A stretch of DNA of 64,000 nucleotides, taken from the IMG/VR virus record IMGVR_UViG_3300036780_000171, positions 1 to 64,000 of that record; one strand, given 5' to 3'. Positions 1 through 64,000 of this stretch are shown one piece after another. Below the pieces are notes generated by a model that searched no databases, had not been told where the DNA came from, and saw only the letters and a program-made list of their open reading frames with translations. Source of the stretch: a virus. Position numbers and translations under genes: made by a program. Position 1 is the stretch's first letter. The number at the start of each line of letters is the position of its first letter.

Positions 1-82
1 GTTTGCCATTGTGGTAGGCATAGTCTGTATCGTCAAGTATATCTACTTGCATAGAGAATTTTTTAAATAATCTTTGCAAAAC

Positions 83-124
83 TGTGGATAACTACTTGAA
101 TATATTATTGTGGTGGTGTATTAT
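83..124 (+). promoter_or_regulatory. Sigma70-type promoter with upstream perfect DnaA box
   Basis: TGTGGATAA (83-91), then CTAC, TTGAAT (96-101), 17 nt, TG-preceded TATTAT (119-124). Confidence 0.7.
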
Positions 125-168
125 TAAAGGGTATTGATAAATTAAGTTTATTGAAAGGCGAAAAAGCA

Positions 169-435
169 ATGAACTACACAGATTTAGAAAAGCAATTTAT
201 GGAAACACTAAAGGCAGAAGCCTATGGTGGTTTAACCTTCACGGGAGATATTAACCCAGTGGGGATGAAAAAGGCACAGAAAAGTGGTGTGGTTAGTAGC
301 CTAGTTAAGAAGAATATTTTGGTCATAGACGAAAGAGATGAATTGATAGGGTTGGTTCCTGAGAATGGTGATACATATGAAGCAGTTTGGGAATTCAGAG
401 GTGTAAAGGTAGCAGAATTAATGGAGAGGGCATAA
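169..435 (+). CDS. Hypothetical early protein
   Basis: ATG at 169 follows the GAAAGGCGAAAAAGCA leader shared with the 41941 gene; followed by a terminator-like hairpin. Confidence 0.6.
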   Translation: MNYTDLEKQFMETLKAEAYGGLTFTGDINPVGMKKAQKSGVVSSLVKKNILVIDERDELIGLVPENGDTYEAVWEFRGVKVAELMERA

Positions 436-448
436 GCCCCTCTCTTTT
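424..448 (+). terminator. Intrinsic terminator
   Basis: GAGAGGG...CCCTCTC stem followed by TTTT. Confidence 0.55.
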
Positions 449-463
449 AGAAAGGCTACTATA

Positions 464-682
464 ATGATAGTAATAACTAGAATCACAGCGGTTCAAGAAG
501 GCTCATGTACGGGTGAAGGATATATGCCTAGTGAAGATGCAACTATCTACGGTATGGGTAATGACCAAAAAATGTACTACTGGGGCAGAACTAAAAGCAC
601 TAGAATCGAGCACGAACCGGATGAGGAAGGTAATCAATACCACTATGAGCATGAGTGGGGATGGAAGCCTTATGAGCCATAA
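464..682 (+). CDS. Hypothetical protein
   Basis: ORF with AAAGG RBS. Confidence 0.5.
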   Translation: MIVITRITAVQEGSCTGEGYMPSEDATIYGMGNDQKMYYWGRTKSTRIEHEPDEEGNQYHYEHEWGWKPYEP

Positions 683-688
683 CACTAT

Positions 689-728
689 GGGCGGTACCGG
701 GTATGGCGGTTCGACTCCGCAACCGCCT
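689..728 (+). other. tRNA-minihelix-like element (acceptor stem plus T arm only)
   Basis: GGGCGGT/ACCGCCT stem enclosing GCGG-TTCGACT-CCGC; no D or anticodon arm. Confidence 0.4.
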
Positions 729-744
729 CGCCTAAAGGTTTGTC

Positions 745-966
745 ATGGATAACGATATATCTGCAAAATACGAGAAAAATGGCATTGTAATTTTATTTAA
801 TTTCAATAGAGACGAAGTCATTTTTAAAAAGAATGGCCTAACTATTAGCATACCATTTGAAACTTTTAAAGATTTTGCCAAAGAAATGGAAAATGCAGTA
901 ACTGAACTTGACAAAGAAGTTAACGAAATGCTTTATGATAAAATTCTCAAAAGGAAACACCTATGA
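745..966 (+). CDS. Hypothetical protein
   Basis: ORF in co-directional run; overlaps next start (ATGA). Confidence 0.5.
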   Translation: MDNDISAKYEKNGIVILFNFNRDEVIFKKNGLTISIPFETFKDFAKEMENAVTELDKEVNEMLYDKILKRKHL

Positions 967-1427
967 GATTTCGTTGGACAATCGACGAACTAAATGCCGC
1001 CAGTGATATGCTCATATTACGCAGCCTAGTGGTCGAAAGAAAGTCAAACCTTACCAATGTATATTCTCCGCTCGCAAAACGGTTAGACAAGCTGTACGCT
1101 AAGCTAGATGGACAAATACTGCATGAACAATCTACAACGCCAACTTCTGCTATGAATGAAGTCTGGCGCATTATCGAAAATGCCAGACAGAGATTAAATC
1201 CCGATTTATACGATGCAGACAAGCTGCTGGAAAAAGCGCAGCATATTGTACTTAATTATAAGCCGCCCGACCCACCGGAACCATCGGTTTGTAAAAGGGC
1301 TGGCGAGAAACTAGACAATCAAGAATGTATTGCGCTCGGTGAGTGTTCTTGGTTTCGCCACAGCCAGGACTCATTTAGATTATATCCTGAATTAAGTAAT
1401 GTTCCACCAGGATATCGAGATGAATGA
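963..1427 (+). CDS. Hypothetical protein
   Basis: 154 aa ORF, translationally coupled. Confidence 0.5.
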   Translation: MRFRWTIDELNAASDMLILRSLVVERKSNLTNVYSPLAKRLDKLYAKLDGQILHEQSTTPTSAMNEVWRIIENARQRLNPDLYDADKLLEKAQHIVLNYKPPDPPEPSVCKRAGEKLDNQECIALGECSWFRHSQDSFRLYPELSNVPPGYRDE

Positions 1428-1764
1428 CCAACCTGAATTTCGAGCCTGGAATAATATTGATAAAGTTATGGTTGGGTGGGATTATTTTGAAAAATGCCCC
1501 GAAGAATTTGTAGGCCAGCCAGAAGAACTCGAAATAATGCAATATACCGGCAAGAAAGATGCTAATGGAACAAAAATCTTCGCCAGCGACATTATAGAAT
1601 ACTTTGGCATTAGAAAAATTGTCGGCTGGAATAATGAGCTTTCGATGTGGGGTTTGAAGCGAAGTATTGACGGTAAGTTCCACGAGCAGTTTGCCACGGT
1701 CGACTTGGAAAAAAGCGTGGTGATTGGCAACACTTTTCAGAATAGTAAACTTTTGGAGCAATAA
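1420..1764 (+). CDS. YopX family protein
   Basis: EFRAWN...IMQYTGKKDANGTKIFASDI...VIGN motifs. Confidence 0.8.
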   Translation: MNDQPEFRAWNNIDKVMVGWDYFEKCPEEFVGQPEELEIMQYTGKKDANGTKIFASDIIEYFGIRKIVGWNNELSMWGLKRSIDGKFHEQFATVDLEKSVVIGNTFQNSKLLEQ

Positions 1765-1944
1765 CGTGAACAAATCAGTCGTTATCCGGCCATGTGCAGA
1801 ATGTGAATATATGCAATATAGCAAGCGCGATAAACTACAAATTGTGCTCTGTTATCATTGTTACAACTGGTTTGGCTCCGATAAGGAAAAACGATTTTAC
1901 TGCGAAGTATGTAAACCCAAGTTTGAGAATGAAAGGACTAACCA

Positions 1945-2250
1945 ATGAAAGGTGAAGGTCGCAAAAGACAAGAAATTCCAAACGGCACTATAGTTGGCAC
2001 CACTAAAATTCTCTTTAGAACCAATAGAAAAACTGGTAGGCCAGGCGACAACGAACAATACTTATATGCCGGAGAATGTCTTAGGTGTGGCACCATTCAA
2101 GAAAGACGTATAGGCGATTTTCGAGAACGCAAACGGTGCGTAAATTGCCCGCCACAAAAAAGTTACCAACGACCTATTGTAGTACGAACTTTTGTCAGTA
2201 TAAATAATATAAAAACACCAGTGGCCAAGGGTATATATGGAGATAGTTAA
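1945..2250 (+). CDS. Zn-ribbon protein, possibly the N-terminal remnant of an HNH gene
   Basis: CLRCG and CVNC pairs. Confidence 0.4.
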   Translation: MKGEGRKRQEIPNGTIVGTTKILFRTNRKTGRPGDNEQYLYAGECLRCGTIQERRIGDFRERKRCVNCPPQKSYQRPIVVRTFVSINNIKTPVAKGIYGDS

Positions 2251-2535
2251 TGTCGCAGGCAGATAATAGGGAAAAATGGATTAACTGGATAATCAATGGC
2301 GGCGAGATGCCGACTATCGAGTTACCGAAAGTGCCAGATGTCAAATTATAAGAAGACAGATATAATTTGTTTCGTATGCGGTAAGATGTTTCCTACTTAC
2401 TGGAAATTTTGGTGGCATATATGGGATGGCGAACATCCTAATTATGTTGATTACTGTTACACCCCCAAACTCAAACAACGCAAAGACTATCCAATGGTTT
2501 ACGACCTAATCAACTTTATTAAAAAAAGAAGTTAA

Positions 2536-2784
2536 TTATCTAGCATCATTCACGCCTTGAGAAGCGCGTAATGCCTTGCGGGTTTCATTCTGCACGTTAA
2601 TCACTTCAGTTTGTAATGCTGGGTCACGCAGCTGATTCATGGTGCTAACAACTACTGCACCCTCTGACCAAGGATGTGTACCGTCATTATTATTTGGTAC
2701 CGTGCGTGAAACGCTGCTGGTTGCTGGTGCCGTTGCATCTGCTACATATGGCATATCTTTTTCTCCTAATAAACTGTTTTCCAT
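2536..2784 (-). CDS. Hypothetical protein downstream of capsid
   Basis: 82 aa ORF; AGGAG before internal Met. Confidence 0.45.
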   Translation of the reverse strand: MENSLLGEKDMPYVADATAPATSSVSRTVPNNNDGTHPWSEGAVVVSTMNQLRDPALQTEVINVQNETRKALRASQGVNDAR

Positions 2785-2798
2785 TGTAAACTAGAGTA

Positions 2799-3788
2799 TT
2801 ATGCTGCGCAAGCTTTTTGGTAGGCTTTAGAAGCTTGTTCTGGCGTGTCATACGTGCCTAGGTGCTTCTTTTTACCATCAACTTTTGTAAATGCGGTGAA
2901 GCGGCCGTTACGTTGGGTGCCGACACCGCGTAGACCAACCTTGCTGCTATGGCCGGTATATCGTACACCAATTCGGTCTTTATTGCTTTTGATTTTCATA
3001 AGTTTTACACATTCGGGGCTGCAATATTTTTGGCCGTAGCAGCCGGGTTTGGCTTCCCAGGTATTGATACAATCGGGGCGTTGGCAGGTCAGAGTACGTT
3101 TATCATGTTTAGCAGTGGCATTAGCTGCACATGCTCTGCTGCAGTATTGCTGGTGATGCCTGCCGCCAATTGGAATTTCCCAGATTTTACCGCAATATAG
3201 GCACGCATGGGTTGGACGGGGCTGGTTTTTACGGGCTTTATTATAAGCAATTGCTGCTGCAGGATTATGGGGAGTAAGCTTTAAATCAATATCGGTCTTT
3301 TTCCTGTGACATTTCTTACATAATGTCTGCCCACAAGCGATATTCCATAGTTCTATACTTGCCAGTGCCTTCTCTATCGAGTTAATCTTGTTATTTTCAA
3401 GTATCTTATAGAACATGACTGGATAATGGTCAGCATGTAGGTATACACCACGCTCACCACAATCTTTATTCTGGCACGTATAGTCATCTCGTTCGAATAC
3501 TGCTTTACGCCAAGCTTTATATTCCGGCAATCGCCGTATCTTTTCTGCCAATTTTGATACACCGCCTTTCCAGTTTGGATTATTAGCTCCCATTATTCTA
3601 GTATCGCGTTTCTTGAAAGCATTAGCTGGTTTATAGCCTTTTCTATATGTATTGCCTTTAGAGTGACAAGAATGTGAGCAAAACTTTTGCTTTAGCTGAC
3701 TCTTATATATGTTGGTAACTAAATTGTTACACCCATTTCTCGCACATTTTCTTTTCCATAGATTATTTTCGAAGTAAGTTATTTCCAT
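2799..3788 (-). CDS. HNH endonuclease with Zn-finger repeats and C-terminal AP2 domain
   Basis: NPNWKGG, VFERDDYTCQ...HADH...TLCKKCH; KKKHLGTYDTPEQASKAY AP2 motif. Confidence 0.85.
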   Translation of the reverse strand: MEITYFENNLWKRKCARNGCNNLVTNIYKSQLKQKFCSHSCHSKGNTYRKGYKPANAFKKRDTRIMGANNPNWKGGVSKLAEKIRRLPEYKAWRKAVFERDDYTCQNKDCGERGVYLHADHYPVMFYKILENNKINSIEKALASIELWNIACGQTLCKKCHRKKTDIDLKLTPHNPAAAIAYNKARKNQPRPTHACLYCGKIWEIPIGGRHHQQYCSRACAANATAKHDKRTLTCQRPDCINTWEAKPGCYGQKYCSPECVKLMKIKSNKDRIGVRYTGHSSKVGLRGVGTQRNGRFTAFTKVDGKKKHLGTYDTPEQASKAYQKACAA

Positions 3789-3816
3789 CTATTTATTATA
3801 TTATAGTTCCGGTTAA

Positions 3817-3847
3817 AATAAAAGAACTCCCATAACAACGGGAGTTC
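3817..3847 (-). terminator. Intrinsic terminator after major capsid gene
   Basis: GAACTCCC-loop-GGGAGTTC followed by T tract on minus strand. Confidence 0.65.
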
Positions 3848-3889
3848 AACGAAGCTAACACTGTAGTTCGTGCTATATTATGACATATA

Positions 3890-5170
3890 TCACGAGACTG
3901 TGCCAGTCCCGATTATGCTGAAACTGCTAGCAAAATGAGCGTGGAAGTTCATACGTGAAACGGCACGCAAAGCTGTCATGTCCTGTTCAGCCAAGTTAAT
4001 GGTTGTGCCATCACTTCCCTGAATAGTACCCTCAAGCAATGTGGTCAGTTGTAGACCGCGCTTCATGATGAGATATGCATAGCTCATGTCACCGAAAGCA
4101 ATGAAGCCCTTGTTGTTCGCGTCTTGTCCAAGACCTGGAAGAACCTCTGTCAGCGTGTACGGGTAACCCCAAATCGTACCGTCTGCCACACCGTTTGGAC
4201 CGGGTGACCAGATGTAACGACCGTAGTTATCCTTAATACGCTGGATAAGGCCGAGCAGAGTCTTTTCGAAGTAGAACCGGCCATTTTTCATCGCCGGTGT
4301 CGGGATGTTGTAAATGGCTTGGTTCAAATGATCGAAGGTCAGGCTAGTAACACTGGAGCCAACCGGCACAGTGAATACTCCAGATTGGTGGAATAGACCT
4401 GTGGTTGGGTCAAGAAATCCTAGATAGTCCTGCCAACGAGCATTTTCACGAGCATAGTCAATGGTCAATTCATTGTAAACATTAACGGGGCTGTCCTGCA
4501 CAAGTTCGTCAGAAAGCGCGGCAATGGCAGCGAACTTACGAAGCGGAATGAGCGTTTGCCCAAACTGCATCTTAGTACCGCTCTTTGCAGCACCTTCCGC
4601 GATTTCGTACATTGAAACCGAACCAGTCTTTTTGTTGAGTGTAACAGCGTTGCTGTTTGTCTCATAAAGCCGTGCGAACTGACGCACAACACCAAATTGC
4701 TCTTCAAGGCGAATAACATCGGCCAAGAAGTCGGCTGGTGGAACAAGGTACGCACCATCTGCAGAAGTACCAGTAGCTTCACCCAAGTATCCGGCCTTAA
4801 CTTGCGTATCAATGGCTTCGGCGTTCAAATCGCTCAAGGCTTTGCGGTCATCTGTATAGATGGCCTTCACCTGCTCGAAGAAGAAACGTTCCTTACCAAG
4901 AGACTCAAGTTTAGACTTTACGGTTACTACAGGTTTCACATCTTTGTCGGTCGCGCCCGGGTTTGTAGCATCCTTGCGAACTACGCCCTCGATACTTTCC
5001 AGCTTCTTTTCAACCATTTCGTCAACGCTGCCTTTTACAGCTTCGTCAACCATGGTTTTTAGAGCCGGTGCCAACTCGGCAGCAATAGCTTTAGCTACGG
5101 CATCATCAACCTCGATAACGTCATCTTTCTTGTCTTTGACGTCGTCAGCAGTTGTTGTTTGCTTACTCAT
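3890..5170 (-). CDS. Major capsid protein, HK97 fold
   Basis: GAYLVP, IAEG, LSDEL..DS, KDNYGRYIW, TIWGYPY, FGD motifs; follows prohead protease. Confidence 0.92.
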   Translation of the reverse strand: MSKQTTTADDVKDKKDDVIEVDDAVAKAIAAELAPALKTMVDEAVKGSVDEMVEKKLESIEGVVRKDATNPGATDKDVKPVVTVKSKLESLGKERFFFEQVKAIYTDDRKALSDLNAEAIDTQVKAGYLGEATGTSADGAYLVPPADFLADVIRLEEQFGVVRQFARLYETNSNAVTLNKKTGSVSMYEIAEGAAKSGTKMQFGQTLIPLRKFAAIAALSDELVQDSPVNVYNELTIDYARENARWQDYLGFLDPTTGLFHQSGVFTVPVGSSVTSLTFDHLNQAIYNIPTPAMKNGRFYFEKTLLGLIQRIKDNYGRYIWSPGPNGVADGTIWGYPYTLTEVLPGLGQDANNKGFIAFGDMSYAYLIMKRGLQLTTLLEGTIQGSDGTTINLAEQDMTALRAVSRMNFHAHFASSFSIIGTGTVS

Positions 5171-5211
5171 GCGAAAATACCTAATTTAATTAAAGATAGC
5201 GGCGAATTATC

Positions 5212-7089
5212 TTAGTGAAGCGCCTTTAGCTCATTGAGTACCAGCTCGACTACTCTGTCACCGGCTTGAGCCGTCTTCTTGGCTTGTGCCAAGACTACTC
5301 TGCGCTTTCGCACTTCCGCGTGAGTATCAGCGTTTGTGGTATCGAGGGAGTTCACCTTGGACTCCAACGCCACAGCTATCTTCGTAAAGGTAGCGGCTAA
5401 TTGTTTTAGATTATCGTCAGAAAGTTTGCTGATGTCAAGTTTTTTTAAATCGTCAAGTGAACGAACGGTATTGGACGCTTGTGGGTTATCATTGCCGCCG
5501 GTTGACATGGCGTGCTCGCCCATGTCGCCACCATCACCCATGCCCATATCGCCAGCACCGTTGCGGTTACCGCTTTGCTCATCATCTTGGTGGTCTTCAT
5601 CAGGATTTGGTACGCCAAGCGCTTGTGACATGTCTACTTGTAACTGGTCAACAATTTTATCTACTTGTGAAATGGCTTGCAGCACGTTCAGCCACAGATT
5701 TTCATTGTTATTGTCATCGTCCTTGCCAACCAAGGCTTTGCCAGGCTGTACGTTCGCATCGTTATTATTACCAGTAACAACAGTATTGGAAGGCGATGGT
5801 GTTGGCGGATTTTGTGGATTATTGCCACCGGCCGGAGCGGGTTGTTCAGGCTGTGGCTGCAGCGGGTCAGGTTCCATGCTGTCGTCCTTGGTAATGGCTA
5901 CTAATAGTTCTTTGCGACGCTCTGTAGTAACTCCCTTTTTAAGCGACTGGCTAGAGTAAACGGTTTCATCGTCTTCGGGTGTATCGTCGTCATCAGGTGG
6001 GGTATAGCTGCCATCAGCGACTTGCCCGAGCAGACCAGCAGTTTCCTTGAGTAAATCGTTAAAATTTTCGGCCGGTGTATCAGGCGAGCAGTATACGTCA
6101 ACAAATGCCCACCAAATATCCATGACACCATCAAGGTTTTGGTACTTTTCGTCAAGCTCCTGTTCCTCGGCTATCTCATCAGCCACCGCGCCTTTATCAA
6201 CAATTTCGTCGGTAATAGCTTTCATATCAGGCACATCTTTGTCAAATTTCTTATAATATTTTTTAATTTGAGCATATACGGCCGATTTATCACTTTCTGG
6301 AATATTCACGCCACCACGAGCGCCATTTACCGCACCCATAGCCGCGCTGACACCATTCCAAACGGCTTTCAAGCTGCCGTCCATAACTTGAGCAAATGGT
6401 AACTTATATCCGCCTTGTTTGTCGGCATTTTCAGGGTCAACCCAAAAGAAGGCTTTGCGATACTTGCTAAAGTCAATATTACCATCGCTATCGCTTGCCC
6501 ATTCCTTAACAGAACTAATGGCCTTGCCCTTATCCCAAGCAGTACCTTCATCAGCGACTGGCAAGTCGCTTGAAATAGCACCCTTGAAAACCACATGGAT
6601 ATACTTGGCTTCTTTTTGCGTCAGATTCAGACCACGGGTCGTAATAGCTGCTAAAGCATTCGCCGGAACAGGTACCACACTAAATTCTGCCATCTCACTT
6701 TTAGTATACGTATCACCATCAATTTCCTCGGGAACAAAGCCAATCGAAAGCGCACAAACACCTTCTTTAATAACCTTACTTACAAAAGATGCTTGCGGAT
6801 TAAAATCAGTAAATAGTTTAAATCTGGATAATAGCTCACCAGTTTTTGTTTTAGTCAGACTAATAGCTTTGCCAATAATATTTTCCGAGTGCTCGTAATC
6901 GTGGCCGAAAAGGACAATCGGGTTGGTGGTAATAAAGGCGTGTGTATCCAAGCCGCTAACCTGGATTTTCTCACCTTGACGGTCAAGGTCACTGGTGGCC
7001 ACGATACCTTCAAACGTACCATCGCCTAAGTCTTTTACTTTTGTAAAGTTTCCGTCTAGGTAAAGCCGCTTAGCGTTCGTTACTTTCAT
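5212..7089 (-). CDS. HK97-type prohead protease with inserted domain and acidic scaffold-like C-terminus
   Basis: DRQGE, VLFGHD, LSIGF, EFSVVPVPAN motifs. Confidence 0.88.
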   Translation of the reverse strand: MKVTNAKRLYLDGNFTKVKDLGDGTFEGIVATSDLDRQGEKIQVSGLDTHAFITTNPIVLFGHDYEHSENIIGKAISLTKTKTGELLSRFKLFTDFNPQASFVSKVIKEGVCALSIGFVPEEIDGDTYTKSEMAEFSVVPVPANALAAITTRGLNLTQKEAKYIHVVFKGAISSDLPVADEGTAWDKGKAISSVKEWASDSDGNIDFSKYRKAFFWVDPENADKQGGYKLPFAQVMDGSLKAVWNGVSAAMGAVNGARGGVNIPESDKSAVYAQIKKYYKKFDKDVPDMKAITDEIVDKGAVADEIAEEQELDEKYQNLDGVMDIWWAFVDVYCSPDTPAENFNDLLKETAGLLGQVADGSYTPPDDDDTPEDDETVYSSQSLKKGVTTERRKELLVAITKDDSMEPDPLQPQPEQPAPAGGNNPQNPPTPSPSNTVVTGNNNDANVQPGKALVGKDDDNNNENLWLNVLQAISQVDKIVDQLQVDMSQALGVPNPDEDHQDDEQSGNRNGAGDMGMGDGGDMGEHAMSTGGNDNPQASNTVRSLDDLKKLDISKLSDDNLKQLAATFTKIAVALESKVNSLDTTNADTHAEVRKRRVVLAQAKKTAQAGDRVVELVLNELKALH

Positions 7090-7101
7090 ATTTTTCCTTA
7101 T

Positions 7102-7145
7102 TAAAAATCCCAGGCATGCAAAATAACTATATTTGCACGTCCGGG
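7102..7145 (-). terminator. Terminator-like hairpin in protease/capsid leader
   Basis: CCCGGACGTGCAAA...TTTGCATGCCTGGG then ATTTTT on minus strand. Confidence 0.5.
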
Positions 7146-7164
7146 CTCTGCTGACCTCAACGGA

Positions 7165-7341
7165 CTATGCTTGTATAGTGGCAAACTCTGTTTCTTTTGT
7201 CAAGTTTTTTAGACCTGACTGCGTTATGAAGTTGACTTGCACCAGTTCTTTGCATTTATGGCATTTGACTTCACCAACGCAAACGCTCGCTTTGAGCAAT
7301 AGTACATGACATTTTGGGCAATAGATACTATGATTGGTCAT
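7165..7341 (-). CDS. Mu Com-like zinc-ribbon regulator (58 aa, below ORF-track cutoff)
   Basis: MTNHSIYCPKCHVLLLKASVCVGEVKCHKCKELV: CxxC-LL...EVKCxxC. Confidence 0.65.
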   Translation of the reverse strand: MTNHSIYCPKCHVLLLKASVCVGEVKCHKCKELVQVNFITQSGLKNLTKETEFATIQA

Positions 7342-7666
7342 TATTGTTGGCTAATGCTTCTATACGCAGTGTCGATGATTCACGTTCGTTGCTCGCGTAA
7401 TTAATCTGTAGTATACCACGGTATACGCCGGGTTCAGGGCAATCAGCACCACCGGCTGTCCAACGATAGATACACTGGCCTGCCACCGGCTCGCTGATGG
7501 TACAAGAGTTGGAAGTATCATTGGTATTCTGGCCGGTTTTTAAATCACGTATCAGAAATTTAACGGTCGCGCTAGTCAGATTAACGATACTGCCATCGGT
7601 ACGCAAACAAGTGAATGTTATATCAGGAGCGCTATCACCGGCGACAATCTGGATAATTGGTTGCAT
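7328..7666 (-). CDS. BppU N-terminal-like virion protein
   Basis: GDSAPDITFT...VNLTSATVKF...GQCIYRW...PGVYRG pattern. Confidence 0.6.
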   Translation of the reverse strand: MQPIIQIVAGDSAPDITFTCLRTDGSIVNLTSATVKFLIRDLKTGQNTNDTSNSCTISEPVAGQCIYRWTAGGADCPEPGVYRGILQINYASNERESSTLRIEALANNNDQS

Positions 7667-7680
7667 GTTCCACCTTTCCC

Positions 7681-10600
7681 TTATATATTACTTTTCTTGA
7701 AGTAAACTAGCAATGTTTGCTCCTGTAAAGTTACTGGCACGTTTTGCGCCTGGAAATACAGAGTTATATCAAGCGGTGCGGCTACCAACTGTGGTGCCAC
7801 ATTAACATTATCGCTCGTCACCACGTCATCTTCGATATAGAAGAAAATTACTTGGCCTACTATTAGGCTGTCACTTATGGCTACGTTATCGAAAACAGTG
7901 ACAAATAACTCTGGTATAAATACGTTCAAATTTTCTATGGTGGTAATATTTTCCGATTTGCTGACCAATAGCGGTGCTTTCACGGAAACTATTTCACTCG
8001 TTGCTATGCTATCTGCAAATGATAGACTGGTGATTATTTGCAGCGTTACGTTTTCACTGATTATAGCGGCTTCACTGATAATAATTTTACTGCCAAATAT
8101 TACGCCACTAGATTCAGTAACACTGCTGTTTTCCTGAACTAATATAAAGCTGTCGACTTCAAGGCCAGTTGACTCGCTGACAAGTGTACTATCACTTACT
8201 GCCACCAGTAATGTTGGCACCAGCATGTTGACTACGTCATTTGCTCCGATAGTCTCGCTGACCGTTATATTTTCGTCAGAGTAGACCGCCACTGCTTCGG
8301 TTGCAATAGCGCTTTCAGACTTATTCACGAAGCTGGAAATAGTCAGCTTAATCGTTTCGCTGACCGTTATGCTATCACTGAATACGCTATCTGGCACAGA
8401 GGTATGCAAGGCAAGTGTTTCAGATGTTCCAATATTATCAAATGTCACTATACCGCCGCCGGTATTTACTAATACCGCTTCGTCGGCAAGTGCCATATCG
8501 CTGACCGAGATAAATAACGTTGGAATGAGCAACGTTGGCGTATCTGATGTAGCAATATTGTCGGTGACACTGATAAATTCAAAGTTAAGCAATATTATTT
8601 GCTCACTTACGGTCACACTATTGCTTGTAGAAATATTAATTGAGTATAGTAGCCCGACACTCTCGCTGGTTGTGCTGCTATCAGAAACTGAAATCTGGTC
8701 GGCCTGCGCCACATTAACCGTTTCGCTAGTCGTGCTAGTTTCTACAACACTAACCCTATTTATGACAGCAAAGCTGACAGACTCACTTACCGTAACGTTG
8801 TCGCTAACCAAAATAGATATAGTACTTTGTGTTGCCACTGTTTCGGTATGGCTCACACTCTCACTAACGTTTACATTGCTGATGCTTAATACTGAAACTG
8901 ACTCGCTGGTAGACAAAAGTTCAAAGTTTGAGCCGTCGGTAAGAATATCCCCGTTTTCATCTGTTAGGAAATTACCAGCTTCATCTGTCAACCGACCATC
9001 AGTCAATGAAATAAGCAGTGGAAAATCAAGCTTAAGCGTTTCGCTAGTTGCCACATTGTCCGAAATGGTAATGGCATAGGCTTGAGCAACATGTAGCGTC
9101 TCCGATGTGCTGACGTTTTCAGAAACCGAAATAAAGCTGGTAATCGACACATAGGCTATATCTATGCTATCTACTTCATCAGTGTAATACTGGCCGACAA
9201 AATCTTGCGTAGTAACGGTTTCGACTATAACAATGGGCGCTATAAATAGCACTATCTCACTTAACGTCACCGAGTCAGAAATAAATAGGTTCAAAGGGTT
9301 GGTGAAAAAACTAATAGCTTCGCTTGTAGTAATGCTATCGCTAATGCTAATCGAGTAGGAAACAACTGGTTTTGGTACACTTTCGCTTGTGGTAGCGCCG
9401 TCGCTTACCGATATGGCAAATGCTACTTGCGTAGAAACGCTTTCGCTGGCAGTAGTGGAATCTGAAACGCTAATCGAGTATGAAATATTTGGATTTGGAA
9501 TTGTTTCGCTTATGGTAATGCTATCGCTTACCGCTATGCCGGTCGCTTCTTGCAAACTAATGCTTTCGCCGGTTGAAACAGTATCACTGACACTGACGAA
9601 ATCAGTAATCGCTATGGTAAGCGCTTCGCTGGCAGTAGTGCTATCGCTAATGCTCAAAAGATATAAAGTATAGAATAGCGATACTATTTCAGAAGTTTGC
9701 ACCATTTCGCCATTGACTTGGCTAATTGTATAAATATAGAAAATCAAGTCGTCGGAAAGTGCTCCCCATGTGCCACCTTTGAAATAGCCAGCCCCACCGG
9801 CATATCCACCACTGAAATCTACGCCAACGTTCACCGTGCCGGAACCCGTACCATTTGGTTCTATGGTCACAAAATATGACGTACCATTCGCTAGACTCAC
9901 CTGATTTGCACCACTAAATATAAAGTCGATAAGCTGGAACGACGTTGTTAGTATTGATGTATCAAAGTTGTTTGACGTGGCTAATAGCGTACCGTTTGGC
10001 GAACTATATAGTTTGGCAACCATGTTACCGGAGTTTGCGCCACTACCCTTTAATTCGTACGTAACTTTGCCAAGCATACCGCCGGTGGCAGTAAATGTTT
10101 CGCCCAACCCCGGGCTTACACTAAAGTCAACGGCATCGGTGCCATTTTGATGACTTTGGTCATAGTTGGCAGTCAACGTATAGACATTCGAAATTGGATT
10201 AATAAAGCTGGTGACTAACTCCTTAAGCGTTTCGCTGGTGGTTATTGAGTCGCTCACGGAAATTGTGCTGGCTTCAAGAGTAGCTATTGACTCGCTGGTG
10301 GTTATTGAGTCGCTCACGTTAATAGACAACGCTACACTTACATTGACAGTTTCGCTGGTTGTTATCGAATCAGATTTATTGACATTGCTTACAACCGTCA
10401 AATGGGGAGTATCTATCGTAAATACTTGGTCAGAGTAGTATTGAGCCACCACATCGCTTGTGGTTATTGAGTCAGATACATTAATAATGTATCCCCCAAC
10501 AAACGCAACTACGCCTACCGCGCCTGTACCCAGATTATTAGCCGTAAATGTTCCCGCATACGCACCCGTTGTATTAACGACTTGGTCTTCCATTGCGATA

Positions 10601-11130
10601 TCAAAACTGCTCTCAGCATTTTGTAGTACCAGATTTCCATAACCTGAACCTGCTGAGAATGAACTAGCCGCAGAGTTAGCATTGGCAGCAATAGCTACCA
10701 GTAAATCATTAGCATTTGTCGTAGTTGACATATTACCGCTTGACCAACTTGTCAGTGCTGAAATAGTGCCTGTCTTTGACTGGTCAACGATTGGACTACT
10801 GGGTGAAATCCCAGAATATTCGCGTGCAATCGCTTCGACCTGCCAGCCAGTTGAGCTTATATGCAATGTGACTGTATTAAAACCGCCTGTGATATTAGAG
10901 CTATAGAATAGATATAGGTTTTGTCCTGTACCCGTACCATTGACATTAGGAACAGCCGTATATGTATTTCCTGCCCCATCGCTTACTGAACTAAGCGTTA
11001 TAGGCGTATTCATATTAATACCTATGATGACCGCGTTGCCAGCCGTTACATTGGCACCAAAAGTTAGTACCAGTGTTGACGAGTTGGCATTGGCACCGTT
11101 CTTGGCTGTCTGAATAAGTGAAAAAGCCAT
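7681..11130 (-). CDS. Large Ser/Thr-rich repeat virion protein (1149 aa)
   Basis: Dozens of (I/V)SVSDSITTSE-type repeats; LTDE motif; lies in structural operon. Confidence 0.7.
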   Translation of the reverse strand: MAFSLIQTAKNGANANSSTLVLTFGANVTAGNAVIIGINMNTPITLSSVSDGAGNTYTAVPNVNGTGTGQNLYLFYSSNITGGFNTVTLHISSTGWQVEAIAREYSGISPSSPIVDQSKTGTISALTSWSSGNMSTTTNANDLLVAIAANANSAASSFSAGSGYGNLVLQNAESSFDIAMEDQVVNTTGAYAGTFTANNLGTGAVGVVAFVGGYIINVSDSITTSDVVAQYYSDQVFTIDTPHLTVVSNVNKSDSITTSETVNVSVALSINVSDSITTSESIATLEASTISVSDSITTSETLKELVTSFINPISNVYTLTANYDQSHQNGTDAVDFSVSPGLGETFTATGGMLGKVTYELKGSGANSGNMVAKLYSSPNGTLLATSNNFDTSILTTSFQLIDFIFSGANQVSLANGTSYFVTIEPNGTGSGTVNVGVDFSGGYAGGAGYFKGGTWGALSDDLIFYIYTISQVNGEMVQTSEIVSLFYTLYLLSISDSTTASEALTIAITDFVSVSDTVSTGESISLQEATGIAVSDSITISETIPNPNISYSISVSDSTTASESVSTQVAFAISVSDGATTSESVPKPVVSYSISISDSITTSEAISFFTNPLNLFISDSVTLSEIVLFIAPIVIVETVTTQDFVGQYYTDEVDSIDIAYVSITSFISVSENVSTSETLHVAQAYAITISDNVATSETLKLDFPLLISLTDGRLTDEAGNFLTDENGDILTDGSNFELLSTSESVSVLSISNVNVSESVSHTETVATQSTISILVSDNVTVSESVSFAVINRVSVVETSTTSETVNVAQADQISVSDSSTTSESVGLLYSINISTSNSVTVSEQIILLNFEFISVTDNIATSDTPTLLIPTLFISVSDMALADEAVLVNTGGGIVTFDNIGTSETLALHTSVPDSVFSDSITVSETIKLTISSFVNKSESAIATEAVAVYSDENITVSETIGANDVVNMLVPTLLVAVSDSTLVSESTGLEVDSFILVQENSSVTESSGVIFGSKIIISEAAIISENVTLQIITSLSFADSIATSEIVSVKAPLLVSKSENITTIENLNVFIPELFVTVFDNVAISDSLIVGQVIFFYIEDDVVTSDNVNVAPQLVAAPLDITLYFQAQNVPVTLQEQTLLVYFKKSNI

Positions 11131-11182
11131 AAGAAGCTACTCCTTATGGTTTATAAGTTTTATAGTATATGGAGCCATGATA

Positions 11183-11917
11183 TTAGCTCCATATCTTTGG
11201 GCCGTTGATATTTTGGATGCCAGGAGCTACTACTACGCCTACTGGAATAGCTACATTACCATTTGGAGTCATAGCATATAAAGTGAGGTCATCAAACCAT
11301 GCATCCATAATAAGCGTAGCTGTACCTGTATTTCCGATAATCCCTAACCGAATCTGCAGTAAAGTAAAACCTGCGCTCGGTGTAGTGCTAATAGTATATT
11401 GTGTCCAGTCGGCAGTTATTTTGACTTTGGTTGAAACTTGTGTGGTTCCACTTGTATTATCAGGTTTTCTGGTAATAAGAGAAACAAATGCTCCATCATT
11501 GGAATCACCGCTTGTATAGTTAGTTTTTAGATAAAATGATAATATATATGTCGTGCCAGGATATACTGGTATACCATAATGCGGCGTATTAGTAGTATTA
11601 GAACTAGGGAAGATAGATACGTTAATAGCTGAACTGGTTGCAAGAGTTGATAATTTCATAGAGTTTGAACCACTATTAAAAGTGCTGGAATCAAATTGAC
11701 AGGAACGAGAACCTGCTGCACCTGTTGTTTCAGCTGCCCAGCGCCATGTATCATCTGTAGCTGAGCCACTGGCAGTACCATTAATCCATACATTTGATAT
11801 TGTTGTAGCAGCCGTAAATGATGGAACTGACTCAAATCCACCATTAACTACAAGATTTTGTCCTACATCTTCTTGTAAGATAATATTGTCAGATTTATTT
11901 ATATTGAGATCGGCCAT
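11183..11917 (-). CDS. Carbohydrate-binding-module-like virion protein
   Basis: NLVVNGGFE...YILSFYLK...WTQYT...WFDDL jelly-roll pattern. Confidence 0.6.
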   Translation of the reverse strand: MADLNINKSDNIILQEDVGQNLVVNGGFESVPSFTAATTISNVWINGTASGSATDDTWRWAAETTGAAGSRSCQFDSSTFNSGSNSMKLSTLATSSAINVSIFPSSNTTNTPHYGIPVYPGTTYILSFYLKTNYTSGDSNDGAFVSLITRKPDNTSGTTQVSTKVKITADWTQYTISTTPSAGFTLLQIRLGIIGNTGTATLIMDAWFDDLTLYAMTPNGNVAIPVGVVVAPGIQNINGPKIWS

Positions 11918-11925
11918 ATTTATCC

Positions 11926-13566
11926 CTAACTGATATTAAGACTCCTAGAGACTTCAACCCAATTTGTTCCATCCCATTCCAACATCCAAATATCGGTTGC
12001 GTTAGCTGCAACGGTTGGCGAGAATGCACCACCAACCAGCCTGGCATTAGAAGGCTTGCTGATTGTACGTGAACCGGTACCATCTTGCGTTAGCTCAAGT
12101 GTAAGGCGGTCGCCCTTAACGGCACCGTTTGTAATGGTAGTCGTAACATTGCCGGTCAACGTCGCAACTATATGCTGGCCGTTGACCCTAGTAAAGGTGG
12201 TTGCGCCCGTAATGTTACCTTTAACAAACAAGGTATCAGGGTTAATACCAGTATTATTACGAATGGTTTCTGAAATAATAGTACCTGAACTTGCGTAGCC
12301 CGCCGATAAGTAACCAACAATCGTATTATCTGCTATTGATGGGTTTACGATTTGCTGTACACCGGCCACTAGGTTGATACCATTTCGCATGAGTGTTGTT
12401 ATCCGATCGTCAACGACAATGTTTGAAATCATATTGATATCTCGTATGGCACCACCGCCCGCAGATAAAACAATACCGTCATAGGTATTCGACGTAACGG
12501 ATGAAGGGTTAATAATAGTATTACCTAATATTGTTAGACGTCGCGTTGTACCATTGATATTAATACCGTTTTGGGCGATATCGTGGATAGTATTGCTATT
12601 AATAGTTAGATACTTTGAGGTACCACTTATATTAATGCCATCGAAGGCATTAGTGCTAGATGGATTAAAATGCCTAATTTCGTTACCCGTAATAGAGATA
12701 CCAATACCGTTGATGACGTTAATACCATAGTAGTCAGTCTCTAGTTTATTACCGCTAACCACGCAATCATTTATTGAGCTGCCCGTACCTTCGAGTAAGA
12801 TATGACCACGGCCGCCATTTATAATTTGACTAGTGTTACCGACGAGAGTAAGGTCAGTACACAGAAAGCCACCAAATGCCTCACCGCCCGCATCCACGGC
12901 CACATTATTCATAACTGTGATGTTGCTGCTACCAGTCGCCGCAGTGATACCTGCCGCGCCGGGTGGCGTCGTGTTGATATTACATTGGCTAATCGTAGCA
13001 TTACTGGTATGCCGGACTTTGATACCTTCTTTACCCGAGTCAACCACACATACACCGCTAATTTTGACGTTACTGGTATAGTCGAAAGTGAAAGCGCCAT
13101 CTGTGCTAGTGACCGTGCCTGTGGTATTGTTGCCATTAATCTGTAAGTCAGAAACGATAATATTTGTATTGCCGCCGGAGATATTGGTAAAGTCACTGTT
13201 ATTTAGCACCTCAACCGTATTGCTATGGGCTTTTAAAACTGTTCCCCATCCCTCGCCGGATAGCCAGACATTCGAGGGTATTTTGAGTACCGCCGATATA
13301 TCATAAGCGGTACTATGTGCACGAATATGAACGCGACCACCCCCAGCAGTATTGACAGCATTAAGTGCAGTTTGGATCTCGACATCATCTGCCACGCCAT
13401 CGCAAATATAGTCAGCATTAGAAAATCCTATTGTAGCAGTAACAGTACGATTCTTTAGTAAACCACTGATTGGCGTATCTTTTGTTTGACTACCATGAAA
13501 AACTGGTACTAAGTCTGTATCTGATGGTGGATTAGTGATCGAGCCATAGCCCCATAGATTGCCCAT
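11926..13566 (-). CDS. Right-handed beta-helix tailspike/depolymerase-like protein
   Basis: CDGVADDVEIQTAL, GEGWGTVLK, repeated I-x-G-N-x-I; C-terminal LTQDGTGSRTI motif. Confidence 0.78.
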   Translation of the reverse strand: MGNLWGYGSITNPPSDTDLVPVFHGSQTKDTPISGLLKNRTVTATIGFSNADYICDGVADDVEIQTALNAVNTAGGGRVHIRAHSTAYDISAVLKIPSNVWLSGEGWGTVLKAHSNTVEVLNNSDFTNISGGNTNIIVSDLQINGNNTTGTVTSTDGAFTFDYTSNVKISGVCVVDSGKEGIKVRHTSNATISQCNINTTPPGAAGITAATGSSNITVMNNVAVDAGGEAFGGFLCTDLTLVGNTSQIINGGRGHILLEGTGSSINDCVVSGNKLETDYYGINVINGIGISITGNEIRHFNPSSTNAFDGINISGTSKYLTINSNTIHDIAQNGININGTTRRLTILGNTIINPSSVTSNTYDGIVLSAGGGAIRDINMISNIVVDDRITTLMRNGINLVAGVQQIVNPSIADNTIVGYLSAGYASSGTIISETIRNNTGINPDTLFVKGNITGATTFTRVNGQHIVATLTGNVTTTITNGAVKGDRLTLELTQDGTGSRTISKPSNARLVGGAFSPTVAANATDIWMLEWDGTNWVEVSRSLNIS

Positions 13567-13725
13567 ACTTTTCTATCTACCATACAAGTATGGAAAAGCA
13601 AAATTACTTTTAGGGAGGTAGTATTTTAACCGTAAAAAAGTGCTTTATGCCATTAAACCAGCGTTTATAAACACTTAAGTTGTCGCTAGCTTTGACTTTA
13701 TCACGGACTTTTATTTCTAATTCAC

Positions 13726-13935
13726 TCATTTCACAATAGCAGTGACCTTAGTATAGTCATCGACTGCTACGCCTAGTGTATCAGTTTTATTTGGCACTTT
13801 TTGGAAAGTTATGGTTAGCGATTTATCAGGAGTAAGATTATTCCAGTATGCGAGTTCTTGGCGCAATAAGTCCATGACATACTCAAACTGTTCGCGAGTT
13901 TCGATTCTATCTGGCAATGTTATTTGAAAGTCCAT
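13726..13935 (-). CDS. Hypothetical protein
   Basis: 69 aa ORF adjacent to the upstream gene. Confidence 0.45.
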   Translation of the reverse strand: MDFQITLPDRIETREQFEYVMDLLRQELAYWNNLTPDKSLTITFQKVPNKTDTLGVAVDDYTKVTAIVK

Positions 13936-13936
13936 T

Positions 13937-14347
13937 TTATGCTACTAAATCCATTAAATTAAATTCCTTAACTAATCTAATATTTTCTGGCGCAATATTA
14001 GTAGTCACGATATATGCCAATTCATCCTTATGATAATACCAACTTCCTATAACACCATCATGGTATAAGTTTACTTTGCCTGTGATATTATCGGGGTTAC
14101 GCAGAATATCTTTCTCATTATAGTCGAATTCAAGCAATATAATCTTAGTACTTTGTTTCACCGAAGTTTGAAAAATAATACTCCCAAGTTCTGACTTGCC
14201 GGTTGGGCGTGTTGCCCATGTCCATATTCCAAATACTTGCTTTTCAAAATATGACTCAAGTGCCGGATGATTTATTGGATAAATTTTGAGGCCTGTTTCT
14301 TGAATACTAAGCCAGTTTTTATAACTTGTGTAGTGGTAACCTACCAT
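13937..14347 (-). CDS. Possible ADP-ribosyltransferase-fold protein
   Basis: YHYTS...SIQETGL start resembles Tpt1/ART HxT motif. Confidence 0.4.
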   Translation of the reverse strand: MVGYHYTSYKNWLSIQETGLKIYPINHPALESYFEKQVFGIWTWATRPTGKSELGSIIFQTSVKQSTKIILLEFDYNEKDILRNPDNITGKVNLYHDGVIGSWYYHKDELAYIVTTNIAPENIRLVKEFNLMDLVA

Positions 14348-14359
14348 TAATATTCCTTA

Positions 14360-15196
14360 CTAGATATTTCCATTTTGTTCACACCATGCTTGCACGCCGC
14401 CTATAGGGAATTGAAGGCCACTTACTCTATCAATGTGCATACAACTAATATTAGAATCTATCGCAAACGGATACTTCTCGTTTGCAAGTTTAGGCCAGCC
14501 CGCCTTGACAAGATAACTGCCAGCAATCACGCGCTTACAAAAATCGAGGTCAGATGTACCGACAAGCGCTTCCTGTGAGCCTTTTTCTTCATTAAACCAC
14601 GACTTTACCGGCGTTTCAAATACACGACGTATGGTATTGCCACCACAAATATATTCAGGGCTATCATTCCAAACGGCCTTTAGTAGCTTAACACTTAACA
14701 ATAGCATGCCGGTCGGTACACCATCGCACATTACAATATCGCCTAGTTTCCAGTCGGTATAGTAAGAGTTGCCACGACCACGGTAAACCATTGGCTCTGC
14801 CGGTTCTGAACGGGTGAAATATAAGCCTGAAATTACCGGATACTTACCCGAGCGCATATATTCATTAAATCGAATAAAGCCATCGGGCGGCGGGATGGTA
14901 TCATCTTCTATGAGCAGTAGCCATTCGTAGCCTTTAGTAACGGCTTCGTTGACGATCAGGTTCTGTGCGTCGGCCACGCTATAGCGCATGGGTATGAATG
15001 ATGACATGTACTGTATCATGTCGACCTTTGACCAGTTGGCTGGAATGGCCTGCCCGTACCGCGCACTGCACCACTCCATTCGAACTGGCCCCGTAGTCGG
15101 TGTGCCAACGAGTAATCTGTTACTATAGCTAGTCACCCCTGAATCGACTATCTTACTTGTATATTCAGGCACTTTCGTTTTCTTAGCTACTGCCAT
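14360..15196 (-). CDS. Glycosyltransferase, GT-A/GT2-like
   Basis: WLLLIEDD, ISGLYF, SDLDFC motifs. Confidence 0.7.
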   Translation of the reverse strand: MAVAKKTKVPEYTSKIVDSGVTSYSNRLLVGTPTTGPVRMEWCSARYGQAIPANWSKVDMIQYMSSFIPMRYSVADAQNLIVNEAVTKGYEWLLLIEDDTIPPPDGFIRFNEYMRSGKYPVISGLYFTRSEPAEPMVYRGRGNSYYTDWKLGDIVMCDGVPTGMLLLSVKLLKAVWNDSPEYICGGNTIRRVFETPVKSWFNEEKGSQEALVGTSDLDFCKRVIAGSYLVKAGWPKLANEKYPFAIDSNISCMHIDRVSGLQFPIGGVQAWCEQNGNI

Positions 15197-15641
15197 ATTT
15201 TCTCCTTCGAGTGACCCAAGCTCTGTTACCTATATTGTCATATATAACATGGCATCTGGCGCATAATCTTTTCCAATCTGTAGCATCACGAAGATATTTT
15301 CCACTAATATTTGCCCAATGAATCTGGTGGCCTTTAAGCCCGCTTTTACCGCAATGTTCGCATTTGTCAGGCTTGCCTAGCATTTTATTTATCCACTTAT
15401 GAATACCAGAATAGCTAACTTTATCGCCTTTCCATGTTACACTTCCGCTACCACTAAATCTCTTGCTTAATTTTTGTTTTGCTTCTTCCGGCAATCTTTT
15501 ACCGATATGACCTAGTCTATTCTTCTCACAATATTCTTCTGACATTTTTTTGCCTTTATTCCATGGAGTTCGACCAATACCGGCAGCACTTATCTTAGCT
15601 CTGGTTTCGGCTGATGGGTTATGTCCTTTTACAAATGGCAT
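15183..15641 (-). CDS. NUMOD3-HNH homing endonuclease
   Basis: ETRAKIS, PWNKGKK, WKGD..YSGIHKW...LCARCH. Confidence 0.8.
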   Translation of the reverse strand: MPFVKGHNPSAETRAKISAAGIGRTPWNKGKKMSEEYCEKNRLGHIGKRLPEEAKQKLSKRFSGSGSVTWKGDKVSYSGIHKWINKMLGKPDKCEHCGKSGLKGHQIHWANISGKYLRDATDWKRLCARCHVIYDNIGNRAWVTRRRKYGSS

Positions 15642-16693
15642 TACAGTAACCATTCCTTGTGAGCCATTGTCCACTTTACCGTTTTTTCAAGACTATCTTC
15701 AAAACTAAGTGGCTGCTGCCAACCTTCCTTAGCCAGCTTGGTACCATCGAGCGCATAGCGAAGGTCATGCCCTGGTCGGGAGCTGTGGAAATCAACTAGC
15801 TTATACTTTAGTGGCTTGCCAACAAACTTTGAAACCAGCTGTGCAAGCTCTAAGTTGCTGACCTCGCGTTCGCCAACAACGTTATAACGAGTTAAAGTGG
15901 TAGCTTCACCGTAAAGTGTTGGCTCAATATTCTGTAAGATAAATAACAGCGCGTCAGCCTGGTTGCGGGCGTGTAGGTAATAGCGTGTGCCGATTATATT
16001 ATCGGCTGACGCATGGATAGAAACTGCTTCGCCAGCGATAACTTTCTTAATGGTCATTGGGATAAACTTCTCTACGTCTTGGAGTTCTCCAAACAAATTC
16101 ATTGTATTAGTGATAATAATGGGTAATCCATAAGTACGCCAATATGAAAAGCAAATATCTTCCTGGCAAGCCTTGCTGGCAGAATACGGGTTGCTCGGTT
16201 GGTGCGGCTCGCCTTCCTTGTGACGATGGTTGCCGTATGCGGGGCCAAAGACTTCGTCGGTTGAGATATGGATAAACTTTTTTATATTCTCTGTAGCGCC
16301 ATACTCGTAGGTCGTATTGCGTTTTTTAAGCCATTCAAGCATGGTCAGCATTAGATGTACGTTATTCTCAATAAACGCGCGTGGGTAATCTATACTGCGG
16401 TCTACGTGGGATTCTGACGCGATGTTCAATACGTAGTCAACTTCGCCAATCTTATAATCCATTTGTTCACTAATTGGTACGGCCAAATCATGCACAATGG
16501 TGGTAACTCGGTTTTTGTCCTGTCCGTCAAGCTGTTGGGTAATTCTGTCAATTTTTCCCTTGTGCCGGAAACTATCAATAATAACGACTTCCCAATCCGT
16601 GCTCGTCAGGATATGGCGCAATACATGGCTGCCCATGAAACCACCAGCACCAGTAACAAGAACACGCTTACTTGGTTCTGACTTCTTCGACAT
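15641..16693 (-). CDS. rfbB: dTDP-glucose 4,6-dehydratase
   Basis: GAGGFMG, ASESHVDRSI, ISTDEVFG, YSASK, RPGHDLRY. Confidence 0.9.
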   Translation of the reverse strand: MSKKSEPSKRVLVTGAGGFMGSHVLRHILTSTDWEVVIIDSFRHKGKIDRITQQLDGQDKNRVTTIVHDLAVPISEQMDYKIGEVDYVLNIASESHVDRSIDYPRAFIENNVHLMLTMLEWLKKRNTTYEYGATENIKKFIHISTDEVFGPAYGNHRHKEGEPHQPSNPYSASKACQEDICFSYWRTYGLPIIITNTMNLFGELQDVEKFIPMTIKKVIAGEAVSIHASADNIIGTRYYLHARNQADALLFILQNIEPTLYGEATTLTRYNVVGEREVSNLELAQLVSKFVGKPLKYKLVDFHSSRPGHDLRYALDGTKLAKEGWQQPLSFEDSLEKTVKWTMAHKEWLL

Positions 16694-17345
16694 ACTGTTC
16701 CTCTCGGGTAATATCCGTTGGCTTACTAATGCCCTTGTAGCTTTCATCTTCCGGCCGTTTTACCAAAACAACTTCCAATAAGCCATTTATCTGAACATAC
16801 TGCGCTTCAATCTTCCATGGCTTTGGCCGGTAGAACTGATATAGGCCTGATGGTTGCAACGGGTCAAAGTAATCCATGGTGGCCTCATTGACAAAATTCG
16901 TATGCGTTGGGTCTTGCATCATGCCTGGTGACTCGGCATATGGCACGACAAACGCGAATTTGCAGTTTGGCTTGAGGATGCGCCAGATTTCATTCATTAC
17001 GTTAATAAAGCCGGGGCCGGGCAAACCCATGTATTCGTCGGCTTCATCTTTGGTAATCGTGCCTTTCATAATGAGCAGGTCAACCAAGCCTTGCAAGCGT
17101 TTATCACCGCTATGCGGATTAATATGTTCAAGCACATGCGACGCAATAACTTGTAACGCACACTCATCCGGCAGAGGCCACGGGGTTTTTTCAATATCCC
17201 ATACCAAGTCAACCGTATCAAATGGCAGAATATCAATGCCAAAAAAGCCAGGTTGTTTTGAGGCTCCGCTACCAACGTCGATTTTTAGACCTTGCTTTTC
17301 CTTGATAAGTTTTTGTATCTTGTCGGGAATTTGCGTTGTTTTCAT
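16668..17345 (-). CDS. Class I SAM methyltransferase (type 11)
   Basis: IDVGSG, SHVLEH, EIWRILKP, DPTH. Confidence 0.8.
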   Translation of the reverse strand: MKTTQIPDKIQKLIKEKQGLKIDVGSGASKQPGFFGIDILPFDTVDLVWDIEKTPWPLPDECALQVIASHVLEHINPHSGDKRLQGLVDLLIMKGTITKDEADEYMGLPGPGFINVMNEIWRILKPNCKFAFVVPYAESPGMMQDPTHTNFVNEATMDYFDPLQPSGLYQFYRPKPWKIEAQYVQINGLLEVVLVKRPEDESYKGISKPTDITREEQYVEEVRTK

Positions 17346-17390
17346 TGGTATGAGTTTAGCATAGCTTGATATATTACACAAGCTTAATAT

Positions 17391-18149
17391 TTAACTATTC
17401 ACTACTGGTTTTAGACTAACTATTATAAGCGACTCATCGATATAATACTTGCCATCTTTAAATTTAATTATGCCATTTTGTATAAGTTGGGTAGCTACTT
17501 TTTCTAGTTGGGCATGAACATATAGATGGTCGCTCGTATCTTTACATAAATGAAGATTCTCACTGCCATTATTTTTCTTATTTAAATCAATATGGTGAAC
17601 TATCTCTTGTGGTTCCAAGTATCGACCAATTTCTTTCTCTTTGACTAGACGATGTTCCATTACATAACCTTGTTTATTCGCATAAGGATGGGCTGGCGTA
17701 TGAATATAAATATGTCCATTGCCGCCTTTTGCCCTACCGCCTTTCCAATGGGCTGCTTTTTCACCAAACCTTCCTTCTCTATACTTAATCTTCTGAGCTT
17801 CTTTTGGATTACGGGTTTTAATTCCCATGTGCGTTAAGGCTGAATGTACATTACCAACAGTAGCGTCAATATCTAGGGCTATTTGTTTAACTGACTTTTC
17901 TTGGGTAACATATTGCTCACGCAACCATTCTTTATTATTTAGTTGTGGGTACCGACTTGTATGTTTTCTAGCTCCAAGTCCATGTTTGCGTAAAGCTCTT
18001 AAAACTGGATACTTTGTACATTTTAGTAAAGTACCGATTTGTGCAGCGGTCATGTTTTCGTCTACATACTTTTGTTTTAACCATTCTTTATTTTTAAGTT
18101 GCTCTATTGGTGAATATATACTTACCCGTGTAGAATCAACTTCTTCCAT
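17391..18149 (-). CDS. HNH endonuclease with HTH repeats
   Basis: WKGG, YVMEHR, VHHIDLNKKNN. Confidence 0.85.
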   Translation of the reverse strand: MEEVDSTRVSIYSPIEQLKNKEWLKQKYVDENMTAAQIGTLLKCTKYPVLRALRKHGLGARKHTSRYPQLNNKEWLREQYVTQEKSVKQIALDIDATVGNVHSALTHMGIKTRNPKEAQKIKYREGRFGEKAAHWKGGRAKGGNGHIYIHTPAHPYANKQGYVMEHRLVKEKEIGRYLEPQEIVHHIDLNKKNNGSENLHLCKDTSDHLYVHAQLEKVATQLIQNGIIKFKDGKYYIDESLIIVSLKPVVNS

Positions 18150-18289
18150 AACAATAAGTATATATAATTACCAACAACTAATCAATACCTAAAATTAAAT
18201 ATATAACCGACAAAGAGAACATAGCTTTGTTTAGTAACAAAAAGCAACAGGTTGTCGCTTTAAATACTTTAACAATAAACTTGACAGTT

Positions 18290-18799
18290 TTACGAAAAAT
18301 TTATCTGGTATGTCACATTGACATTTTGGTTAGTCGCCAAAGTACTCGACGCATAGGTATTACCAGCAAATAGCGTACCGGATGCAGTTGTCGGACCAGA
18401 AACACCAAACAAACCAATATTCGAAATGTTTGCAGATGCCGTAAGGAAGCTGTTGGCACTTGAGAAAGTAGCAGTGTTAACGAGAGCTTTAGAGTTGGAA
18501 CTGGTGGCTGCTGTTACAGCTGCACGAACTACGGAACCAGAACCATTAGTAGAGACTTCGCCTGAAAGTGTGGTATCTGTAGCGGCAGGAGCAGCACCAG
18601 TTCCAAGCGCGGCGTGGGAAACTTGCGAACCCGTTAAGCCGGTACCAAGGCGACTAACAATATACTGGTTGAAACCTAGGTTGGTGATAAGATTTTTGCG
18701 CCAGCCAGAATTGCCAACAATTTCACCATTTTCCTCGATTTGGATGCGAAACATACCCCTAACTTTTCCATGCTCTTTGGTGGCAATAGTTGATTTCAT
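18290..18799 (-). CDS. Virion structural protein
   Basis: NLITNLG...ALGTG..PAATDTTL..E...IGLF pattern of phage tail/collar proteins. Confidence 0.6.
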   Translation of the reverse strand: MKSTIATKEHGKVRGMFRIQIEENGEIVGNSGWRKNLITNLGFNQYIVSRLGTGLTGSQVSHAALGTGAAPAATDTTLSGEVSTNGSGSVVRAAVTAATSSNSKALVNTATFSSANSFLTASANISNIGLFGVSGPTTASGTLFAGNTYASSTLATNQNVNVTYQINFS

Positions 18800-18877
18800 C
18801 CCTGTTTCTCTCTCCTTAAGCCATACTATACATTACTAGAATACTACATTGCAAGCATTTTTAATATTTAGTTTTTC

Positions 18878-19633
18878 ATGCCAAGAATTTATAATAATGG
18901 TATGGCTTTTCCTAGAGGTCGAAGACACCCGAATAATACAAGAGTAACCATATACTGCGAAGTTTGTGGCAAGAGTCGCGAGTTGCCACGCTGTCACTAT
19001 AAACGAGGTAATGGTAGATTTTGTAGCAAGGCTTGCCATAACAAAAGCATGCAAGGTACCACTGCCCATAACAATAAACAAGTAGAGATAGTATGCGAAT
19101 TATGCGGCAAAGCTTTCAAAGTTCGACCAAGTAGGATTGGTCGAAGTAAATATTGCAGTATAGCTTGTGCCAACAAAGGTAAAGTCGAACTAATGCGTCG
19201 GGTTGCTGTGTATAGCTTTAATATAAATTCCACCAAGCGCACGAACATTGAAGTTAAGATGGCAGAATTACTAAGTATCTGTAATATAACTTACATTGAA
19301 CAAGAACCCTTGTACGAAAAATGGATAGCTGACTTTGTGCTTTATAGATTTGGCATTGTTATCTTTTGCGACGGTATTTACTGGCATAGTAAACCGAAAG
19401 TCGCGGCAAAAGATAAAGGTCAGACAAGATACTTAGAAAAGTGTGGGTGGAAAGTACTTAGATTTACCGATAAAGAAATTCTTAAAGCACCAGAGTATTG
19501 TATAAGCAAGATACTTGCAAATTTAACTCCTTCTACCGTAGCTTTGCCATCACAGCAATCACCCACAGACACTACAAACTGGGACAATAGACTTTTTACT
19601 GCACCGGATGGCAGCTTATTGTATTACGGGTAG
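18878..19633 (+). CDS. DUF559/Vsr-like endonuclease with Zn fingers
   Basis: CEVCG...FCS repeats; TNIE, ADF, CDGIYWH, GWKVLRF; antisense to the operon. Confidence 0.8.
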   Translation: MPRIYNNGMAFPRGRRHPNNTRVTIYCEVCGKSRELPRCHYKRGNGRFCSKACHNKSMQGTTAHNNKQVEIVCELCGKAFKVRPSRIGRSKYCSIACANKGKVELMRRVAVYSFNINSTKRTNIEVKMAELLSICNITYIEQEPLYEKWIADFVLYRFGIVIFCDGIYWHSKPKVAAKDKGQTRYLEKCGWKVLRFTDKEILKAPEYCISKILANLTPSTVALPSQQSPTDTTNWDNRLFTAPDGSLLYYG

Positions 19634-22156
19634 CACAGTACACATACAGTTCGGGTGAAGCCCTGCAGCTTGTATATCTTCGTAGTCAATTAATAATGTG
19701 CCTCCATCAACACCAGTTATTGACTGGCCTTTGCTAACGAAAGCGTCGCTATTTGGAACTATACTACCATTTAAAGCCTCACAAAATTGGCAAGGGTCTG
19801 GCCCTGCTGCGTAGTATTCCTTAGCAATTACAAAACCTGACTGAATATAAGCATCAACAGCTGCCGAGTTGGCTTCATGCATGGTTTCGGTGCGGGCAAT
19901 GCGAACACTACGGTAGCCCATTGCTTGGCCGAATACGTCATCAATTTCCTTTGACAAGTCTTTTAGTGATAGCCCTTGGTTATAGCCACTTTTAATAACA
20001 GAAATAAGTTTGGCTTGCGTTTCTTCACTAAAATCTTTGGCAACCTTTTCCACGCGCTGGGTAATGCGGTCAATGCTTGATTGGCTTAACTCGAACTTAA
20101 TTGAACTATCAACAATATTCGTGGCTGATTGGCCAGACTGTTTCATAAGTTCAATTAGCAATGGCATCATATTCGTTGACATTTGTGCAACAAAGCCATC
20201 ACCGCCAAAATCTAAGGTATCGGGGTCGGGCTGGTCTTGCTGGTCATTAGCAGCCTTGCGCCGTGGCTTGGTGGCTACGAGCAGGCCATGTACTTTCAGA
20301 CGTTGGTCACCAACCGCATTTTTCATTAAGTCAATGACTTGCGGTTGATAGGCCTGTGCCATTTTGACAATGCCAAGCCTATAGTTTTCTTTTGCGGCCA
20401 CGCTTAGTGGGAGCGGCTTGTAAGCTTTTTTTTTAGATTTTAGTATCAGCTTCTTTTTAGCTGATTTCTTTTCTTCGGCATGACGATATCTACCTTTTTC
20501 ATCGACCCATATATTCGGGCTATCTTCACGGCCATCACAAGGAACCGGCTCTTTGGCTTCTTCACTATTAACGTAGCCACTAGCGTCACAACGGTAACAT
20601 TCGAAGCCGGTTTCATAATGCTCGCCCTTTGAATCGCAGCATTCACAAGCTATGCTGCCTTTTGGAATTTCAGCGCCATAGGCAGTCTGTGCTTTTTTAG
20701 CAGGCTTCACCTTGACATGCTTTTTAATAATACTAGTAATCGCCAATTGTGTTGCGTCGGCTGTTGCGCCACCGGCATCGCCCACACTGGTTTCGCCGCC
20801 ACTTTGTGATGCTTCATTGCCACCGTCACTATTATCATCGGGTGAACCACCGCCGCCTTGGTTAGTCTGGTCATCGCTTCCGCTATTGCCAAAACCGGTA
20901 GTATCAGTGGTTTCCATATTGGTTTTTACTTCAAGTGGTACCAAGTTAAGCGGAACCATCAAAGTATCACCGCCATCGAATGACTGCAAGCCTTCCAAAG
21001 CACGTACTTCGTTTGGTGTCATAAATGGCATGGTCGGGCCGACAGCTTGCTTATAGTAGGCAATTTTCTCGTCGTTATCTTGTGGAATTGGCGACTTGTA
21101 GGTAACGGCCAGATTATCTTTGTATTTCTGGTTGTAGAAGGTTTGGATAAAGTCGACCAGCCGGTTCATTTTTGGGTCAATGACCCGCTTGGCAAAAATA
21201 TATTCTGCTGTTTTGGCACTGGCATAGTTAACGTTTTCGGTAATACCAAGGATAGGCTTCGAAACGCGGAACATAAACATAATGTCATCACGAGTCATGG
21301 TTTTTAGCTCGCTCAAGTTAATATCAGAGAACGTGCTGCCAATCTTGGTATAGTTCGCATCCACATTACGAAGAAAGGCTGTCTTGCCCGCATTTTGGAC
21401 ATCACCATACTCACGACGCCACTGGCGCTTAATTTTCTCGAATTCTGGTTCAGGAATAGTGCCTTTGAAATTTACTATACCGGCTGGTGTGGCATTATTA
21501 GCCAAGAAGTTACGGCTATAACGCGAGGTATATTCCTCGGTTTGGATATAGACAATACCGGCTTGCACCGTACCCATACCACGATAGGGATTAATCGGGT
21601 TGGGCATCTTAAAGTGAATGACTTCGTCAAGTTCGAGTGGCACTTGCACGCGGCCATTCCATTTATGGTAGATATAGCCGGAAACTTCGCCCGTTTCCTG
21701 GTTATAGACAATCTGCACCAAGTCAGGCCGCATAATCCATAATTCTTTTGGCTTGGCAGTAATAGTACCTTTTGGCACGTACCAAAAGGCTTCACCGGCC
21801 AGCTCGATATGTGTTTGTGTCATTTCAATGAACTCATACGAGCTTTGGGTGGGATTCGGATGTTTTAATAATTCCAAAAACGGATGCTGCTTGGTATATG
21901 GTGCTAATGAGTCATCGGCTTGCTTGGTCGCCAACTGAAACTCAATACGGGCTACATCTTCGGCAATAGCACTTACGCAGGCATATGTAATGCCCGTGTA
22001 CTTTTCGAGTTGCTCAAGCTCACCAACCAAGTTGTTTGGATTAAACCATTGACTAAAAAACGACAATGGCCCGACATCGCTAATAATGTTTGCCAAACCA
22101 TTTAAAAGTTTAGTTCTGATATTTTTTACACCGTTAGATAAAAAGTTTGGCATCAA
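19616..22156 (-). CDS. Portal protein fused to minor head (Mu gpF/SPP1 gp7-like) domain
   Basis: LLKHPNP, GEAFW, VIHFK, NATPAG, TPNEVR; C-terminal RIARTE...CQFC...LHPNCMC. Confidence 0.88.
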   Translation of the reverse strand: MMPNFLSNGVKNIRTKLLNGLANIISDVGPLSFFSQWFNPNNLVGELEQLEKYTGITYACVSAIAEDVARIEFQLATKQADDSLAPYTKQHPFLELLKHPNPTQSSYEFIEMTQTHIELAGEAFWYVPKGTITAKPKELWIMRPDLVQIVYNQETGEVSGYIYHKWNGRVQVPLELDEVIHFKMPNPINPYRGMGTVQAGIVYIQTEEYTSRYSRNFLANNATPAGIVNFKGTIPEPEFEKIKRQWRREYGDVQNAGKTAFLRNVDANYTKIGSTFSDINLSELKTMTRDDIMFMFRVSKPILGITENVNYASAKTAEYIFAKRVIDPKMNRLVDFIQTFYNQKYKDNLAVTYKSPIPQDNDEKIAYYKQAVGPTMPFMTPNEVRALEGLQSFDGGDTLMVPLNLVPLEVKTNMETTDTTGFGNSGSDDQTNQGGGGSPDDNSDGGNEASQSGGETSVGDAGGATADATQLAITSIIKKHVKVKPAKKAQTAYGAEIPKGSIACECCDSKGEHYETGFECYRCDASGYVNSEEAKEPVPCDGREDSPNIWVDEKGRYRHAEEKKSAKKKLILKSKKKAYKPLPLSVAAKENYRLGIVKMAQAYQPQVIDLMKNAVGDQRLKVHGLLVATKPRRKAANDQQDQPDPDTLDFGGDGFVAQMSTNMMPLLIELMKQSGQSATNIVDSSIKFELSQSSIDRITQRVEKVAKDFSEETQAKLISVIKSGYNQGLSLKDLSKEIDDVFGQAMGYRSVRIARTETMHEANSAAVDAYIQSGFVIAKEYYAAGPDPCQFCEALNGSIVPNSDAFVSKGQSITGVDGGTLLIDYEDIQAAGLHPNCMCTVLPVIQ

Positions 22157-22214
22157 TGCTTTCCTGGTTCTAAAGTTTATAATACCAGTTTAAGCTATTT
22201 ATAACCAAAATACT

Positions 22215-22724
22215 CTAGTTATTGAGTAGTGGTGCAAAGTATTTTTTTTCAGCAATCCTACGAGCATTAATTGCAGCTTGTTTTTCAATGTAGTAACCAA
22301 GTGTTATTTGTTTACCGTTTAGTCCTATTCTAACACGCCATCTTCGTTGGCTTTGAACCCAGTACACACCTTTTGTACCAGATTTATTATTGTTTTGGAT
22401 TCTTCTATTAATTTGTTGAACTGTTCGACTTACCCATCGGCAGTTAAAAAGCCAACTATGTGTTTTACATTCACTACACTTTCCACAAGTATAATTATCA
22501 TTATTATTTTTTCGGTCAAGGGTATAGTTACTAGGTCGTTCACCCATATCTTCTGTAAAGTTATCTAAGCCGTTATTTTCTCGCCATCTTTCACAAACTT
22601 TAATACCCCGACCACCATAATCTTTATATCTCTTATGCTTTGTATTATAACAACGCTGAAGCATGTCTTGATATATCTGTCCTAAGGGGTTTTTCGGTAT
22701 ATGAGTACGCCTATGATAATTCAT
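22215..22724 (-). CDS. HNH-AP2 endonuclease
   Basis: RCY...YGGRGIKVCERW, TLDR, NCRW; AP2 C-terminus. Confidence 0.85.
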   Translation of the reverse strand: MNYHRRTHIPKNPLGQIYQDMLQRCYNTKHKRYKDYGGRGIKVCERWRENNGLDNFTEDMGERPSNYTLDRKNNNDNYTCGKCSECKTHSWLFNCRWVSRTVQQINRRIQNNNKSGTKGVYWVQSQRRWRVRIGLNGKQITLGYYIEKQAAINARRIAEKKYFAPLLNN

Positions 22725-22743
22725 AATCTATATTATAGCATAC

Positions 22744-22899
22744 TTACCATATTTTTTCAATTTTAGCGCATAAATAGCCTACTATTAGTATAGCAGCGGT
22801 AAATAAGGCCATACCAATATTAGAAAATATTGCTATGAGAAAACAAATAATAAATACGAAGATGCCATACCATCTGGAAATTGCAACGCGTTTATTCAT
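22744..22899 (-). CDS. Small membrane protein (51 aa)
   Basis: Hand-translated, two hydrophobic segments, GAGG RBS. Confidence 0.4.
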   Translation of the reverse strand: MNKRVAISRWYGIFVFIICFLIAIFSNIGMALFTAAILIVGYLCAKIEKIW

Positions 22900-22905
22900 G
22901 GTACC

Positions 22906-23046
22906 TCAATTTAAAAGTAAGGCATGGCTATATCGAGCCTGGTTAATAGCTTGATTTATTGAATCATTTATATACAAGCAACACATGACTACAGTTAAAA
23001 TAACACATATAGCTATGACCGGTAAGCTGAAAAGAACATTTTTCAT
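22906..23046 (-). CDS. Small membrane protein (46 aa)
   Basis: Hand-translated, hydrophobic N-terminus. Confidence 0.35.
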   Translation of the reverse strand: MKNVLFSLPVIAICVILTVVMCCLYINDSINQAINQARYSHALLLN

Positions 23047-23100
23047 AATTAAGCTCTTATCATTAGTATAAATTCGTAACAGATATAAAACAAGAAAATA

Positions 23101-23129
23101 TTGATAATTTTACACTCGTGCTATATAAT
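23101..23129 (+). promoter_or_regulatory. Promoter of tRNA array 1
   Basis: TTGATA-17-TATAAT; ATG 6 nt downstream. Confidence 0.8.
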
Positions 23130-23135
23130 AAAAAT

Positions 23136-23198
23136 ATGGCTAAACTAAACGTATTATCAAGTTCGTTTTATCTCTTGGAAACTCCAGAGGTCTATTAG
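23136..23198 (+). CDS. Attenuator leader peptide 1, MAKLNVLSSSFYLLETPEVY
   Basis: Leaderless 20-codon ORF; codons 7-14 TTA TCA AGT TCG TTT TAT CTC TTG match array amino acids; contains the antiterminator strand. Confidence 0.8.
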   Translation: MAKLNVLSSSFYLLETPEVY

Positions 23199-23255
23199 CC
23201 ATATGCTAACTTGGTACGAGAATAAAACCTCTGGAATTTAACCAGAGGTTTTTTT
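23183..23255 (+). terminator. Attenuator 1 antiterminator/terminator
   Basis: Terminator AAAACCTCTGG (23224-34)/CCAGAGGTTTT (23242-52) plus T run; TCCAGAGGT (23183-91) competes for ACCTCTGGA (23227-35). Confidence 0.85.
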
Positions 23256-23264
23256 AATACCTAA

Positions 23265-23339
23265 TGCCTTGTAGCTCAACAGTAGAGCATCGGCCCGAAG
23301 AACCGAGTGTAGTGGGGGCAGCACCCACCGAGGCAACCA
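23265..23339 (+). tRNA. tRNA-Phe(GAA), atypical
   Basis: Cloverleaf with CCA end; loop CC-GAA-GA; T loop GGCAGCA. Confidence 0.75.
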
Positions 23340-23342
23340 TAA

Positions 23343-23430
23343 TCGGGAGCGGCGAAGATGGCGAGTCGCAGCAGTCTGTAAAACTGTTGTCCTTGTGGCT
23401 AAATAGGTTCGAATCCTATCTCCCGAACCA
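23343..23430 (+). tRNA. tRNA-Tyr(GTA)
   Basis: GCAGT-CT-GTA-AA-ACTGT, long V arm, TTCGAAT, CCA. Confidence 0.9.
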
Positions 23431-23431
23431 T

Positions 23432-23509
23432 GCTCATGTGGCGCAACTGGTAGACGCAAACGGCTCAAACCCGTTCCAACTACAGGTTCGAATCCTGTCA
23501 TGAGTACCA
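23432..23509 (+). tRNA. tRNA-Leu(CAA), short variable arm
   Basis: AACGG-CT-CAA-AC-CCGTT, TTCGAAT, CCA. Confidence 0.9.
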
Positions 23510-23510
23510 A

Positions 23511-23587
23511 GCCCCGGTGACGGAACTGGCATACGTACTTGGCTTAGAACCAAGGTTTTAGGGGTTCGACTCCCCTCTGGGGTACCA
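23511..23587 (+). tRNA. tRNA-Leu(TAG), short variable arm
   Basis: CTTGG-CT-TAG-AA-CCAAG, TTCGACT, CCA. Confidence 0.9.
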
Positions 23588-23593
23588 ATTTAT

Positions 23594-23677
23594 GCGTCGT
23601 TGGCGGAACAGGTATACGCAGTCGGCTTAAACCCGATGCCGCAAGGTTTACTGGTTCGAATCCAGTACGGCGTACCA
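23594..23677 (+). tRNA. tRNA-Leu(TAA)
   Basis: GTCGG-CT-TAA-AC-CCGAT, long V arm, TTCGAAT, CCA. Confidence 0.9.
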
Positions 23678-23683
23678 AAATAT

Positions 23684-23771
23684 GGAGGGTCGCAAGGCTG
23701 GCGTGCTTATCGGTTTTGAAAACCGTGATGGGGTAAAACCTGTGGGGAATCGTTCTCTCCACCCTCCGCCA
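23684..23771 (+). tRNA. tRNA-Ser(TGA), atypical T loop
   Basis: GGAGGGT/ACCCTCC-G-CCA; TT-TGA-AA loop; long V arm; T loop ATCGTTC. Confidence 0.8.
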
Positions 23772-23797
23772 AGTACCATCTGAAAACTGGAAATTAG

Positions 23798-23883
23798 GGT
23801 GAGTGAACTGGTTGGGAATCAGCTTTGTTTGCTAAACAAATGGCACCGCAAGGTGTGAGTGTCGGGAACTCCGCTCACCGCCA
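23798..23883 (+). tRNA. tRNA-Ser(GCT), degenerate T arm
   Basis: GGTGAGT/GCTCACC-G-CCA; TTTGT-TT-GCT-AA-ACAAA; long V arm. Confidence 0.7.
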
Positions 23884-23898
23884 TGTTATAATCAGAAT

Positions 23899-24036
23899 AT
23901 GTTGGAATTTATAATTTTAATTCTAGTCTTGCTTTGGGTTGGCGGCTTATTGGCAAATGTTGGCGGCTTAATAAATCTGTTGCTCATAGTTATTCTGGTC
24001 TTAGTGATTGTTAAGCTTGCACAGCGTGCCAGATAG
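23899..24036 (+). CDS. lmo0937/DUF5670-like small membrane protein (45 aa)
   Basis: MLEFIILILVLLWVGGLLANVGGLINLLLIVILVLVIVKLAQRAR; TGT-TATAAT 6 nt upstream. Confidence 0.7.
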   Translation: MLEFIILILVLLWVGGLLANVGGLINLLLIVILVLVIVKLAQRAR

Positions 24037-24049
24037 CTTATAATCAAAA

Positions 24050-24171
24050 GTGCAACTACTCTTAGTTGCAGGGTGAGTCATGGGGTGGCCTTTTGAAAAA
24101 ACCACTTGCGTTGAACTGAAACGAGCTTTTATCGACCGGGGCTTGGTAGCAGGAAGCAAGTGGTTTTTTCA
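24050..24171 (+). ncRNA. Candidate structured small RNA
   Basis: TTGCAC-16-TATAAT upstream; 8-bp hairpin 24051-70; 16-bp inverted repeat 24094-109/24156-171. Confidence 0.35.
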
Positions 24172-24179
24172 TGGCAAAG

Positions 24180-24210
24180 AAAAAAGGCCAGATTTTCGCT
24201 GGCCTTTTTT
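24180..24210. terminator. Bidirectional terminator between the convergent tRNA arrays
   Basis: AAAAAAGGCCAG...CTGGCCTTTTTT. Confidence 0.85.
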
Positions 24211-24229
24211 ACTCACATATAAGATTCTC

Positions 24230-24305
24230 TGGTTGCGGGAACACGAGAGTTGAACTCGCTTAAGAAGCCTTATGAGAGCTTCGAGATACCGACCTGCCGC
24301 CCGCA
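24230..24305 (-). tRNA. tRNA-CAT (Ile2 or Met), atypical
   Basis: GAAGCT-CT-CAT-AA-GGCTTC; TTCAACT; CCA; reduced D arm. Confidence 0.65.
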
Positions 24306-24322
24306 TTATTAATTATATCATA

Positions 24323-24397
24323 TGGTTCAGGTGCTTGGATTCGAACCAAGATTGCGTGAGTCAAAGTCACGAGTCCTACCTATTAGACGACTCCTGA
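24323..24397 (-). tRNA. tRNA-Gln(TTG)
   Basis: CGTGA-CT-TTG-AC-TCACG; TTCGAAT; CCA. Confidence 0.88.
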
Positions 24398-24398
24398 T

Positions 24399-24475
24399 TG
24401 GTTGGCGAGGTTGGATTCGAACCAACGAATTACCAAGTTCAGAGCTTGGAGCCTTACCAGCTTGGCCACTCGCCA
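24399..24475 (-). tRNA. tRNA-Gln(CTG)
   Basis: CCAAG-CT-CTG-AA-CTTGG; TTCGAAT; CCA. Confidence 0.88.
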
Positions 24476-24547
24476 TGGTACACCTAGTCGGATTTGAACC
24501 GAACATCAAGGCTTAGAACACCTTTTCACCTGTCCTGGGCTGGGTGC
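24476..24547 (-). tRNA. tRNA-Arg(TCT), degenerate
   Basis: AAGGT-GT-TCT-AA-GCCTT; TTCAAAT; CCA; weak D arm and acceptor mismatch. Confidence 0.6.
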
Positions 24548-24548
24548 T

Positions 24549-24623
24549 TGGAGGGCTAGGAGAATTTCGAAATCTCGACTGCCGCATTAAGAGTGCGGTT
24601 CTCTGCCTCTGAGTTACTAGCCC
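24549..24623 (-). tRNA. tRNA-Lys(CTT)
   Basis: GGGCTAG/CTAGCCC; CCGCA-CT-CTT-AA-TGCGG; CCA. Confidence 0.85.
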
Positions 24624-25029
24624 GTTTTCTGCGCCCAGTACGCCAGCGATATTTATTCTGACTATCTGCCGAAGCTCTCTTACAAGCATTACATCGACAG
24701 CCATATTTATATCCTGTATATGTACCATGGATTAAATGTCGTTTTCTTCTTCCAGCTAACCTACCTTTACGAGAAGCATCTTGCATATTGTCAGCGCGTG
24801 TACCAAGAAATAAATGGCTAGGGTTTACGCATATCTTATTGTCACATTTATGGCATACATCAATTCCTTTGGGTATATCCCCGTTAGAAATAATCCATGA
24901 AACACGATGTGTGTCAATAACTTTTTTGCCGACTTTAAAACAGCCATAGCCATTTTTAGTACGTCTTGCGGCCATCCATAGCCAGCAATTGCTAGATTTA
25001 TCGACTTTAAGCCAAAAACGCTTCTCCAT
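24556..25029 (-). CDS. HNH homing endonuclease inserted in tRNA array 2
   Basis: [37 protein letters not shown]; reads into tRNA-Lys. Confidence 0.9.
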
Positions 25030-25037
25030 TGGTCGTC

Positions 25038-25066
25038 ATTATAGCACGAACCTTTTTAATGTACAA
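25038..25066 (-). promoter_or_regulatory. Internal promoter of the HNH gene
   Basis: TTGTAC-17-TATAAT with TG extension. Confidence 0.7.
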
Positions 25067-25069
25067 TAT

Positions 25070-25145
25070 TGGTCAGGGTTGCAGGCTTTGCTCCCGCCGC
25101 CTCTGAGTCCCAAACCCAGCGCTCTACTAAATGAGCTAAACCCTG
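25070..25145 (-). tRNA. tRNA-Pro(TGG), atypical T loop
   Basis: CTGGG-TT-TGG-GA-CTCAG; T loop AGCAAAG; CCA. Confidence 0.8.
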
Positions 25146-25148
25146 ATA

Positions 25149-25219
25149 TGGCACCGGTGTAAGGGTTCGAACCTCATCTCGCAGTTTTGGAGGCTGCTAC
25201 GCTCCTAAGCGTCACCGAT
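25149..25219 (-). tRNA. tRNA-Trp(CCA)
   Basis: GCAGC-CT-CCA-AA-ACTGC; TTCGAAC; CCA; short D arm. Confidence 0.78.
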
Positions 25220-25222
25220 ACG

Positions 25223-25292
25223 AAAAAACCGCCCTTGTGTAGGCGGTTTCCTTTGCTATGTTAAGAATTCTGACTATGCTAAGAAACCACCC
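25223..25292 (-). terminator. Attenuator 2 antiterminator/terminator
   Basis: Terminator AAACCGCCT/GGGCGGTTT plus T run; GGGTGGTTTCTT (25292-81, in leader ORF) pairs with AGGAAACCGCCT. Confidence 0.82.
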
Positions 25293-25348
25293 GTGCTAAT
25301 CGGATTATCGTGCTTCCACACGCGGACTGGTTTACATATGTTAGCCAT
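25274..25348 (-). CDS. Attenuator leader peptide 2, MANICKPVRVWKHDNPISTGGFLA
   Basis: Leaderless 24-codon ORF; same TATAATAAAAATATGGCTAA start context as leader 1. Confidence 0.75.
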   Translation of the reverse strand: MANICKPVRVWKHDNPISTGGFLA

Positions 25349-25354
25349 ATTTTT

Positions 25355-25383
25355 ATTATATGGTAGTGAATAAAAAAAATCAA
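25355..25383 (-). promoter_or_regulatory. Promoter of tRNA array 2
   Basis: TTGATT-17-TATAAT. Confidence 0.8.
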
Positions 25384-25386
25384 GTC

Positions 25387-26793
25387 CTACATAAATACCA
25401 CATCATTTGCCGTTACTGCTACAGTGTTACTAAATGTCATTGAAGCGGCATCGGCTATGTCAGGACTAGCAATACCACGTTTGCCAAGCTCTTCCTTTGG
25501 CTCAATTTTCACTCGGCTGGCGCTATCCGGCTTATAGTTAATTAAGCTAATCTGATAAAATTCTTCGGTTTTAACAATTTTGCCGCCGCCCTTTACCCAC
25601 TGGCCAAGTAACCAGTATGCTTCCGCGCGCAAGTTAGCATAGCTGTCTTTTTCGTATGCTGTAGTTCCGCCTTTGAATGTATTGACTACTATATTTCGTT
25701 CGGCCAAACGGTTGCCCACGCCATGACCCACGCCGCTATCGTCAACCGTAACGTCTGTGCTGGTTATCTCGTATTCTTTCATATAGCCTTCAATCCGGCC
25801 GACTTGTGCCATTAAATCAGGGTCACGGTTCTTTTCTAGCAAGCGCATATAATTGTCGTAACGCAGCACAAACGTGGTGTAGTTACTTCCACCGGCCGCG
25901 ATGTCAACACCTAAGCGCGGCCGACCCACGGGGCGCGGTATTTGTAGCTCGGCATCTTCGTATGCTCTCTCAAGGTCACTATCCGTAACCAGCTTCCGCC
26001 AGCCCTGCTCATTAACTTCATCTTCTTCGGGGAATTGGCAAGCATAGAGAATATCGAAAAAGGCTTCATTTCGCATTTCCTCGATAAAGGCTTCGCTATA
26101 GCGATTTTCTCTAAGTGCCTGCACATAGTCGATAAAAATACGGAAATAGCGGCCATTGTTCCATGTCCGGTGGAAGTGATTGCGATAAAATGGGTTGCCA
26201 ATTTTGAGCAAGAAGCTATCTTGCTGACCACCAAGCATACGCATAACCATGCTCTGTAGGTCATCTGGAATCAGCGCTGACTCGTCTTCTATAATATTTG
26301 GGCTACCAAAGCCAGTTAATGACTCTTTCACGCGTTGGCGGTTGCGAGAGTCGGCTGTAAAGGTACGTATGCCGCCGCCGCCTTTCCAAGTCACCTGTCG
26401 CTTATTTCTGGTACGACGCAATTTATCTAGCGGTTCGTTCGGGTCAAGCTCAAGCTGGCTATAGAATTGTTCATGGTCGAATGAGTGCTGTATCACCTTT
26501 TCCATAATAATCTGCGACTTTGGTTCTGACCCCGTCACAATAGCAAACTGCTCATGAAAGGCTTGGCTACGCACGATTAAAGCCATCGCCACCGTTGAGC
26601 TTTTACCATACTGTGTGCTGGCAATAACCTGCACCCGTTGGTGGTCTTTTATAAATATGACATTAAAAATATCTGCCTGGCCGTCTGTTAATTCAAACGG
26701 TAAGCCTTTATCATCTCTAAAATAGCGTCTAACTATTTGCTTCGCTATTTCCCGATTCTGCTGTCTCGCTTGGCTCGTCGTCGGCATTTTCAA
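25387..26793 (-). CDS. Terminase large subunit
   Basis: Walker A STQYGKS, IIEDE, IGNP, GVDIA, VDDSGVG, SPDIADA. Confidence 0.92.
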   Translation of the reverse strand: MKMPTTSQARQQNREIAKQIVRRYFRDDKGLPFELTDGQADIFNVIFIKDHQRVQVIASTQYGKSSTVAMALIVRSQAFHEQFAIVTGSEPKSQIIMEKVIQHSFDHEQFYSQLELDPNEPLDKLRRTRNKRQVTWKGGGGIRTFTADSRNRQRVKESLTGFGSPNIIEDESALIPDDLQSMVMRMLGGQQDSFLLKIGNPFYRNHFHRTWNNGRYFRIFIDYVQALRENRYSEAFIEEMRNEAFFDILYACQFPEEDEVNEQGWRKLVTDSDLERAYEDAELQIPRPVGRPRLGVDIAAGGSNYTTFVLRYDNYMRLLEKNRDPDLMAQVGRIEGYMKEYEITSTDVTVDDSGVGHGVGNRLAERNIVVNTFKGGTTAYEKDSYANLRAEAYWLLGQWVKGGGKIVKTEEFYQISLINYKPDSASRVKIEPKEELGKRGIASPDIADAASMTFSNTVAVTANDVVFM

Positions 26794-27172
26794 GGTTCTT
26801 TCTCATAAGATTGGCTAGTTCACGCAACTCGTCATCTTCTTTGGTTTTAATCTCGCCCTCGACTTCAACCTTGGCTTTATTTGTAAAGTTTGGGTCTTTT
26901 TTCTCCAAGTACCATTTGGCCGTTGGTAAATCTTTCCCTGATGCAAGGGCTTCGGCCACTATATCACGGCTGGTTTGGGCTAGAAAGTTTTTAGCTGCTT
27001 CCATTCTTTGGGAAAACTCAGGATATTTTTTCAGCCAATCATAATAGGTCGTTATATCTATAACAGCGTAACGACAAGCTGCTTCGATTGAGCTATCACG
27101 CTGAAGCATAGCAACGAGTTTCCCAACGATTTCCTCGCTATAAATTGTTGGTCTACCTATTTTTTTTGCCAT
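26729..27172 (-). CDS. Terminase small subunit (putative)
   Basis: GRPT..., HTH AC..A.I...TYYDW; upstream of TerL. Confidence 0.75.
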   Translation of the reverse strand: MAKKIGRPTIYSEEIVGKLVAMLQRDSSIEAACRYAVIDITTYYDWLKKYPEFSQRMEAAKNFLAQTSRDIVAEALASGKDLPTAKWYLEKKDPNFTNKAKVEVEGEIKTKEDDELRELANLMRKNLENADDEPSETAESGNSEANS

Positions 27173-27330
27173 ACTATTCTTTCGAAAGCTCGCCTGATAT
27201 TTTGGCAGCCATTAGGCACCAAACGCAAGTCCAGCCTCGTTTATTCGTCTTAATATTTAATGTGCGTACAAGCTTGGTGCCTGGACCTTGAATCGGGCAG
27301 TCATGTACTGGTGGTTTTTCGGCCATCTTT

Positions 27331-27780
27331 TTATCCTATACTCAATACTATATTCTCTGGCATACAGTCGCACTTCCATAAATATCCGGTTACTTTTTTG
27401 GCAATACTATCATACTGTGGTTGCATTGGTTGACCACAGTTCAGACACTCATGTTTGGCTAAAAGCCGGGGATTCTCATATACATTGCCAAGCACCTCGT
27501 AATCTACCGTGGGTTCGTCAATATTGAAGCCAATGGCTTGTATCGTGCCAATAAACTTTGAGCCATATTTGACTTCGAAAATAGCTCGTCGGTCTGACTT
27601 ATATGATACAATATCGCCTTCGTATATTGGTTTGCCAAATTTATCTTTGTAGCCGGTATATTGCATAACATGGAAATTGTACTTAATGCCATACCGCAAG
27701 ACATTCCAAGGTGTAGCATCAGGTGAAGCAAGCATTTCTCTACTGTCTTTATCCCAAGCCCGAAATTTAAACTCACGCAT
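27331..27780 (-). CDS. YopX family protein
   Basis: MREFKFRAWDK, MQYTG.KDK.G..IYEGDI, EVLGNVYENP. Confidence 0.88.
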   Translation of the reverse strand: MREFKFRAWDKDSREMLASPDATPWNVLRYGIKYNFHVMQYTGYKDKFGKPIYEGDIVSYKSDRRAIFEVKYGSKFIGTIQAIGFNIDEPTVDYEVLGNVYENPRLLAKHECLNCGQPMQPQYDSIAKKVTGYLWKCDCMPENIVLSIG

Positions 27781-27781
27781 C

Positions 27782-28372
27782 TTAATTCTCGTTGATTAAC
27801 TCAAGCAATGCGGTTTCTTTGCTCTCATCAATAGCCAATAAATGCTGCATGACTCTATCGCCATCATCCTTGCCAAAGTGAAATACGATGGTCACACCAT
27901 CACCGGCTACTTTACCGCTGCTATCATAGTTATCAAAGTCAAAGTTCGCAATTTCCTGCAGCTCTTCCAGTTCGGTTTCCGTGTAAGGCAATAGCACTTG
28001 GCCGGGGTACTCAATAAGCAATTTGTTTACCAGGTAGGCTTCTTCGACCCTATCGAATGGTACTTGCTGCTGGTACCAGATAGTTAATTCACGGGCGCGT
28101 TTATCGTCAACCTTACCTTCATTGTAGATATTTATTTCTGTAAAGCCTAGCTCTTTTGCCGCAGTGTATCTTTGGGCACCATCAATAATTTCGTAAGAAT
28201 CTTTTTCTAATTCTCTCACTAATATTATGCCTCTTAAACCATTAGTTTGAATACTTTTAACTATCTTGTGGTATTCACTGGTGTCTGCTTTTTTCGGATT
28301 ATACTCATTAGGTTTAACACTATTAATGTCAACCTTTAGTATCTTAGCTGGTTCGAAGTCTAGATTTGCCAT
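27782..28372 (-). CDS. ParB-like N-terminal domain protein
   Basis: PNEYNP, SIQTNG, IIDGAQRY. Confidence 0.82.
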   Translation of the reverse strand: MANLDFEPAKILKVDINSVKPNEYNPKKADTSEYHKIVKSIQTNGLRGIILVRELEKDSYEIIDGAQRYTAAKELGFTEINIYNEGKVDDKRARELTIWYQQQVPFDRVEEAYLVNKLLIEYPGQVLLPYTETELEELQEIANFDFDNYDSSGKVAGDGVTIVFHFGKDDGDRVMQHLLAIDESKETALLELINEN

Positions 28373-28427
28373 ATACTCTTATATTCTTGTTATGCCAGGT
28401 CGTATGGTTATTATTATACTGCTGTAG

Positions 28428-29174
28428 TTATGACCAATCAACCCCTCTCTTGCGCCATAGGTCTGTTACCTGGTGTTGTAATTTTATAAAATGTTGGGCT
28501 TCTTTGGCGAGTCTGATAGCATAAGGCGTTACCTTAGCATTGACAATAATTGCCCGTTTGTCTTTGAGCCGCTTGGTACTACCATACTTGCCCGGGCTTA
28601 ACCAGGCGGTGCTATCCACGCTATAGTATGGGTAACGCTGCAGCATTGGCGCATTGGTCATGCCAAGCCCGTGAACGCGTACATCGCCCCGTGTATGCGA
28701 AAAAACATAGTCCAAAAAGCTAGTTAGGACATCGCGATTGGTGTTTACTCCGGCCACACCGCCCACGGCCATGAGCGCATCGTTATCTGACATAGCCCGT
28801 TGTAGTACTTTATCGCGCAGCGAACTATCGCAGTAATCCGAGTAGTGGTATATGTCAATGATTTTGGCTTTGGTTTGCGCTCGCAGCTGATTAAGATTTT
28901 TTTCCGTTTGGGTTGGGTCGCTGGTGTCGAGATTAAAGGCCAGCTTTACGTTGTAGCGATTTATATAGTCTATATATTGCTGGACAGGTATATTAATACC
29001 TTTGACGCGAGCGGTATAGCCGCCGCTATCAATAATCATTTGCTTAAAATCTGACTGTCGGGGATTCTTTTTATATCCCAATGACCATGCGGACTTTAAG
29101 CAGTAATCAGCGCCTTGTTGTTTGAGAATATCATGGAATAGCGGGGTTTCCGAGCCAGCAAAAAATAATTTCAT
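28428..29174 (-). CDS. dpdA: TGT-fold transglycosylase, DpdA-like (7-deazaguanine insertion into DNA)
   Basis: IDSGGY, AVGG, HGLG, YSVDSTAW; within the preQ0 cluster. Confidence 0.7.
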   Translation of the reverse strand: MKLFFAGSETPLFHDILKQQGADYCLKSAWSLGYKKNPRQSDFKQMIIDSGGYTARVKGINIPVQQYIDYINRYNVKLAFNLDTSDPTQTEKNLNQLRAQTKAKIIDIYHYSDYCDSSLRDKVLQRAMSDNDALMAVGGVAGVNTNRDVLTSFLDYVFSHTRGDVRVHGLGMTNAPMLQRYPYYSVDSTAWLSPGKYGSTKRLKDKRAIIVNAKVTPYAIRLAKEAQHFIKLQHQVTDLWRKRGVDWS

Positions 29175-29434
29175 TGCTCATCAATTTCAATCGGCTTGCC
29201 ATTAAATACGTAAATACCTTGGGCTATCATTTCGTTAAATAAATCGACCCTATCTTGCAATATGTGGTCGGATAGTAATTTATGCTCTGATTTGGTGGCT
29301 GCCCATTCTGAAAACTCGGCATTGGTCAAGCTATCTGCACCAACATAATAAGGCTGGCCATTTTTAAACTTGACTAATTCAACATTATGTAAATTATCCA
29401 GCGTACACTGTTCCATGACTCGCAAGACTCTCAT
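29171..29434 (-). CDS. Hypothetical protein in deazaguanine cluster
   Basis: Coupled to both neighbours by ATGA overlaps. Confidence 0.5.
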   Translation of the reverse strand: MRVLRVMEQCTLDNLHNVELVKFKNGQPYYVGADSLTNAEFSEWAATKSEHKLLSDHILQDRVDLFNEMIAQGIYVFNGKPIEIDEQ

Positions 29435-30405
29435 ATGGCACCTCTCATCTCAAACCAACGTTTTAGTAGCATCTTGGTACGGCCAATACGATAATCCCGT
29501 ATATCCAGCTTGCTGGTCAATATGCTAGGGTCTGGCTCTTCCAGATGTGGTTCGTGAATACCGTTATTTTCCATGGCTATAGCACGACTGACACAGGCAT
29601 TGCAAGTACCGCAAGCTATCTCGGAATCACTATAACATGACGTTGAGAAATCGGTTAGCTCTTGGGCATCGAACTCCTGACCGTATTTGTGGATGAGCTG
29701 GCTTTTTGTCCACTTGCCAAACGGCGTATGCACTTTGACTTTTTGTGGTTCAAGCCCTTGAAATTTGCCGGTGGTAATAGACTTGAGCAGTTTGCTGGCG
29801 TGACGGTAAAAGGTGGGATTTTTATCAGGTGCCCATTCGGCAATCTGGCTTAGTACAATATCAGGCGAATACGTGCTGGCAGCCATAAGAAAGTATAGAT
29901 TACGATATGGAATATAGCCATTATCCATTTCATGCTGACCAAGTTGTAGGCTACGGTCAATGGTAATGTCACCGTCAAACCGTTCACGTATTTTTCCAAC
30001 GGCTGCCAGTTCTTTGTCTTGTGCTCTATGGCCTATGGCAAAGTATACGGCTTTTGGCTGGCCTAGTAACCGCCAAGTGGCAAAGCTATCCAATCCGCCC
30101 GATAATAGCATGACACTGTCTTCTGGTGGCTGCTCCACGCGTTTATGCTGATATGGTTCGTAAGCAAAGTTGTGGGTATACCTATCTTGTTCCATGTGTC
30201 GTTGCCAGGCTTCGCCAAGCGCTGGTGCAATGGCTGATGCCCTACTGACTGCCACATCGGTATTATGGTGGTTGCGACATAAACGTTGCCAAGTCTCGAT
30301 TTGCACGGCTTGGCCGAGTACAAACATATCAGGCAAGGTCGTTAATACCGCTTGCTCAAAACCGGCTTCTTCGTATGTAGTCGCAAAATGTTCGTGGGTT
30401 TTCAT
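29431..30405 (-). CDS. queC: 7-cyano-7-deazaguanine synthase-like, with N-terminal extension
   Basis: LLSGGLDS, IPYRN, SCY...CGTCNAC. Confidence 0.85.
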   Translation of the reverse strand: MKTHEHFATTYEEAGFEQAVLTTLPDMFVLGQAVQIETWQRLCRNHHNTDVAVSRASAIAPALGEAWQRHMEQDRYTHNFAYEPYQHKRVEQPPEDSVMLLSGGLDSFATWRLLGQPKAVYFAIGHRAQDKELAAVGKIRERFDGDITIDRSLQLGQHEMDNGYIPYRNLYFLMAASTYSPDIVLSQIAEWAPDKNPTFYRHASKLLKSITTGKFQGLEPQKVKVHTPFGKWTKSQLIHKYGQEFDAQELTDFSTSCYSDSEIACGTCNACVSRAIAMENNGIHEPHLEEPDPSILTSKLDIRDYRIGRTKMLLKRWFEMRGAI

Positions 30406-30516
30406 GTCTATTGGAATGACGTAAATATTGATGTAGCAGCGCCGACAAAAATAAGTGCAAAAAATAGAATAATGCCGACAATTAGCGCGGCAAATATTAA
30501 GTTATTTAGATTATAT

Positions 30517-31599
30517 TTAAGCTTTACCATTAATAAATGAAATCCATTCCTGGCGTGTAGCCAGCTGCTCCTTAAATGCCCCGAGTAAATGAGCTGTAGT
30601 GACTTCTTGACCATCTTGTTTGACCCCACGCATAACCATACAATAGTGCCTGCCCTTGATAGATACTGCTACTCCTTTTGGTTCTAGGTTACTATAAATT
30701 GCGTTTGCAAGATGAACAGTCAGCTGTTCCTGGAGAATAGGTTGACGACCGAGTAGTTCAGCTATCCTTGTAAACTTAGATAACCCCATAACTGACCCGT
30801 CAGGAATATATGCTAACGCAATGCTATAGTCAACTGGCAATAAATGATGCGGGCATAAACTATAGACCTTTATATTTGTGAATACTATCATCTCATCATT
30901 GTCACAAGGGAATTTTGACTTGAAAATTGCTTCTATTTCTTGCTTGGCTTTTGGCTTGTTACCTTCAAATAACTCCTGATACATTCTGGCAACCCGCAGC
31001 GGAGTTTCTTTAAAATCAGGTTCATCAAGGTTGACGCCTAGAGACTTAAGAATCTTCGCAATGTAGTTCTCAACGGTAGCTAAACCAGCAAAGTGACCAC
31101 TTGTTTTGCCGACTTCATTATGTATTTTTGAATGGTCTGGACGACATAAAATAATTAGGTTGGAAGTATCATTATTCCATTTCCTACCGTCAAGATGATG
31201 CACGATTAAGTCAAAGCCATCAACTGGTTCTCCACATCTTTGACAAAACTTACCACGTTCTTTAATAATAATTTTTTTGGCGATAATAAAAGAATCTTTG
31301 GTTAAGCTTTCTTTTATCTTTTCTATCTGTTCGGCCGTCTTTGGATATTTACCGCTTTTTTGTCTTAATTCTATTTGTTTCTGGTCTTGCATTTGTCTGG
31401 TAGCAAGCTCACTTTTTAGTTGTCTCAGCTTAGGGGTATATGATTTCTTAATAATATTGCTATGGTCTTGATAGCGACAAGTAACCGAACAATAAATTCC
31501 TTTTTGCATACTAGGGTAATACTCAAACTTTTTGTCGCAAACTAGACAAGTTGCAGTTTTTTTGGCACCATTTTTGCTGCTTTGGTTATTTTTTACCAT
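30517..31599 (-). CDS. folE: HNH/Zn-finger domain fused to GTP cyclohydrolase I
   Basis: N-terminal CQRCG...VHHLDG..NN..NL; C-terminal ETPLRVARMY, SLCPHHLLP, GLSK, QEQLT, HYCMVMRG. Confidence 0.9.
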   Translation of the reverse strand: MVKNNQSSKNGAKKTATCLVCDKKFEYYPSMQKGIYCSVTCRYQDHSNIIKKSYTPKLRQLKSELATRQMQDQKQIELRQKSGKYPKTAEQIEKIKESLTKDSFIIAKKIIIKERGKFCQRCGEPVDGFDLIVHHLDGRKWNNDTSNLIILCRPDHSKIHNEVGKTSGHFAGLATVENYIAKILKSLGVNLDEPDFKETPLRVARMYQELFEGNKPKAKQEIEAIFKSKFPCDNDEMIVFTNIKVYSLCPHHLLPVDYSIALAYIPDGSVMGLSKFTRIAELLGRQPILQEQLTVHLANAIYSNLEPKGVAVSIKGRHYCMVMRGVKQDGQEVTTAHLLGAFKEQLATRQEWISFINGKA

Positions 31600-31637
31600 G
31601 TATTTATTATATATTACTAAAAAGATAAGTACAAACT

Positions 31638-32411
31638 CTATGTGCCTCTCACGTCTCCGAATAGCGCGATATGCAGCCTGCCGGAGAGATTAAAGCCGTG
31701 CTCGATACAAAAGTCCACTAATTGGCGTTGACCCGACTGGATTTTTTCAGCCGTGCGGCCTTCGGGCATCAGAAAGACGCGCTGTGGCGGTATGTCATAC
31801 TTGTCCACCAGGCTAAGCGCTTCTTCCAGGTCATGGTAGGTTGAGATAACAAACTTAAAGTCGGCTTGCGGCAACGCGACAAAGGCTTCCATGGCACGCG
31901 GTTTGTCGCGTTTCTTCGGGTAGTTGCCGGAATTTTCGAGCTTGGGGCTGACGTTAAATTGGCCAACCCTGGCCGCCAGCTCAGGTTTTGGGGCAATGGT
32001 GCCGTTGGTTTCAATCTCAGTGGCAAACGACGGGTCACGCTGCCACACTTTGTCTATAAGGTCGACTATGCGGCCTTGTTGGAGAAGCGGCTCGCCGCCA
32101 GTCACTATTAACCGGCGTGGGGCTTTGGCCACCACTATATCAGCTACGGCGTCGGTATCCAGGCTCATTTCTTCGGCCGCACGGCGGAATATGCGATTGT
32201 CGTCGTGTGGTGCGCTTTCGGCAGCGCTATTCTCAAACCGCCATGTTTCTGGCACATCGCACCACGAACATGTCAAGTTGCAACCGCTCAAGCGCACGAA
32301 CGTTGAAGGCTCGCCAGCGTGTCGACCTTCGCCCTGGATAGTATCGAATATCTGTGGTAGCTCCGAGCCGCTTTCCATACGCGAAAGCGTTAGGTCGACA
32401 ACTTCGCTCAT
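31638..32411 (-). CDS. queE: 7-carboxy-7-deazaguanine synthase (radical SAM)
   Basis: TIQGEG, GCNLTCSWCD, TGGEPLLQ, ETNGT, VSPK. Confidence 0.92.
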   Translation of the reverse strand: MSEVVDLTLSRMESGSELPQIFDTIQGEGRHAGEPSTFVRLSGCNLTCSWCDVPETWRFENSAAESAPHDDNRIFRRAAEEMSLDTDAVADIVVAKAPRRLIVTGGEPLLQQGRIVDLIDKVWQRDPSFATEIETNGTIAPKPELAARVGQFNVSPKLENSGNYPKKRDKPRAMEAFVALPQADFKFVISTYHDLEEALSLVDKYDIPPQRVFLMPEGRTAEKIQSGQRQLVDFCIEHGFNLSGRLHIALFGDVRGT

Positions 32412-32558
32412 ACGAGTTCCTCGAAGATACCAAGTATTTCAGCCACGATAAGCAAAATGCCAGCCCATACCAGCCATGCTAGATGTAACGTTGTTACAAC
32501 CCCGACAAGTGAGATACCTGCTAGGATTCGAATAAGCGACTTTGCCAGACTAATATTT

Positions 32559-32942
32559 TTATGATTCATAAGTAACCTCGGCATAGCTGGTATCGGTTTC
32601 GTATAGTTTTATATGGGTAACTTCAACTCTATCATTATTAATTCGCTCGCTAAACTCTTTAAAAAGCAACATGCTAATGTTTTCGGCCGATGTCTGTATG
32701 CCGAGACTTATATTCAAATCTTGATGGTCGTATTTTGGTTCCAGCTCTTTCCAGAATGCTTTGACAAGACCGAAATCTTCTACAAAACCTACCTTACTGA
32801 CTTGTACATCTTGCCGTAAGCTTACGGTGACAAACAATTTGTAATTATGGCCATGTTGGTTCTTGCACTTGCCCTCGTAACCATTGCCGAGATGATGAGC
32901 TGCACTAAAACTAAATTCTTTGGTTATACTCTGTTTTAACAT
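32559..32942 (-). CDS. queD: 6-carboxy-5,6,7,8-tetrahydropterin synthase
   Basis: FSAAH, C...HGHNY, DH..LN, TSAEN, YET. Confidence 0.92.
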   Translation of the reverse strand: MLKQSITKEFSFSAAHHLGNGYEGKCKNQHGHNYKLFVTVSLRQDVQVSKVGFVEDFGLVKAFWKELEPKYDHQDLNISLGIQTSAENISMLLFKEFSERINNDRVEVTHIKLYETDTSYAEVTYES

Positions 32943-32972
32943 ATTATTTATCTCCCCCTTATTATATTAAAT

Positions 32973-33497
32973 TTATGCACCAGCGTCAACTAGTTTTCCC
33001 TGTTTTATGTCTCGTAAATATTGCTCAAAGGCGGGATTACACAAGCAAGCTGGCGAGCGTTTTTCACGCAGGATTTTTATGGCTTCGTCGGCGCTTTTCC
33101 CGCTCAACATCAAGGCTCGTGCGGCCACCAGGCTGGAACGATTCAGCCCGGCTTGGCAGTGGACTAAAACCGGCGCGGTCTTACGACAAACATTGACCCA
33201 GGTGGCAATGGCATCGACTTCTTCGGTATTCTGTTCCAAGCTGTCATACATGGTGACCGACATGGCCGAACTAAGTTCATGTTTGATGGTGTAGTGTTCC
33301 CATGGATAGAGCGAAACGAGGTGCTTGATAAAAGTTGGTAAGACTAGCCCGTTCTCGCAGCCGCCTTGCCACAGGTTGTAACCTATCTGGCTTATGAAAG
33401 GCACGTCAAATGGGGTGTTACCATGGCGGGCGATACCGACCATGCGCTTGCTGGTCGGGTCGAACTTTATATCTATCTTGGTTGGGTCATTATTCAT
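32973..33497 (-). CDS. Dual-specificity/tyrosine phosphatase
   Basis: VHCQAGLNRS (CX5R) motif. Confidence 0.85.
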   Translation of the reverse strand: MNNDPTKIDIKFDPTSKRMVGIARHGNTPFDVPFISQIGYNLWQGGCENGLVLPTFIKHLVSLYPWEHYTIKHELSSAMSVTMYDSLEQNTEEVDAIATWVNVCRKTAPVLVHCQAGLNRSSLVAARALMLSGKSADEAIKILREKRSPACLCNPAFEQYLRDIKQGKLVDAGA

Positions 33498-33898
33498 TGT
33501 TTCAACTTCTTCTCCAAGCGATATGTATAACCGGCTACGTTTAGGATAACCGGCACGTAATCCTCGGCTTGCCCAAATGGACGGTCGTTATAATTGTAGC
33601 GATATAAAGCAAGCTCTAATAGTTGATAGGCTTCTATACCATTTACTTGAAAACCGCTGCCAGCTACTTCACCATCTTCGGTCATAAGGCCGTGTGCTGT
33701 GTATATAAACCCAAGTTTCTTAAATGGTTCAAGCAGTGTCTTTAGTTCGTTACGGTTCATGTTGGTGGCTTTCTCAAGGCTAGTATAGTTATGACAATAC
33801 TCATGCTGGTATGACCACCATAGTGTCTCTGCCAAAGCTGCCGTCTTTTCGTTAAACTCTAGCACAACATGCACCAAGTCTTTTTTATCTTCTGTCAT
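33494..33898 (-). CDS. Hypothetical protein
   Basis: Coupled ORF. Confidence 0.5.
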   Translation of the reverse strand: MTEDKKDLVHVVLEFNEKTAALAETLWWSYQHEYCHNYTSLEKATNMNRNELKTLLEPFKKLGFIYTAHGLMTEDGEVAGSGFQVNGIEAYQLLELALYRYNYNDRPFGQAEDYVPVILNVAGYTYRLEKKLKQ

Positions 33899-34203
33899 TT
33901 GAACTTCTTTATGGCATCTTTAGATTTCTTTGGATTTTTGACCGGCACAAACTCGTCGCCAATGGTGGCAAATACCAACATCCGCCATTTATGGTTGACG
34001 GCTTGACGAGCTATTTTATGTGGTATTTTGGGATGACGGGTTTGGTGGAGACTAATCATAGTTTTGAAATAGTCATCGCGTTGTTGTAACGTGTATGGTC
34101 CAACTAAACGTTGTTCTGTCTTGCCATCTTCTCTGGTAATTTCAATATAATGCTCTGGCCGTGGCTGTACTAAGCGGTGGTCTGCCTTTTTATAGCTGCT
34201 CAT
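33895..34203 (-). CDS. Hypothetical protein
   Basis: Coupled ORF. Confidence 0.5.
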   Translation of the reverse strand: MSSYKKADHRLVQPRPEHYIEITREDGKTEQRLVGPYTLQQRDDYFKTMISLHQTRHPKIPHKIARQAVNHKWRMLVFATIGDEFVPVKNPKKSKDAIKKFK

Positions 34204-34496
34204 TTTTTGCTACTTTCTTTCTCAATTAGCTTTTTAATAAGAAAACTCCATTCATCAGTTTTGAATTCTATATAATCTGAACTTGACATCGTGATACTTT
34301 TCAAACGTACAAGTAATTCGTCTTCGTATGGTGCTGGTATATATTCGGTAGCTATCTTGTAGCCATTTTGTGTCCGTTCAAACGGCCAAGTAGTCTCCCA
34401 CTTACCGTCTATCTTGCACCAATAGTGTCTGGCTCTAATAAATGGGCACGTTTCGTAAAGTTTTTTTGATAGCTCAAAGTTTAGATTCATTGTCAT
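34200..34496 (-). CDS. Hypothetical protein
   Basis: Coupled ORF. Confidence 0.45.
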   Translation of the reverse strand: MTMNLNFELSKKLYETCPFIRARHYWCKIDGKWETTWPFERTQNGYKIATEYIPAPYEDELLVRLKSITMSSSDYIEFKTDEWSFLIKKLIEKESSKK

Positions 34497-34881
34497 ATTC
34501 CATAACGTAATCTTTGGCTTGTTGCTTTGTCATGTATTCCCCGCTCCAATCACTATAAATTACACCATCGCAAAGGTCTATAAGCTGACAAATAATTTTC
34601 TTTTGTTCGACAGTATCACGCTGTGTCATAGCAGATATGGAAGAACCGATATTGTTGTATTTTTCCATTAAAATTATTGCTTCGGGGTTTTCGGTAAAAT
34701 CCCACCTTTTTAGCGTTCCCCATTTCAAAGCTAGTAAATCATGGCCGGTTTCGGGTTCAAAATTTTCCAACTCATTACGAGCTTTTTCAATAGCGTTGTG
34801 AGCTTTGGCTGCCTCGTCAGTCGATAGTTTTTGGCCTTGATATTTTTTAATAAGTGCGTGCATATAACCCCTTATCTGCAA
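34474..34881 (-). CDS. Hypothetical protein
   Basis: ORF in run. Confidence 0.5.
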   Translation of the reverse strand: MQIRGYMHALIKKYQGQKLSTDEAAKAHNAIEKARNELENFEPETGHDLLALKWGTLKRWDFTENPEAIILMEKYNNIGSSISAMTQRDTVEQKKIICQLIDLCDGVIYSDWSGEYMTKQQAKDYVMEYDNESKL

Positions 34882-35311
34882 AATTTTTAATTTCCTGTAG
34901 TTCTATATCCATTGCTTGGCGAGCCAACTTCGGATTACGTTCAGCATTAGCCAGAACACCTTGATAGCCGGTTTCCATCATAAATCGAAAAACTGATTGA
35001 ATATCCAAAATAATGCCGTAATAGGTGGCTGGCATAATAATATCTGCACCCTTTTCAGTAGCCCGCCAGGTTGGGTCAAGCGCATGTTCGCCGTCAGTTA
35101 GCCATGCGTGCAATATCCAATGCTTTTTGCTAGAAGGCTTGGCATAGCCTTCTACATACTTATACTTTGGAAAACAGGCCATTGCTTGCATAATACAGGT
35201 ATCGAAACATTGACCGACTTCGCCGCGTTGGATATCTTCTGGTAGTAATGCCGACTCATAGTATCTCGCGCCAAGTTGTTGCAATTGCTTAAATTCCCAT
35301 TCGTCAGTCAT
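34847..35311 (-). CDS. Papain/transglutaminase-like fold protein
   Basis: GQCF...YVEGYA...HAW...DPTW, Cys-His-Asp order. Confidence 0.5.
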   Translation of the reverse strand: MTDEWEFKQLQQLGARYYESALLPEDIQRGEVGQCFDTCIMQAMACFPKYKYVEGYAKPSSKKHWILHAWLTDGEHALDPTWRATEKGADIIMPATYYGIILDIQSVFRFMMETGYQGVLANAERNPKLARQAMDIELQEIKNFADKGLYARTY

Positions 35312-35313
35312 GC

Positions 35314-36048
35314 TTAGCCTTTCAATCTAAATACTGCCGACTCATTAAAACGTCGCTCAATTTCAAAACCAAGTTGTACTAGCACCTGTGCTTCTTCGCT
35401 GATATGCACTAATCCGTGACCACTTACCAGATAAATGCCATATAGCGAAAATAGGCCGCCACGTTTTAGTACATGCTTTACTTGCTTATAGAATAGTAGT
35501 CGTTCATTTCTATCCATAAGACCAATGACAGCCGAGCTGCTAACCGCATCAACGGTTTTGCGTTTTAGTGGTATCTTCTCGCATAAATCGGCACAAATAA
35601 ACTCGCTATCGAAATTGTATTTGTGCCAGCCTTGGCTATGCTCAATAAGGTCGACCGCATAGGCTTTATCATAGCCAAGCAGCAATGCCACGTCAGCATC
35701 GCAGCTATCGCCACAACCGGCATCAAGAAATATGCCACCATCGACTTTCTGGCTACTAAGTGAACCATGGAATAGCTGGCGCATGGCCGTACTCATGATG
35801 TAATTGATACTCTTGTAGCGATTAGGGCTATGCATATTATTCTCGACTGTGCATTGTGGTTCTGGATAATAACCGGATTTCCAATAAAACTCATAGTGGC
35901 GACGGCGTTCACCGCCTTTTGCCCGTATTTTGCTTAACATGAGCTTCATGCGTTCGGGGTCTTTGCGATTCCACTTAATGGGTTCATTGACGAAAATTTG
36001 GAAATTTCCTATGTTAACTGGTTTCATATCTACTGTTAAACTAATCAT
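35314..36048 (-). CDS. Class I SAM methyltransferase
   Basis: FLDAGCG, YAVD, ICAD, VLKRGG. Confidence 0.75.
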   Translation of the reverse strand: MISLTVDMKPVNIGNFQIFVNEPIKWNRKDPERMKLMLSKIRAKGGERRRHYEFYWKSGYYPEPQCTVENNMHSPNRYKSINYIMSTAMRQLFHGSLSSQKVDGGIFLDAGCGDSCDADVALLLGYDKAYAVDLIEHSQGWHKYNFDSEFICADLCEKIPLKRKTVDAVSSSAVIGLMDRNERLLFYKQVKHVLKRGGLFSLYGIYLVSGHGLVHISEEAQVLVQLGFEIERRFNESAVFRLKG

Positions 36049-36312
36049 ATTTTAAATGTCCTATTACACTTTTGACACTGCAGTTTATTCCAGCCGGTAA
36101 CTTCCAGCATCCTGCCATAGCAGTCAGGACAGCGATAGCCGAGAAAAATCATTAATCTGCGCCATAAATATATCATTTCTTTTTACCCAATAGACTACTG
36201 ATTATGAAATACGGATAAATCTTGCCGTTACTTCGCACTCTGGCACGCAAGCGGCCATTGCCAATACTCGCATATGGCTTTAGGCCTTTTGGTGATAGAT
36301 AAAACCCAAATC

Positions 36313-36549
36313 TCATGACTTTATCTCCGGTGGTAACATGCCATTTTTACGTAACTCTTGGGTTATGGCTTCCTCGGTTTTACCATATAAAATAATTACT
36401 TCGTGGCTTTCCAGCCCTAACTCATCAAGTGCAAAATATATTGGTTTGCCTTGTTTCAGCCGTTCAATATTGCCGTCGCTCAAACCAAAGCCAAAAACAG
36501 TTATGCCATTCTTTCTTTTTGCTTGAAACTTTATCATGGCTTGCTCCAT
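36313..36549 (-). CDS. Hypothetical protein
   Basis: GLSDGNIERLKQGKPI small phage protein. Confidence 0.5.
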   Translation of the reverse strand: MEQAMIKFQAKRKNGITVFGFGLSDGNIERLKQGKPIYFALDELGLESHEVIILYGKTEEAITQELRKNGMLPPEIKS

Positions 36550-36765
36550 GTCAAATCTTCGTAGTCAGTCGCTGCCGCAGTATACCTATCGTAATGGTCA
36601 ATTTTGGCATTATTGCCATTAGCATAAACAACGAAAGCTAACTTGCTTTGATTCTTAAAACTCTTAATACGACCACGTTCCCATTGCTTAGGGTCATCAA
36701 TAGCATGTAGTGGTATGTAATAAATGGTCTTGCCAATATCCTGCTCGGTTAGTTTGGTAATTGGC

Positions 36766-37317
36766 TTACCCATTGGTAGCCTCGCAATATGGATTTGGCT
36801 TGCCGCTAATAGGGTCTGGTTCACAACTGCCTATTTTTAATAGTGTACCAGTGGCCGACCACTCATTTCCCCACAAGTCATATTGTGGCCGGTTTGGGTC
36901 AGTACAATTCTCATAGCACTTATTGGTGCTGGTCACCGGCGCATCTTTGTCAAGCGCACCATTCGGGTTAAACTCGCAGACATCATTGCCCGTGTTGCCG
37001 ACACATGTGCCGCTGGTATTGTGTGATGTGCTAGTAACCGGCTTTGCTGGTATAGTGGACTTTACCACTGGCTTTGGTGCTGGCACAGCAGGTGTGACAG
37101 TCGCTGAACTTGCCTTGTATGTTGGGGTTGGAGCTGGCTTGCTAGGATGAGTCACGGGTTTAGTAGGTTTATTATCACTTATTTGTATATCGGGCTTGGA
37201 GCTGGTTAGTGTAACAGGGGCAAGCTTATTGGTATTTGATAAACTAACAAGGCTGGCAGCTATGGTCACCAGTGAAAATAGTATCAAGCGTTTCATGATT
37301 TTTTTAATCCCGCTCAT
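36766..37317 (-). CDS. Secreted Pro/Thr-rich protein with Cys-rich C-terminus
   Basis: Signal-peptide-like N-terminus, PKP linker. Confidence 0.55.
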   Translation of the reverse strand: MSGIKKIMKRLILFSLVTIAASLVSLSNTNKLAPVTLTSSKPDIQISDNKPTKPVTHPSKPAPTPTYKASSATVTPAVPAPKPVVKSTIPAKPVTSTSHNTSGTCVGNTGNDVCEFNPNGALDKDAPVTSTNKCYENCTDPNRPQYDLWGNEWSATGTLLKIGSCEPDPISGKPNPYCEATNG

Positions 37318-38144
37318 AGTTCTTCCAAAAACTTCACTTCCTTATCCCACGCGCCAAGAATTTGCCAGAAAAATCCGAATGGCGACTGCGCCAGTAAGAT
37401 TGGGTCACGACGTCTTGTTACATCAGTAGTCTTGGCTTTCTCTACTATTAAGTAATAGTTGGTTTTCTGGTCACATAACTTGTCGGTCAGCTTTTCATAC
37501 CTGGCAATTTCCTTCACGGCCTCTTTTGGTAAGTCTGGAATAAGCGTAGCGATATTCTCGGCCTTAAGATGGGTATGCGCGTTTAGAACGGCTGCTATGG
37601 CCTCGCTGGTGGTATATGGCCAGTCGTTATAGCCATCTTTAAATGATTCATATTGCCTTCTATTTTCAAGCCTGATAAGCATCGAACACATTTCCTGATA
37701 GGCATATTTGTAAACGCCGGTCATGTCACTACTATCACGGACTTCCCAGGCATCGGCTATATGGCCGCCGAGCGCTTTTGGCAGCTTAACTTTCTGAGCC
37801 CTTGGTTTCTTGGGAATAAGTAGCTCTATCTTTTGCTTTAGTACGATGAGCTGTTCGTCAAGGTAGTCTGGGCGGCAGTTAATTGCCATTTTGGGGATAG
37901 TCAAGGTGCCTAACTCGTAGATTTCCTTGGGAGTCAGTTCCGGCAATTTCTTTTTGGAAGGCTGCTTTTTCTTTTTGGTGATTCCACTTACCTCGCTGCC
38001 GCTATAATCCAGGTCGGCTATCTGAACATAGTCACCATAATCCATGGTAGTTGAAGTACCTTTTAAAATACCATGCTGGGCAAAATCGTATAATCTGCTT
38101 TCTTTCTGCTGCTCAAATAGCTTATGTCCAAATATTTTTATCAT
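37314..38144 (-). CDS. Hypothetical protein
   Basis: 276 aa ORF ending DPILL...ILGAWD. Confidence 0.6.
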   Translation of the reverse strand: MIKIFGHKLFEQQKESRLYDFAQHGILKGTSTTMDYGDYVQIADLDYSGSEVSGITKKKKQPSKKKLPELTPKEIYELGTLTIPKMAINCRPDYLDEQLIVLKQKIELLIPKKPRAQKVKLPKALGGHIADAWEVRDSSDMTGVYKYAYQEMCSMLIRLENRRQYESFKDGYNDWPYTTSEAIAAVLNAHTHLKAENIATLIPDLPKEAVKEIARYEKLTDKLCDQKTNYYLIVEKAKTTDVTRRRDPILLAQSPFGFFWQILGAWDKEVKFLEEL

Positions 38145-38442
38145 TGTTTTTCCTTTTTATGTAGAATAATCAGCTCCGTGGTAATAATGGCACCAAGCAA
38201 AAATCCTATGCCGACTTGCCAGCCAATGAAAATTGCCAGAAATAATGTGACTGACACGACCAATACAATGTAATGTGCTGCTTTATTTACCTGTTCGTCA
38301 TTCTTCATTGTTTTCATCTTCATCCTCCACTACTTCACCGCTTGTATAGCCTTCCTTAATTAGTTCGCCAATGTGCTCCTGGTCGACTTCGCTAAGCTCA
38401 AGGTCGTTCGGCGAAAGCGTTAATTCCCACCAACCGCGTTGG

Positions 38443-38895
38443 TCAGCCATCATCTTCTCCCATGGTATCAGCATCGCGTTGGAATATACTAATTGCATCT
38501 TTAGCACGTTTCCAGCCCTTTTTACTACCTAAAATCTCATTGAGTTTTTCTACAGCAGCAGTATTACGGTTTAAGCTATTAATCAGGTGGTCGGCTGAAT
38601 TATTGCGTTGTATATCGAGCTTTTGTTTAATGTTTTCGGCACTATCTTCACTCTTTGGCGTTGGTAATGTTTTCTGCTCATCGCTAGATTTTTTCATATA
38701 CTTTTCGCCGTGCTTTGCCATTTCCCTTTTATAGTCTTCATAGGTAATGACTTCTGGTATGCGACAAATGGTAATTACACCTTGGCCTCGGCCGGTGATT
38801 TCGGCAATTACCTTGCTGCTTTTGTGCTGCTTGAGCAGCATTTTAATCAGGTCAAAATCATCCTTACTGACCCGTGTGTGTAGTTGCTTTGGCAT
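38443..38895 (-). CDS. Hypothetical protein, possible HTH
   Basis: SSKVIAEITGRG segment. Confidence 0.45.
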   Translation of the reverse strand: MPKQLHTRVSKDDFDLIKMLLKQHKSSKVIAEITGRGQGVITICRIPEVITYEDYKREMAKHGEKYMKKSSDEQKTLPTPKSEDSAENIKQKLDIQRNNSADHLINSLNRNTAAVEKLNEILGSKKGWKRAKDAISIFQRDADTMGEDDG

Positions 38896-39661
38896 TGCTG
38901 TATCTCCCTGCCTTTAAAATAATATCAACTGCCCGAAAAATGGGGCGGATTTCTTCGTTACTTGGCATCTTGCCATTCAGCCAATGCTGTATGTAGCCGC
39001 GAGCACCTTTCTTATCCCAATCCTGGCCGTCTATAGCTTCTGTTTCGTTCATAATGATATATGCCACGGCTTCGGCTTGAAACTCACGTATATCGCGTTC
39101 TATAGCCTTTGAGTCCATAATCTCTTTGTCAGTATGGCCAAGTATAATATGGGCAATTTCGTGTATTGCAGTTTCTATAGGGTATTCCGCTATCGGATTT
39201 ATCGCGAATGAATGGTGGTGGGCATATCCCTGCACGTTGCCATTGGTGCGTTTAAATTCTTCTTGGCCAATAATCAGCTCACTGCAGGCCGCTAATACGC
39301 TCCAGGCTGGTAGTTCAATATGCTTTTTAAGTTCTTCGCCTTCCGTATCTGACAATGTAAACACGCATTTGAGCGGTTTGAAGATAATAAATTCTTCTTT
39401 CTTTTCGCCTTTTTCATTTGTCTTATAGACCGGCGTGGGCTTGACAATGATTTTTGCTTTGCTGCCCTTTTTAACTGTACGTCCGAGTTGTTTCCAACGT
39501 AACCACGTAGCTACCGGCTCTTCGACATCTTGCGACCATAATAGTAACTGATTGCCATAGCTGTAGTTATAAAAGCGGTTAAATATTTTGCTTAGGCTGC
39601 CTTCCACCTTGATTGCCTCTGTAATTAAGGCTGACCAATCTGGTGTTTTTATTACTTCCAT
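38864..39661 (-). CDS. ArdC-like ssDNA-binding antirestriction protein with zincin-like domain
   Basis: YSYGNQLL, ATW..WKQLGRTVKKGSK, HEIAH, EFQAE. Confidence 0.8.
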   Translation of the reverse strand: MEVIKTPDWSALITEAIKVEGSLSKIFNRFYNYSYGNQLLLWSQDVEEPVATWLRWKQLGRTVKKGSKAKIIVKPTPVYKTNEKGEKKEEFIIFKPLKCVFTLSDTEGEELKKHIELPAWSVLAACSELIIGQEEFKRTNGNVQGYAHHHSFAINPIAEYPIETAIHEIAHIILGHTDKEIMDSKAIERDIREFQAEAVAYIIMNETEAIDGQDWDKKGARGYIQHWLNGKMPSNEEIRPIFRAVDIILKAGRYSNAKATTHTGQ

Positions 39662-39667
39662 ACCATA

Positions 39668-39710
39668 AGTATACACAACCGTGATACATAAATCAAGTAG
39701 TTTATCCACA
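39668..39710 (-). promoter_or_regulatory. Leaderless promoter with upstream DnaA box
   Basis: TGTGGATAA-ACTAC-TTGATT-17-TATACT-6 nt-ATG. Confidence 0.7.
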
Positions 39711-40187
39711 CTTATGTTTATGTTGTACCCATCGACCAAGAGTATCTCTGACAAAACAAGATTTATTATGCATCTTTATATGCTCGCCATTTGAAACAAA
39801 AACTTCTAAGTTGCTCGGGTCATTATTTTTAGTATTGGCATCTTTATGATTTACAACTTCAGTGGGCTTTAATCTACGTCCTATGAAAATTTCGGCTATT
39901 AGCCTATGCTCCGCGACATAACCATCAGCTCTAGCTAAATGATGTTCAGGCAGTAATATATGTTTATAGCCTTTTATCCATCGTATGCCGCCTTTCCAGT
40001 GACCATTTTTTTCACCTGATGCTCTAGCCCAACTAGTACGGCGCGGTGTTTTTGTACGCTTAAGAGATGTTAAAACCGACTGCTCATAGCATCCATACTG
40101 GTTAGCAATTTGTTTGCCGGTTTTGCCAGATAAGTAACATTTTTTGATTTCTTGATCTTGACTAGGATTAAATAGAGATTTTCCCAT
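39702..40187 (-). CDS. HNH endonuclease
   Basis: HWKGG, YVAEHR, VNHKD..TKNN..NL. Confidence 0.85.
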   Translation of the reverse strand: MGKSLFNPSQDQEIKKCYLSGKTGKQIANQYGCYEQSVLTSLKRTKTPRRTSWARASGEKNGHWKGGIRWIKGYKHILLPEHHLARADGYVAEHRLIAEIFIGRRLKPTEVVNHKDANTKNNDPSNLEVFVSNGEHIKMHNKSCFVRDTLGRWVQHKHKCG

Positions 40188-40218
40188 AGTAAGATTATAC
40201 CTAAATTAGGGAATAGCG

Positions 40219-40692
40219 TTAACGAAAGAGTGGATAATATATTTCATACTTTTCGCTATTTTTATACATCGTTAGTGGTTGACCTTTCTTACTTTGATGC
40301 CACCATAAAATCAGACGACCAGTCCTGCCATTTCCATCCGCCCAAGGATGACAATGTTCTAATGCTATATGAGCAACGAGCGGGTCAAACTCTTTGTTAG
40401 GGTCGCCATAATCCAGGAGCCAATTTTCCATCAGATGCGGCACTATATGCCAAGCAGGACAAACTCTACCGCCGACACTGACGTTAATGTCACGGTAATA
40501 GCCGCGCCAGTTTGGTTGCAAGTCGTCCTGAAACAACGTCAGTTGTTTCTGTAGCTTACAAATTACGCCTTTGTTGAGTTGCTTTTGCTTGATAAGCCAT
40601 GCCCAGGCGTCTATGCCAAGCTTATCTGCTTTTTTGCTATCATAGCCTTCTATACAGTTTGACTCATGAATATATGCAAGCATGTCTGTCAT
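40219..40692 (-). CDS. Fic-domain protein
   Basis: SNCIEG; HPWADGNGRTGR. Confidence 0.9.
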   Translation of the reverse strand: MTDMLAYIHESNCIEGYDSKKADKLGIDAWAWLIKQKQLNKGVICKLQKQLTLFQDDLQPNWRGYYRDINVSVGGRVCPAWHIVPHLMENWLLDYGDPNKEFDPLVAHIALEHCHPWADGNGRTGRLILWWHQSKKGQPLTMYKNSEKYEIYYPLFR

Positions 40693-40839
40693 AACAACTC
40701 GATACCAATACAGCTGCCACCGAGCAGAAAACCGCCCAAACCTATCCAGCCGCTAGGCGGCTTGCCATGAGCCACCAGAAAGGCTTGAAATGCCAACGTG
40801 ACAGCCCATATAAGAATGGCTGCGATAAATTCTAATACT

Positions 40840-41349
40840 CTATTCATTTGGCGATACTCCGCGCATTACGATAGCTTCTACGTCGGTCACATCATTTAAT
40901 CTTGCAAATTCACCAAAAAGTTCATCTGCTTTTTCATTATATGCCTTCGCTGCATTCTTACTATCATCAAATATTCCTATGTAGTGATTTTTTCCATTGT
41001 ATTGTATTTGTGCTATCCATTTCATACCATTTGCTTGTTTGCGGCAGGTAATACCTTTATAACCAGAAGTATTATTCGATTGCTTAAGTTTATTACTACC
41101 ATTATTTGACCGTCTACCAATTCTAAGATTATTGCGCTGACAGTTTAGTTTATCCAAATCTTTATGGTCAACTTCTAATCCTATTGGCTCGCCAAGTAAT
41201 AATCTATGTAAGTATATTTTTCTTTTGCTAGGCCACTCTTTTCTATGAGCATATCGGCCATCATATGTCCATTTCCATTTACTCAACCAATCGTAATCGG
41301 CATCATCAACCATTGCGACCTTACCCTTTGTAAGTTTTACAAGCTTCAT
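40840..41349 (-). CDS. HNH-AP2 endonuclease
   Basis: LTKGKVAMVDDAD, VDHKD..KLN..R.NLR, AAKAYN...FGEFA. Confidence 0.9.
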   Translation of the reverse strand: MKLVKLTKGKVAMVDDADYDWLSKWKWTYDGRYAHRKEWPSKRKIYLHRLLLGEPIGLEVDHKDLDKLNCQRNNLRIGRRSNNGSNKLKQSNNTSGYKGITCRKQANGMKWIAQIQYNGKNHYIGIFDDSKNAAKAYNEKADELFGEFARLNDVTDVEAIVMRGVSPNE

Positions 41350-41353
41350 ATCT

Positions 41354-41704
41354 TTACTTTTCTCGCACAATTAAATTGAGCTTGCCTATTGCTGTACTTT
41401 GAATGTCATCAAAAGCTATGTCAACATTTAAGAGCTGCCAATCAGTTTTACTGGCATAATTATCAACCCAGTGATTAATATGTAACTCTCTAGCAACTTG
41501 GCGGGCATATAGTTCGCCACTACCTGACCAGACTAAAATCTTAGTATTCTTGAACTTATGAAAAATTCTAACCAATGTGCGTATATCTTCATTGGCAACT
41601 ATAGTTTTACTTGTATTATTACGAAGCGTACCGTCTATATCAAAGGCAATAACTACTTTTTTCATTTCTCTAGTAGGTAAACCGAGTTCTTTATTTGCGT
41701 CCAT
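41354..41704 (-). CDS. HAD-superfamily phosphatase-like protein
   Basis: FDIDGTL, VWSG, FDD. Confidence 0.7.
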   Translation of the reverse strand: MDANKELGLPTREMKKVVIAFDIDGTLRNNTSKTIVANEDIRTLVRIFHKFKNTKILVWSGSGELYARQVARELHINHWVDNYASKTDWQLLNVDIAFDDIQSTAIGKLNLIVREK

Positions 41705-41731
41705 AACTATTTAAAAATTAACTTGCTATAT

Positions 41732-41941
41732 TTAGTAACTGTTTCGCATCAGGTTTATAAAACTTTCCTTCGGGTAGCTTTTTTTGCCATATTTCTTGGC
41801 GATTTCGGCTCGTCCAGCGTTTATCCGGTTGATAATTGGCTGTGCTTCGCGCTGGGCTTGTTCCCTGTTAATTTCGCCATTGTCGTACCGCTTTTTGACT
41901 TCTGCTATGTCCATTCTATTCTTGACTGCTTCTGGTTTCAT
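41732..41941 (-). CDS. Hypothetical early protein
   Basis: Shares a 24-nt leader/start with the gene at 169; own TTGAAT-17-TATACT promoter. Confidence 0.6.
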   Translation of the reverse strand: MKPEAVKNRMDIAEVKKRYDNGEINREQAQREAQPIINRINAGRAEIAKKYGKKSYPKESFINLMRNSY

Positions 41942-42121
41942 TGCTTTTTCGCCTTTCAATGATTAACCTTTATATTATTAGTATACACCACCTCGATATA
42001 TAATTCAAGTCTTTTTTGCTCAACTTTTAAGAATTCCTTAAAAATTGTGGATAACTATTTTATCAAAATAAAAGCGAAAAAACGAAATATATATGGAGAA
42101 CTCTTTTTCTCGCTTTTACAT

Positions 42122-42736
42122 TTAGTAGTAGTTGTTTGCTTTATGGAAAGCTACCTCGGCAGCCCATGAACCATACCGGCCAAGTACATATTTATTTGCC
42201 CAGCGTAACTGGCAAACTTCATCTGCGGCTGAACAACCATCTTTGCCGCATGGTACGGTTTGCTCAAGATGACAAGCTCCTGATGATGGTTCAACTTCAT
42301 TTGGGTTCCAACCTGATTCAGCATTTATTGTCCATTCGACATAACCATAATCTGACGATGCTATACCAGCTTCGGCCATGAGTTCTTTATGCGAACCAGT
42401 CGGATAGTTTGGTGCTACAGGTGCTGGGTCAGGTGTAAGTTTTGGTGCCGGTGTGGACGGTGGGGCTGGTAAATGGCAAGTGCCATCTTGCGCCCATATT
42501 ATATCCTTGGAGTTTGGACAATGTGGCCATGTCGCCGGATTATTCGGGTCAAACTTTGGTTTTGGCGGCTTCTTTGGCTTGGCAATTTGTGGCACTGGTA
42601 AAATAATTGCCACATCTTTTGAAGATGTCACAGGTTTTGTATTTGGAACATTATTCGCGCGTGGGGAAATATTGAATGGCTGGAATAAAGCCAATGAGAA
42701 GAAAAAAATTAACGCACGTTCAAAGTTTCTATAAAT
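42122..42736 (-). CDS. Secreted lytic-transglycosylase/Apf-like protein (possible ATT start)
   Basis: ESGWNPN..SSGA...QLRWA..YV..RYGSW; frame open upstream of TTG 42694 to a signal-like segment. Confidence 0.7.
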   Translation of the reverse strand: MYRNFERALIFFFSLALFQPFNISPRANNVPNTKPVTSSKDVAIILPVPQIAKPKKPPKPKFDPNNPATWPHCPNSKDIIWAQDGTCHLPAPPSTPAPKLTPDPAPVAPNYPTGSHKELMAEAGIASSDYGYVEWTINAESGWNPNEVEPSSGACHLEQTVPCGKDGCSAADEVCQLRWANKYVLGRYGSWAAEVAFHKANNYY

Positions 42737-42870
42737 AAAAAACCTACTCGTTAACTAGACCAGTATATCAAATGCTGGCAAGTCGTTTAATAGTATTCAA
42801 TTTCAAATATCTGGTAAATAAATACTTACCAATGCTCAATTATAAAGTATGCACCAGAGCAATGCAAGAC

Positions 42871-43575
42871 CTATAATGGTCTTCCGTGCCTATCATATTT
42901 ACGTATTGAAATTGGCCTAAAGTTTTCAAATATTTGTTTTTTTCTATCCATGTAAATAGTGGCATCGCTATAGAGATACTCGTAGAAAGCTTTACAGCGT
43001 TTTTGTGATAATAACTTTAGTTGCCAAGTATTTGTAGCTCGTCGATTATCTTTGTATATGCACTTATCTTTGTCAGTTAGAAATGGTAAATGAGCCTTAA
43101 TACTAAATAGAAATTCTTGAGTACCACAGATAGATACCCCTAAACTTTGCCAGTCTTTGACCTTATGAATAAATACGCTACCATCGCCATCGAAATAACC
43201 ACGTATAAAATGTGGCTCTAATCGTTGGCTAATTTTTGGAAATTGTAATACCAATGACTTTCTTTGTATGCAGCCATATCTTTCTAAATCGGCGACCAGT
43301 TTTGTGGATATTATAGTCTGTAAATAATATGCTTTATCTACATTATAGCCGCTATGCGATATATAAATTCTAACAGGTTTATTTGTACCAATGCTTTTTG
43401 AGAATAACTCCAATGGTTCTAGCTCACCTAATCTAATACCTAGAACATCCTGACCTTGTTTCCTTTTTGTTATATACCCATCTGCAAAAATAAAACCAAG
43501 CCAGTAAGCTTTTTCAGCAGTATTGATAGTTTCAAAGAAATTTTCATTTAGCGTATACTGCCGTTTCCTTGCCAT
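42871..43575 (-). CDS. LAGLIDADG endonuclease
   Basis: YWLGFIFADG and FIRGYFDGDG. Confidence 0.9.
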   Translation of the reverse strand: MARKRQYTLNENFFETINTAEKAYWLGFIFADGYITKRKQGQDVLGIRLGELEPLELFSKSIGTNKPVRIYISHSGYNVDKAYYLQTIISTKLVADLERYGCIQRKSLVLQFPKISQRLEPHFIRGYFDGDGSVFIHKVKDWQSLGVSICGTQEFLFSIKAHLPFLTDKDKCIYKDNRRATNTWQLKLLSQKRCKAFYEYLYSDATIYMDRKKQIFENFRPISIRKYDRHGRPL

Positions 43576-43621
43576 TTGTATATTATATCAAAATGTACAA
43601 TTTAATTCTATACCCTAAAGC

Positions 43622-43805
43622 AAAAAGCCTCTAACAAGTAGAGACTATGCCGGATACATTTGTGACTGTATTAGTGGTGGTTTGTGTAGCTTAAAAACTA
43701 CGTTTCCACATTTCAAGCCAGAGACTTTCAACTCCTGTATTTTTGGTGCCGGCCTAACCATTTCCGGACTACATGCGCCTGTTTAGTCGGTGCAATACCG
43801 TATCC
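43622..43805 (-). ncRNA. Candidate multi-branched structured ncRNA with terminator
   Basis: TGcTAAAAT upstream; GGATAC/GTATCC closing stem; internal hairpins; terminal AGTCTCT/AGAGGCT plus T run. Confidence 0.4.
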
Positions 43806-44012
43806 TTTTTTATTTTAGCATAGAACGACAATTCTGGCATAAGATATATTCTTTGAACGATTTATCGTCAAACCAGATAATTTCAAATTTAGTTAAACAA
43901 CGCACACATTTTTTAGTGCGCTTATGGGCTTTAGGCTGTGACTTTACTTGGCGAGGTTTATCACGCCAAAAGTTAGCATTAGGTTGTAATGACTCTAGCC
44001 GAGTCATTTATA

Positions 44013-44612
44013 TTACACTCGATGACGCTTGAGCCGTAGCAAATTGCCAAGATATCCAACTATACCAACCAGGGCTGCTGCGGGCAGCAAAAAATTACCG
44101 GCACCAGTATTTGGTAGTGTTGTAGGCTGTTCTACAGCAACTGGCTTCGTGGGCTTGACTGTTGGCGTTGTCACATTGGTAGTAGTTGTCACTGGTGGCA
44201 CAAAGGGTGGCGGCACACTAGGCGGGGTGCTTGGTGTTGTTGCTGGCGGAGTAGTAGGCAGTGGCGTAGTGATTGGTGGCGGCACTGCTGGCGGAGTAGT
44301 ACTTTTGTGGCACGGTTTCTTGTGCGGCTTTGGTTTGACATACAAAACCACTACAGGCTTTTTGTGGCACGGTTTCTTTGGTGCAGGTTTGACATATACT
44401 ATGGACTTGGGCTTTGGTGGGCATGGTTTAGTTTGTTTTGGCTTGGTATAAACCGGAGCCGGTTTATGACATGGCTTCTTATGGGAACCGGCCTGATATG
44501 TATTCGTGTGCTTATCGTTCTGGCTATATTGCTGGTTGCCGTGTGCCGAAGCAGTGGCCGGTGTCACCAGAACAGCTATTGCCACCAGCACGCCGAGTAA
44601 TAGCTTTTTCAT
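44013..44612 (-). CDS. Surface protein with signal peptide, KKPCH/Pro-Thr repeats and LPXTG-like anchor
   Basis: MKKLLLG..ASA; LPNTG, TM segment, basic tail. Confidence 0.7.
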   Translation of the reverse strand: MKKLLLGVLVAIAVLVTPATASAHGNQQYSQNDKHTNTYQAGSHKKPCHKPAPVYTKPKQTKPCPPKPKSIVYVKPAPKKPCHKKPVVVLYVKPKPHKKPCHKSTTPPAVPPPITTPLPTTPPATTPSTPPSVPPPFVPPVTTTTNVTTPTVKPTKPVAVEQPTTLPNTGAGNFLLPAAALVGIVGYLGNLLRLKRHRV

Positions 44613-44688
44613 ATTTACAACCCTACAGCAAATATTCAGACTGTGCAAGTTTTTATTTTTTACACAGTGGTGTATAAAATGTATTCAC

Positions 44689-45039
44689 TTATTTAGATTT
44701 ACTACATGTATCAGAACACCAGCGAGTCCGATGTCCTGTTAACGTTTTACCACATCGTTCACACGTTAAACGTGAGCCGTTTTTAAGTTTTTGCTCAATC
44801 TTTTTATCACGGACAAGACCAATGCTTTGTTCAAAGGTTTTATCCCGTGCCTCACGTACTAATTCATGCCTAATTTGCCGATAATGGGTTCTGTAGCGTA
44901 AGTCATAGGCTAACATTTTTAATTCAAGCTTGAGTGAAGCCCTGAGATAATCCGCTTTTGTTGGTGTTTGTTGTTCTGGCTCATCTGCTACTAGTTCGCC
45001 GTCGATATATATTTTTAGTGGTTGTGTTTGTGTGACCAT
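44689..45039 (-). CDS. Hypothetical protein with C-terminal Zn finger
   Basis: CERCG...WCSDTC; leaderless TTGACA-17-TATAAT. Confidence 0.55.
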   Translation of the reverse strand: MVTQTQPLKIYIDGELVADEPEQQTPTKADYLRASLKLELKMLAYDLRYRTHYRQIRHELVREARDKTFEQSIGLVRDKKIEQKLKNGSRLTCERCGKTLTGHRTRWCSDTCSKSK

Positions 45040-45090
45040 AACTATATTATACACGAGCTTGATAAAATGTCAAGTCCATTATCCAAAATT

Positions 45091-45126
45091 AAGAAAACAC
45101 CACCTGAATATTTGTGGTGTTTTCTT
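45091..45126. terminator. Intrinsic terminator
   Basis: AAGAAAACACCAC/GTGGTGTTTTCTT. Confidence 0.7.
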
Positions 45127-45138
45127 GACTAGACTAGC

Positions 45139-45711
45139 CTACATCTTGAGTGCTAACTTGCTAGTTCCACTACTTAATGTGACAGTATTGGCTGATGAGT
45201 TGGCAGTATAGCCAACCGTGTTCAGCTTACTAAAGCTATTTGCATTACTGGCATTGTAGTAACCAATTCTATTATCCCATTTGGCATTTTCAGAAATGGA
45301 ACCATAAGCTGCCGGCCAGCCCGCTGTTGAGACACCTGACGTGGTTGTAAGCACGGCTGGTACAACGGAACCACTCATTACTGTGGGTGCCTCATTTACT
45401 TTTTTTTCAGCTTTTTTCTTGACTTCGGAAACTTCCTCGCGAGTATCTTCGCGCAGGTTTTGCTTCTCGCTTTCGGACAACTGCACATCGTCTAGCGAGT
45501 TCACAAAGTCGATAATGCGCTTGGCATCTTCTGCTGACACGCCGACTGCTTCGAGTAACATATTGGTTTGCTCTTTGAGCAGCAATACTTCGTGGGCTTT
45601 TTCTTTTAGGGTTGATAGAACGTTAGCGAGTGTCTTCGCCCTGACAGCACGGTCTATGCGCTTAATATCGTCAAGAATATCAGGTTTCTTGTCTTCTTCA
45701 TCTTTTGCCAT
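45139..45711 (-). CDS. Hypothetical coiled-coil protein
   Basis: 190 aa ORF with GGAG RBS. Confidence 0.55.
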   Translation of the reverse strand: MAKDEEDKKPDILDDIKRIDRAVRAKTLANVLSTLKEKAHEVLLLKEQTNMLLEAVGVSAEDAKRIIDFVNSLDDVQLSESEKQNLREDTREEVSEVKKKAEKKVNEAPTVMSGSVVPAVLTTTSGVSTAGWPAAYGSISENAKWDNRIGYYNASNANSFSKLNTVGYTANSSANTVTLSSGTSKLALKM

Positions 45712-45853
45712 TTTCTAACTCCATATATTAAAATAGGCCTGCAAATGTCTTACCCTCTCGGATTGATTTTTCGCAAGCGATTTAAAATGACTGGTTGATA
45801 TTAAGGAACTACTTATATCGTAGCATACACGACTATGATTTACAATAAACTCA

Positions 45854-46041
45854 TTGAACCTTAGCGGCCAGCATTATATAATTGGGTTAAGTAGGTTACT
45901 ATCCTAAGCAAATAGAAACCTACTTGAGTTATAAACTCGTAATGGCTGGGCTTCACAGTTTGGTATTCCTATGCTATAATTTTGGTAGCTTAGGATAGTA
46001 ACAAATCTAATAGAAGCCCGCCGGAAAGGAGGGCTTTTTAC
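45854..46041 (+). promoter_or_regulatory. Tandem promoters and structured leader of the replication initiator
   Basis: TTGAAC-17-TATAAT; TTCACA-17-TATAAT; 15-bp inverted repeat; RBS inside terminator-like hairpin. Confidence 0.6.
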
Positions 46042-46821
46042 ATGGCAAATTCCCGTATCGTAAGTACCAACTTTTGGCGCGATACATATATAACAAATCT
46101 CGACCCGACAGAAAAACTGCTATTTTTATATTTTTTGACAAACCCGCAAACAAATCTAGCTGGCATTTATGAAATCGACTTGCGCCTCGTGGCATTTGAT
46201 ACCGGCATAGATGAGAGCATGGTCAAAAAAATACTAGAGCGTTTTTGCGATGACAGAAAGATATATTATGAAAATGGTTGGCTAATTCTTTGCAATTTTA
46301 TTAAATATCAAAAACTTAACGCGAATATGAAAAAGGGCGTTAGAAATATTATTGACTCGCTACCTGATTGGCTGCAAAAGAAAATTACACTCACTAATAA
46401 CAGGGGTATTATGCAACTAAAATTAAAACCCTTACCGAATGGTTCCAAACCCTTACCGAATGGTTCCGATAATATAATTAAATTAAATATAAATAAAATT
46501 AAATCTAATAAAAATAGAAAGTCGGTGGAAAAACCACCGGATATTATTGGTTCACTATTCTACCAAGCTATAAAAGCTTTGGGACTACCGGTTACAAACC
46601 ACAATACTATTAAAGCGAAAATTGAGGCATTAAAGCGTGAAATACCCGAAATCAAAGCAATCAGCTACCTTGAATTCATTCGTGATAAGTACTTATCACT
46701 TGAGATTGATTTTAAACCGCAAATTAATACTGCCCTCGATATTTATACGAAACGTGTACAAATTGAGAATGCAATTCGACAAGCCAGTAAAGAACAAAGT
46801 AATCAAGGGGTACGTTTATGA
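46042..46821 (+). CDS. Phage replication initiator (replisome-organizer-like)
   Basis: R.VST.FW.D...EKLLFLYFLTNPQTNLAGIYEI...NFIKYQ. Confidence 0.75.
   Translation: MANSRIVSTNFWRDTYITNLDPTEKLLFLYFLTNPQTNLAGIYEIDLRLVAFDTGIDESMVKKILERFCDDRKIYYENGWLILCNFIKYQKLNANMKKGVRNIIDSLPDWLQKKITLTNNRGIMQLKLKPLPNGSKPLPNGSDNIIKLNINKIKSNKNRKSVEKPPDIIGSLFYQAIKALGLPVTNHNTIKAKIEALKREIPEIKAISYLEFIRDKYLSLEIDFKPQINTALDIYTKRVQIENAIRQASKEQSNQGVRL
46426..46520 (+). repeat. Tandem 21-bp repeats plus AT-rich tract, candidate origin
   Basis: AAACCCTTACCGAATGGTTCC x2 (46426-67) followed by a near-pure AT stretch inside the initiator gene. Confidence 0.55.
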
Positions 46822-47225
46822 GTTATCGCGTAACATTTAGAGACAGAACTACAGCCTTGCTCGAAAATAGCAAAGGCGAACAGCTAAAGAAATACCTACT
46901 TTCCAATAGACCGCCAGTAAACATTGAGATTAATGGCGAGCTATACAGAGCCAGTGAAATTATTAGCGTTAAGAAAGCGGTAGCCACTGAAGATAATATT
47001 CCAGTAGCCGATTGGAATACTTTACGACTACCGACTGGCAAAAAATGTCACGGCCAATATTCTGTCCAGAATGAAATAAACAAAATTGCAAAAAATACAT
47101 ATGGTAAGGTCCATTGGTCTAAACTTATTCATGATAAAAAGTGGCGCGAAAGTATATATCAGGAGTTACTAAAAACCCCAGATAAATGGTGTGACTATAA
47201 AAAAGGTACATGTTATTGTGAATAA
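46818..47225 (+). CDS. Hypothetical protein coupled to the initiator
   Basis: ATGA overlap. Confidence 0.55.
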   Translation: MSYRVTFRDRTTALLENSKGEQLKKYLLSNRPPVNIEINGELYRASEIISVKKAVATEDNIPVADWNTLRLPTGKKCHGQYSVQNEINKIAKNTYGKVHWSKLIHDKKWRESIYQELLKTPDKWCDYKKGTCYCE

Positions 47226-47358
47226 CAATAGTTGGAAAAACTTTAGCTTACCAGATAGAGATAATATCCGTAAGGCATATAAATCTGTGTGGCCTTTAGT
47301 TATATCAGGTCAATCGGTTGACCCATATTCAATTTGGCCACATGACTGAACCAGCTAT

Positions 47359-47688
47359 ATGTCACCTATCGAAAAAAATGTTTGGGAAGATATCCGTTAT
47401 TACGGGCTTCCATTTTATCCACAGATACCATGTGGCAGGTATTTTATAGATTTTGCCGACCCTTATAGACAAATCGCTATAGAGGTTGACAGCAAAGAAT
47501 ATCATCAGGATAAACAAAAAGACCTGGAAAGAGAAAACTATTTACGTAAAAATGGCTTTATAACTATCTTAAGGTTTAGAGGAAAAGATACATTCGCAAA
47601 CTTAGAAGATTATTCTGGCAATAAAAAAGAAATCGCTGAATATACTATCGCTATGCTATGGGCTGACCATTACAAGCAATCGCGCTAG
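47359..47688 (+). CDS. DUF559/Vsr-like endonuclease
   Basis: SPIE, YFIDFA, IEVD..YH, D.ER...L...G..ILRF. Confidence 0.78.
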   Translation: MSPIEKNVWEDIRYYGLPFYPQIPCGRYFIDFADPYRQIAIEVDSKEYHQDKQKDLERENYLRKNGFITILRFRGKDTFANLEDYSGNKKEIAEYTIAMLWADHYKQSR

Positions 47689-47730
47689 TGTGGATAAACA
47701 CTTGATTTTTGCATTGCGGTTGTGTATATT
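47689..47730 (+). promoter_or_regulatory. Promoter with upstream DnaA box
   Basis: TGTGGATAA-ACAC-TTGATT-17-TATATT; ATG at 47738. Confidence 0.65.
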
Positions 47731-47980
47731 AATGGTTATGGATTTTGACAAAGATAAGGAACTTATCACAATGGGTGTTGACTTAGGGGTTTATACCATT
47801 GCCCGATTTTTTAGCGAAGGCGCAAAACCAAATAAAAAAGCATTTGAGATACTGGCAACACATTGCGCTAATAATTTGCAAAAAAACCGGCATGCCTGTC
47901 GAAGATTTAGCGCTGCATTGTCAGCCAGTCCTTGACGACATGCTTGCAAAGTTAAAGCCAACTAACCAAAAGGAGAATTA

Positions 47981-48196
47981 ATGGCAGGAACAAGAGCCGG
48001 TGGCAAAGCTGCGGCAGCTACCAACAAGGCTAAATATGGCGCAGGCTTCTACGCGAAGATTGGTGCTTTGGGCGGAAAGAAAGGAACAACCGGCGGCTTT
48101 TATGCAAACCGTGAGCTGGCAAGGATAGCTGGCGCAAAGGGTGGCACTATTAGCCGACGAACAAAAACTTTAAGCACGACAGGTGCAAGGGCATAA
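47981..48196 (+). CDS. KGG-repeat general stress protein
   Basis: MAGT.AGG.AAA.TNK.KYG..FY.KIG..GG...AGAKGG. Confidence 0.8.
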   Translation: MAGTRAGGKAAAATNKAKYGAGFYAKIGALGGKKGTTGGFYANRELARIAGAKGGTISRRTKTLSTTGARA

Positions 48197-48433
48197 AATG
48201 ACAACTTTAGTAGCAAAATTAAAAACTACAACAAAACCAATCAACTTTAATCTTAATTTTAGGCTACCAGCAATCAATAAAAAGTTAGCCACGATTATTT
48301 GCACAATATTTCTCGCGGTTATTCTGCAAAATCCGTTGGGAATAATATTAACCGATATGACTAATGAAATGATAATGCTGGCCTGGAATTGCTCAACAGT
48401 GATAGATAACTTACTGTTTGGCGGAGGTTACCA

Positions 48434-48769
48434 ATGAAAGATTTACCAATTCAACGCTTGAGCGAGAAAGAGATAGAATCAGATTTCTTGCTTTTGGAAT
48501 CAGACCCAAAGTATAGAAAATTAAGGAAGCGTATGGGAAAACCAAATTTGAAATCGTTTATTAAACCAAAGTCGAAAAGGGCTGCCAAGAAGCATCGTAC
48601 CGAAAGCGGCTACTGGCGTATTATCAGACCTGTACTTGGCTATCCGCTAGTCATCTATATCGTGTTTAGGTTTTTGGTAACAAAATTTTACAAATTTGTC
48701 GGTCAGCCAGCTTTGCTCAAACTTGAAGCAGTCGGCAACATACTATACGATACAGCTATCACCAAGTGA
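48434..48769 (+). CDS. Hypothetical membrane protein
   Basis: GGAGG RBS; one hydrophobic segment. Confidence 0.45.
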   Translation: MKDLPIQRLSEKEIESDFLLLESDPKYRKLRKRMGKPNLKSFIKPKSKRAAKKHRTESGYWRIIRPVLGYPLVIYIVFRFLVTKFYKFVGQPALLKLEAVGNILYDTAITK

Positions 48770-49177
48770 AAGAAATTGCGTATTTTACGTAAATAGCCCA
48801 GCATGGTAACCAGAGTAGAACCACCAATCGAAATCCCGCCAAGTAAATTTAGCGTTACTGTGCTGGGTGGTAAAATGATTTTACACGAGTGGTTATATAT
48901 CAACCCGAACTTAACAGTTGGCGAAGCACAGAATATTTTTCGCAAGGTTAGTCATGGATACGTATAGAGTTCGAATTATTAAACGGAACAATGGCAGTCG
49001 TCCATGGCGCTATGAATGGCATATATGGGTAAATGAAACTGCTCATCAAGAAACAAGTTATGCAATGACTAAGTTTGGTGCAAAACTGGCCGCCCACCAT
49101 GCGGCAAAGCAATTTCTAAGTCGTCAGAAACGCAGCACAAACCCTGTCATTGTTGATGACTACGAAAGAAAAGTGTA

Positions 49178-49537
49178 ATGATTAATATAGAAAAGTACGT
49201 TACCAATAAGCTGTCAGGTTTACAAGTCCGCTCGCTTGGCAATCATGATATCAAGGAAATTAACGACAAGGATGAAAAGATGCTCAATGCCTATATTAGA
49301 GAAATGACCATGGCATTGACTACCAACCAGCAAAAGGTTTCCAAAGTCGCCACCATGCATGCATTCGAGGGAACCAGCCAATACTTACATGGCTACTATC
49401 AAGCTGTGCTGGCTGGCATTGCCGAAGCGCTTGATAAGGAGTTACCCGATGCCGCCATAATAGTACGTAACATAGCTGAAAAAGCCAAATTTGAGATGTT
49501 TGAAGAATTCGTCAAGAACACGAAAAAAACTAGTTGA
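49178..49537 (+). CDS. Hypothetical protein
   Basis: Coupled ORF. Confidence 0.5.
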   Translation: MINIEKYVTNKLSGLQVRSLGNHDIKEINDKDEKMLNAYIREMTMALTTNQQKVSKVATMHAFEGTSQYLHGYYQAVLAGIAEALDKELPDAAIIVRNIAEKAKFEMFEEFVKNTKKTS

Positions 49538-49571
49538 AATATTATCATAGTGGTGTATAATATAGCGATAT

Positions 49572-49895
49572 ATGGGAAAACTATACTGTATCATATGTGA
49601 CCGCGAAGATACCGACGAGTCGCCAAAGCTGCTAACTTGCCAAGATTGTTACAATGGCTTCGGACCTAATGGCATTTATTATACCGAGGAAGAAAAACAA
49701 CTCCATGCCAAACGTTGGCAAGCCGTTATAGAAATTATCCAAGAGCAGTCATACCAAGGAACACAAAATGGCATTGAAGACGGCTTACAGACTGCCATTG
49801 ACGTAGTAAGTTTTCGCGGCATGAAAAAAGGCCTTGAAGATTTAAAGCAACGCTTGGAAATGGTCAAGGTGGAAAAAGATGCTGATAGCGCTTAG
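49572..49895 (+). CDS. Hypothetical Zn-finger protein
   Basis: CIIC...CQDC; TTGAAA-17-TATAAT promoter. Confidence 0.5.
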   Translation: MGKLYCIICDREDTDESPKLLTCQDCYNGFGPNGIYYTEEEKQLHAKRWQAVIEIIQEQSYQGTQNGIEDGLQTAIDVVSFRGMKKGLEDLKQRLEMVKVEKDADSA

Positions 49896-50290
49896 TATTT
49901 TGGTTTTAATAATTTTAATAGCTGCCACCAATAGCAGGTTAAATAATCTTGAGGAAAGTCTGCGTTACCACACCAGCTGTCAAGGCGATAGCTGTATATG
50001 TAAGCAGAAAGAAGGTTATGAATAAACTCGTAAAACCAGTCATTCGCCAGAAGCGCGTTGACTTCGCCGTAAAAGCCTTTAAAAAGCTGGTGCAATATCG
50101 TACAATACTAAGGAACCATAGCAAGATAGCTAATAGTCCTTTACCAAAACACAAGGATAAAAAGCACCAACAGCTAGTAGCCGATTGGCTGGTGAACGTA
50201 CAGAACGCGCAAAATGAGCTTGCCAAAGTCGAAAAGAGACTGAATGCCAATGAGTTCAAAGAATACGAAAAGCTATGCAGGGGAATATGA

Positions 50291-51001
50291 ATGAGTTCAG
50301 AAGAAAGACAGAGACATAATGCTCGCAGTAGAGTATGGAAGAAAGCTAACCCTGAAAAGGTTAGGGCTTCTAGTAAGAGATACCGGGAAGCAAATCGTGA
50401 GAAAGTTAATGCATGGCATAGACTTTATCTAGAAAAGAATAGAGAAAAAATTAATGCTCGTCGAAGAATTTGGCATAAGGCTAATCCAGAGAAAGTAAAA
50501 GCCTATAAAAAAGCTACTTACGAAAAACATGGAGAGGCATATAGAGCTTATGGTAGAGAATACCATAAAACTAACCGTGAACGTTTGCGTATCTATGAAA
50601 ATCAATACAGGGCTGCTAATTTAGAAAAAGTTCGACTTGAAGAAAGAACAGCTCAAAAAAACAGAAAAGCTAATGATATACAGTTTAAACTAAGTGCAGT
50701 GCTTAGAACCCGTCTAGCAGTGGCAGTTAGACAGAACAGAAAAGTTGGTTCAGCTATTAGTGACTTGGGGTGTAGTATCTTTGAACTAAAAATTTATTTA
50801 GAAAAACAGTTCAAAGATGGCATGACTTGGGATAACTATGGCTTATGGCATATTGACCACAGAAAGCCTTTGGCAAAATTTGACCTTACAAATAGGCAGC
50901 AACTATTAGAAGCTGTGCATTATACTAATTTACAGCCACTATGGGCATATGATAACCAGCATAAAGGGGCTAAGGTCTATGAGCAATACACCATTCGGTA
51001 G
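50291..51001 (+). CDS. HNH endonuclease with helical basic repeats
   Basis: LGCS..ELK..LE.QF..GMTWDNYG.WHIDH..P...HYTNLQPLW. Confidence 0.85.
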   Translation: MSSEERQRHNARSRVWKKANPEKVRASSKRYREANREKVNAWHRLYLEKNREKINARRRIWHKANPEKVKAYKKATYEKHGEAYRAYGREYHKTNRERLRIYENQYRAANLEKVRLEERTAQKNRKANDIQFKLSAVLRTRLAVAVRQNRKVGSAISDLGCSIFELKIYLEKQFKDGMTWDNYGLWHIDHRKPLAKFDLTNRQQLLEAVHYTNLQPLWAYDNQHKGAKVYEQYTIR

Positions 51002-51254
51002 GATCCAGGGTGTGCAGACTATGCGACGTAAATATGGGTCAGATATTTATACTAAGATTGGCGCAAGAGGCGGCAGAAATAGTTCAAGCCGACCCATGAA
51101 AGATGCTACTTATGCTAGTCTGGTTGCCAAAATTGGCTGGGTAAAGCGTAAATATAAAGCCGGTGATTTGACTGATAAACAATACGAGGAACAGCTTGGC
51201 TTGGCACAGCGAAAACTTGCCCGTTATCTCAAGAAAAACATAAAAAATGCATAA
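50979..51254 (+). CDS. Second KGG-like protein
   Basis: KYGSDIYTKIGARGG. Confidence 0.55.
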   Translation: MSNTPFGRIQGVQTMRRKYGSDIYTKIGARGGRNSSSRPMKDATYASLVAKIGWVKRKYKAGDLTDKQYEEQLGLAQRKLARYLKKNIKNA

Positions 51255-51257
51255 AAC

Positions 51258-51299
51258 TGTGGATAATCTCTTGAATTAGTTATCAAGGTGGTGTATTAT
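51258..51299 (+). promoter_or_regulatory. Promoter with upstream DnaA box
   Basis: TGTGGATAA-TCTC-TTGAAT-17-TATTAT; near copy of the 83-124 cassette. Confidence 0.7.
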
Positions 51300-51342
51300 T
51301 AAAGTACATTAATAAATTATTTCATAGAAAGGCGAAAAAACT

Positions 51343-51552
51343 ATGGAAAAATATAAGATACATGGGGAAACAATATTTATTAAAAGCAATGGTATCATTG
51401 GACATTATATGGTAAACGGTAATGAAGTCGACAAGGTGATGACCCACAGTAATGGTGATGATTACTTGAGCAAATTTCATACGTTAGGTGAACTTCCACT
51501 AAATACAGAAGCCAAACTTCTAAATAAACTTCGAAAAGAAGGTAAGATTTAA
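51343..51552 (+). CDS. Hypothetical early protein
   Basis: GAAAGGCGAAAAA leader. Confidence 0.55.
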   Translation: MEKYKIHGETIFIKSNGIIGHYMVNGNEVDKVMTHSNGDDYLSKFHTLGELPLNTEAKLLNKLRKEGKI

Positions 51553-51591
51553 TTCTTGATTTTAATATCACGCTGGTGTATAATAAAATAT

Positions 51592-52287
51592 ATGAGTACA
51601 GCAACCCAAGACGCATTACTAAAACAACTAAAAAACCCTTTTGACCCAAAATTCGTTAAATGGCGTATAGGGTCAACCACCCAAGATAAAACTAAGGGTC
51701 AGGCCGTAGCATATATTGATGCCCGTGAAGTCAGAAAGCGGTTTGACGAAGTATGTCGTATTGGCGGTTGGCAAGATAGACTTATTCCTTGCACCGATGG
51801 CTTTATATGTGAAATATCAGTACTGATTGATGATAAGTGGACTACTAAGACAAATGCTGCGGGCTACACAAAGGTCGAAGCTGTAAAGGGTGGTGCTTCC
51901 GACGCTTTCAAGCGAGCGGCTACAATGTTTGGCGTGGGCGTTTATCTCTATTATCTACCGAAAATTTGGTTGCCCATTAAGCAAGCCGGTAAATCGTATG
52001 TGCTTGCGGAAATACCAGAACTACCCGATTGGGCGCTACCTGGCAAAGTCGAAAATTGGGAAGATATTGCCGAAATGGAAACCGATTTGAGTTCCGGCGA
52101 AGATGATATTGACGTTGATACTATCGTGTCAGTAGTCGACACGCTGCGGGCAGCGCAAACCAAAACAGAACTGGCAGAGCTTATCAAAAACCTATCGCCA
52201 GATGATAGGCTTATTTATGCTAACCAAATAGAAGTTAAGCGCAAGGAGTTAGAACACAATGCAAAGATTAACTCCGATAACAATTAA
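51592..52287 (+). CDS. Rad52/22-like (Sak) ssDNA annealing protein
   Basis: PF...VKWR...AYIDAR...KGGASDAFKRAA..FGVG.YLY. Confidence 0.88.
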   Translation: MSTATQDALLKQLKNPFDPKFVKWRIGSTTQDKTKGQAVAYIDAREVRKRFDEVCRIGGWQDRLIPCTDGFICEISVLIDDKWTTKTNAAGYTKVEAVKGGASDAFKRAATMFGVGVYLYYLPKIWLPIKQAGKSYVLAEIPELPDWALPGKVENWEDIAEMETDLSSGEDDIDVDTIVSVVDTLRAAQTKTELAELIKNLSPDDRLIYANQIEVKRKELEHNAKINSDNN

Positions 52288-53098
52288 TGCTCCCCAACGT
52301 AGTCCTGAATGGTATGCGGCTCGTCTAGGTTGTGTCACTGCTTCCGAAGTTTTCAAAGTAATGGCTTACTATTCCGTTACCGATGCCATGATAAAACAAG
52401 CCACTGAAATTTATGTAGAGCATGGCATTGACGAAGAGTATATCTTAGAAGTTAGCGAGAAGTGGCCATGGAAATTTGTGACAGATGTTGGCATTGAGTT
52501 GCAGGAAACGAGCGCCCGGCTGACCTACCGACAAGACCTAGTAGCCGAACGCATTACCAAAATGCGGGGTGATGACGATAGATATATTACGCAAGATATG
52601 AAACGGGGCATCATTAATGAAATTGCTGCCAAGTCAATTTATGCCGACCAAACCGGCAACATTATAAAAGACGCACTATTTATGACGCATCCGCATCTCA
52701 TGCTTGGCGCTTCGCCTGATGGCCTGGTAATTGATACAGTTACGGGCGAACTTGGCAATGCCGAAATAAAGTGTTTAAAGTCACGAAACCACTTGTATAA
52801 AGTCATTGATATGGACGAGGTGCCAGCAGATTATATTGACCAAATCCAGTTACAAATGTTTATTGATGGCCGCGATTGGTGCGACTTTATCGCCTACGAT
52901 AAGCGAGTCCTAGAAGATTTGCAGCTATTTATTAAACGAGTATCTTATGACAAGTTCTATGTTGAGCATGTAATGCTACCCGCAATTCTAAAATTCCTTG
53001 ATGAGTGCGACCGTGATGAACGCCGTTTCTATGCTATTGCGAAAGCAAAGCGAGAAAAACTACAAGCTGAAATTGCAGCTAGATTGGTAACGGCATGA
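52259..53098 (+). CDS. YqaJ/lambda-type exonuclease
   Basis: QRSPEW..ARLG.VTAS, GASPDG, EIKC, QIQ.QM, WCDF. Confidence 0.9.
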   Translation: MQRLTPITINAPQRSPEWYAARLGCVTASEVFKVMAYYSVTDAMIKQATEIYVEHGIDEEYILEVSEKWPWKFVTDVGIELQETSARLTYRQDLVAERITKMRGDDDRYITQDMKRGIINEIAAKSIYADQTGNIIKDALFMTHPHLMLGASPDGLVIDTVTGELGNAEIKCLKSRNHLYKVIDMDEVPADYIDQIQLQMFIDGRDWCDFIAYDKRVLEDLQLFIKRVSYDKFYVEHVMLPAILKFLDECDRDERRFYAIAKAKREKLQAEIAARLVTA

Positions 53099-53463
53099 GT
53101 GACAAAGAGCTATTTGAAAAGATTGGTGCGCTTGATAAGTTTATAGCTTACTGTGAGAATACTAGCCCTGACGATTGGGCAACTGACGTAGTCCGAACCG
53201 TTGACGGTCGTAATTGCTTGCTCGGCCATTTTATAAATTATATCTATGGCGAAGACTATGAAGGCAATATTATGCCAGCCTGGGATATATTTGAGGAAAT
53301 GTGGGCTACACAGTTTATGTTTTATCCTGTCAATGACGGTCAGAGTAACAAGTATCAGCAACCAACTGCCAAAGAACGAGTTATCGCATATCTAAAAGAC
53401 CTATGGCTTGCCATCGAGAAACCGACGTGGGCATTAATGGACGAATATCATGGCACGAACTAA
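53095..53463 (+). CDS. Hypothetical protein
   Basis: Coupled ORF. Confidence 0.5.
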   Translation: MSDKELFEKIGALDKFIAYCENTSPDDWATDVVRTVDGRNCLLGHFINYIYGEDYEGNIMPAWDIFEEMWATQFMFYPVNDGQSNKYQQPTAKERVIAYLKDLWLAIEKPTWALMDEYHGTN

Positions 53464-53950
53464 ATACTTAAAAAATACTAGGTTACAGCAAACGCTCGAC
53501 AACTATGCCAAAGACTTAAACGAGCTGGTAACAATTAAACCTATTAGCTTTGATATCCCAACAGTAGCAACAATGGTTAGACAAACCCCACAACGTAAAT
53601 GGAATGCAGCTCAGGCGATAGTAAATGCAACCATTGAGAAAAAGCAGTGCGAAAGCCACGTAAAAAGACTTAGAGCCATGAAAATGCTTGAAGCTTCACA
53701 TCATACTAAAAAAGGTAGATTAAGTAATGCTGATGACCGTAAGGCATTTGTAGACGCTGACGAGAAGGTAATAGCGGCAGAGATTGACTTAATAAATGCT
53801 GATGCAACATTAACTGCTGCTCGAATGGGGTATGACTGCTTGACAGATTTATATGAAGCTGGTAAAAAAATAATGAATTGGCTCATTGAAGAAGATAAGG
53901 CTACCCGTGATTATAACCGCTTTGTCGACGAAGGAAAAAGACATGCCTAA
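53450..53950 (+). CDS. UvsY-like recombination mediator (tentative)
   Basis: Helical; KAFVDADE motif; next to recombination genes. Confidence 0.4.
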   Translation: MARTKYLKNTRLQQTLDNYAKDLNELVTIKPISFDIPTVATMVRQTPQRKWNAAQAIVNATIEKKQCESHVKRLRAMKMLEASHHTKKGRLSNADDRKAFVDADEKVIAAEIDLINADATLTAARMGYDCLTDLYEAGKKIMNWLIEEDKATRDYNRFVDEGKRHA

Positions 53951-54410
53951 AGGTATTTATACTAGAACAAAGCAAGCTCGTATGAATATGAGCCAAGTAC
54001 AACGTGGTCGCATACCTTGGAACAAAGGAAAGAAAATTACCAAAACACTTGGTAAAAATAATGGTAACTGGAAAGGAGATAGCGTTGGATATCAAGGTGT
54101 ACATGGTTGGATTCGGCGTACGCTTGGTACACCAGAACTGTGCGAAAATTGTGGCACTAACCGAAAAACAAGATACGAATGGGCTAACCTAAGTGGTGAC
54201 TATAAGCGCGATATATCTGACTGGGCAAGACTATGTGTAGTTTGTCATAGATTAATAGATGGTAATTATACTTGGAATAATAGAAAGTTGTTTGATAGAA
54301 ACTGTCTAAATTGTACTACAGCTTTTCGACCATCTAGTGCTATCCGTAAATTTTGCTCGCAATCTTGTGCTGGTAAATATAGTTGGGCTATTAGAAAGGG
54401 CACAACTTGA
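53943..54410 (+). CDS. HNH endonuclease (NUMOD3-like)
   Basis: PWNKG, NWKGD..GY..VHGW...WANLSG.Y.R...W.RLC..CH. Confidence 0.8.
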   Translation: MPKGIYTRTKQARMNMSQVQRGRIPWNKGKKITKTLGKNNGNWKGDSVGYQGVHGWIRRTLGTPELCENCGTNRKTRYEWANLSGDYKRDISDWARLCVVCHRLIDGNYTWNNRKLFDRNCLNCTTAFRPSSAIRKFCSQSCAGKYSWAIRKGTT

Positions 54411-54957
54411 TTTTATTATCACGGTTGTGTATAATAAGAGCATGAAAAGTAAAACTATGGAAAAAGTCTTATGGTATTTATAGGCTTTATCTATCTACTT
54501 CTCGGTTTTATATTCGGTGCATTTGTCGGCATAATGGCGATGACTGTTTATGGCGATACCATTATCAATGACGAGGTCAAAGAAATTCGCGGACAGCGAA
54601 TAGAAACCGCTAAACTACACTTTGAAACCAAGGTTTTTAAGAAGCTAATAAAAGAAAACCGCATTATAATGCTGCCCAAAGGCTTGACAAAGCGCCAGTT
54701 CTACTTGCTTAGATTAATTGCTCATTCAATATCAAAAATTGATAACGAAATTGCCCAGGTGATAAAAGAGGTCGAGAAATGAGAATCTTTATACTTCGCA
54801 TGATTTGTGATGCAATGGAATGGCTGATGGTTAGATACATGCGATTGGCGGTATGTATCTACTCACCAGTAATACAATATAACGAAAGGAGTAAACTTTA
54901 AACTGGTGCTGTAGAGGCAGATTAATTTTACCATAAAGTAATAAGGAAGAAAATACA

Positions 54958-55560
54958 ATGAGTGTATCTCTTACAAAAGGCGAAAGCGTAACTCTGAGCA
55001 AAGCAGCTTCCGATGCTGGTTCTACCGCACCACTTACCAAAGTGATTGCGGGTGCTGGCTGGGATGGCACAAGCAGTGACCCGATTGACCTCGACCTGAT
55101 GGCCGTGCTAATCGGTGACGACGGCAAGGCTTTGCCCGACGCTAATAATAATGGTAGTAATGCCGATGAAGCCCTGTTGTTTTTTAACAACAAGACTCTG
55201 CCAGGTTTGGCTCACAGTGGTGACAACCTGACCGGCGAGGGCGAAGGTGATGACGAGCAAATCGTTATTACACTTGCCGATGTTGCTGCCACCGTCAAAG
55301 AAATCGCTATTGTGGTCGCAAGCTACAGCGGTGAAAGCTTTGACAAGGTTGCAAACGCAAGTGTCCGTCTCGTGAACGAAGCCGACCAGAAAGAACTCGC
55401 CAAGTACGAGCTGACTTCTGGCGCGGAGTTTGCAGGCAAGCACGGTGTTGAGCTTGGTCGCCTGACTCGCAATGGTTCTGAATGGGAATTCAAAGCCACT
55501 GGTGCAGTCGTTGAAGGTGCTGATTTCGACGCAGTTGTCAAGACTCTTGGCATTAGCTAG
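54958..55560 (+). CDS. terD: TerD family stress protein
   Basis: SLTKG, GAGWD, DLD, HSGDNLTGEGEGDDE, WEFKA. Confidence 0.9.
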   Translation: MSVSLTKGESVTLSKAASDAGSTAPLTKVIAGAGWDGTSSDPIDLDLMAVLIGDDGKALPDANNNGSNADEALLFFNNKTLPGLAHSGDNLTGEGEGDDEQIVITLADVAATVKEIAIVVASYSGESFDKVANASVRLVNEADQKELAKYELTSGAEFAGKHGVELGRLTRNGSEWEFKATGAVVEGADFDAVVKTLGIS

Positions 55561-55618
55561 AGCCAATCGGGGAGTTTCGACTCCCCACCAATTTCATAAA
55601 CATAATGAGGTAAAACAT

Positions 55619-56203
55619 ATGTCAGATACGGTAAAGCTAGTAAAAGGGCAAAACGTAGAATTGAGCAAGGTTGCTCCGGGCATGACCAAGGCCATTGTTG
55701 GCTTGGGTTGGGATGAATTGCAAGGTTCAGAAACGGCCGACCTTGACGCGATGGCCTTTCTTTTGAAGACCGATGGCAAGGTTCGTAGTGACAAAGATTT
55801 TGTCTACTACAATAACCTCGATGGTGCTGCTCCTGCGGTTAAACACAGTGGCGACGACTTGACGGGCGGAAGTAGCGAGCATGGCGACGATGAGCAAATT
55901 CAAGTCGACCTATCAGCTATTCCAAGTGATGTTGAAAGCATCAAGTTTTTGGTTGACATTTACCAAGCTGCCGAAAAAGGTCAGAATTTTGGTCAAGTAA
56001 AGAATGCCTATGTTCGGTTAGTCGATGCAGCAACAAATCAGGAAGTAGTACGCTACGACCTGACGGAAGACTATAGCGGCAACACCGATGTCATGGTTGC
56101 CGAACTCTATCGCCACGATGGCACATGGAAATTTAAGGCCATAGGCGAAGGCTCGACTAAAGGCTCTAGCCAAATTGCGAAAGACCTTGGTGTTAACACA
56201 TAG
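55619..56203 (+). CDS. terD: TerD family stress protein
   Basis: GLGWD, DLDA, FVYYNN, QNFGQVKNAY, ELYR...WKFKAIG. Confidence 0.9.
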   Translation: MSDTVKLVKGQNVELSKVAPGMTKAIVGLGWDELQGSETADLDAMAFLLKTDGKVRSDKDFVYYNNLDGAAPAVKHSGDDLTGGSSEHGDDEQIQVDLSAIPSDVESIKFLVDIYQAAEKGQNFGQVKNAYVRLVDAATNQEVVRYDLTEDYSGNTDVMVAELYRHDGTWKFKAIGEGSTKGSSQIAKDLGVNT

Positions 56204-56630
56204 TGATGTCCTTCCAGTCACATTCACTAAAAAAGTAGATTTTATTTCTAGTGAATGTTGGCTTTGGAAGGCCGGACTAACAAGTGCCGGCTATGGTAAC
56301 TTCAGATTCGATAAAATATACTACTTAGCGCATAGATTTTCATACTTAGTATTAGTGGGCAAGTTAAAACCAGCCGATATTCTCGACCATAAATGCCATA
56401 ACGAAGATAAGTATTGTAAAGGTGGTAAAAGCTGTCGGCATCGAAGATGTGTAAATCCTAGTCACTTAGAGATTACTACACAAAGAACCAATGTCTTAAA
56501 CGGCAAAGGTATAGCAGCAGTCAATAGTAAGAAAATCTATTGTAAAAGAGGTCATTTATTTGACAATGAGAATACTCGTTATCAAAACGGTAGAAGACAT
56601 TGTCGCAAATGTAATAAATTAAGGAGTTAA
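56175..56630 (+). CDS. HNH endonuclease
   Basis: CWLW, AHRFSY, LDHKC, CVNPSHL, CKRGH. Confidence 0.85.
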   Translation: MRKTLVLTHSDVLPVTFTKKVDFISSECWLWKAGLTSAGYGNFRFDKIYYLAHRFSYLVLVGKLKPADILDHKCHNEDKYCKGGKSCRHRRCVNPSHLEITTQRTNVLNGKGIAAVNSKKIYCKRGHLFDNENTRYQNGRRHCRKCNKLRS

Positions 56631-56771
56631 AATGTTAGAACTAATAATAGTGCTTGCAATTTACAGTATCTTAGTGTTGTTGTTTGTTCCGCTCAAAAAA
56701 ATTGGTGAATGGCAGAGCAAAGTTCGCGGCTGGGAAAAGAAAGTTAAAGACAAGCTCGACGAGTAAATAGT

Positions 56772-57785
56772 ATGTTCAAACTATTTCGCATACCCCTACT
56801 TGTAAATGGGGTAGCTCTATTAATTTCGTACTTCATATGGGGTTTGCCAGCAGCAATAACCGTTGCCATTCTAACGGTTTTAGAAATTAGTTTTTCGTTC
56901 GATAACGCAGTTGTAAACGCCAAGATACTTGGCCGCATGAATGAGTATTGGCAACGCATTTTCCTGACCATAGGCGTGCTTATCGCCGTGTTTGGCATGA
57001 GATTGCTATTTCCGCTCATTGTCGTGGCTCTGGCAGCCCATATGTCGCCACTAGCCGCTTTACACTTGGCGCTACAGCATCCTGACGAATATGCCAAGCA
57101 TTTAACCTATGCACACCCTGCAATCGCAGCATTTGGCGGTACATTCCTAGCTATGCTATTTTTGGACTGGCTGCAGGAAGAACGGGAAATACAATGGCTA
57201 ACACCGATTGAAAATACCTTGTTTAAACTTGGCCGCGTTGAGAATATATCGGTCATTATCATGGCCGTGGTTTTGGCTATCATATCGTTTACGCTGGGTC
57301 ACTCGGTCATGGTGTTAACGTCAGGCATACTTGGCTTGGCAACATACTTGGCTGTCAACAGCCTAAGCAGTTTCTTTGATAAAGACACTGTTGCCCAAGT
57401 CGCCAAGGCAGGACTTGCCACATTCCTATACCTTGAAGTTTTGGATGCCAGTTTTAGCTTTGATGGCGTGGTTGGCGCATTTGCCGTGACCAGTAATATC
57501 TTTTTAATTGCTATTGGTCTTGGCATTGGTGCCGCCTATATTCGAGGTTTGACCGTCTATCTGGTACGCAAAGGCACGCTAAGCGAATATGTGTACTTAG
57601 AACATGGCGCTCATTGGGCGATTGGTATTTTGGCTGCGTTGTTATTACTGACAATTAAATTCGATATTTCAGATATAATCACCGGCTTAATTGGTGTGGC
57701 GTTTATTGGTACCGCGTTTATAAATTCGATAATAGTAAAGAAAAGAGGCGATAATGCGCAAGTTATATCGGCTACTGAAAGATAG
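56772..57785 (+). CDS. DUF475/TerC-like membrane protein
   Basis: LEISFSFDNAVVNA, LEVLDASFSFDGVVGAFA, YLEHGAHWAI. Confidence 0.9.
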   Translation: MFKLFRIPLLVNGVALLISYFIWGLPAAITVAILTVLEISFSFDNAVVNAKILGRMNEYWQRIFLTIGVLIAVFGMRLLFPLIVVALAAHMSPLAALHLALQHPDEYAKHLTYAHPAIAAFGGTFLAMLFLDWLQEEREIQWLTPIENTLFKLGRVENISVIIMAVVLAIISFTLGHSVMVLTSGILGLATYLAVNSLSSFFDKDTVAQVAKAGLATFLYLEVLDASFSFDGVVGAFAVTSNIFLIAIGLGIGAAYIRGLTVYLVRKGTLSEYVYLEHGAHWAIGILAALLLLTIKFDISDIITGLIGVAFIGTAFINSIIVKKRGDNAQVISATER

Positions 57786-58047
57786 CCCTGAACTCAAAAA
57801 GGATGCAATCTTACAAGAAGATTGCGACAATGGCGACCAAGGTTTTAGTATTCTTACTAAAGAGTATCTAAAGCATAGCGACCAAGGTGGTCTAAGTTAC
57901 TCGCGTAAAACCGTCATGAATTCACCCGAATGGTTCGAGGAAGTGTTCGACTTGAGCAAGATATTCTATGTTACTAAAAGTGAGCTGGATAAAGTCAAGG
58001 AATTACTTAAAAGTCCAAACTTTAACAAGTTTGTCAAGAAAAAATGA
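57754..58047 (+). CDS. Hypothetical protein
   Basis: YRLLKD.P...PEWFEEV pattern. Confidence 0.5.
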   Translation: MRKLYRLLKDSPELKKDAILQEDCDNGDQGFSILTKEYLKHSDQGGLSYSRKTVMNSPEWFEEVFDLSKIFYVTKSELDKVKELLKSPNFNKFVKKK

Positions 58048-58442
58048 ACCTTTTGCACCATATGAAGCGCATACACCATTTGCCAAGAAAGTATATTACT
58101 ATTTTAAGGCATGGCACCGAATCAATACAGGAATTACTGATAGTGTATTTATGCACCGTGCTTCTATGTGCCACAATTTTTTCGATAACTGAACATCAAG
58201 GCGAATTTAACTCAATTTGGTGGGCTTTTGTCACGGCATTAACTATTGGCTATGGCGACTTTTACCCGCATACGGTGGTAGGAAAAATTGATGCCGTATT
58301 GTTAATGCATTTGGTCACGTTATTTATTCTGCCAATCGTCATTGCACGAATGGCTAATAAAATCGTTAAAGATAAGGATAAATTCACGCTTGAGGAACGT
58401 GAAGAAATTAAGACAATATTACGTAAATTAGATAAGAGGTAA
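58044..58442 (+). CDS. Two-TM potassium-channel-family protein
   Basis: WWAFVTALTIGYGD selectivity filter. Confidence 0.88.
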   Translation: MNLLHHMKRIHHLPRKYITILRHGTESIQELLIVYLCTVLLCATIFSITEHQGEFNSIWWAFVTALTIGYGDFYPHTVVGKIDAVLLMHLVTLFILPIVIARMANKIVKDKDKFTLEEREEIKTILRKLDKR

Positions 58443-58445
58443 GTT

Positions 58446-59219
58446 ATGTTTGGTCATCATAGTAATTCAAATTCAAAAACCGTTGCCAGAAGTGTACCGC
58501 TAGTCAAAGATAATAGCGGTGCTTCGGCGGTTAGTTTCGATAAAATAGAACAAAGCGGTGGTATTGACCTTCGTAAAAAGAGTGAAGCTGTCACTATTTC
58601 GCTACAAAAGCGTAACATTGGTGGTCTACGTGCACAAGTGGTAGTTATTCTTGACCATTCCGGTTCAATGTATGGCGACTATGCAAACCACAAGGTGCAG
58701 GATTTAGTCGAACGTTTTCTCGGTTTTGGCCTCGCAGTTGACATTGATGGAACTGTGCCGGTTATCCCATTCGACAGCGTGGTGCATAATGCTACCGAAG
58801 TTACACTCGAAAACTACCATAATGTAGTACAAGACAAAATTTGGAAGCCAAGCGGAATGGGCAGCACAAACCTGACCGACGCACTTAAAAAAGTGCGTGA
58901 TATAACTGCCAGTACCGATGCACCCATTTTCTGTGCTATTGTTACCGATGGTGAGCCAAATGATGATAACTCGGCCACGGAGCTTGTTTGCGACCTTGCC
59001 CGTTATCCCGTGTTTATTAAGTTTTTGGCAGTACAAAAAGTTTACTACCTCGAGAAACTCGATGACCTGCCAAGCAGCGAGCGTTTAGTCGATAATGTCG
59101 ATACCAAAGAATATGTAGGTAATATGTCGAGTGTAACTGATGAGCAATTTGCCGATGACCTAACCGATGAGTGGCAAAGCTGGGTCGATGCCGCTAAGCA
59201 GGTTGGTATCCTGACATAA
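58446..59219 (+). CDS. vWA-domain protein (Ter-associated)
   Basis: DHSGSM, TDG, LEKLDD...R.VDN. Confidence 0.85.
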   Translation: MFGHHSNSNSKTVARSVPLVKDNSGASAVSFDKIEQSGGIDLRKKSEAVTISLQKRNIGGLRAQVVVILDHSGSMYGDYANHKVQDLVERFLGFGLAVDIDGTVPVIPFDSVVHNATEVTLENYHNVVQDKIWKPSGMGSTNLTDALKKVRDITASTDAPIFCAIVTDGEPNDDNSATELVCDLARYPVFIKFLAVQKVYYLEKLDDLPSSERLVDNVDTKEYVGNMSSVTDEQFADDLTDEWQSWVDAAKQVGILT

Positions 59220-59259
59220 ATAGTTTGTATTCTTAATTGCGCTTGTGTATAATAAGACT

Positions 59260-59598
59260 ATGGATAAGAAAGTAAAACAAGAATACAAACCACAAGAGCC
59301 AGACCCGAGTAGCAATACACAACGTAAGAGGTCAGGGAAGCCAGCTATTACGCTGGCTTCCAAGACTAAAACGACTACAGAAACTCGCAGATATATTGTT
59401 CGGCTCGGCCGTTTGACCGCTACGTTTGAAGTTACCCATGATGCCAAAATGACATTTTTTGACGGTCCAAAATCCAAGCAAATCAAGGAGTACCATTTTG
59501 AATTAAGCGACCCTCTAGTAGTTAAGAAAGTTTCGGCACTAATTACAGAATGTGCCAAGGTCGCATTAAAAGCTGTCAAGGAAATGAAGCATGACTAG
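59260..59598 (+). CDS. Hypothetical protein
   Basis: Leaderless TTGTAT-17-TATAAT-6 nt-ATG. Confidence 0.5.
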   Translation: MDKKVKQEYKPQEPDPSSNTQRKRSGKPAITLASKTKTTTETRRYIVRLGRLTATFEVTHDAKMTFFDGPKSKQIKEYHFELSDPLVVKKVSALITECAKVALKAVKEMKHD

Positions 59599-60034
59599 AT
59601 ATGGGCCGGACTGCTTTTGTGGTTCACGAACTATTTACCAAGATAGCAAAGAATACTATCATGGCACCAGCTATGGCATGCGCTATATTTGTGAGCGCTG
59701 GCCTGAATGCCTTGGTTCGGTCGGTGCTCATCCCGATGGCCAGCCACTAGGCACTGTGCCAGACCCCGAAACAAAGCGACTGCGTGGCGTTTGTCATGGC
59801 ATGGTTGACGCAATTTGGCGCGACGCAAATCTGACCGCCAAAGAACAACGACAAAAGCGTGGTTCGGTATATCGTTGGCTACAAAATATTACCGGCCTAT
59901 CGCAAGGAGAATGTCATATTGGAAAATTTAATGCCGAGCAATGCCGCTTTCTAATTAAGTGTATTAAAGCCGTGCCGTATGAACAGAGACATGAACTACT
60001 GCCAAATCTTTATACGGGCAGAAAAATAGCATGA
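59591..60034 (+). CDS. DUF3268-like zinc-finger protein
   Basis: CFCG, C...C..VGAH...PLGT, CHIG.F. Confidence 0.75.
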   Translation: MTRYGPDCFCGSRTIYQDSKEYYHGTSYGMRYICERWPECLGSVGAHPDGQPLGTVPDPETKRLRGVCHGMVDAIWRDANLTAKEQRQKRGSVYRWLQNITGLSQGECHIGKFNAEQCRFLIKCIKAVPYEQRHELLPNLYTGRKIA

Positions 60035-60224
60035 CAAGAAATTCGGTATATTTTGCTTTGCTGATTTTTATAATTAATATACCTTTAGCATTTATGCTTT
60101 TATTCGGCGGTCTTGCAATGGCCGCCATAGTGGTAATAACTACTGGAACACTCATAATATGGGCAATCGCACTTGGCATAATCTCGTTGTAATAGTTCTA
60201 AGCTCGTGCAATAATTACTCCAGC

Positions 60225-61178
60225 ATGAGAATAACATTCTTGGGAAATTTTCAAGTTCCCTTTAGTAGCGAAACACACCATAAAATAAGTCTCGAATCAC
60301 TTGGTCACTATGTTATACCGTTGCAGGAAACCCAAGCCGGCAGCGAGCAGATAATGCGTGAAGCCTTGCAGTCAGATATATTCGTTTGGGTGCATACGCA
60401 TGGCTGGAATACCCCGGGTGAGCGCAGCATGGCTTCCGTGCTTAATATTTTGCGTGATAAGAGCATACCAACCCTCACCTACCATCTTGACCTTTGGTTC
60501 GGCTTAAATCGTCAAGCCGAACTGGAAGCCGATGATATTTACAAGCATATCCAGCACTTTTTTACGGTCGATAAAAAGATGGCCGACTGGTTTAACGAAA
60601 ATGGCAATGGTGTTCAAGGTCACTATCTACCAGCCGGTGTGCTTGGGCAGGAATGCTTTATCGACGAAAATATCCAAAAGGTGAACGACGTGGTATTTGT
60701 TGGCTCACGAAATTATCATCCCGAATGGCCGTATCGTCCGACATTAGTAAATTGGCTGCAGCAGACTTATGGAAACCGCTTTATACACGTTGGCGGTGAT
60801 GGCATTGGTATAGTACGCGGCCATGAACTAATTGGCTTATATAACGCCACTAAAGTAGCCGTGGGCGACTCATTGTGCGTTGATTTTATTTATCCGTACT
60901 ATTGGAGCGATAGAGTATACGAAACAATGGGGCGTGGCGGTTTTCTTATTATGCCATATATCAAAGGCTTAGAAGACGAGTTTAAACTATGGGGCGATGA
61001 CAAAGAACTTGTAACTTATCCTTTCGGTGATTTTGAACGACTCAAAGAAGTAATCGACCATGCCCTAGTGAATGATAAAGAACGCGAAGCCATACGGATA
61101 CGCGGGCATAACAAGGTCAAGAATAACTATACATATAAACACCGCTGGCAAACCATTCTAACGGAGATTGGAAAATGA
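60225..61178 (+). CDS. Glycosyltransferase, GT-B CgeB-like
   Basis: DVVFVGS, YWSDRVYETMGRGGF, G...V...YTY.HR. Confidence 0.82.
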   Translation: MRITFLGNFQVPFSSETHHKISLESLGHYVIPLQETQAGSEQIMREALQSDIFVWVHTHGWNTPGERSMASVLNILRDKSIPTLTYHLDLWFGLNRQAELEADDIYKHIQHFFTVDKKMADWFNENGNGVQGHYLPAGVLGQECFIDENIQKVNDVVFVGSRNYHPEWPYRPTLVNWLQQTYGNRFIHVGGDGIGIVRGHELIGLYNATKVAVGDSLCVDFIYPYYWSDRVYETMGRGGFLIMPYIKGLEDEFKLWGDDKELVTYPFGDFERLKEVIDHALVNDKEREAIRIRGHNKVKNNYTYKHRWQTILTEIGK

Positions 61179-61876
61179 GAACAATTATTAATGGTCGATA
61201 CTATTTAGAGCTACCTGAATTTAGAGCTAAGTTCTGGCACAATAGCCCCGATTGGGAAAAAGAACGCATCGAAGCCATGAGCAACGTGGTCAAGCGCGGG
61301 CAAACGGTTATTGACGTCGGCGCGGAAGTGGGCGACATTACGGCGTTGCTGGCAACATGGGTAGGTGACACGGGAAAAGTTATTGCCATGGAGCCAGTTG
61401 AACGTACATGGCCGTTAATACGCCGTATCTTCAAACTTAATAATTTACCCGCGCCGGTTAGCTTTGTCGGTTTTGCAGCCAATGAAACCAAAAACTATTC
61501 TGGTATTCCACGGGCAGGCTGGCCTGAATGTGCCTATGGTCAGATAATGGAAGAGCCAGGGTTCCAGTTCCTTGATGAACGCTGGGATTTACCGGCCATA
61601 AAAATTGACGACTTGTATGTTCAGCCGCAGATGATTACCATTGATACCGAAGGCTCGGAATTTGAAGTCATAAAAGGCGCGACCAGAACAATTAAATTAT
61701 GCAAGCCAGATATTTTTATTTCTATCCATCGTCAATTCATGATTGACCGCTTTCAACAAAGTGCCGACGAGTTGGTGACGTATATCGAAGATATTGGCTA
61801 CCGTTCAGACCTATTAGTTATCGACCATGAAGAACATTGGGCATTTACACCGAAAAGGGGAAAAAGTGAATCTTGA
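61175..61876 (+). CDS. FkbM-family methyltransferase
   Basis: IDVGAEVG, AMEP, IDTEGSEFEVIKGA. Confidence 0.85.
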   Translation: MRTIINGRYYLELPEFRAKFWHNSPDWEKERIEAMSNVVKRGQTVIDVGAEVGDITALLATWVGDTGKVIAMEPVERTWPLIRRIFKLNNLPAPVSFVGFAANETKNYSGIPRAGWPECAYGQIMEEPGFQFLDERWDLPAIKIDDLYVQPQMITIDTEGSEFEVIKGATRTIKLCKPDIFISIHRQFMIDRFQQSADELVTYIEDIGYRSDLLVIDHEEHWAFTPKRGKSES

Positions 61877-62411
61877 AGATGTTGCCCGTAAACACGGTGC
61901 CGATAAGTTTGAGCATGGCTATTGTCCTCACTATCAAGCGCATCTACCACACAGGTTAGACAAGTTTACCATGCTTGAAATTGGAGTCGCGAAAGGTGCC
62001 TCAATGTTCATGTGGCATGAGTGGTTTAAGAACGCTACCATTATCGGCATTGACAATAATCCTGATATTCTAGACATACCAAATGACGGCTTTACTTTGT
62101 TTCATAGTGATGGCACTAGACAACATGAGCAGTTGGATACGTACAAATTCGATATAGTTATTGATGATGGTTCGCATACTTCAGGAGACATAATCAAAAG
62201 CTTTAAGCTATACTGGCCGAAGCTGAATTCCGGCGGCATTTATGTAGTAGAAGACCTAGCCACTCAGTTTGACCAGTTTTGGGAAGGCCGTCCGAACGGC
62301 TCTGATGCAACTGATATAATTGCGAACATGCTTCTCAAGACTTACCGGCAGTTTGGCATAAGTGAGTTTCACGCCTATAGAGAAATTGTATTTATGAAGA
62401 AAGACCAATAA
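61866..62411 (+). CDS. Class I SAM sugar O-methyltransferase-like
   Basis: GADK..H.Y, LEIGV..GAS, DIVIDDGSH, GGIYVVED. Confidence 0.82.
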   Translation: MNLEDVARKHGADKFEHGYCPHYQAHLPHRLDKFTMLEIGVAKGASMFMWHEWFKNATIIGIDNNPDILDIPNDGFTLFHSDGTRQHEQLDTYKFDIVIDDGSHTSGDIIKSFKLYWPKLNSGGIYVVEDLATQFDQFWEGRPNGSDATDIIANMLLKTYRQFGISEFHAYREIVFMKKDQ

Positions 62412-63073
62412 TGAAGTACGCAATAGTCATGCCATTCATCTATAAGCCGTGGGCCGACGCCTGCCTGGCGTCATGCAAGCTGCCTGTCGAGAACATCTTG
62501 GCGGTCGACAATACTGTCGAAAATAGGGGTGTCGCGGCTTCCTGGAACCTTGGCATCGAGAAGATGAAAGTCCAGGATGCCGACTGGTTAATTATTTTAT
62601 CGGCAGCCATCAGATTTGGTGAAAAGGGCGGCCATGACTTTATTCAAGCTCTTGAAAATCATCCCGAGTGTGCCGTTATAGAAGCGGCTATGGGTATTGG
62701 CTGGCACTTAATAGCCTTTTCAAAGAAAGCTATTGAGTTGGCGGGCAAGTTCGATGAAAACTTTTATCCTGCTTACTACGAAGACTTAGATTATTCATGG
62801 CGGCTCAAAATGGCTTACGAAGACCTTGACCCAACGCATAATATCTCGAACAGCCCGATTTGGCATAAGGAAATAGTTGACGTAATGATTGCCGGTTTCG
62901 CCCACGGTGTGACCTTGGGTGGCGTACGAGCCGATACCACTAAACTCGTACAATACTATATTCAAAAGTGGGGTGGTGAGACTGGCCGCGAACGATTTAT
63001 GCGGCCATTTAATAATGTTGAGAATTTAATTAAGTTTTGGCCGCATAGTGAACGGGGCGGTGAGTGGATATGA
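62411..63073 (+). CDS. Glycosyltransferase family 2-like
   Basis: VDN..NRGVAASWNLG, GKFDENFYPAYYEDLDY. Confidence 0.78.
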   Translation: MKYAIVMPFIYKPWADACLASCKLPVENILAVDNTVENRGVAASWNLGIEKMKVQDADWLIILSAAIRFGEKGGHDFIQALENHPECAVIEAAMGIGWHLIAFSKKAIELAGKFDENFYPAYYEDLDYSWRLKMAYEDLDPTHNISNSPIWHKEIVDVMIAGFAHGVTLGGVRADTTKLVQYYIQKWGGETGRERFMRPFNNVENLIKFWPHSERGGEWI

Positions 63074-64000
63074 AAATTCCCTATACATTACTTGATTTTA
63101 GCGGTGAAGTAAAAACCATTGCCAGCCAGTGGGATATGGCACTCATAAAAGACTTGCTTGACTGTAAAATATGGCAACCAGCCCAAGGTTATGAGTTTTT
63201 TGAAGAAACTGATAGAAGCAAGATAGGTGAATATTCTGATGGGGCTATTACTATAATCCCCGCTAGACAGAATGCTCAATACTTGGACAAAGTTCAAGAC
63301 TGGATTGAATGTCTAGGCTGGACAGTGTTAATTATCGTAGGTGATGAGGAGCGCAGTTTTGATTACACAAAGCTGAAGCATCCTAACATGAAAGTCTGGC
63401 TCATGCAGCCAAAGCTTGACGACAAGGCCGACTTCTTTATTGGTTCAGGCTATGCACCATTTACCAGGGAACTCATCGCACAAAACAAGCCATTTTACAT
63501 GGATAAACTTGGCGACTGGTTTTTTGCAGGACAAGTTAACCATCCACGTCGTAAGCAGGCAGTTGATATCTTAAAGCAAATAGAAGAACGCGAAAGCTTG
63601 AGCGGAAAGCTGGTTGAGACAAATGGTTTTACACAAGGCCTAACCCACGATACATACTGTGCTTTATTAGCAAACAATAAAGCCGTGCCATGTCCAAGCG
63701 GAATCCAGTCGCCGGATAGTTTTAGGGTTTACGAAGCACTAGAAGCAGGAGCCGTACCGATTGCCGATGATATTAGCACCGTACTTATCCATGAATCCGG
63801 CTATTGGCGAAAAGTTTTTAATGGTGAAGATGTGCCATTTAAGATTCTTGACGACTATGCCAACCTTGAAGGTTATATACTCGATATACAGCGCGAGTAC
63901 CCGGCTTATAGCAACAAGGTTTTTGCCTGGTGGGTTGGATATAAGCGACGCATGGCCTATGTACTTAATGAACAAGTCCACGAGCTATCTGGTATCGAAT
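63070..64000 (+). CDS. Exostosin/GT47-like glycosyltransferase (partial, runs off window)
   Basis: Hand translation: WFFAGQ...R, PCPSG...DSFRVYEALEAGAVPI. Confidence 0.7.
   Translation, partial: MKIPYTLLDFSGEVKTIASQWDMALIKDLLDCKIWQPAQGYEFFEETDRSKIGEYSDGAITIIPARQNAQYLDKVQDWIECLGWTVLIIVGDEERSFDYTKLKHPNMKVWLMQPKLDDKADFFIGSGYAPFTRELIAQNKPFYMDKLGDWFFAGQVNHPRRKQAVDILKQIEERESLSGKLVETNGFTQGLTHDTYCALLANNKAVPCPSGIQSPDSFRVYEALEAGAVPIADDISTVLIHESGYWRKVFNGEDVPFKILDDYANLEGYILDIQREYPAYSNKVFAWWVGYKRRMAYVLNEQVHELSGIE

Follow-up and report, generated by a model that had tools for sequence, protein, structure and literature searches.

A leader largely in the codons its tRNAs read, and a putative attenuator, precede a phage tRNA array

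Within 64,000 nucleotides of viral DNA (the window; positions 1 to 64,000 of IMG/VR record IMGVR_UViG_3300036780_000171), seven tRNA genes lie behind a promoter, a short open reading frame and an intrinsic terminator, in that order. The reading that we favour, and hold to be probable though by no means secure, is that positions 23101-23883 form a single transcription unit in which the tRNAs are reached only by read-through of the terminator, that translation of the leaderless leader ORF governs this read-through, and that the resulting feedback holds seven decoding capacities sufficient. Since the leader consists largely of codons that the array reads and the terminator is switchable, the phage probably makes these tRNAs only during slow decoding of those codons. 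The attenuator reading is supported by computational evidence alone; no expression, Term-seq or ribosome data lie behind it.

The one promoter among these elements (TTGATA-17-TATAAT; 23101-23129, + strand) is of the sigma-70 type, agrees with the consensus at 11 of 12 positions, and was the top + strand site in a promoter scan across 21-27 kb. Because the genes to its left run on the - strand, it is also the sole + strand promoter upstream of the array (array 1). Six nucleotides (AAAAAT) separate its -10 box from the ATG of the leader ORF, MAKLNVLSSSFYLLETPEVY (23136-23198, + strand), which comprises 20 sense codons and a TAG stop and is leaderless, its ATG lying at the predicted first transcribed base. 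Both promoter and ORF had been put forward in the original prediction, and our reading and scan of the sequence returned them with the same coordinates and codons. It is credible that this ORF is translated from the very first base of the transcript, although translation itself, like the position at which transcription begins, is inferred. In this genome, an ATG that is 5-8 nt beyond a TANAAT box begins an ORF of 100 codons or more in 12 of 36 instances, compared with 11.7% for ATGs overall (p = 6e-4). Furthermore, a 20-mer made up of promoter sequence and ATGGCTAA, the first nucleotides of the ORF, precedes long ORFs in ten other, unrelated IMG/VR phages; none of the ten has a leader-terminator unit at tRNAs.

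The terminator (regions 3 and 4; 23224-23255, + strand) consists of a AACCTCTGG/CCAGAGGTT stem, with the 5' arm at 23226-23234 and the 3' arm at 23242-23250, a 7-nt loop and a run of 7 T that extends to 23255. Folded in isolation the hairpin has a free energy of -15.3 kcal/mol, and it ends 9 nt ahead of the first tRNA gene, tRNA-Phe. Inside the ORF, from the last nucleotide of codon 16 through codon 19, lies the antiterminator strand, region 2 (TCCAGAGGT; 23183-23191, + strand), which is an exact 9-nt copy of the terminator 3' arm and the exact complement of ACCTCTGGA (23227-23235) at the 5' arm. The duplex of region 2 with the 5' arm has an energy of -16.5 kcal/mol, as against -7.0 +/- 1.8 for shuffled sequences, and was matched by none of 2000 dinucleotide shuffles. 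A pairing of codons 16-19 with the terminator had been proposed beforehand and is clearly present. In the free RNA, region 2 pairs instead with region 1 (ATCTCTTGGA; 23170-23179, + strand, codons 12-15). A closing helix joins ATGGCTAA (23136-23143, + strand) to TTAGCCAT (23195-23202), which contains the stop codon, in both the MFE and the centroid structures, and is predicted to sequester the start codon in untranslated RNA. The leader as a whole folds at -37.6 kcal/mol (z = -5.3 relative to shuffles). Thus, the parts of an attenuator and their mutually exclusive pairings, antiterminator (2:3) and terminator (3:4), are present, with region 2 placed late in the ORF, and they are not random.

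Folding with a masked ribosome, a check suggested with the original prediction, gave a divided answer. In RNAs cut ahead of region 4, an A site at any of codons 1-13 allowed the antiterminator to form. With a ribosome at the stop or anywhere from codon 14 on, or with none bound, it did not form and the terminator was left free to do so. The complete transcript, however, retained the terminator as its thermodynamic minimum for all positions of the masked footprint, so the switch must be kinetic, as in trp. Since attenuation decisions are kinetic, the equilibrium fold of the whole leader was dropped as a test and the cut transcripts were used instead. The trp/his-type geometry that had been claimed is supported by all of the computational tests that we ran, among them the z-score of the leader, the antiterminator pairing and the folds by ribosome position.

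These folds suggest how the unit might operate. Transcription by RNA polymerase would begin with the A of the ATG, and the 5'-terminal AUG of the transcript would be bound by a ribosome. A fast ribosome, having reached codon 14 or beyond or the stop, would cover region 2, so that the terminator formed and transcription ended before tRNA-Phe. Without any ribosome, the helix between start and stop and the hairpin of regions 1 and 2 would lock region 2, again with termination as the outcome. A ribosome slowed anywhere in codons 1-13, a stretch taking in the Leu/Ser/Phe/Tyr run (codons 7-14) that would sample each anticodon, would leave region 2 free to pair with the terminator 5' arm as the arm emerged, and the polymerase would enter the tRNA genes. 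The new tRNAs would then speed decoding of the leader and turn the unit off again, closing a feedback loop. Both the stalling and the regulated read-through are inferences.

The seven tRNA genes 3' of the terminator, all on the + strand, are supported by unequal evidence. Four were called by ARAGORN at default settings and by Rfam (44-54 bits for the group): tRNA-Tyr (GTA; 23343-23430), tRNA-Leu (CAA; 23432-23509), tRNA-Leu (TAG; 23511-23587) and tRNA-Leu (TAA; 23594-23677). tRNA-Phe (GAA; 23265-23339) was called by Rfam only (39.2 bits, at 23265-23336), without an ARAGORN call, and is otherwise supported by its fold; it is non-canonical, with a GGCAGCA T-loop and an anticodon loop that either has C33 or is 9 nt long. 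The class II tRNA-Ser (TGA; 23684-23771; T-loop ATCGTTC) rests on relaxed ARAGORN settings (90% threshold) and on its fold, and also has a sub-threshold Rfam match to tRNA-Sec. The last gene, a class II tRNA-Ser (GCT) candidate (23798-23883; T-loop GTCGGGA), is supported only by a spontaneous cloverleaf fold, in which the anticodon loop reads UUGCUAA and the end is GCCA, and was called by neither ARAGORN nor Rfam. The seven tRNAs of the original prediction therefore hold up at differing strength, but the Ser-GCT gene has no tool behind it. Two of the seven tRNAs of array 1 depend on weak calls.

Leader 1 contains a cognate codon for every one of the seven array anticodons (p = 0.0027 relative to phage codon usage, p = 0.012 relative to shuffles of the leader's own bases), and 9 of 19 codons are cognate (p = 0.005). 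Of the genome's 413 ORFs that start with ATG and span 15-30 codons, 6 (about 1.5%) achieve such complete coverage. The proposed sensor, codons 7-14 (TTA TCA AGT TCG TTT TAT CTC TTG; 23154-23177, + strand), is an unbroken run of eight codons for the served amino acids Leu, Ser, Phe and Tyr (p = 7e-5), and all but CTC, i.e. 7/8, are cognate to array 1 anticodons. By comparison, only 1/7 of the anticodons of the other array in this genome is matched by leader 1. The run and the full set of cognate codons, both read from the sequence beforehand, are thus borne out, the latter at a level better than shuffled controls.

How much the codon match implies is a separate matter. Array 1 reads mostly U-first codons, so any T-rich leader would score highly, and since the unit was singled out in a very large sequence scan, a lone p of 1e-4 is weaker than it appears. 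The unit could instead be a translation-coupled attenuator without codon specificity, which would report ribosome supply or elongation speed and whose read-through would rise with any slowdown or antibiotic-like stress, the run being a by-product of a T-rich, structured leader. We consider this unlikely, but not negligible. The merely modest significance of the coverage under the leader's own base composition is in its favour, as is the fold model, in which a stall anywhere in codons 1-13, and not just at matched codons, frees the antiterminator. It does not sit well with the improbability of the eight-codon run, nor with the poor match to the other array.

That other array (array 2) is itself preceded by a paralogous unit on the - strand. 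Its promoter (unit 2; TTGATT-17-TATAAT, 25355-25383) lies in a region that has 21 nt, ATATAATAAAAATATGGCTAA, identical to unit 1, and is followed by a 24-codon leader ORF, MANICKPVRVWKHDNPISTGGFLA (25274-25348), and an intrinsic terminator (25223-25252) that ends 3 nt ahead of tRNA-Trp (CCA; 25219-25149), the first genes of the array being this one and tRNA-Pro (TGG; 25145-25070). Region 2 of this unit (GGGTGGTTTCTT; 25281-25292, codons 19-23) pairs with its own terminator 5' arm at -18.4 kcal/mol, a value matched by 7 of 2000 shuffles. The antiterminator/terminator pair is unrelated in sequence to that of unit 1, yet occupies the equivalent place in a similar layout. Exchanging leader and terminator arms between the units costs 8-11 kcal/mol; region 2 of unit 1 pairs with its own arm and not with that of leader 2. 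The start and stop regions of leader 2 also pair, as in leader 1. In the fold model, the free truncated RNA of leader 2 already favours the antiterminator. Leader 2 covers just 3/7 anticodons of array 2 (p = 0.58), i.e. its codon match is at chance, and a leader that has the switch without a significant codon match is a further point in favour of an attenuator lacking codon specificity.

The strongest points for codon-specific sampling come from other phages. Five other phage tRNA regions were inspected, a small unbiased sample, and an equivalent design with an even stronger codon match was found in one unrelated lineage, of Bacteroidota phages. In unit C of Cellulophaga phage phi40:1, leader codons 5-17 encode LLHQEPLEQLRLP, 13 consecutive served-amino-acid codons, and the leader is followed by a terminator and then by Pro, Glu, Gln, His, Leu and Arg tRNAs; no equal of this run was found in 400,000 random ORFs. 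A diverged homologue in Maribacter phage Panino retains QRLHQELEQP, ten consecutive codons for the amino acids of its array. Its terminator differs from that of phi40:1, and its region 2 is matched to Panino's own terminator. That these independent leaders spell the exact amino-acid sets of their own arrays argues against a switch that is indifferent to codon identity.

The order of promoter, mini-ORF, terminator and array, together with an array-spelling leader and a mimic of the terminator arm within the ORF, is found in unit 1 here, in units A and C of phi40:1 and in unit 1 of Panino. The units of the Cellulophaga phages phi40:1, phi38:1 and Calle_1 and of Panino resemble those described here in having a promoter, a start that coincides with the first transcribed base or is close to it, a mini-ORF rich in the array's amino acids that contains a mimic of the terminator 3' arm, and a terminator, in their case 7 nt before the first tRNA. 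As here, paralogous units of one genome have promoter and start in common. They differ in their Bacteroidota-type promoters and have no sequence similarity to our units. Furthermore, their region 2 is set back from the stop by 5-8 codons and so, unlike here, would be left unmasked by a ribosome at the stop. The Cellulophaga and Maribacter units are not described as attenuators in their sequence records.

The design is not general, as T5 and three other phage tRNA regions lack a strong terminator. A crude finder picked out no strong terminator immediately 5' of any tRNA in T5, Mesorhizobium phage Cp1R7A-A1 or Erwinia phage phiEa21-4, and none that was tRNA-proximal in Aeromonas phage AhP_Mru1, which has only two weak AT-rich hairpins. 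However, since this finder relies on ARAGORN and missed the positive control here, the four negatives are soft. Comparison of 23050-23900 with cultured phages by megablast and blastn gave similarity to single tRNAs only. The TerL relatives of this phage (seven IMG/VR loci and 15 metagenome loci, at most 67% identical) contained no tRNAs, and the module is absent from all of those examined; in the closest, the portal gene directly follows TerL. Exact-pattern scans with a 22-mer of the leader and a 36-mer of tRNA-Phe, the latter probably too long, found no match. As for sequencing runs, no RNA run was listed as containing this stretch, and the only run that does is a soil metagenome DNA run, probably its source.

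A further possibility, which we regard as improbable, is that the promoter yields an independent small RNA, some 120 nt long, that stops at the terminator, or that the terminator is a constitutively leaky insulator, with the tRNAs made by fixed read-through and the pairing serving stability or processing, or responding to a protein or RNA factor instead of the ribosome. The strong structure of the leader is compatible with this, as is an A/U-rich single strand leading into a U-tailed terminator, an arrangement seen in many small RNAs; several sub-threshold Rfam small-RNA models align, and the full transcript keeps its terminator at equilibrium wherever the ribosome is placed. Against it, no Rfam family reached threshold, and a small RNA has no need of a first-base ATG with a frame ending just past the arm mimic, a combination present in the two paralogues here and in four units elsewhere in phages. 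Neither version explains the codon enrichment. A chance combination of promoter, short frame and terminator without regulatory meaning is very hard to credit: despite the size of the scan from which the unit was selected, and the small fraction of short ORFs that likewise cover seven anticodons, it would have to produce an antiterminator that no shuffle equalled, a co-varying pairing in the paralogue and a recurrence in unrelated phages.

Several other identities were considered and rejected. A T-box riboswitch was excluded by the lack of any Rfam T-box match at E up to 10 in 23090-23345, and a degenerate tRNA or tRNA-like leader by the lack of an Rfam tRNA match in 23130-23260. A terminator serving the - strand is not called for, as the - strand unit is already ended by terminators near 24100-24220. 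The Rfam Phe_leader model (RF01859) scored 32.4 bits against a gathering threshold of 55, its alignment reflecting the terminator and a generic layout.

The leader-peptide attenuator that we favour is closest to those of enterobacteria, which include trpL, hisL, pheL and leuL and the multivalent thrL and ilvL. As in leaders of the trpL/hisL type, a mini-ORF close to the promoter has an excess of the sensed codons, a requirement that leader 1 meets and leader 2 does not. The pairings 1:2, 2:3 and 3:4 are mutually exclusive, and the first regulated gene is separated from the leader by an intrinsic terminator. Region 2 is predicted to be masked by a ribosome close to the stop, and untranslated RNA to terminate. 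Several amino acids would be sampled simultaneously, as in ilvL and thrL. The units differ in being phage-encoded, leaderless and without a Shine-Dalgarno sequence, and in sampling individual isoacceptor codons, one or two of each, in place of a long single-codon run. Most importantly, the enterobacterial leaders control biosynthetic enzymes, whereas the genes downstream here are not for biosynthesis of the sensed amino acid but for tRNAs, so that the product would feed back directly on decoding; for this reason we do not class the unit among the known operon leaders. The E. coli pheST attenuator, whose leader is pheM, controls phenylalanyl-tRNA synthetase. It similarly places a decoding component under a leader peptide that responds to charged tRNA supply, but it is chromosomal, senses a single amino acid and regulates a synthetase rather than tRNA genes. 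T-box riboswitches, which bind uncharged tRNA directly and do not require translation, also switch between terminator and antiterminator in answer to tRNA status; the present leader has no Stem I or specifier, no T-box motif and a length of only about 90 nt.

A functional parallel is offered by the trn operon of Anabaena sp. PCC 7120, a 26-gene tRNA array that is induced by translational stress (PMC8421152; PMC10272220). There, too, a silent accessory tRNA array is turned on when translation is impaired, but the array is controlled at its promoter, by the repressor TrcR together with direct repeats that overlie the -10 box, and the accounts of the operon make no mention of a leader, attenuator or terminator (PMC8421152; PMC10272220). 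Our full-text literature search turned up no paper in which tRNA genes are attenuated by a leader peptide, in line with the earlier statement that no attenuator sampling individual codons to regulate such genes had been described.

The usual view of phage tRNA genes is that they are expressed constitutively to help with codon usage or that they stand in for tRNAs which host defences have cut, and to our knowledge almost nothing has been established about the control of their expression. The occurrence of the design in unrelated lineages, a soil phage of a sigma-70 host and marine Bacteroidota phages, would make it a widespread and undescribed class of attenuator. Whether phage tRNA blocks in general are closed-loop and isoacceptor-resolved, with multivalent leaders that sample the decoding capacities of each block and allow a top-up only when the host pool is short (through codon mismatch, starvation or tRNA-cleaving defences), is a proposal that we find evenly balanced. 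Any sensing of anticodon-nuclease defences by the switch is inferred and nothing more. Some carriers of the design are in culture (Cellulophaga phages phi38:1 and phi40:1 and Maribacter phage Panino), which makes bench tests feasible; for phi38:1, RNA-seq time courses of infection on two hosts have reportedly been published. If it is correct, the units would have a sequence signature by which to annotate them, their leader ORFs being at present labelled hypothetical proteins or missed, and they would provide compact codon-specific sensors for synthetic biology. There would also be a testable reason for the grouping of phage tRNAs in blocks. Finally, no feedback yet seen in translation control would be as direct as tRNA genes switched by a leader peptide: the ribosome would gauge how fast chosen codons are decoded, and the switch would deliver the very tRNAs that read those codons.

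The phage record has a total length of 83,461 bp with direct terminal repeats, of which the window is the first 64 kb; its DNA has a G+C content of 42%, and the sole sequencing run matching the phage stretch was a soil metagenome. On the minus strand it encodes the portal protein (19616-22156) and the large terminase TerL (25387-26793), as well as HNH endonucleases and a 7-deazaguanine gene cluster. The portal and TerL genes are separated by a 3.2-kb module (22200-25400) in which two tRNA arrays converge and which also contains two HNH genes and small membrane ORFs. Since portal directly adjoins TerL in the closest TerL relative found (L001, 67% identity; about 50 nt between them, L001 3880-3940), and none of 22 related loci had tRNAs between the two genes, the module is, as far as can be judged from sequence, an insertion peculiar to the window phage. 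An orthologous comparison was therefore impossible. Between the convergent arrays lies a long hairpin with T-runs on both strands (near 24100-24170). A leaderless 45-codon hydrophobic ORF (within 23887-24036; ATG at 23899) follows array 1, and its TATAAT box (23887-23892) begins 4 nt past the CCA end of the last tRNA.

The original prediction was that array 1 is controlled by a codon-matched ribosomal attenuator of the trp/his type, made up of a promoter, a 20-codon leader ORF and an intrinsic terminator preceding seven tRNAs. The observation is confirmed: each of these parts is present on the plus strand, at the positions first given. The promoter TTGATA-17-TATAAT (23101-23129) is followed six bases later by the leader ATG (23136; stop codon TAG at 23196-23198), a strong intrinsic terminator (23224-23255) and the tRNA genes (23265-23883). 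The tRNA calls differed in quality: the Tyr and three Leu genes were ordinary, Phe-GAA was detected by Rfam only (39 bits) and Ser-TGA by ARAGORN only, at a relaxed threshold. Ser-GCT was called by no program used on this array; its sequence folds unaided into a class-II cloverleaf with a correct anticodon loop and a GCCA end. Because no second plus-strand promoter was found upstream of array 1, where the leftward genes are on the minus strand, and because the gap between terminator and tRNA-Phe is just 9 nt, the tRNAs would be obtainable only via terminator read-through.

Five of the 14 tRNAs were missed by ARAGORN at default settings. Non-canonical T-loops, with intact stems and CCA ends, were seen in Phe (GGCAGCA), Ser-TGA (ATCGTTC), Ser-GCT (GTCGGGA) and Pro (AGCAAAG), which fall in 23265-23339, 23684-23883 and 25070-25219. 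In Phe and Trp, the first gene of each array, the anticodon stem is closed by a C-A mismatch; alternatively, the anticodon loop has 9 nt. A candidate tRNA-Arg (TCT) lies in array 2 between Lys and Gln (24480-24553, minus strand); it was found only at the ARAGORN 80% threshold and folds poorly by itself.

Leader 1 folds at -37.6 kcal/mol, a far stronger structure than that of shuffled sequence (z = -5.3). In the free leader RNA the start (23136-23143) pairs with the stop region (23195-23202) as a helix, within which region 1 (23170-23179) and region 2 (23183-23191) form a hairpin; the terminator also forms. The 9 nt of region 2 exactly repeat the terminator 3' arm (region 4), and the predicted pairing of codons 16-19 with the 5' arm (region 3) was borne out: the region 2/5' arm duplex has an energy of -16.5 kcal/mol, compared with -7.0 +/- 1.8 in dinucleotide shuffles, none of which (0/2000) reached this value. 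At equilibrium, the terminator was favoured in the complete transcript at every ribosome position. The trp leader, in which the choice is kinetic, behaves likewise at equilibrium, and we therefore folded the RNA as present just before synthesis of region 4. With no ribosome, region 2 remained locked to region 1; the 9-bp antiterminator (the 2:3 pairing) formed when the A site lay at codons 1-13; and with the A site anywhere from codon 14 to the stop, region 2 was covered. An untranslated or quickly translated leader would lead to termination, and an early stall within it to read-through into the tRNA genes; in these folds, the outcomes follow the logic of classical attenuation. In the model, the truncated RNA switches as the trp/his-type geometry predicts, and that geometry is well supported computationally by the folds, the shuffles and a paralogue.

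This paralogue, unit 2, heads the minus-strand array 2 and has the same design: a promoter (25383-25355), a 24-codon leader ORF (25348-25274) and a terminator (25252-25223), with tRNA-Trp 3 nt after it. The 21 nt through ATGGCTAA are the same as in unit 1, and the terminator sequences of the two units are unrelated. Codons 19-23 of unit 2 mimic the 3' arm of their own terminator (7/2000 shuffles), and good pairing is confined to the leader and terminator arm of the same unit (-16.5 and -18.4 kcal/mol in units 1 and 2, versus -5.4 and -8.3 kcal/mol when swapped). Since the modelled antiterminators co-vary between two paralogues, they argue strongly that the switch is real.

Cognate codons were judged by standard wobble rules, scoring the 19 codons after the start. 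In agreement with the prediction, all seven anticodons of array 1 have a cognate codon in leader 1, a coverage that exceeded that of random ORFs drawn from phage codon usage (p = 0.0027) and shuffles of the leader's own bases (p = 0.012), and was matched by 6 of 413 genomic ATG ORFs of 15-30 codons. The uninterrupted stretch of eight codons for Leu, Ser, Phe or Tyr was also confirmed (p = 7e-5; jointly with full coverage, p = 2.5e-6). As a control, leader 1 matched one of the seven anticodons of array 2. Two caveats apply: array 1 decodes mostly U-first codons, so that a T-rich leader scores well, and, because a very large scan yielded the window, single p values carry less weight. The match of leader 2 was not significant, either with array 2 as a whole (3/7 anticodons covered, p = 0.58) or with its two proximal tRNAs, Trp and Pro, alone (p = 0.15). 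Codon matching in the window phage is therefore supported by unit 1 only. The first cognate codons in leader 1 (23145-23177) run CTA, TTA, TCA, AGT, TTT, TAT, TTG, corresponding to tRNA genes 4, 5, 6, 7, 1, 2, 3. This perfect cyclic rotation of the gene order, expected by chance in 7 of 5040 cases, was seen post hoc, and we offer no explanation for it; the codon order of leader 2 has no cyclic match to its genes.

Translation starting at the first transcribed base is credible in this phage; translation of the leader itself cannot be shown here. Of 36 ATGs lying 5-8 nt past a TANAAT box, 12 opened ORFs of 100 codons or more, against 11.7% of all ATGs (p = 6e-4); among them are the two HNH genes of the module and several genes of 150-360 codons. 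The 20-mer TATAATAAAAATATGGCTAA (TATAAT, AAAAAT and ATGGCTAA) has exact copies in ten unrelated IMG/VR phage contigs (L010-L019), every one directly opening a long ORF (MAK.. or MAN..), which suggests a shared, favoured context for leaderless starts. Many long genes begin 6-7 nt after TATAAT (for example at 51592, 59260 and 66364 on the plus strand, and 45039, 43575, 40187, 31599 and 3788 on the minus strand), and the phage appears to make common use of leaderless mRNAs.

The tRNA regions of five cultured phages were checked for terminators standing immediately ahead of a tRNA gene. Nothing convincing preceded the tRNAs of T5, an Aeromonas T5-like phage, a Mesorhizobium phage or Erwinia phage phiEa21-4, and there was one strong match, unit C of Cellulophaga phage phi40:1. 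Downstream of its promoter, which is of Bacteroidota type, come a 29-codon ORF, MNVTLLHQEPLEQLRLPSRVPYYGIDELS, and a terminator (-18.7 kcal/mol), with tRNA-Pro 7 nt later and then Glu, Gln, His, Leu and Arg. Thirteen consecutive leader codons specify exactly the six array amino acids, an equal-length run being found in 0 of 400,000 random ORFs, and all six anticodons are covered (p = 0.006). The phage has two further units, which share this promoter. In unit A the leader MKTIMNIATDIRTKGVKLLGRSRVL precedes Lys, Ile, Gly, Met, Asp, Thr, Val and Arg tRNAs and covers 8/8 anticodons (cognate-codon count, p = 0.005). Maribacter phage Panino carries diverged homologues, with terminators unlike those of phi40:1; its leaders are MKTQRLHQELEQPTNIGRDFYGVDGY, before Pro, Glu, Gln, His, Leu, Leu and Arg, and MRAATGIAIIGRTKDKPLGRISVL, before Ala, Lys, Ile and Gly and, farther on, Asp, Thr, Val and Met. 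In three units (A and C of phi40:1 and unit 1 of Panino) the ORF contains a mimic of the terminator arm of its own unit (p = 0.004 to 0.009), and ribosome-position folds of these three gave the same early-stall window; leader-arm pairing in Panino unit 2 was not above shuffles (172/1000). Across three phages, the own leader was the best partner of the terminator arm in 5 of 6 units. Because the phi40:1 and Panino units have no sequence in common with the window, the design is seen in two independent lineages.

Three unannotated tRNA-like sequences in phi40:1 (L048; 4842-4915, 6345-6435 and 6715-6790) were missed by ARAGORN and Rfam; by eye, their anticodon loops are Ala-TGC, Tyr-GTA and Trp-CCA. 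Two of them directly follow the terminators of units A and B, and the first has a normal tRNA-Ala as its homologue in Panino. In T5 (L020), the 42-codon ORF T5.070 contains five Cys codons (CxxC...CxxC) and stops 6 nt short of tRNA-Cys, without an intervening terminator; since the Cys pattern resembles a zinc ribbon, this arrangement may be coincidental.

The mechanism inferred for unit 1, leader-peptide attenuation, is common to the trp, his, phe and leu leaders and the multivalent thr and ilv leaders. However, classical leaders regulate biosynthetic enzymes, whereas unit 1 would regulate tRNA genes, so that it lacks one of their defining features. By sequence, unit 1 belongs to no Rfam leader family: Phe_leader (RF01859) aligns full length to 23135-23258 through the ATG, long-range helix and terminator, scoring 32.4 bits against a threshold of 55, an alignment that reflects shared layout rather than homology. 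In Anabaena, the trn operon is a tRNA array induced by translational stress and controlled by promoter repeats and the repressor TrcR, with no mention of a leader or terminator (PMC8421152, PMC10272220). It is the nearest published conditionally expressed tRNA array that we found, and its promoter control is unlike unit 1. No description of tRNA genes controlled by a leader peptide emerged from full-text literature searches.

On the modelling presented, the attenuator reading of unit 1 is well supported; codon-specific sensing is supported for unit 1 and the independent phages, but not for the sister unit 2. Phage tRNAs have been reported to counter tRNA-cleaving defences, and a link between the switch and anticodon nucleases is plausible but untested. 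Unit 1 would represent leader-peptide regulation in a new variant form, with tRNA genes as its target.

Follow-up and report, generated by a model that had tools for sequence, protein, structure and literature searches.

A second candidate leader-peptide attenuator, diverged from its paralog in the same genome, in front of a tRNA array of an uncultured soil phage

One block of tRNA genes of the uncultured soil phage IMGVR_UViG_3300036780_000171 is preceded by a compact cassette which, on balance, appears to be a ribosome-dependent (leader-peptide) transcription attenuator of the trp type, and a diverged paralog of the attenuator found in front of the other, convergent array. The cassette comprises a promoter, a leaderless short ORF and a terminator/antiterminator region, and it abuts the tRNA block directly. 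From its layout and predicted folds we infer translation of the leader, read-through dependent on ribosome stalling and the signal that is sensed; the sensing specificity of the element (attenuator 2, with leader 2) is unproven. The window, i.e., the whole stretch of DNA analyzed, covers 64,000 nucleotides. The promoter, ORF codons, terminator and stem pairing given in a preliminary description of this DNA were all recovered on the minus strand (Table 1).

Table 1. Features of cassette 2 and of the tRNA array behind it (positions in the window; MFE, minimum free energy)
Feature	Position	Strand	Evidence
Sigma-70-type promoter, TTGATT-17-TATAAT	25355..25383	-	10/12 consensus matches
Leaderless leader ORF 2, 24 codons + TAG, MANICKPVRVWKHDNPISTGGFLA*	25274..25348	-	sequence
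Segment 1, AAACCAGTCCG, codons 6-9; predicted partner of segment 2 in untranslated RNA (anti-antiterminator)	25323..25333	-	MFE folds
Small hairpin CGUGU-GGAA-GCACG, GNRA loop, within codons 9-14	25309..25322	-	MFE fold
Segment 2, CGGGTGGTTTCTT, codons 19-23; pairs with segment 1 or segment 3	25281..25293	-	MFE folds, shuffles
Segment 3, AAGGAAACCGCCT; terminator 5' arm and antiterminator 3' arm	25241..25253	-	MFE folds, shuffles
Segment 4, GGGCGGTTTTTT; terminator 3' arm and U tract	25223..25234	-	MFE folds
tRNA-Trp(CCA)-like, lying first after the terminator; non-canonical, with a D loop of 4 nt	25149..25219	-	cloverleaf MFE
tRNA-Pro(TGG)	25070..25145	-	ARAGORN; Rfam 49 bits
Promoter-like TGTACA-16-TATAAT, TG extended -10, 10/12 matches	25038..25065	-	sequence; function inferred
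HNH homing-endonuclease gene, an insertion within the array	24556..25029	-	Pfam HNH_3, E=4.9e-13
tRNA-Lys(CTT)	24549..24623	-	ARAGORN; Rfam 48 bits
tRNA-like element, anticodon loop GUUCUAA (UCU, Arg), degenerate D arm	24476..24548	-	Rfam 13.4 bits, E=1.9; fold
tRNA-Gln(CTG) and tRNA-Gln(TTG)	24323..24475	-	ARAGORN; Rfam 60.8 and 57.1 bits
tRNA, anticodon CAT (Met or Ile2), non-canonical	24234..24304	-	ARAGORN only
Bidirectional terminator AAAAAAGGCCAG-7-CTGGCCTTTTTT, closing both convergent arrays	24180..24210	.	sequence

The promoter of cassette 2 adjoins the TerL stop codon, immediately 3' of it. Between the -10 box and the ATG lie only 6 nt (AAAAAT), and the A of the ATG coincides with the expected +1, such that the transcript would open with the short ORF, ahead of the putatively regulated genes. 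Promoters of the same family (TTGATT-17-TATAAT/TATACT) also drive other leaderless genes of this phage, and at least nine real genes, including those for Rad52-like, ArdC-N-like and HNH proteins, start 6-7 nt past a -10 box, which makes translation of leader 2 plausible.

The RNA encoded by cassette 2 is predicted to adopt the full four-segment layout of a trp-type attenuator, with 1:2, 2:3 and 3:4 pairings, the first of which was absent from the preliminary description. In the MFE fold, the intrinsic terminator (AAGGAAACCGCCT/GGGCGGTTTTTT, 25253-25223) forms a GC-cored stem of 12 bp followed by U6, and the first tRNA begins 3 nt further on; this hairpin is listed on the plus strand as well and is accordingly bidirectional. 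The pairing of codons 19-23 with the 5' arm of the terminator, as claimed previously, was borne out: the 2:3 antiterminator comprises 12 bp at -17.9 kcal/mol, an energy reached by none of 2000 dinucleotide shuffles. Among 3706 natural 90-nt pieces of the genome, the same energy was reached in 7 (0.19%), a count in which the real elements are included, about four of the seven being expected by position to contain the real segment 2 or segment 4. The antiterminator and the terminator are mutually exclusive, and the segment that decides between them, segment 2, ends 4 nt upstream of the stop codon, where it would be covered by a ribosome at the stop. Sequestration of segment 2 by segment 1 in untranslated RNA is a prediction, in which the 1:2 pairing also appears in the full-length MFE fold.

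Folding of the nascent chain of leader 2 gave 1:2 as the MFE structure at 75-100 nt, 2:3 at 105-115 nt (-27.3 kcal/mol), and 1:2 together with 3:4 from 120 nt onwards (-36). The fold of the whole leader has a z-score of -2.8. The small GNRA hairpin within the coding region, in which the UGG codon of the leader covers the last base of the stem and the first two bases of the loop, may have a role such as pausing.

In the proposed mechanism, host RNA polymerase would initiate at or beside the A of the ATG, and a 70S ribosome would load on the leaderless 5' AUG. A ribosome that reaches the TAG would cover segment 2, whereupon the 3:4 terminator would form and an RNA of ∼125 nt would be released just before tRNA-Trp. 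If the ribosome lags while any of codons 2-15 occupies its A site, it would mask segment 1 and leave segment 2 free; the latter would then pair with segment 3 before segment 4 has been made, and the polymerase would enter the tRNA genes. Without translation, 1:2 and 3:4 would form and transcription would stop, such that late transcripts from the terminase genes would end here too. A footprint model of leader 2 is consistent with this scheme: with the A site at codons 1-15 the 2:3 pairing remains intact, at codons 16-17 it is weakened, and from codon 18 to the stop it is abolished. Two further points count against the attenuator reading. In the same model the terminator always wins at equilibrium, and switching would thus depend on kinetics. 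Moreover, since 2:3 is preferred at 105-115 nt even without a ribosome, the untranslated "off" state would require a kinetically trapped 1:2 pairing.

Judged by its sequence, attenuator 2 is a diverged paralog of attenuator 1 in which all of the stems have changed in concert. One exact 20-mer, covering promoter and start, occurs in both (the copy of attenuator 1 is at 23124-23143), with an identical -10 box and identical first 8 nt of the ORF; the region of the stop codon is conserved between the two leaders, and in both cassettes the distance from the ATG to the first tRNA is 130 nt, the first tRNA beginning at nt 130. The stems themselves differ entirely, CCAGAGGT/ACCTCTGG/CCAGAGGT in leader 1 being replaced at the same places by GGGTGGTTT/AAACCGCC/GGGCGGTTT in leader 2. 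The earlier contention that different stems serve the same logic, beyond what chance would provide, is upheld by the shuffles and genome pieces described above (0/2000 and 7/3706 for 2:3). Replacement of all the stems with retention of all three pairings would require selection after duplication. Two paralogous cassettes in one genome thus serve as an internal control, and their concerted change argues that the pairings are under selection.

In terms of codon content, the two leaders are markedly different. In leader 1, 9 of 19 codons match the tRNAs of its array (P=0.0055) and all seven tRNAs are covered (7/7; P=0.002 to 0.00015), which suggests that this type of cassette is translated and sensed in this phage. 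The corresponding claim for leader 2, that its codons reflect array 2, did not hold up: the match is at chance level, with 5 of 23 codons readable by array-2 tRNAs versus 3.5 expected (P=0.27), and coverage extends to four of seven tRNAs (P=0.34 for the whole ORF; P=0.09 for codons 3-15). Enrichment of regulatory codons for the tRNAs supplied by the operon was therefore not found in leader 2 (P=0.27-0.34), nor was any run of cognate codons. Within codons 3-16, the span singled out previously and hence a post hoc choice, 5 of 14 codons match (P=0.05). Two of the five matches depend on weakly supported tRNAs (Trp and CAT). The sole Arg codon is CGC, and the Arg-like anticodon in the array is UCU; Gln codons are lacking, though the array has two Gln tRNAs. 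The codon count did agree with the description of codons 3-16 as all different (P=0.125 by chance) and devoid of Leu, Ser, Phe and Tyr, the four isotypes of array 1 (P=0.03). Leader 2 is more readily understood as gauging how fast the ribosome traverses 14 mixed codons (11 amino acids) than as a sensor specific to its own array.

The solid tRNAs of array 2 are restricted to Pro, Lys and the two Gln tRNAs. The Trp(CCA)-like element scored 26.5 bits against an Rfam cut-off of 29 and was called by ARAGORN only with a relaxed threshold (-ps95), the Arg-like element was not called by ARAGORN, and the CAT tRNA had no match to the Rfam tRNA model. ATA accounts for 30% of the Ile codons of the phage, which is only suggestive of an Ile2 identity for the latter, and no relatives informative on this identity (Ile2 or Met) were found. 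No further tRNA genes were detected elsewhere in the phage beyond the arrays. The reading frame of the HNH gene continues through tRNA-Lys, and the promoter-like site lies 8 nt upstream of its ATG. If HNH has its own promoter, only the Trp-like and Pro tRNAs would be strictly gated by attenuator 2. The Lys, Arg-like, Gln, Gln and CAT tRNAs could bypass the switch via that promoter, a route missed in the preliminary description; most of the array would then escape control, an observation that counts against the attenuator reading.

Searches for relatives were extended over several collections. A comparison of the region with 50,697 phage records (megablast and blastn) yielded only scattered similarities of ∼80% to single tRNAs. 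Relatives of TerL occur at seven loci in IMG/VR (the best with 67% amino-acid identity) and at 15 loci in JGI metagenomes, all without tRNAs, and none was present either in the longer records of four relatives (three for TerL, one for HNH); TerL had no match among GTDB genome contigs. In the closest TerL relative, the portal gene follows TerL directly, and relative to it the whole tRNA module constitutes an insertion between TerL and portal. No credible tRNA was found near the HNH relatives, the sole call at a relaxed threshold being an unlikely tRNA-Ile(AAT) in one locus (L023). The exact 20-mer TATAATAAAAATATGGCTAA had 10 matches in IMG/VR, with no tRNAs in the fetched loci, and the one match inspected was an ordinary leaderless gene start; an unrelated record (G005) reached by the 20-mer scan carries four ordinary tRNAs. 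A search with the 3' pattern of the Gln tRNA gave no match, and a gapped start-stop helix pattern gave three, all of them ordinary genes. No sequence variants were found in the other sequencing run, which contains only identical 151-nt pieces of TerL. No ortholog of attenuator 2, and hence no comparative support, was found in these collections, which likewise counts against the attenuator reading.

The chance-level codon match can be accommodated in other ways. In line with the preliminary description, leader 2 may be a codon-specific sampler of a once larger array (Asn, Ile, Cys, Lys, Pro, Val, Arg, Trp, His and Asp), from which five tRNA genes were lost, perhaps upon insertion of HNH, while Gln was gained, the mismatch being historical. 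Such a history is suggested by the fact that leader 1 and the leader of block A in phage phi17:2 (see below) both spell their arrays, by the absence of all four array-1 isotypes from the sensing codons (P=0.03), and by a match at the amino-acid level of 8 of the 17 codons upstream of segment 2 to array isotypes if CAT is Ile2 (P=0.07); a homing endonuclease does reside within the array, and the module is itself inserted between TerL and portal. We nevertheless consider it rather unlikely. Neither codon match (P=0.27) nor tRNA coverage (P=0.34) is significant, and the argument needs both an assumed Ile2 identity and two tRNAs whose support is weak. Furthermore, no tRNA remnants are evident, the gap between Pro and Lys being occupied by the HNH promoter-like site and gene, the genome has no other tRNAs, and no relative displays the ancestral state. 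A different explanation, doubtful to a similar extent, would dispense with switching altogether: the hairpin would simply end TerS-TerL transcription, the promoter and ORF would be what is left of a duplicated cassette 1 in decay, and leaky read-through together with the HNH promoter would supply the tRNAs. The terminator is indeed bidirectional and situated ∼165 nt past the TerL stop, the codons of leader 2 look random relative to the array, an internal promoter is present, and the first gated gene, Trp, is a marginal tRNA. A decaying copy, however, would not be expected to retain a 12-bp antiterminator (0/2000 shuffles), nor the 1:2 pairing, an open frame of 24 codons ending 4 nt past segment 2, a promoter with 10/12 matches and the spacing of cassette 1; the stems are wholly unlike those of cassette 1, yet all three pairings have been kept.

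It is highly improbable that the terminated RNA of ∼125 nt or the peptide of 24 amino acids is the product itself, as a small RNA or micropeptide that just happens to be encoded ahead of the tRNAs. In Sinorhizobium, leader peptides and RNAs derived from attenuators can act in trans (PMC6614838, PMC7298713), and leader 2 is well folded (z=-2.8), but duplication of the same architecture before both tRNA arrays points to control in cis, and leader 2 has no match to an Rfam family. The preferred reading of leader 2 as an attenuator could also be carried further, in that the leader would be a deliberately generic sensor of "decoding health": the tRNA block would fire when any host tRNA is depleted or cleaved and, together with leader 1, would form a sense-and-replace counter-defence covering most of the genetic code. 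Only a slim chance is given to this proposal. Anticodon nucleases that take part in anti-phage defence typically act on tRNAs for Lys, Arg, Asn, His and Asp.

Attenuation by leader peptides is textbook control of amino-acid operons, exemplified by trpL, pheL, hisL and leuL and the multivalent thrL and ilvL of E. coli and Salmonella. Cassette 2 resembles these classical attenuators in its promoter-proximal short ORF, its 1:2, 2:3 (antiterminator) and 3:4 (terminator with U tract) pairings, a stop codon placed such that the terminating ribosome would mask segment 2, and a terminator more stable than the antiterminator, by which the choice becomes kinetic. In contrast, its output consists of phage tRNA genes rather than biosynthetic enzymes, its mRNA is leaderless and lacks a Shine-Dalgarno sequence, and its leader contains neither a run of regulatory codons nor significant cognate enrichment. 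No match to the Rfam leader families (Trp, Phe, His, Leu, Thr) or to the T-box was found over 25222-25350 at E<=1; leader 1 gave a sub-threshold match to Phe_leader (32.4 bits, E=0.0098). For a leader that shows no excess of cognate codons, the best functional counterparts are the bmrB-bmrCD (PMC4191407) and vmlR (PMC9226507) attenuators of B. subtilis, which sense a general slowdown of translation. In those systems, slow translation of a short leader ORF, and not the lack of one amino acid, flips the terminator/antiterminator choice; they differ from the present case in that resistance transporters or ABCF factors of a bacterium are controlled in response to ribosome-targeting drugs, versus phage tRNAs here.

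The same layout is seen in the cultured Cellulophaga phage phi17:2 (NC_021798), in which a leader, MKIQRLHLQELEQPIISGGTGV*, precedes the Pro/Glu/Gln/His/Leu/Leu/Arg tRNAs of block A, and 11 of 11 consecutive codons are read by the downstream tRNAs. The likeness includes the promoter, the leaderless short ORF, a G-rich segment 2 near the stop, the terminator and the tRNA block, as well as pairing of the 5' AUG with a stretch at or past the stop codon. Attenuator 1 fits the same codon-matched pattern (7/7 tRNAs covered). Whereas nearly every sensing codon is matched in phi17:2 block A and in leader 1, leader 2 is at chance level (5/23) and lacks Gln codons. Leader 2 is thus a counter-example, with intact architecture and a chance-level match, and it must be accounted for by any general rule that the leaders spell out the tRNAs behind them; either the design can do without specificity, or the leaders change more slowly than the arrays. 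A full-text literature search found no published case of leader-peptide attenuation of tRNA genes. If the cassettes work, phages would gauge the speed of ribosomes and make tRNAs on demand, which bears on why phages carry tRNAs, be it to supplement codons or to replace tRNAs that the defences of the host have destroyed.

Further candidates were considered and rejected. A TnaC-like arrest peptide, also of 24 amino acids with W..D..P, was dropped, since a stall at the stop would here favour termination; the residue spacing of leader 2 presumably differs from that of TnaC as well. The T-box riboswitch is similar in that a terminator/antiterminator decision reports on tRNA status, but it binds uncharged tRNA directly, has no ORF and controls aminoacyl-tRNA synthetase or amino-acid genes, and it was discarded for want of an Rfam match. 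At 54442, a possible third cassette was rejected: it has no terminator and consists of a 13-codon leaderless uORF that overlaps the start of the next gene.

On the minus strand, the gene order established from Pfam matches and tRNA calls was TerS, TerL, cassette 2 (the promoter, leaderless ORF and terminator that form attenuator 2), tRNA array 2 and a bidirectional terminator. Past this terminator lies array 1, which is encoded on the plus strand, convergent with array 2, and carries its own cassette (attenuator 1), followed by an AP2/HNH-like gene and the portal gene. All of the elements that the preliminary description had placed before tRNA-Trp were present, i.e., the promoter, the leaderless ORF with exactly the codons listed, and the terminator.

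Features of attenuator 2 and the surrounding tRNA module (nt: position in leader 2, with the A of its ATG as nt 1)
Feature	Position	Strand	Remarks
TerS	27172-26729	-	Pfam used for gene order
TerL	26793-25387	-	between TerS and cassette 2
Promoter TTGATT-17-TATAAT	25383-25355	-	promoter scan
Leader 2 ORF, 24 codons	ATG at 25348	-	6-nt spacer after -10 box
Segment 1	nt 16-26		AAACCAGUCCG
GNRA hairpin	nt 27-40		
Segment 2	nt 56-68		CGGGUGGUUUCUU
Leader 2 stop codon	nt 73-75		
Segment 3	nt 96-108		AAGGAAACCGCCU
Segment 4	nt 115-126		GGGCGGUUUUUU
Terminator, 12-bp stem, core CCGCC/GGCGG, plus U6	ends 25223	-	3 nt before Trp(CCA)-like tRNA
First tRNA behind leader 2	nt 130		
HNH promoter-like site TGTACA-16-TATAAT, TG extended -10	25038-25065	-	8 nt before HNH ATG
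HNH homing-endonuclease gene	24556-25029	-	Pfam HNH_3; between Pro and Lys tRNAs
Bidirectional terminator	24210-24180		common to both arrays
Non-canonical tRNA-like gene, Trp-like	25149-25219		
Non-canonical tRNA-like gene, "Arg TCT"	24476-24548		
Non-canonical tRNA-like gene, CAT	24234-24304		
Further tRNA-like genes (Ser pair, and Phe as sixth odd case)	23265-23336, 23684-23883		

The predicted folding series of leader 2 is that of a trp-leader topology. For nascent transcripts of 75-100 nt, the minimum free energy structure was the 1:2 pairing. It gave way to the 2:3 antiterminator at lengths of 105-115 nt (-27.3 kcal/mol) and, from 120 nt onward, to the 1:2 pairing together with the 3:4 terminator (-36 kcal/mol). 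When the upstream region was dinucleotide-shuffled 2000 times, no shuffle attained the energy of the 2:3 duplex (-17.9 kcal/mol); among 3706 natural genome windows of 90 nt, 7 did so, about four of which, by their position, should hold the real segments. In a crude ribosome-footprint model, with a mask of -15 to +14 nt around the A-site codon, the antiterminator was intact with the A site at codons 1-15, weakened at codons 16-17 and abolished from codon 18 through the stop; the sensing window of leader 2 would therefore span approximately codons 2-15. The promoter/terminator scan reported the terminator hairpin on the plus strand only; RNAfold shows it plainly. We think that the minus-strand hairpin was missed because its U tract is engaged with an A tract upstream, so that no free tail remains.

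Cassettes 1 and 2 share an exact 20-mer comprising the -10 box, the spacer and ATGGCTAA, as well as the -35 core and the motif GGTyTnTTAGC(C)ATA around the stop codon, and the first tRNA begins at nt 130 of each. The four stem segments have no sequence in common (the leader 1 stems are CCAGAGGU/ACCUCUGG), yet all three pairings are kept in each cassette, and the 2:3 duplex of leader 1 (-13.7 kcal/mol, P=0.0005) is, like that of leader 2, beyond chance. The view of cassette 2 as a second, independently encoded unit with the logic of attenuator 1 was borne out. After the duplication, three interacting segments were replaced in concert; this is the nearest thing to covariation that is available, and it argues for selection on the antiterminator as well as on the terminator.

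In both leaders the 5' AUG region is predicted to pair with the stop-codon region, through 10 bp in leader 1 (AUAUGGCUAA with UUAGCCAUAU; 23134-23143 with 23195-23204, plus strand) and 6 bp in leader 2 (25342-25347 with 25271-25276, minus strand). A helix likewise closes the 5' AUG of the block-A leader of the cultured Cellulophaga phage phi17:2, where pairing is just past the stop codon (519-526 with about 589-602 in L052, NC_021798 87000-91400). With the leader transcribed in full, the start codon would be sequestered, and this could confine switching to one pioneer ribosome.

In the phage, a -10 box lies 6-7 nt ahead of the start of at least nine long ORFs and is accompanied by a good -35 element, often TTGATT. 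These promoters (18149, 22724, 39661, 40187, 45039, 47738 and 51592, and beyond the window 66364 and 80778) form a family with TTGATT-like -35 and TATAAT -10 elements and serve real genes, among them Rad52-like, ArdC-N-like and several HNH genes. Pfam searches with five of the ORFs gave matches from close to the N-terminus for four (Rad52/22, ArdC N-domain, two HNH) and none for the remaining one, of 116 aa. Since leaderless starts occur at real genes, leaderless initiation is taken to be routine for the phage and its host, which makes translation of leader 2 plausible, and such heavy reliance on leaderless mRNAs bears on the nature of that host. The codon content of leader 1 can hardly be explained unless its ORF is read. 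A further TTGATT-17-TATAAT promoter with a leaderless 13-codon ORF (MKSKTMEKVLWYL*) was observed at 54408-54484 (plus strand). It was rejected as an attenuator, as no terminator follows the ORF; the end of the ORF shares sequence, out of frame, with the start codon (ATG) of the membrane-protein gene that comes next, and it looks like a translational-coupling uORF.

Codon matches were assessed against the phage's own codon usage (91 long ORFs). Over the whole leader 1 ORF, 9 of 19 codons matched array 1 (P=0.0055) and all seven tRNAs were covered (P=0.002), as they were by codons 3-14 (P=0.00015). For leader 2, the Trp, Pro, Lys and ATA matches reported earlier are present, but the match to array 2 does not exceed chance: 5 of 23 codons (ATA, CCA, TGG, AAG, CCG) are readable versus 3.5 expected (P=0.27), or 4 of 23 with CAT taken as Met (P=0.46), and 4 of 7 tRNAs have at least one cognate codon in the whole ORF (P=0.34). 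Within narrower limits, 5 of 14 codons are readable in codons 3-16 (P=0.05, window chosen post hoc), 4 of 7 tRNAs are represented in codons 3-15 (P=0.09), and 8 of 17 residues match at the amino-acid level in codons 2-18 (P=0.07). Two of the five codon matches depend on marginal tRNAs (Trp and CAT), and both Gln tRNAs, the best of array 2, have no codon in leader 2. Leu, Ser, Phe and Tyr are missing from codons 3-16 (P=0.03), and none of these codons is repeated (P=0.125); both features, selected post hoc, are suggestive.

Codon-matched leader attenuators of tRNA arrays exist in a cultured phage. The phi17:2 genome carries 23 tRNAs at 87.6-91.1 kb, of which block A comprises Pro(TGG), Glu(TTC), Gln(TTG), His(GTG), Leu(TAG), Leu(TAA) and Arg(ACG). 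An unannotated ORF upstream (MKIQRLHLQELEQPIISGGTGV*) contains 11 consecutive codons (QRLHLQELEQP), all read by these seven tRNAs, and is followed by a terminator. A second leader (gp077) for the most part spells isotypes of the next block, with a few exceptions. The annotated 33-residue gp078 (L052 3384-3485) precedes a Ser/Asn/Trp/Phe block, to which six of the residues named correspond (N, W, N, W, F, S), a partial match; no obvious terminator was seen after it. Either gp078 is a further leader of the class that fits its block imperfectly, or the ORF has been miscalled. Full-text literature searches retrieved no report of tRNA genes controlled by leader-peptide attenuation.

Leader 2 is an outlier within this class. 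We lean towards attenuator 2 being a functional ribosome-dependent attenuator, and the most economical reading is that its leader senses a generic slowdown of translation. That leader 2 once served a larger array, of which it is a relic, would agree with the way leaders of the class match their arrays; this reading is considered unlikely. It is equally improbable that cassette 2 is no switch at all, but an operon terminator with a decaying duplicate, given that its pairings have been preserved and independently re-encoded.

The reach of attenuator 2 would be limited by the HNH gene, which has a near-leaderless start and whose frame continues through the whole tRNA-Lys (24623-24549) before its stop. 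As this gene has its own promoter-like site, with no terminator following, the Lys, Arg-like, Gln, Gln and CAT tRNAs could be transcribed without passing attenuator 2; judging from the sequence, only Trp and Pro would be strictly gated. One TGG and one CCN among 14 leader 2 codons is not unusual (P ~0.09, estimated from phage codon frequencies).

Of the 14 tRNA-like genes, at least 5 (the Ser pair and the Trp-like, Arg-like and CAT genes) are non-canonical and either score below the standard models for tRNAs or are missed by them. The Trp-like gene scored 26.5 bits, under the Rfam cut-off, and the Arg element only 13.4 bits; the CAT tRNA, of putative Ile2 identity, was called by ARAGORN and missed by the Rfam model. 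A sixth odd case, Phe, passes Rfam (39.2 bits) and was missed by ARAGORN. No tRNAs were found in the genome outside arrays 1 and 2.

The full virus record, assembled from a soil metagenome, comprises 83,461 bp with direct terminal repeats, the window being its first 64 kb. TerL is very divergent: it had no Pfam match at E<=0.01, tblastn retrieved distant terminases at about 25% identity, and identity to terminases of cultured phages was at most about 25%. The locus with the closest related TerL (67% aa identity) has the portal gene directly behind TerL (3880-3940 of that locus versus 22200-25400 of the window). The intervening 3.2-kb module, with its two tRNA arrays, two HNH/AP2-type endonuclease genes, DUF5670 mini-membrane protein and small ORFs, is therefore taken as a whole to be an insertion or a lineage-specific retention. 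The DUF5670 peptide (45 aa, 23899-24036, plus strand) is located at the end of array 1, between the tRNAs and the terminators, and would be co-transcribed with the array 1 tRNAs. A second long hairpin (24095-24170, GAAAAAACCACTTGC ... GCAAGTGGTTTTTTC, loop of ~45 nt) lies between the arrays and adjoins the bidirectional terminator.
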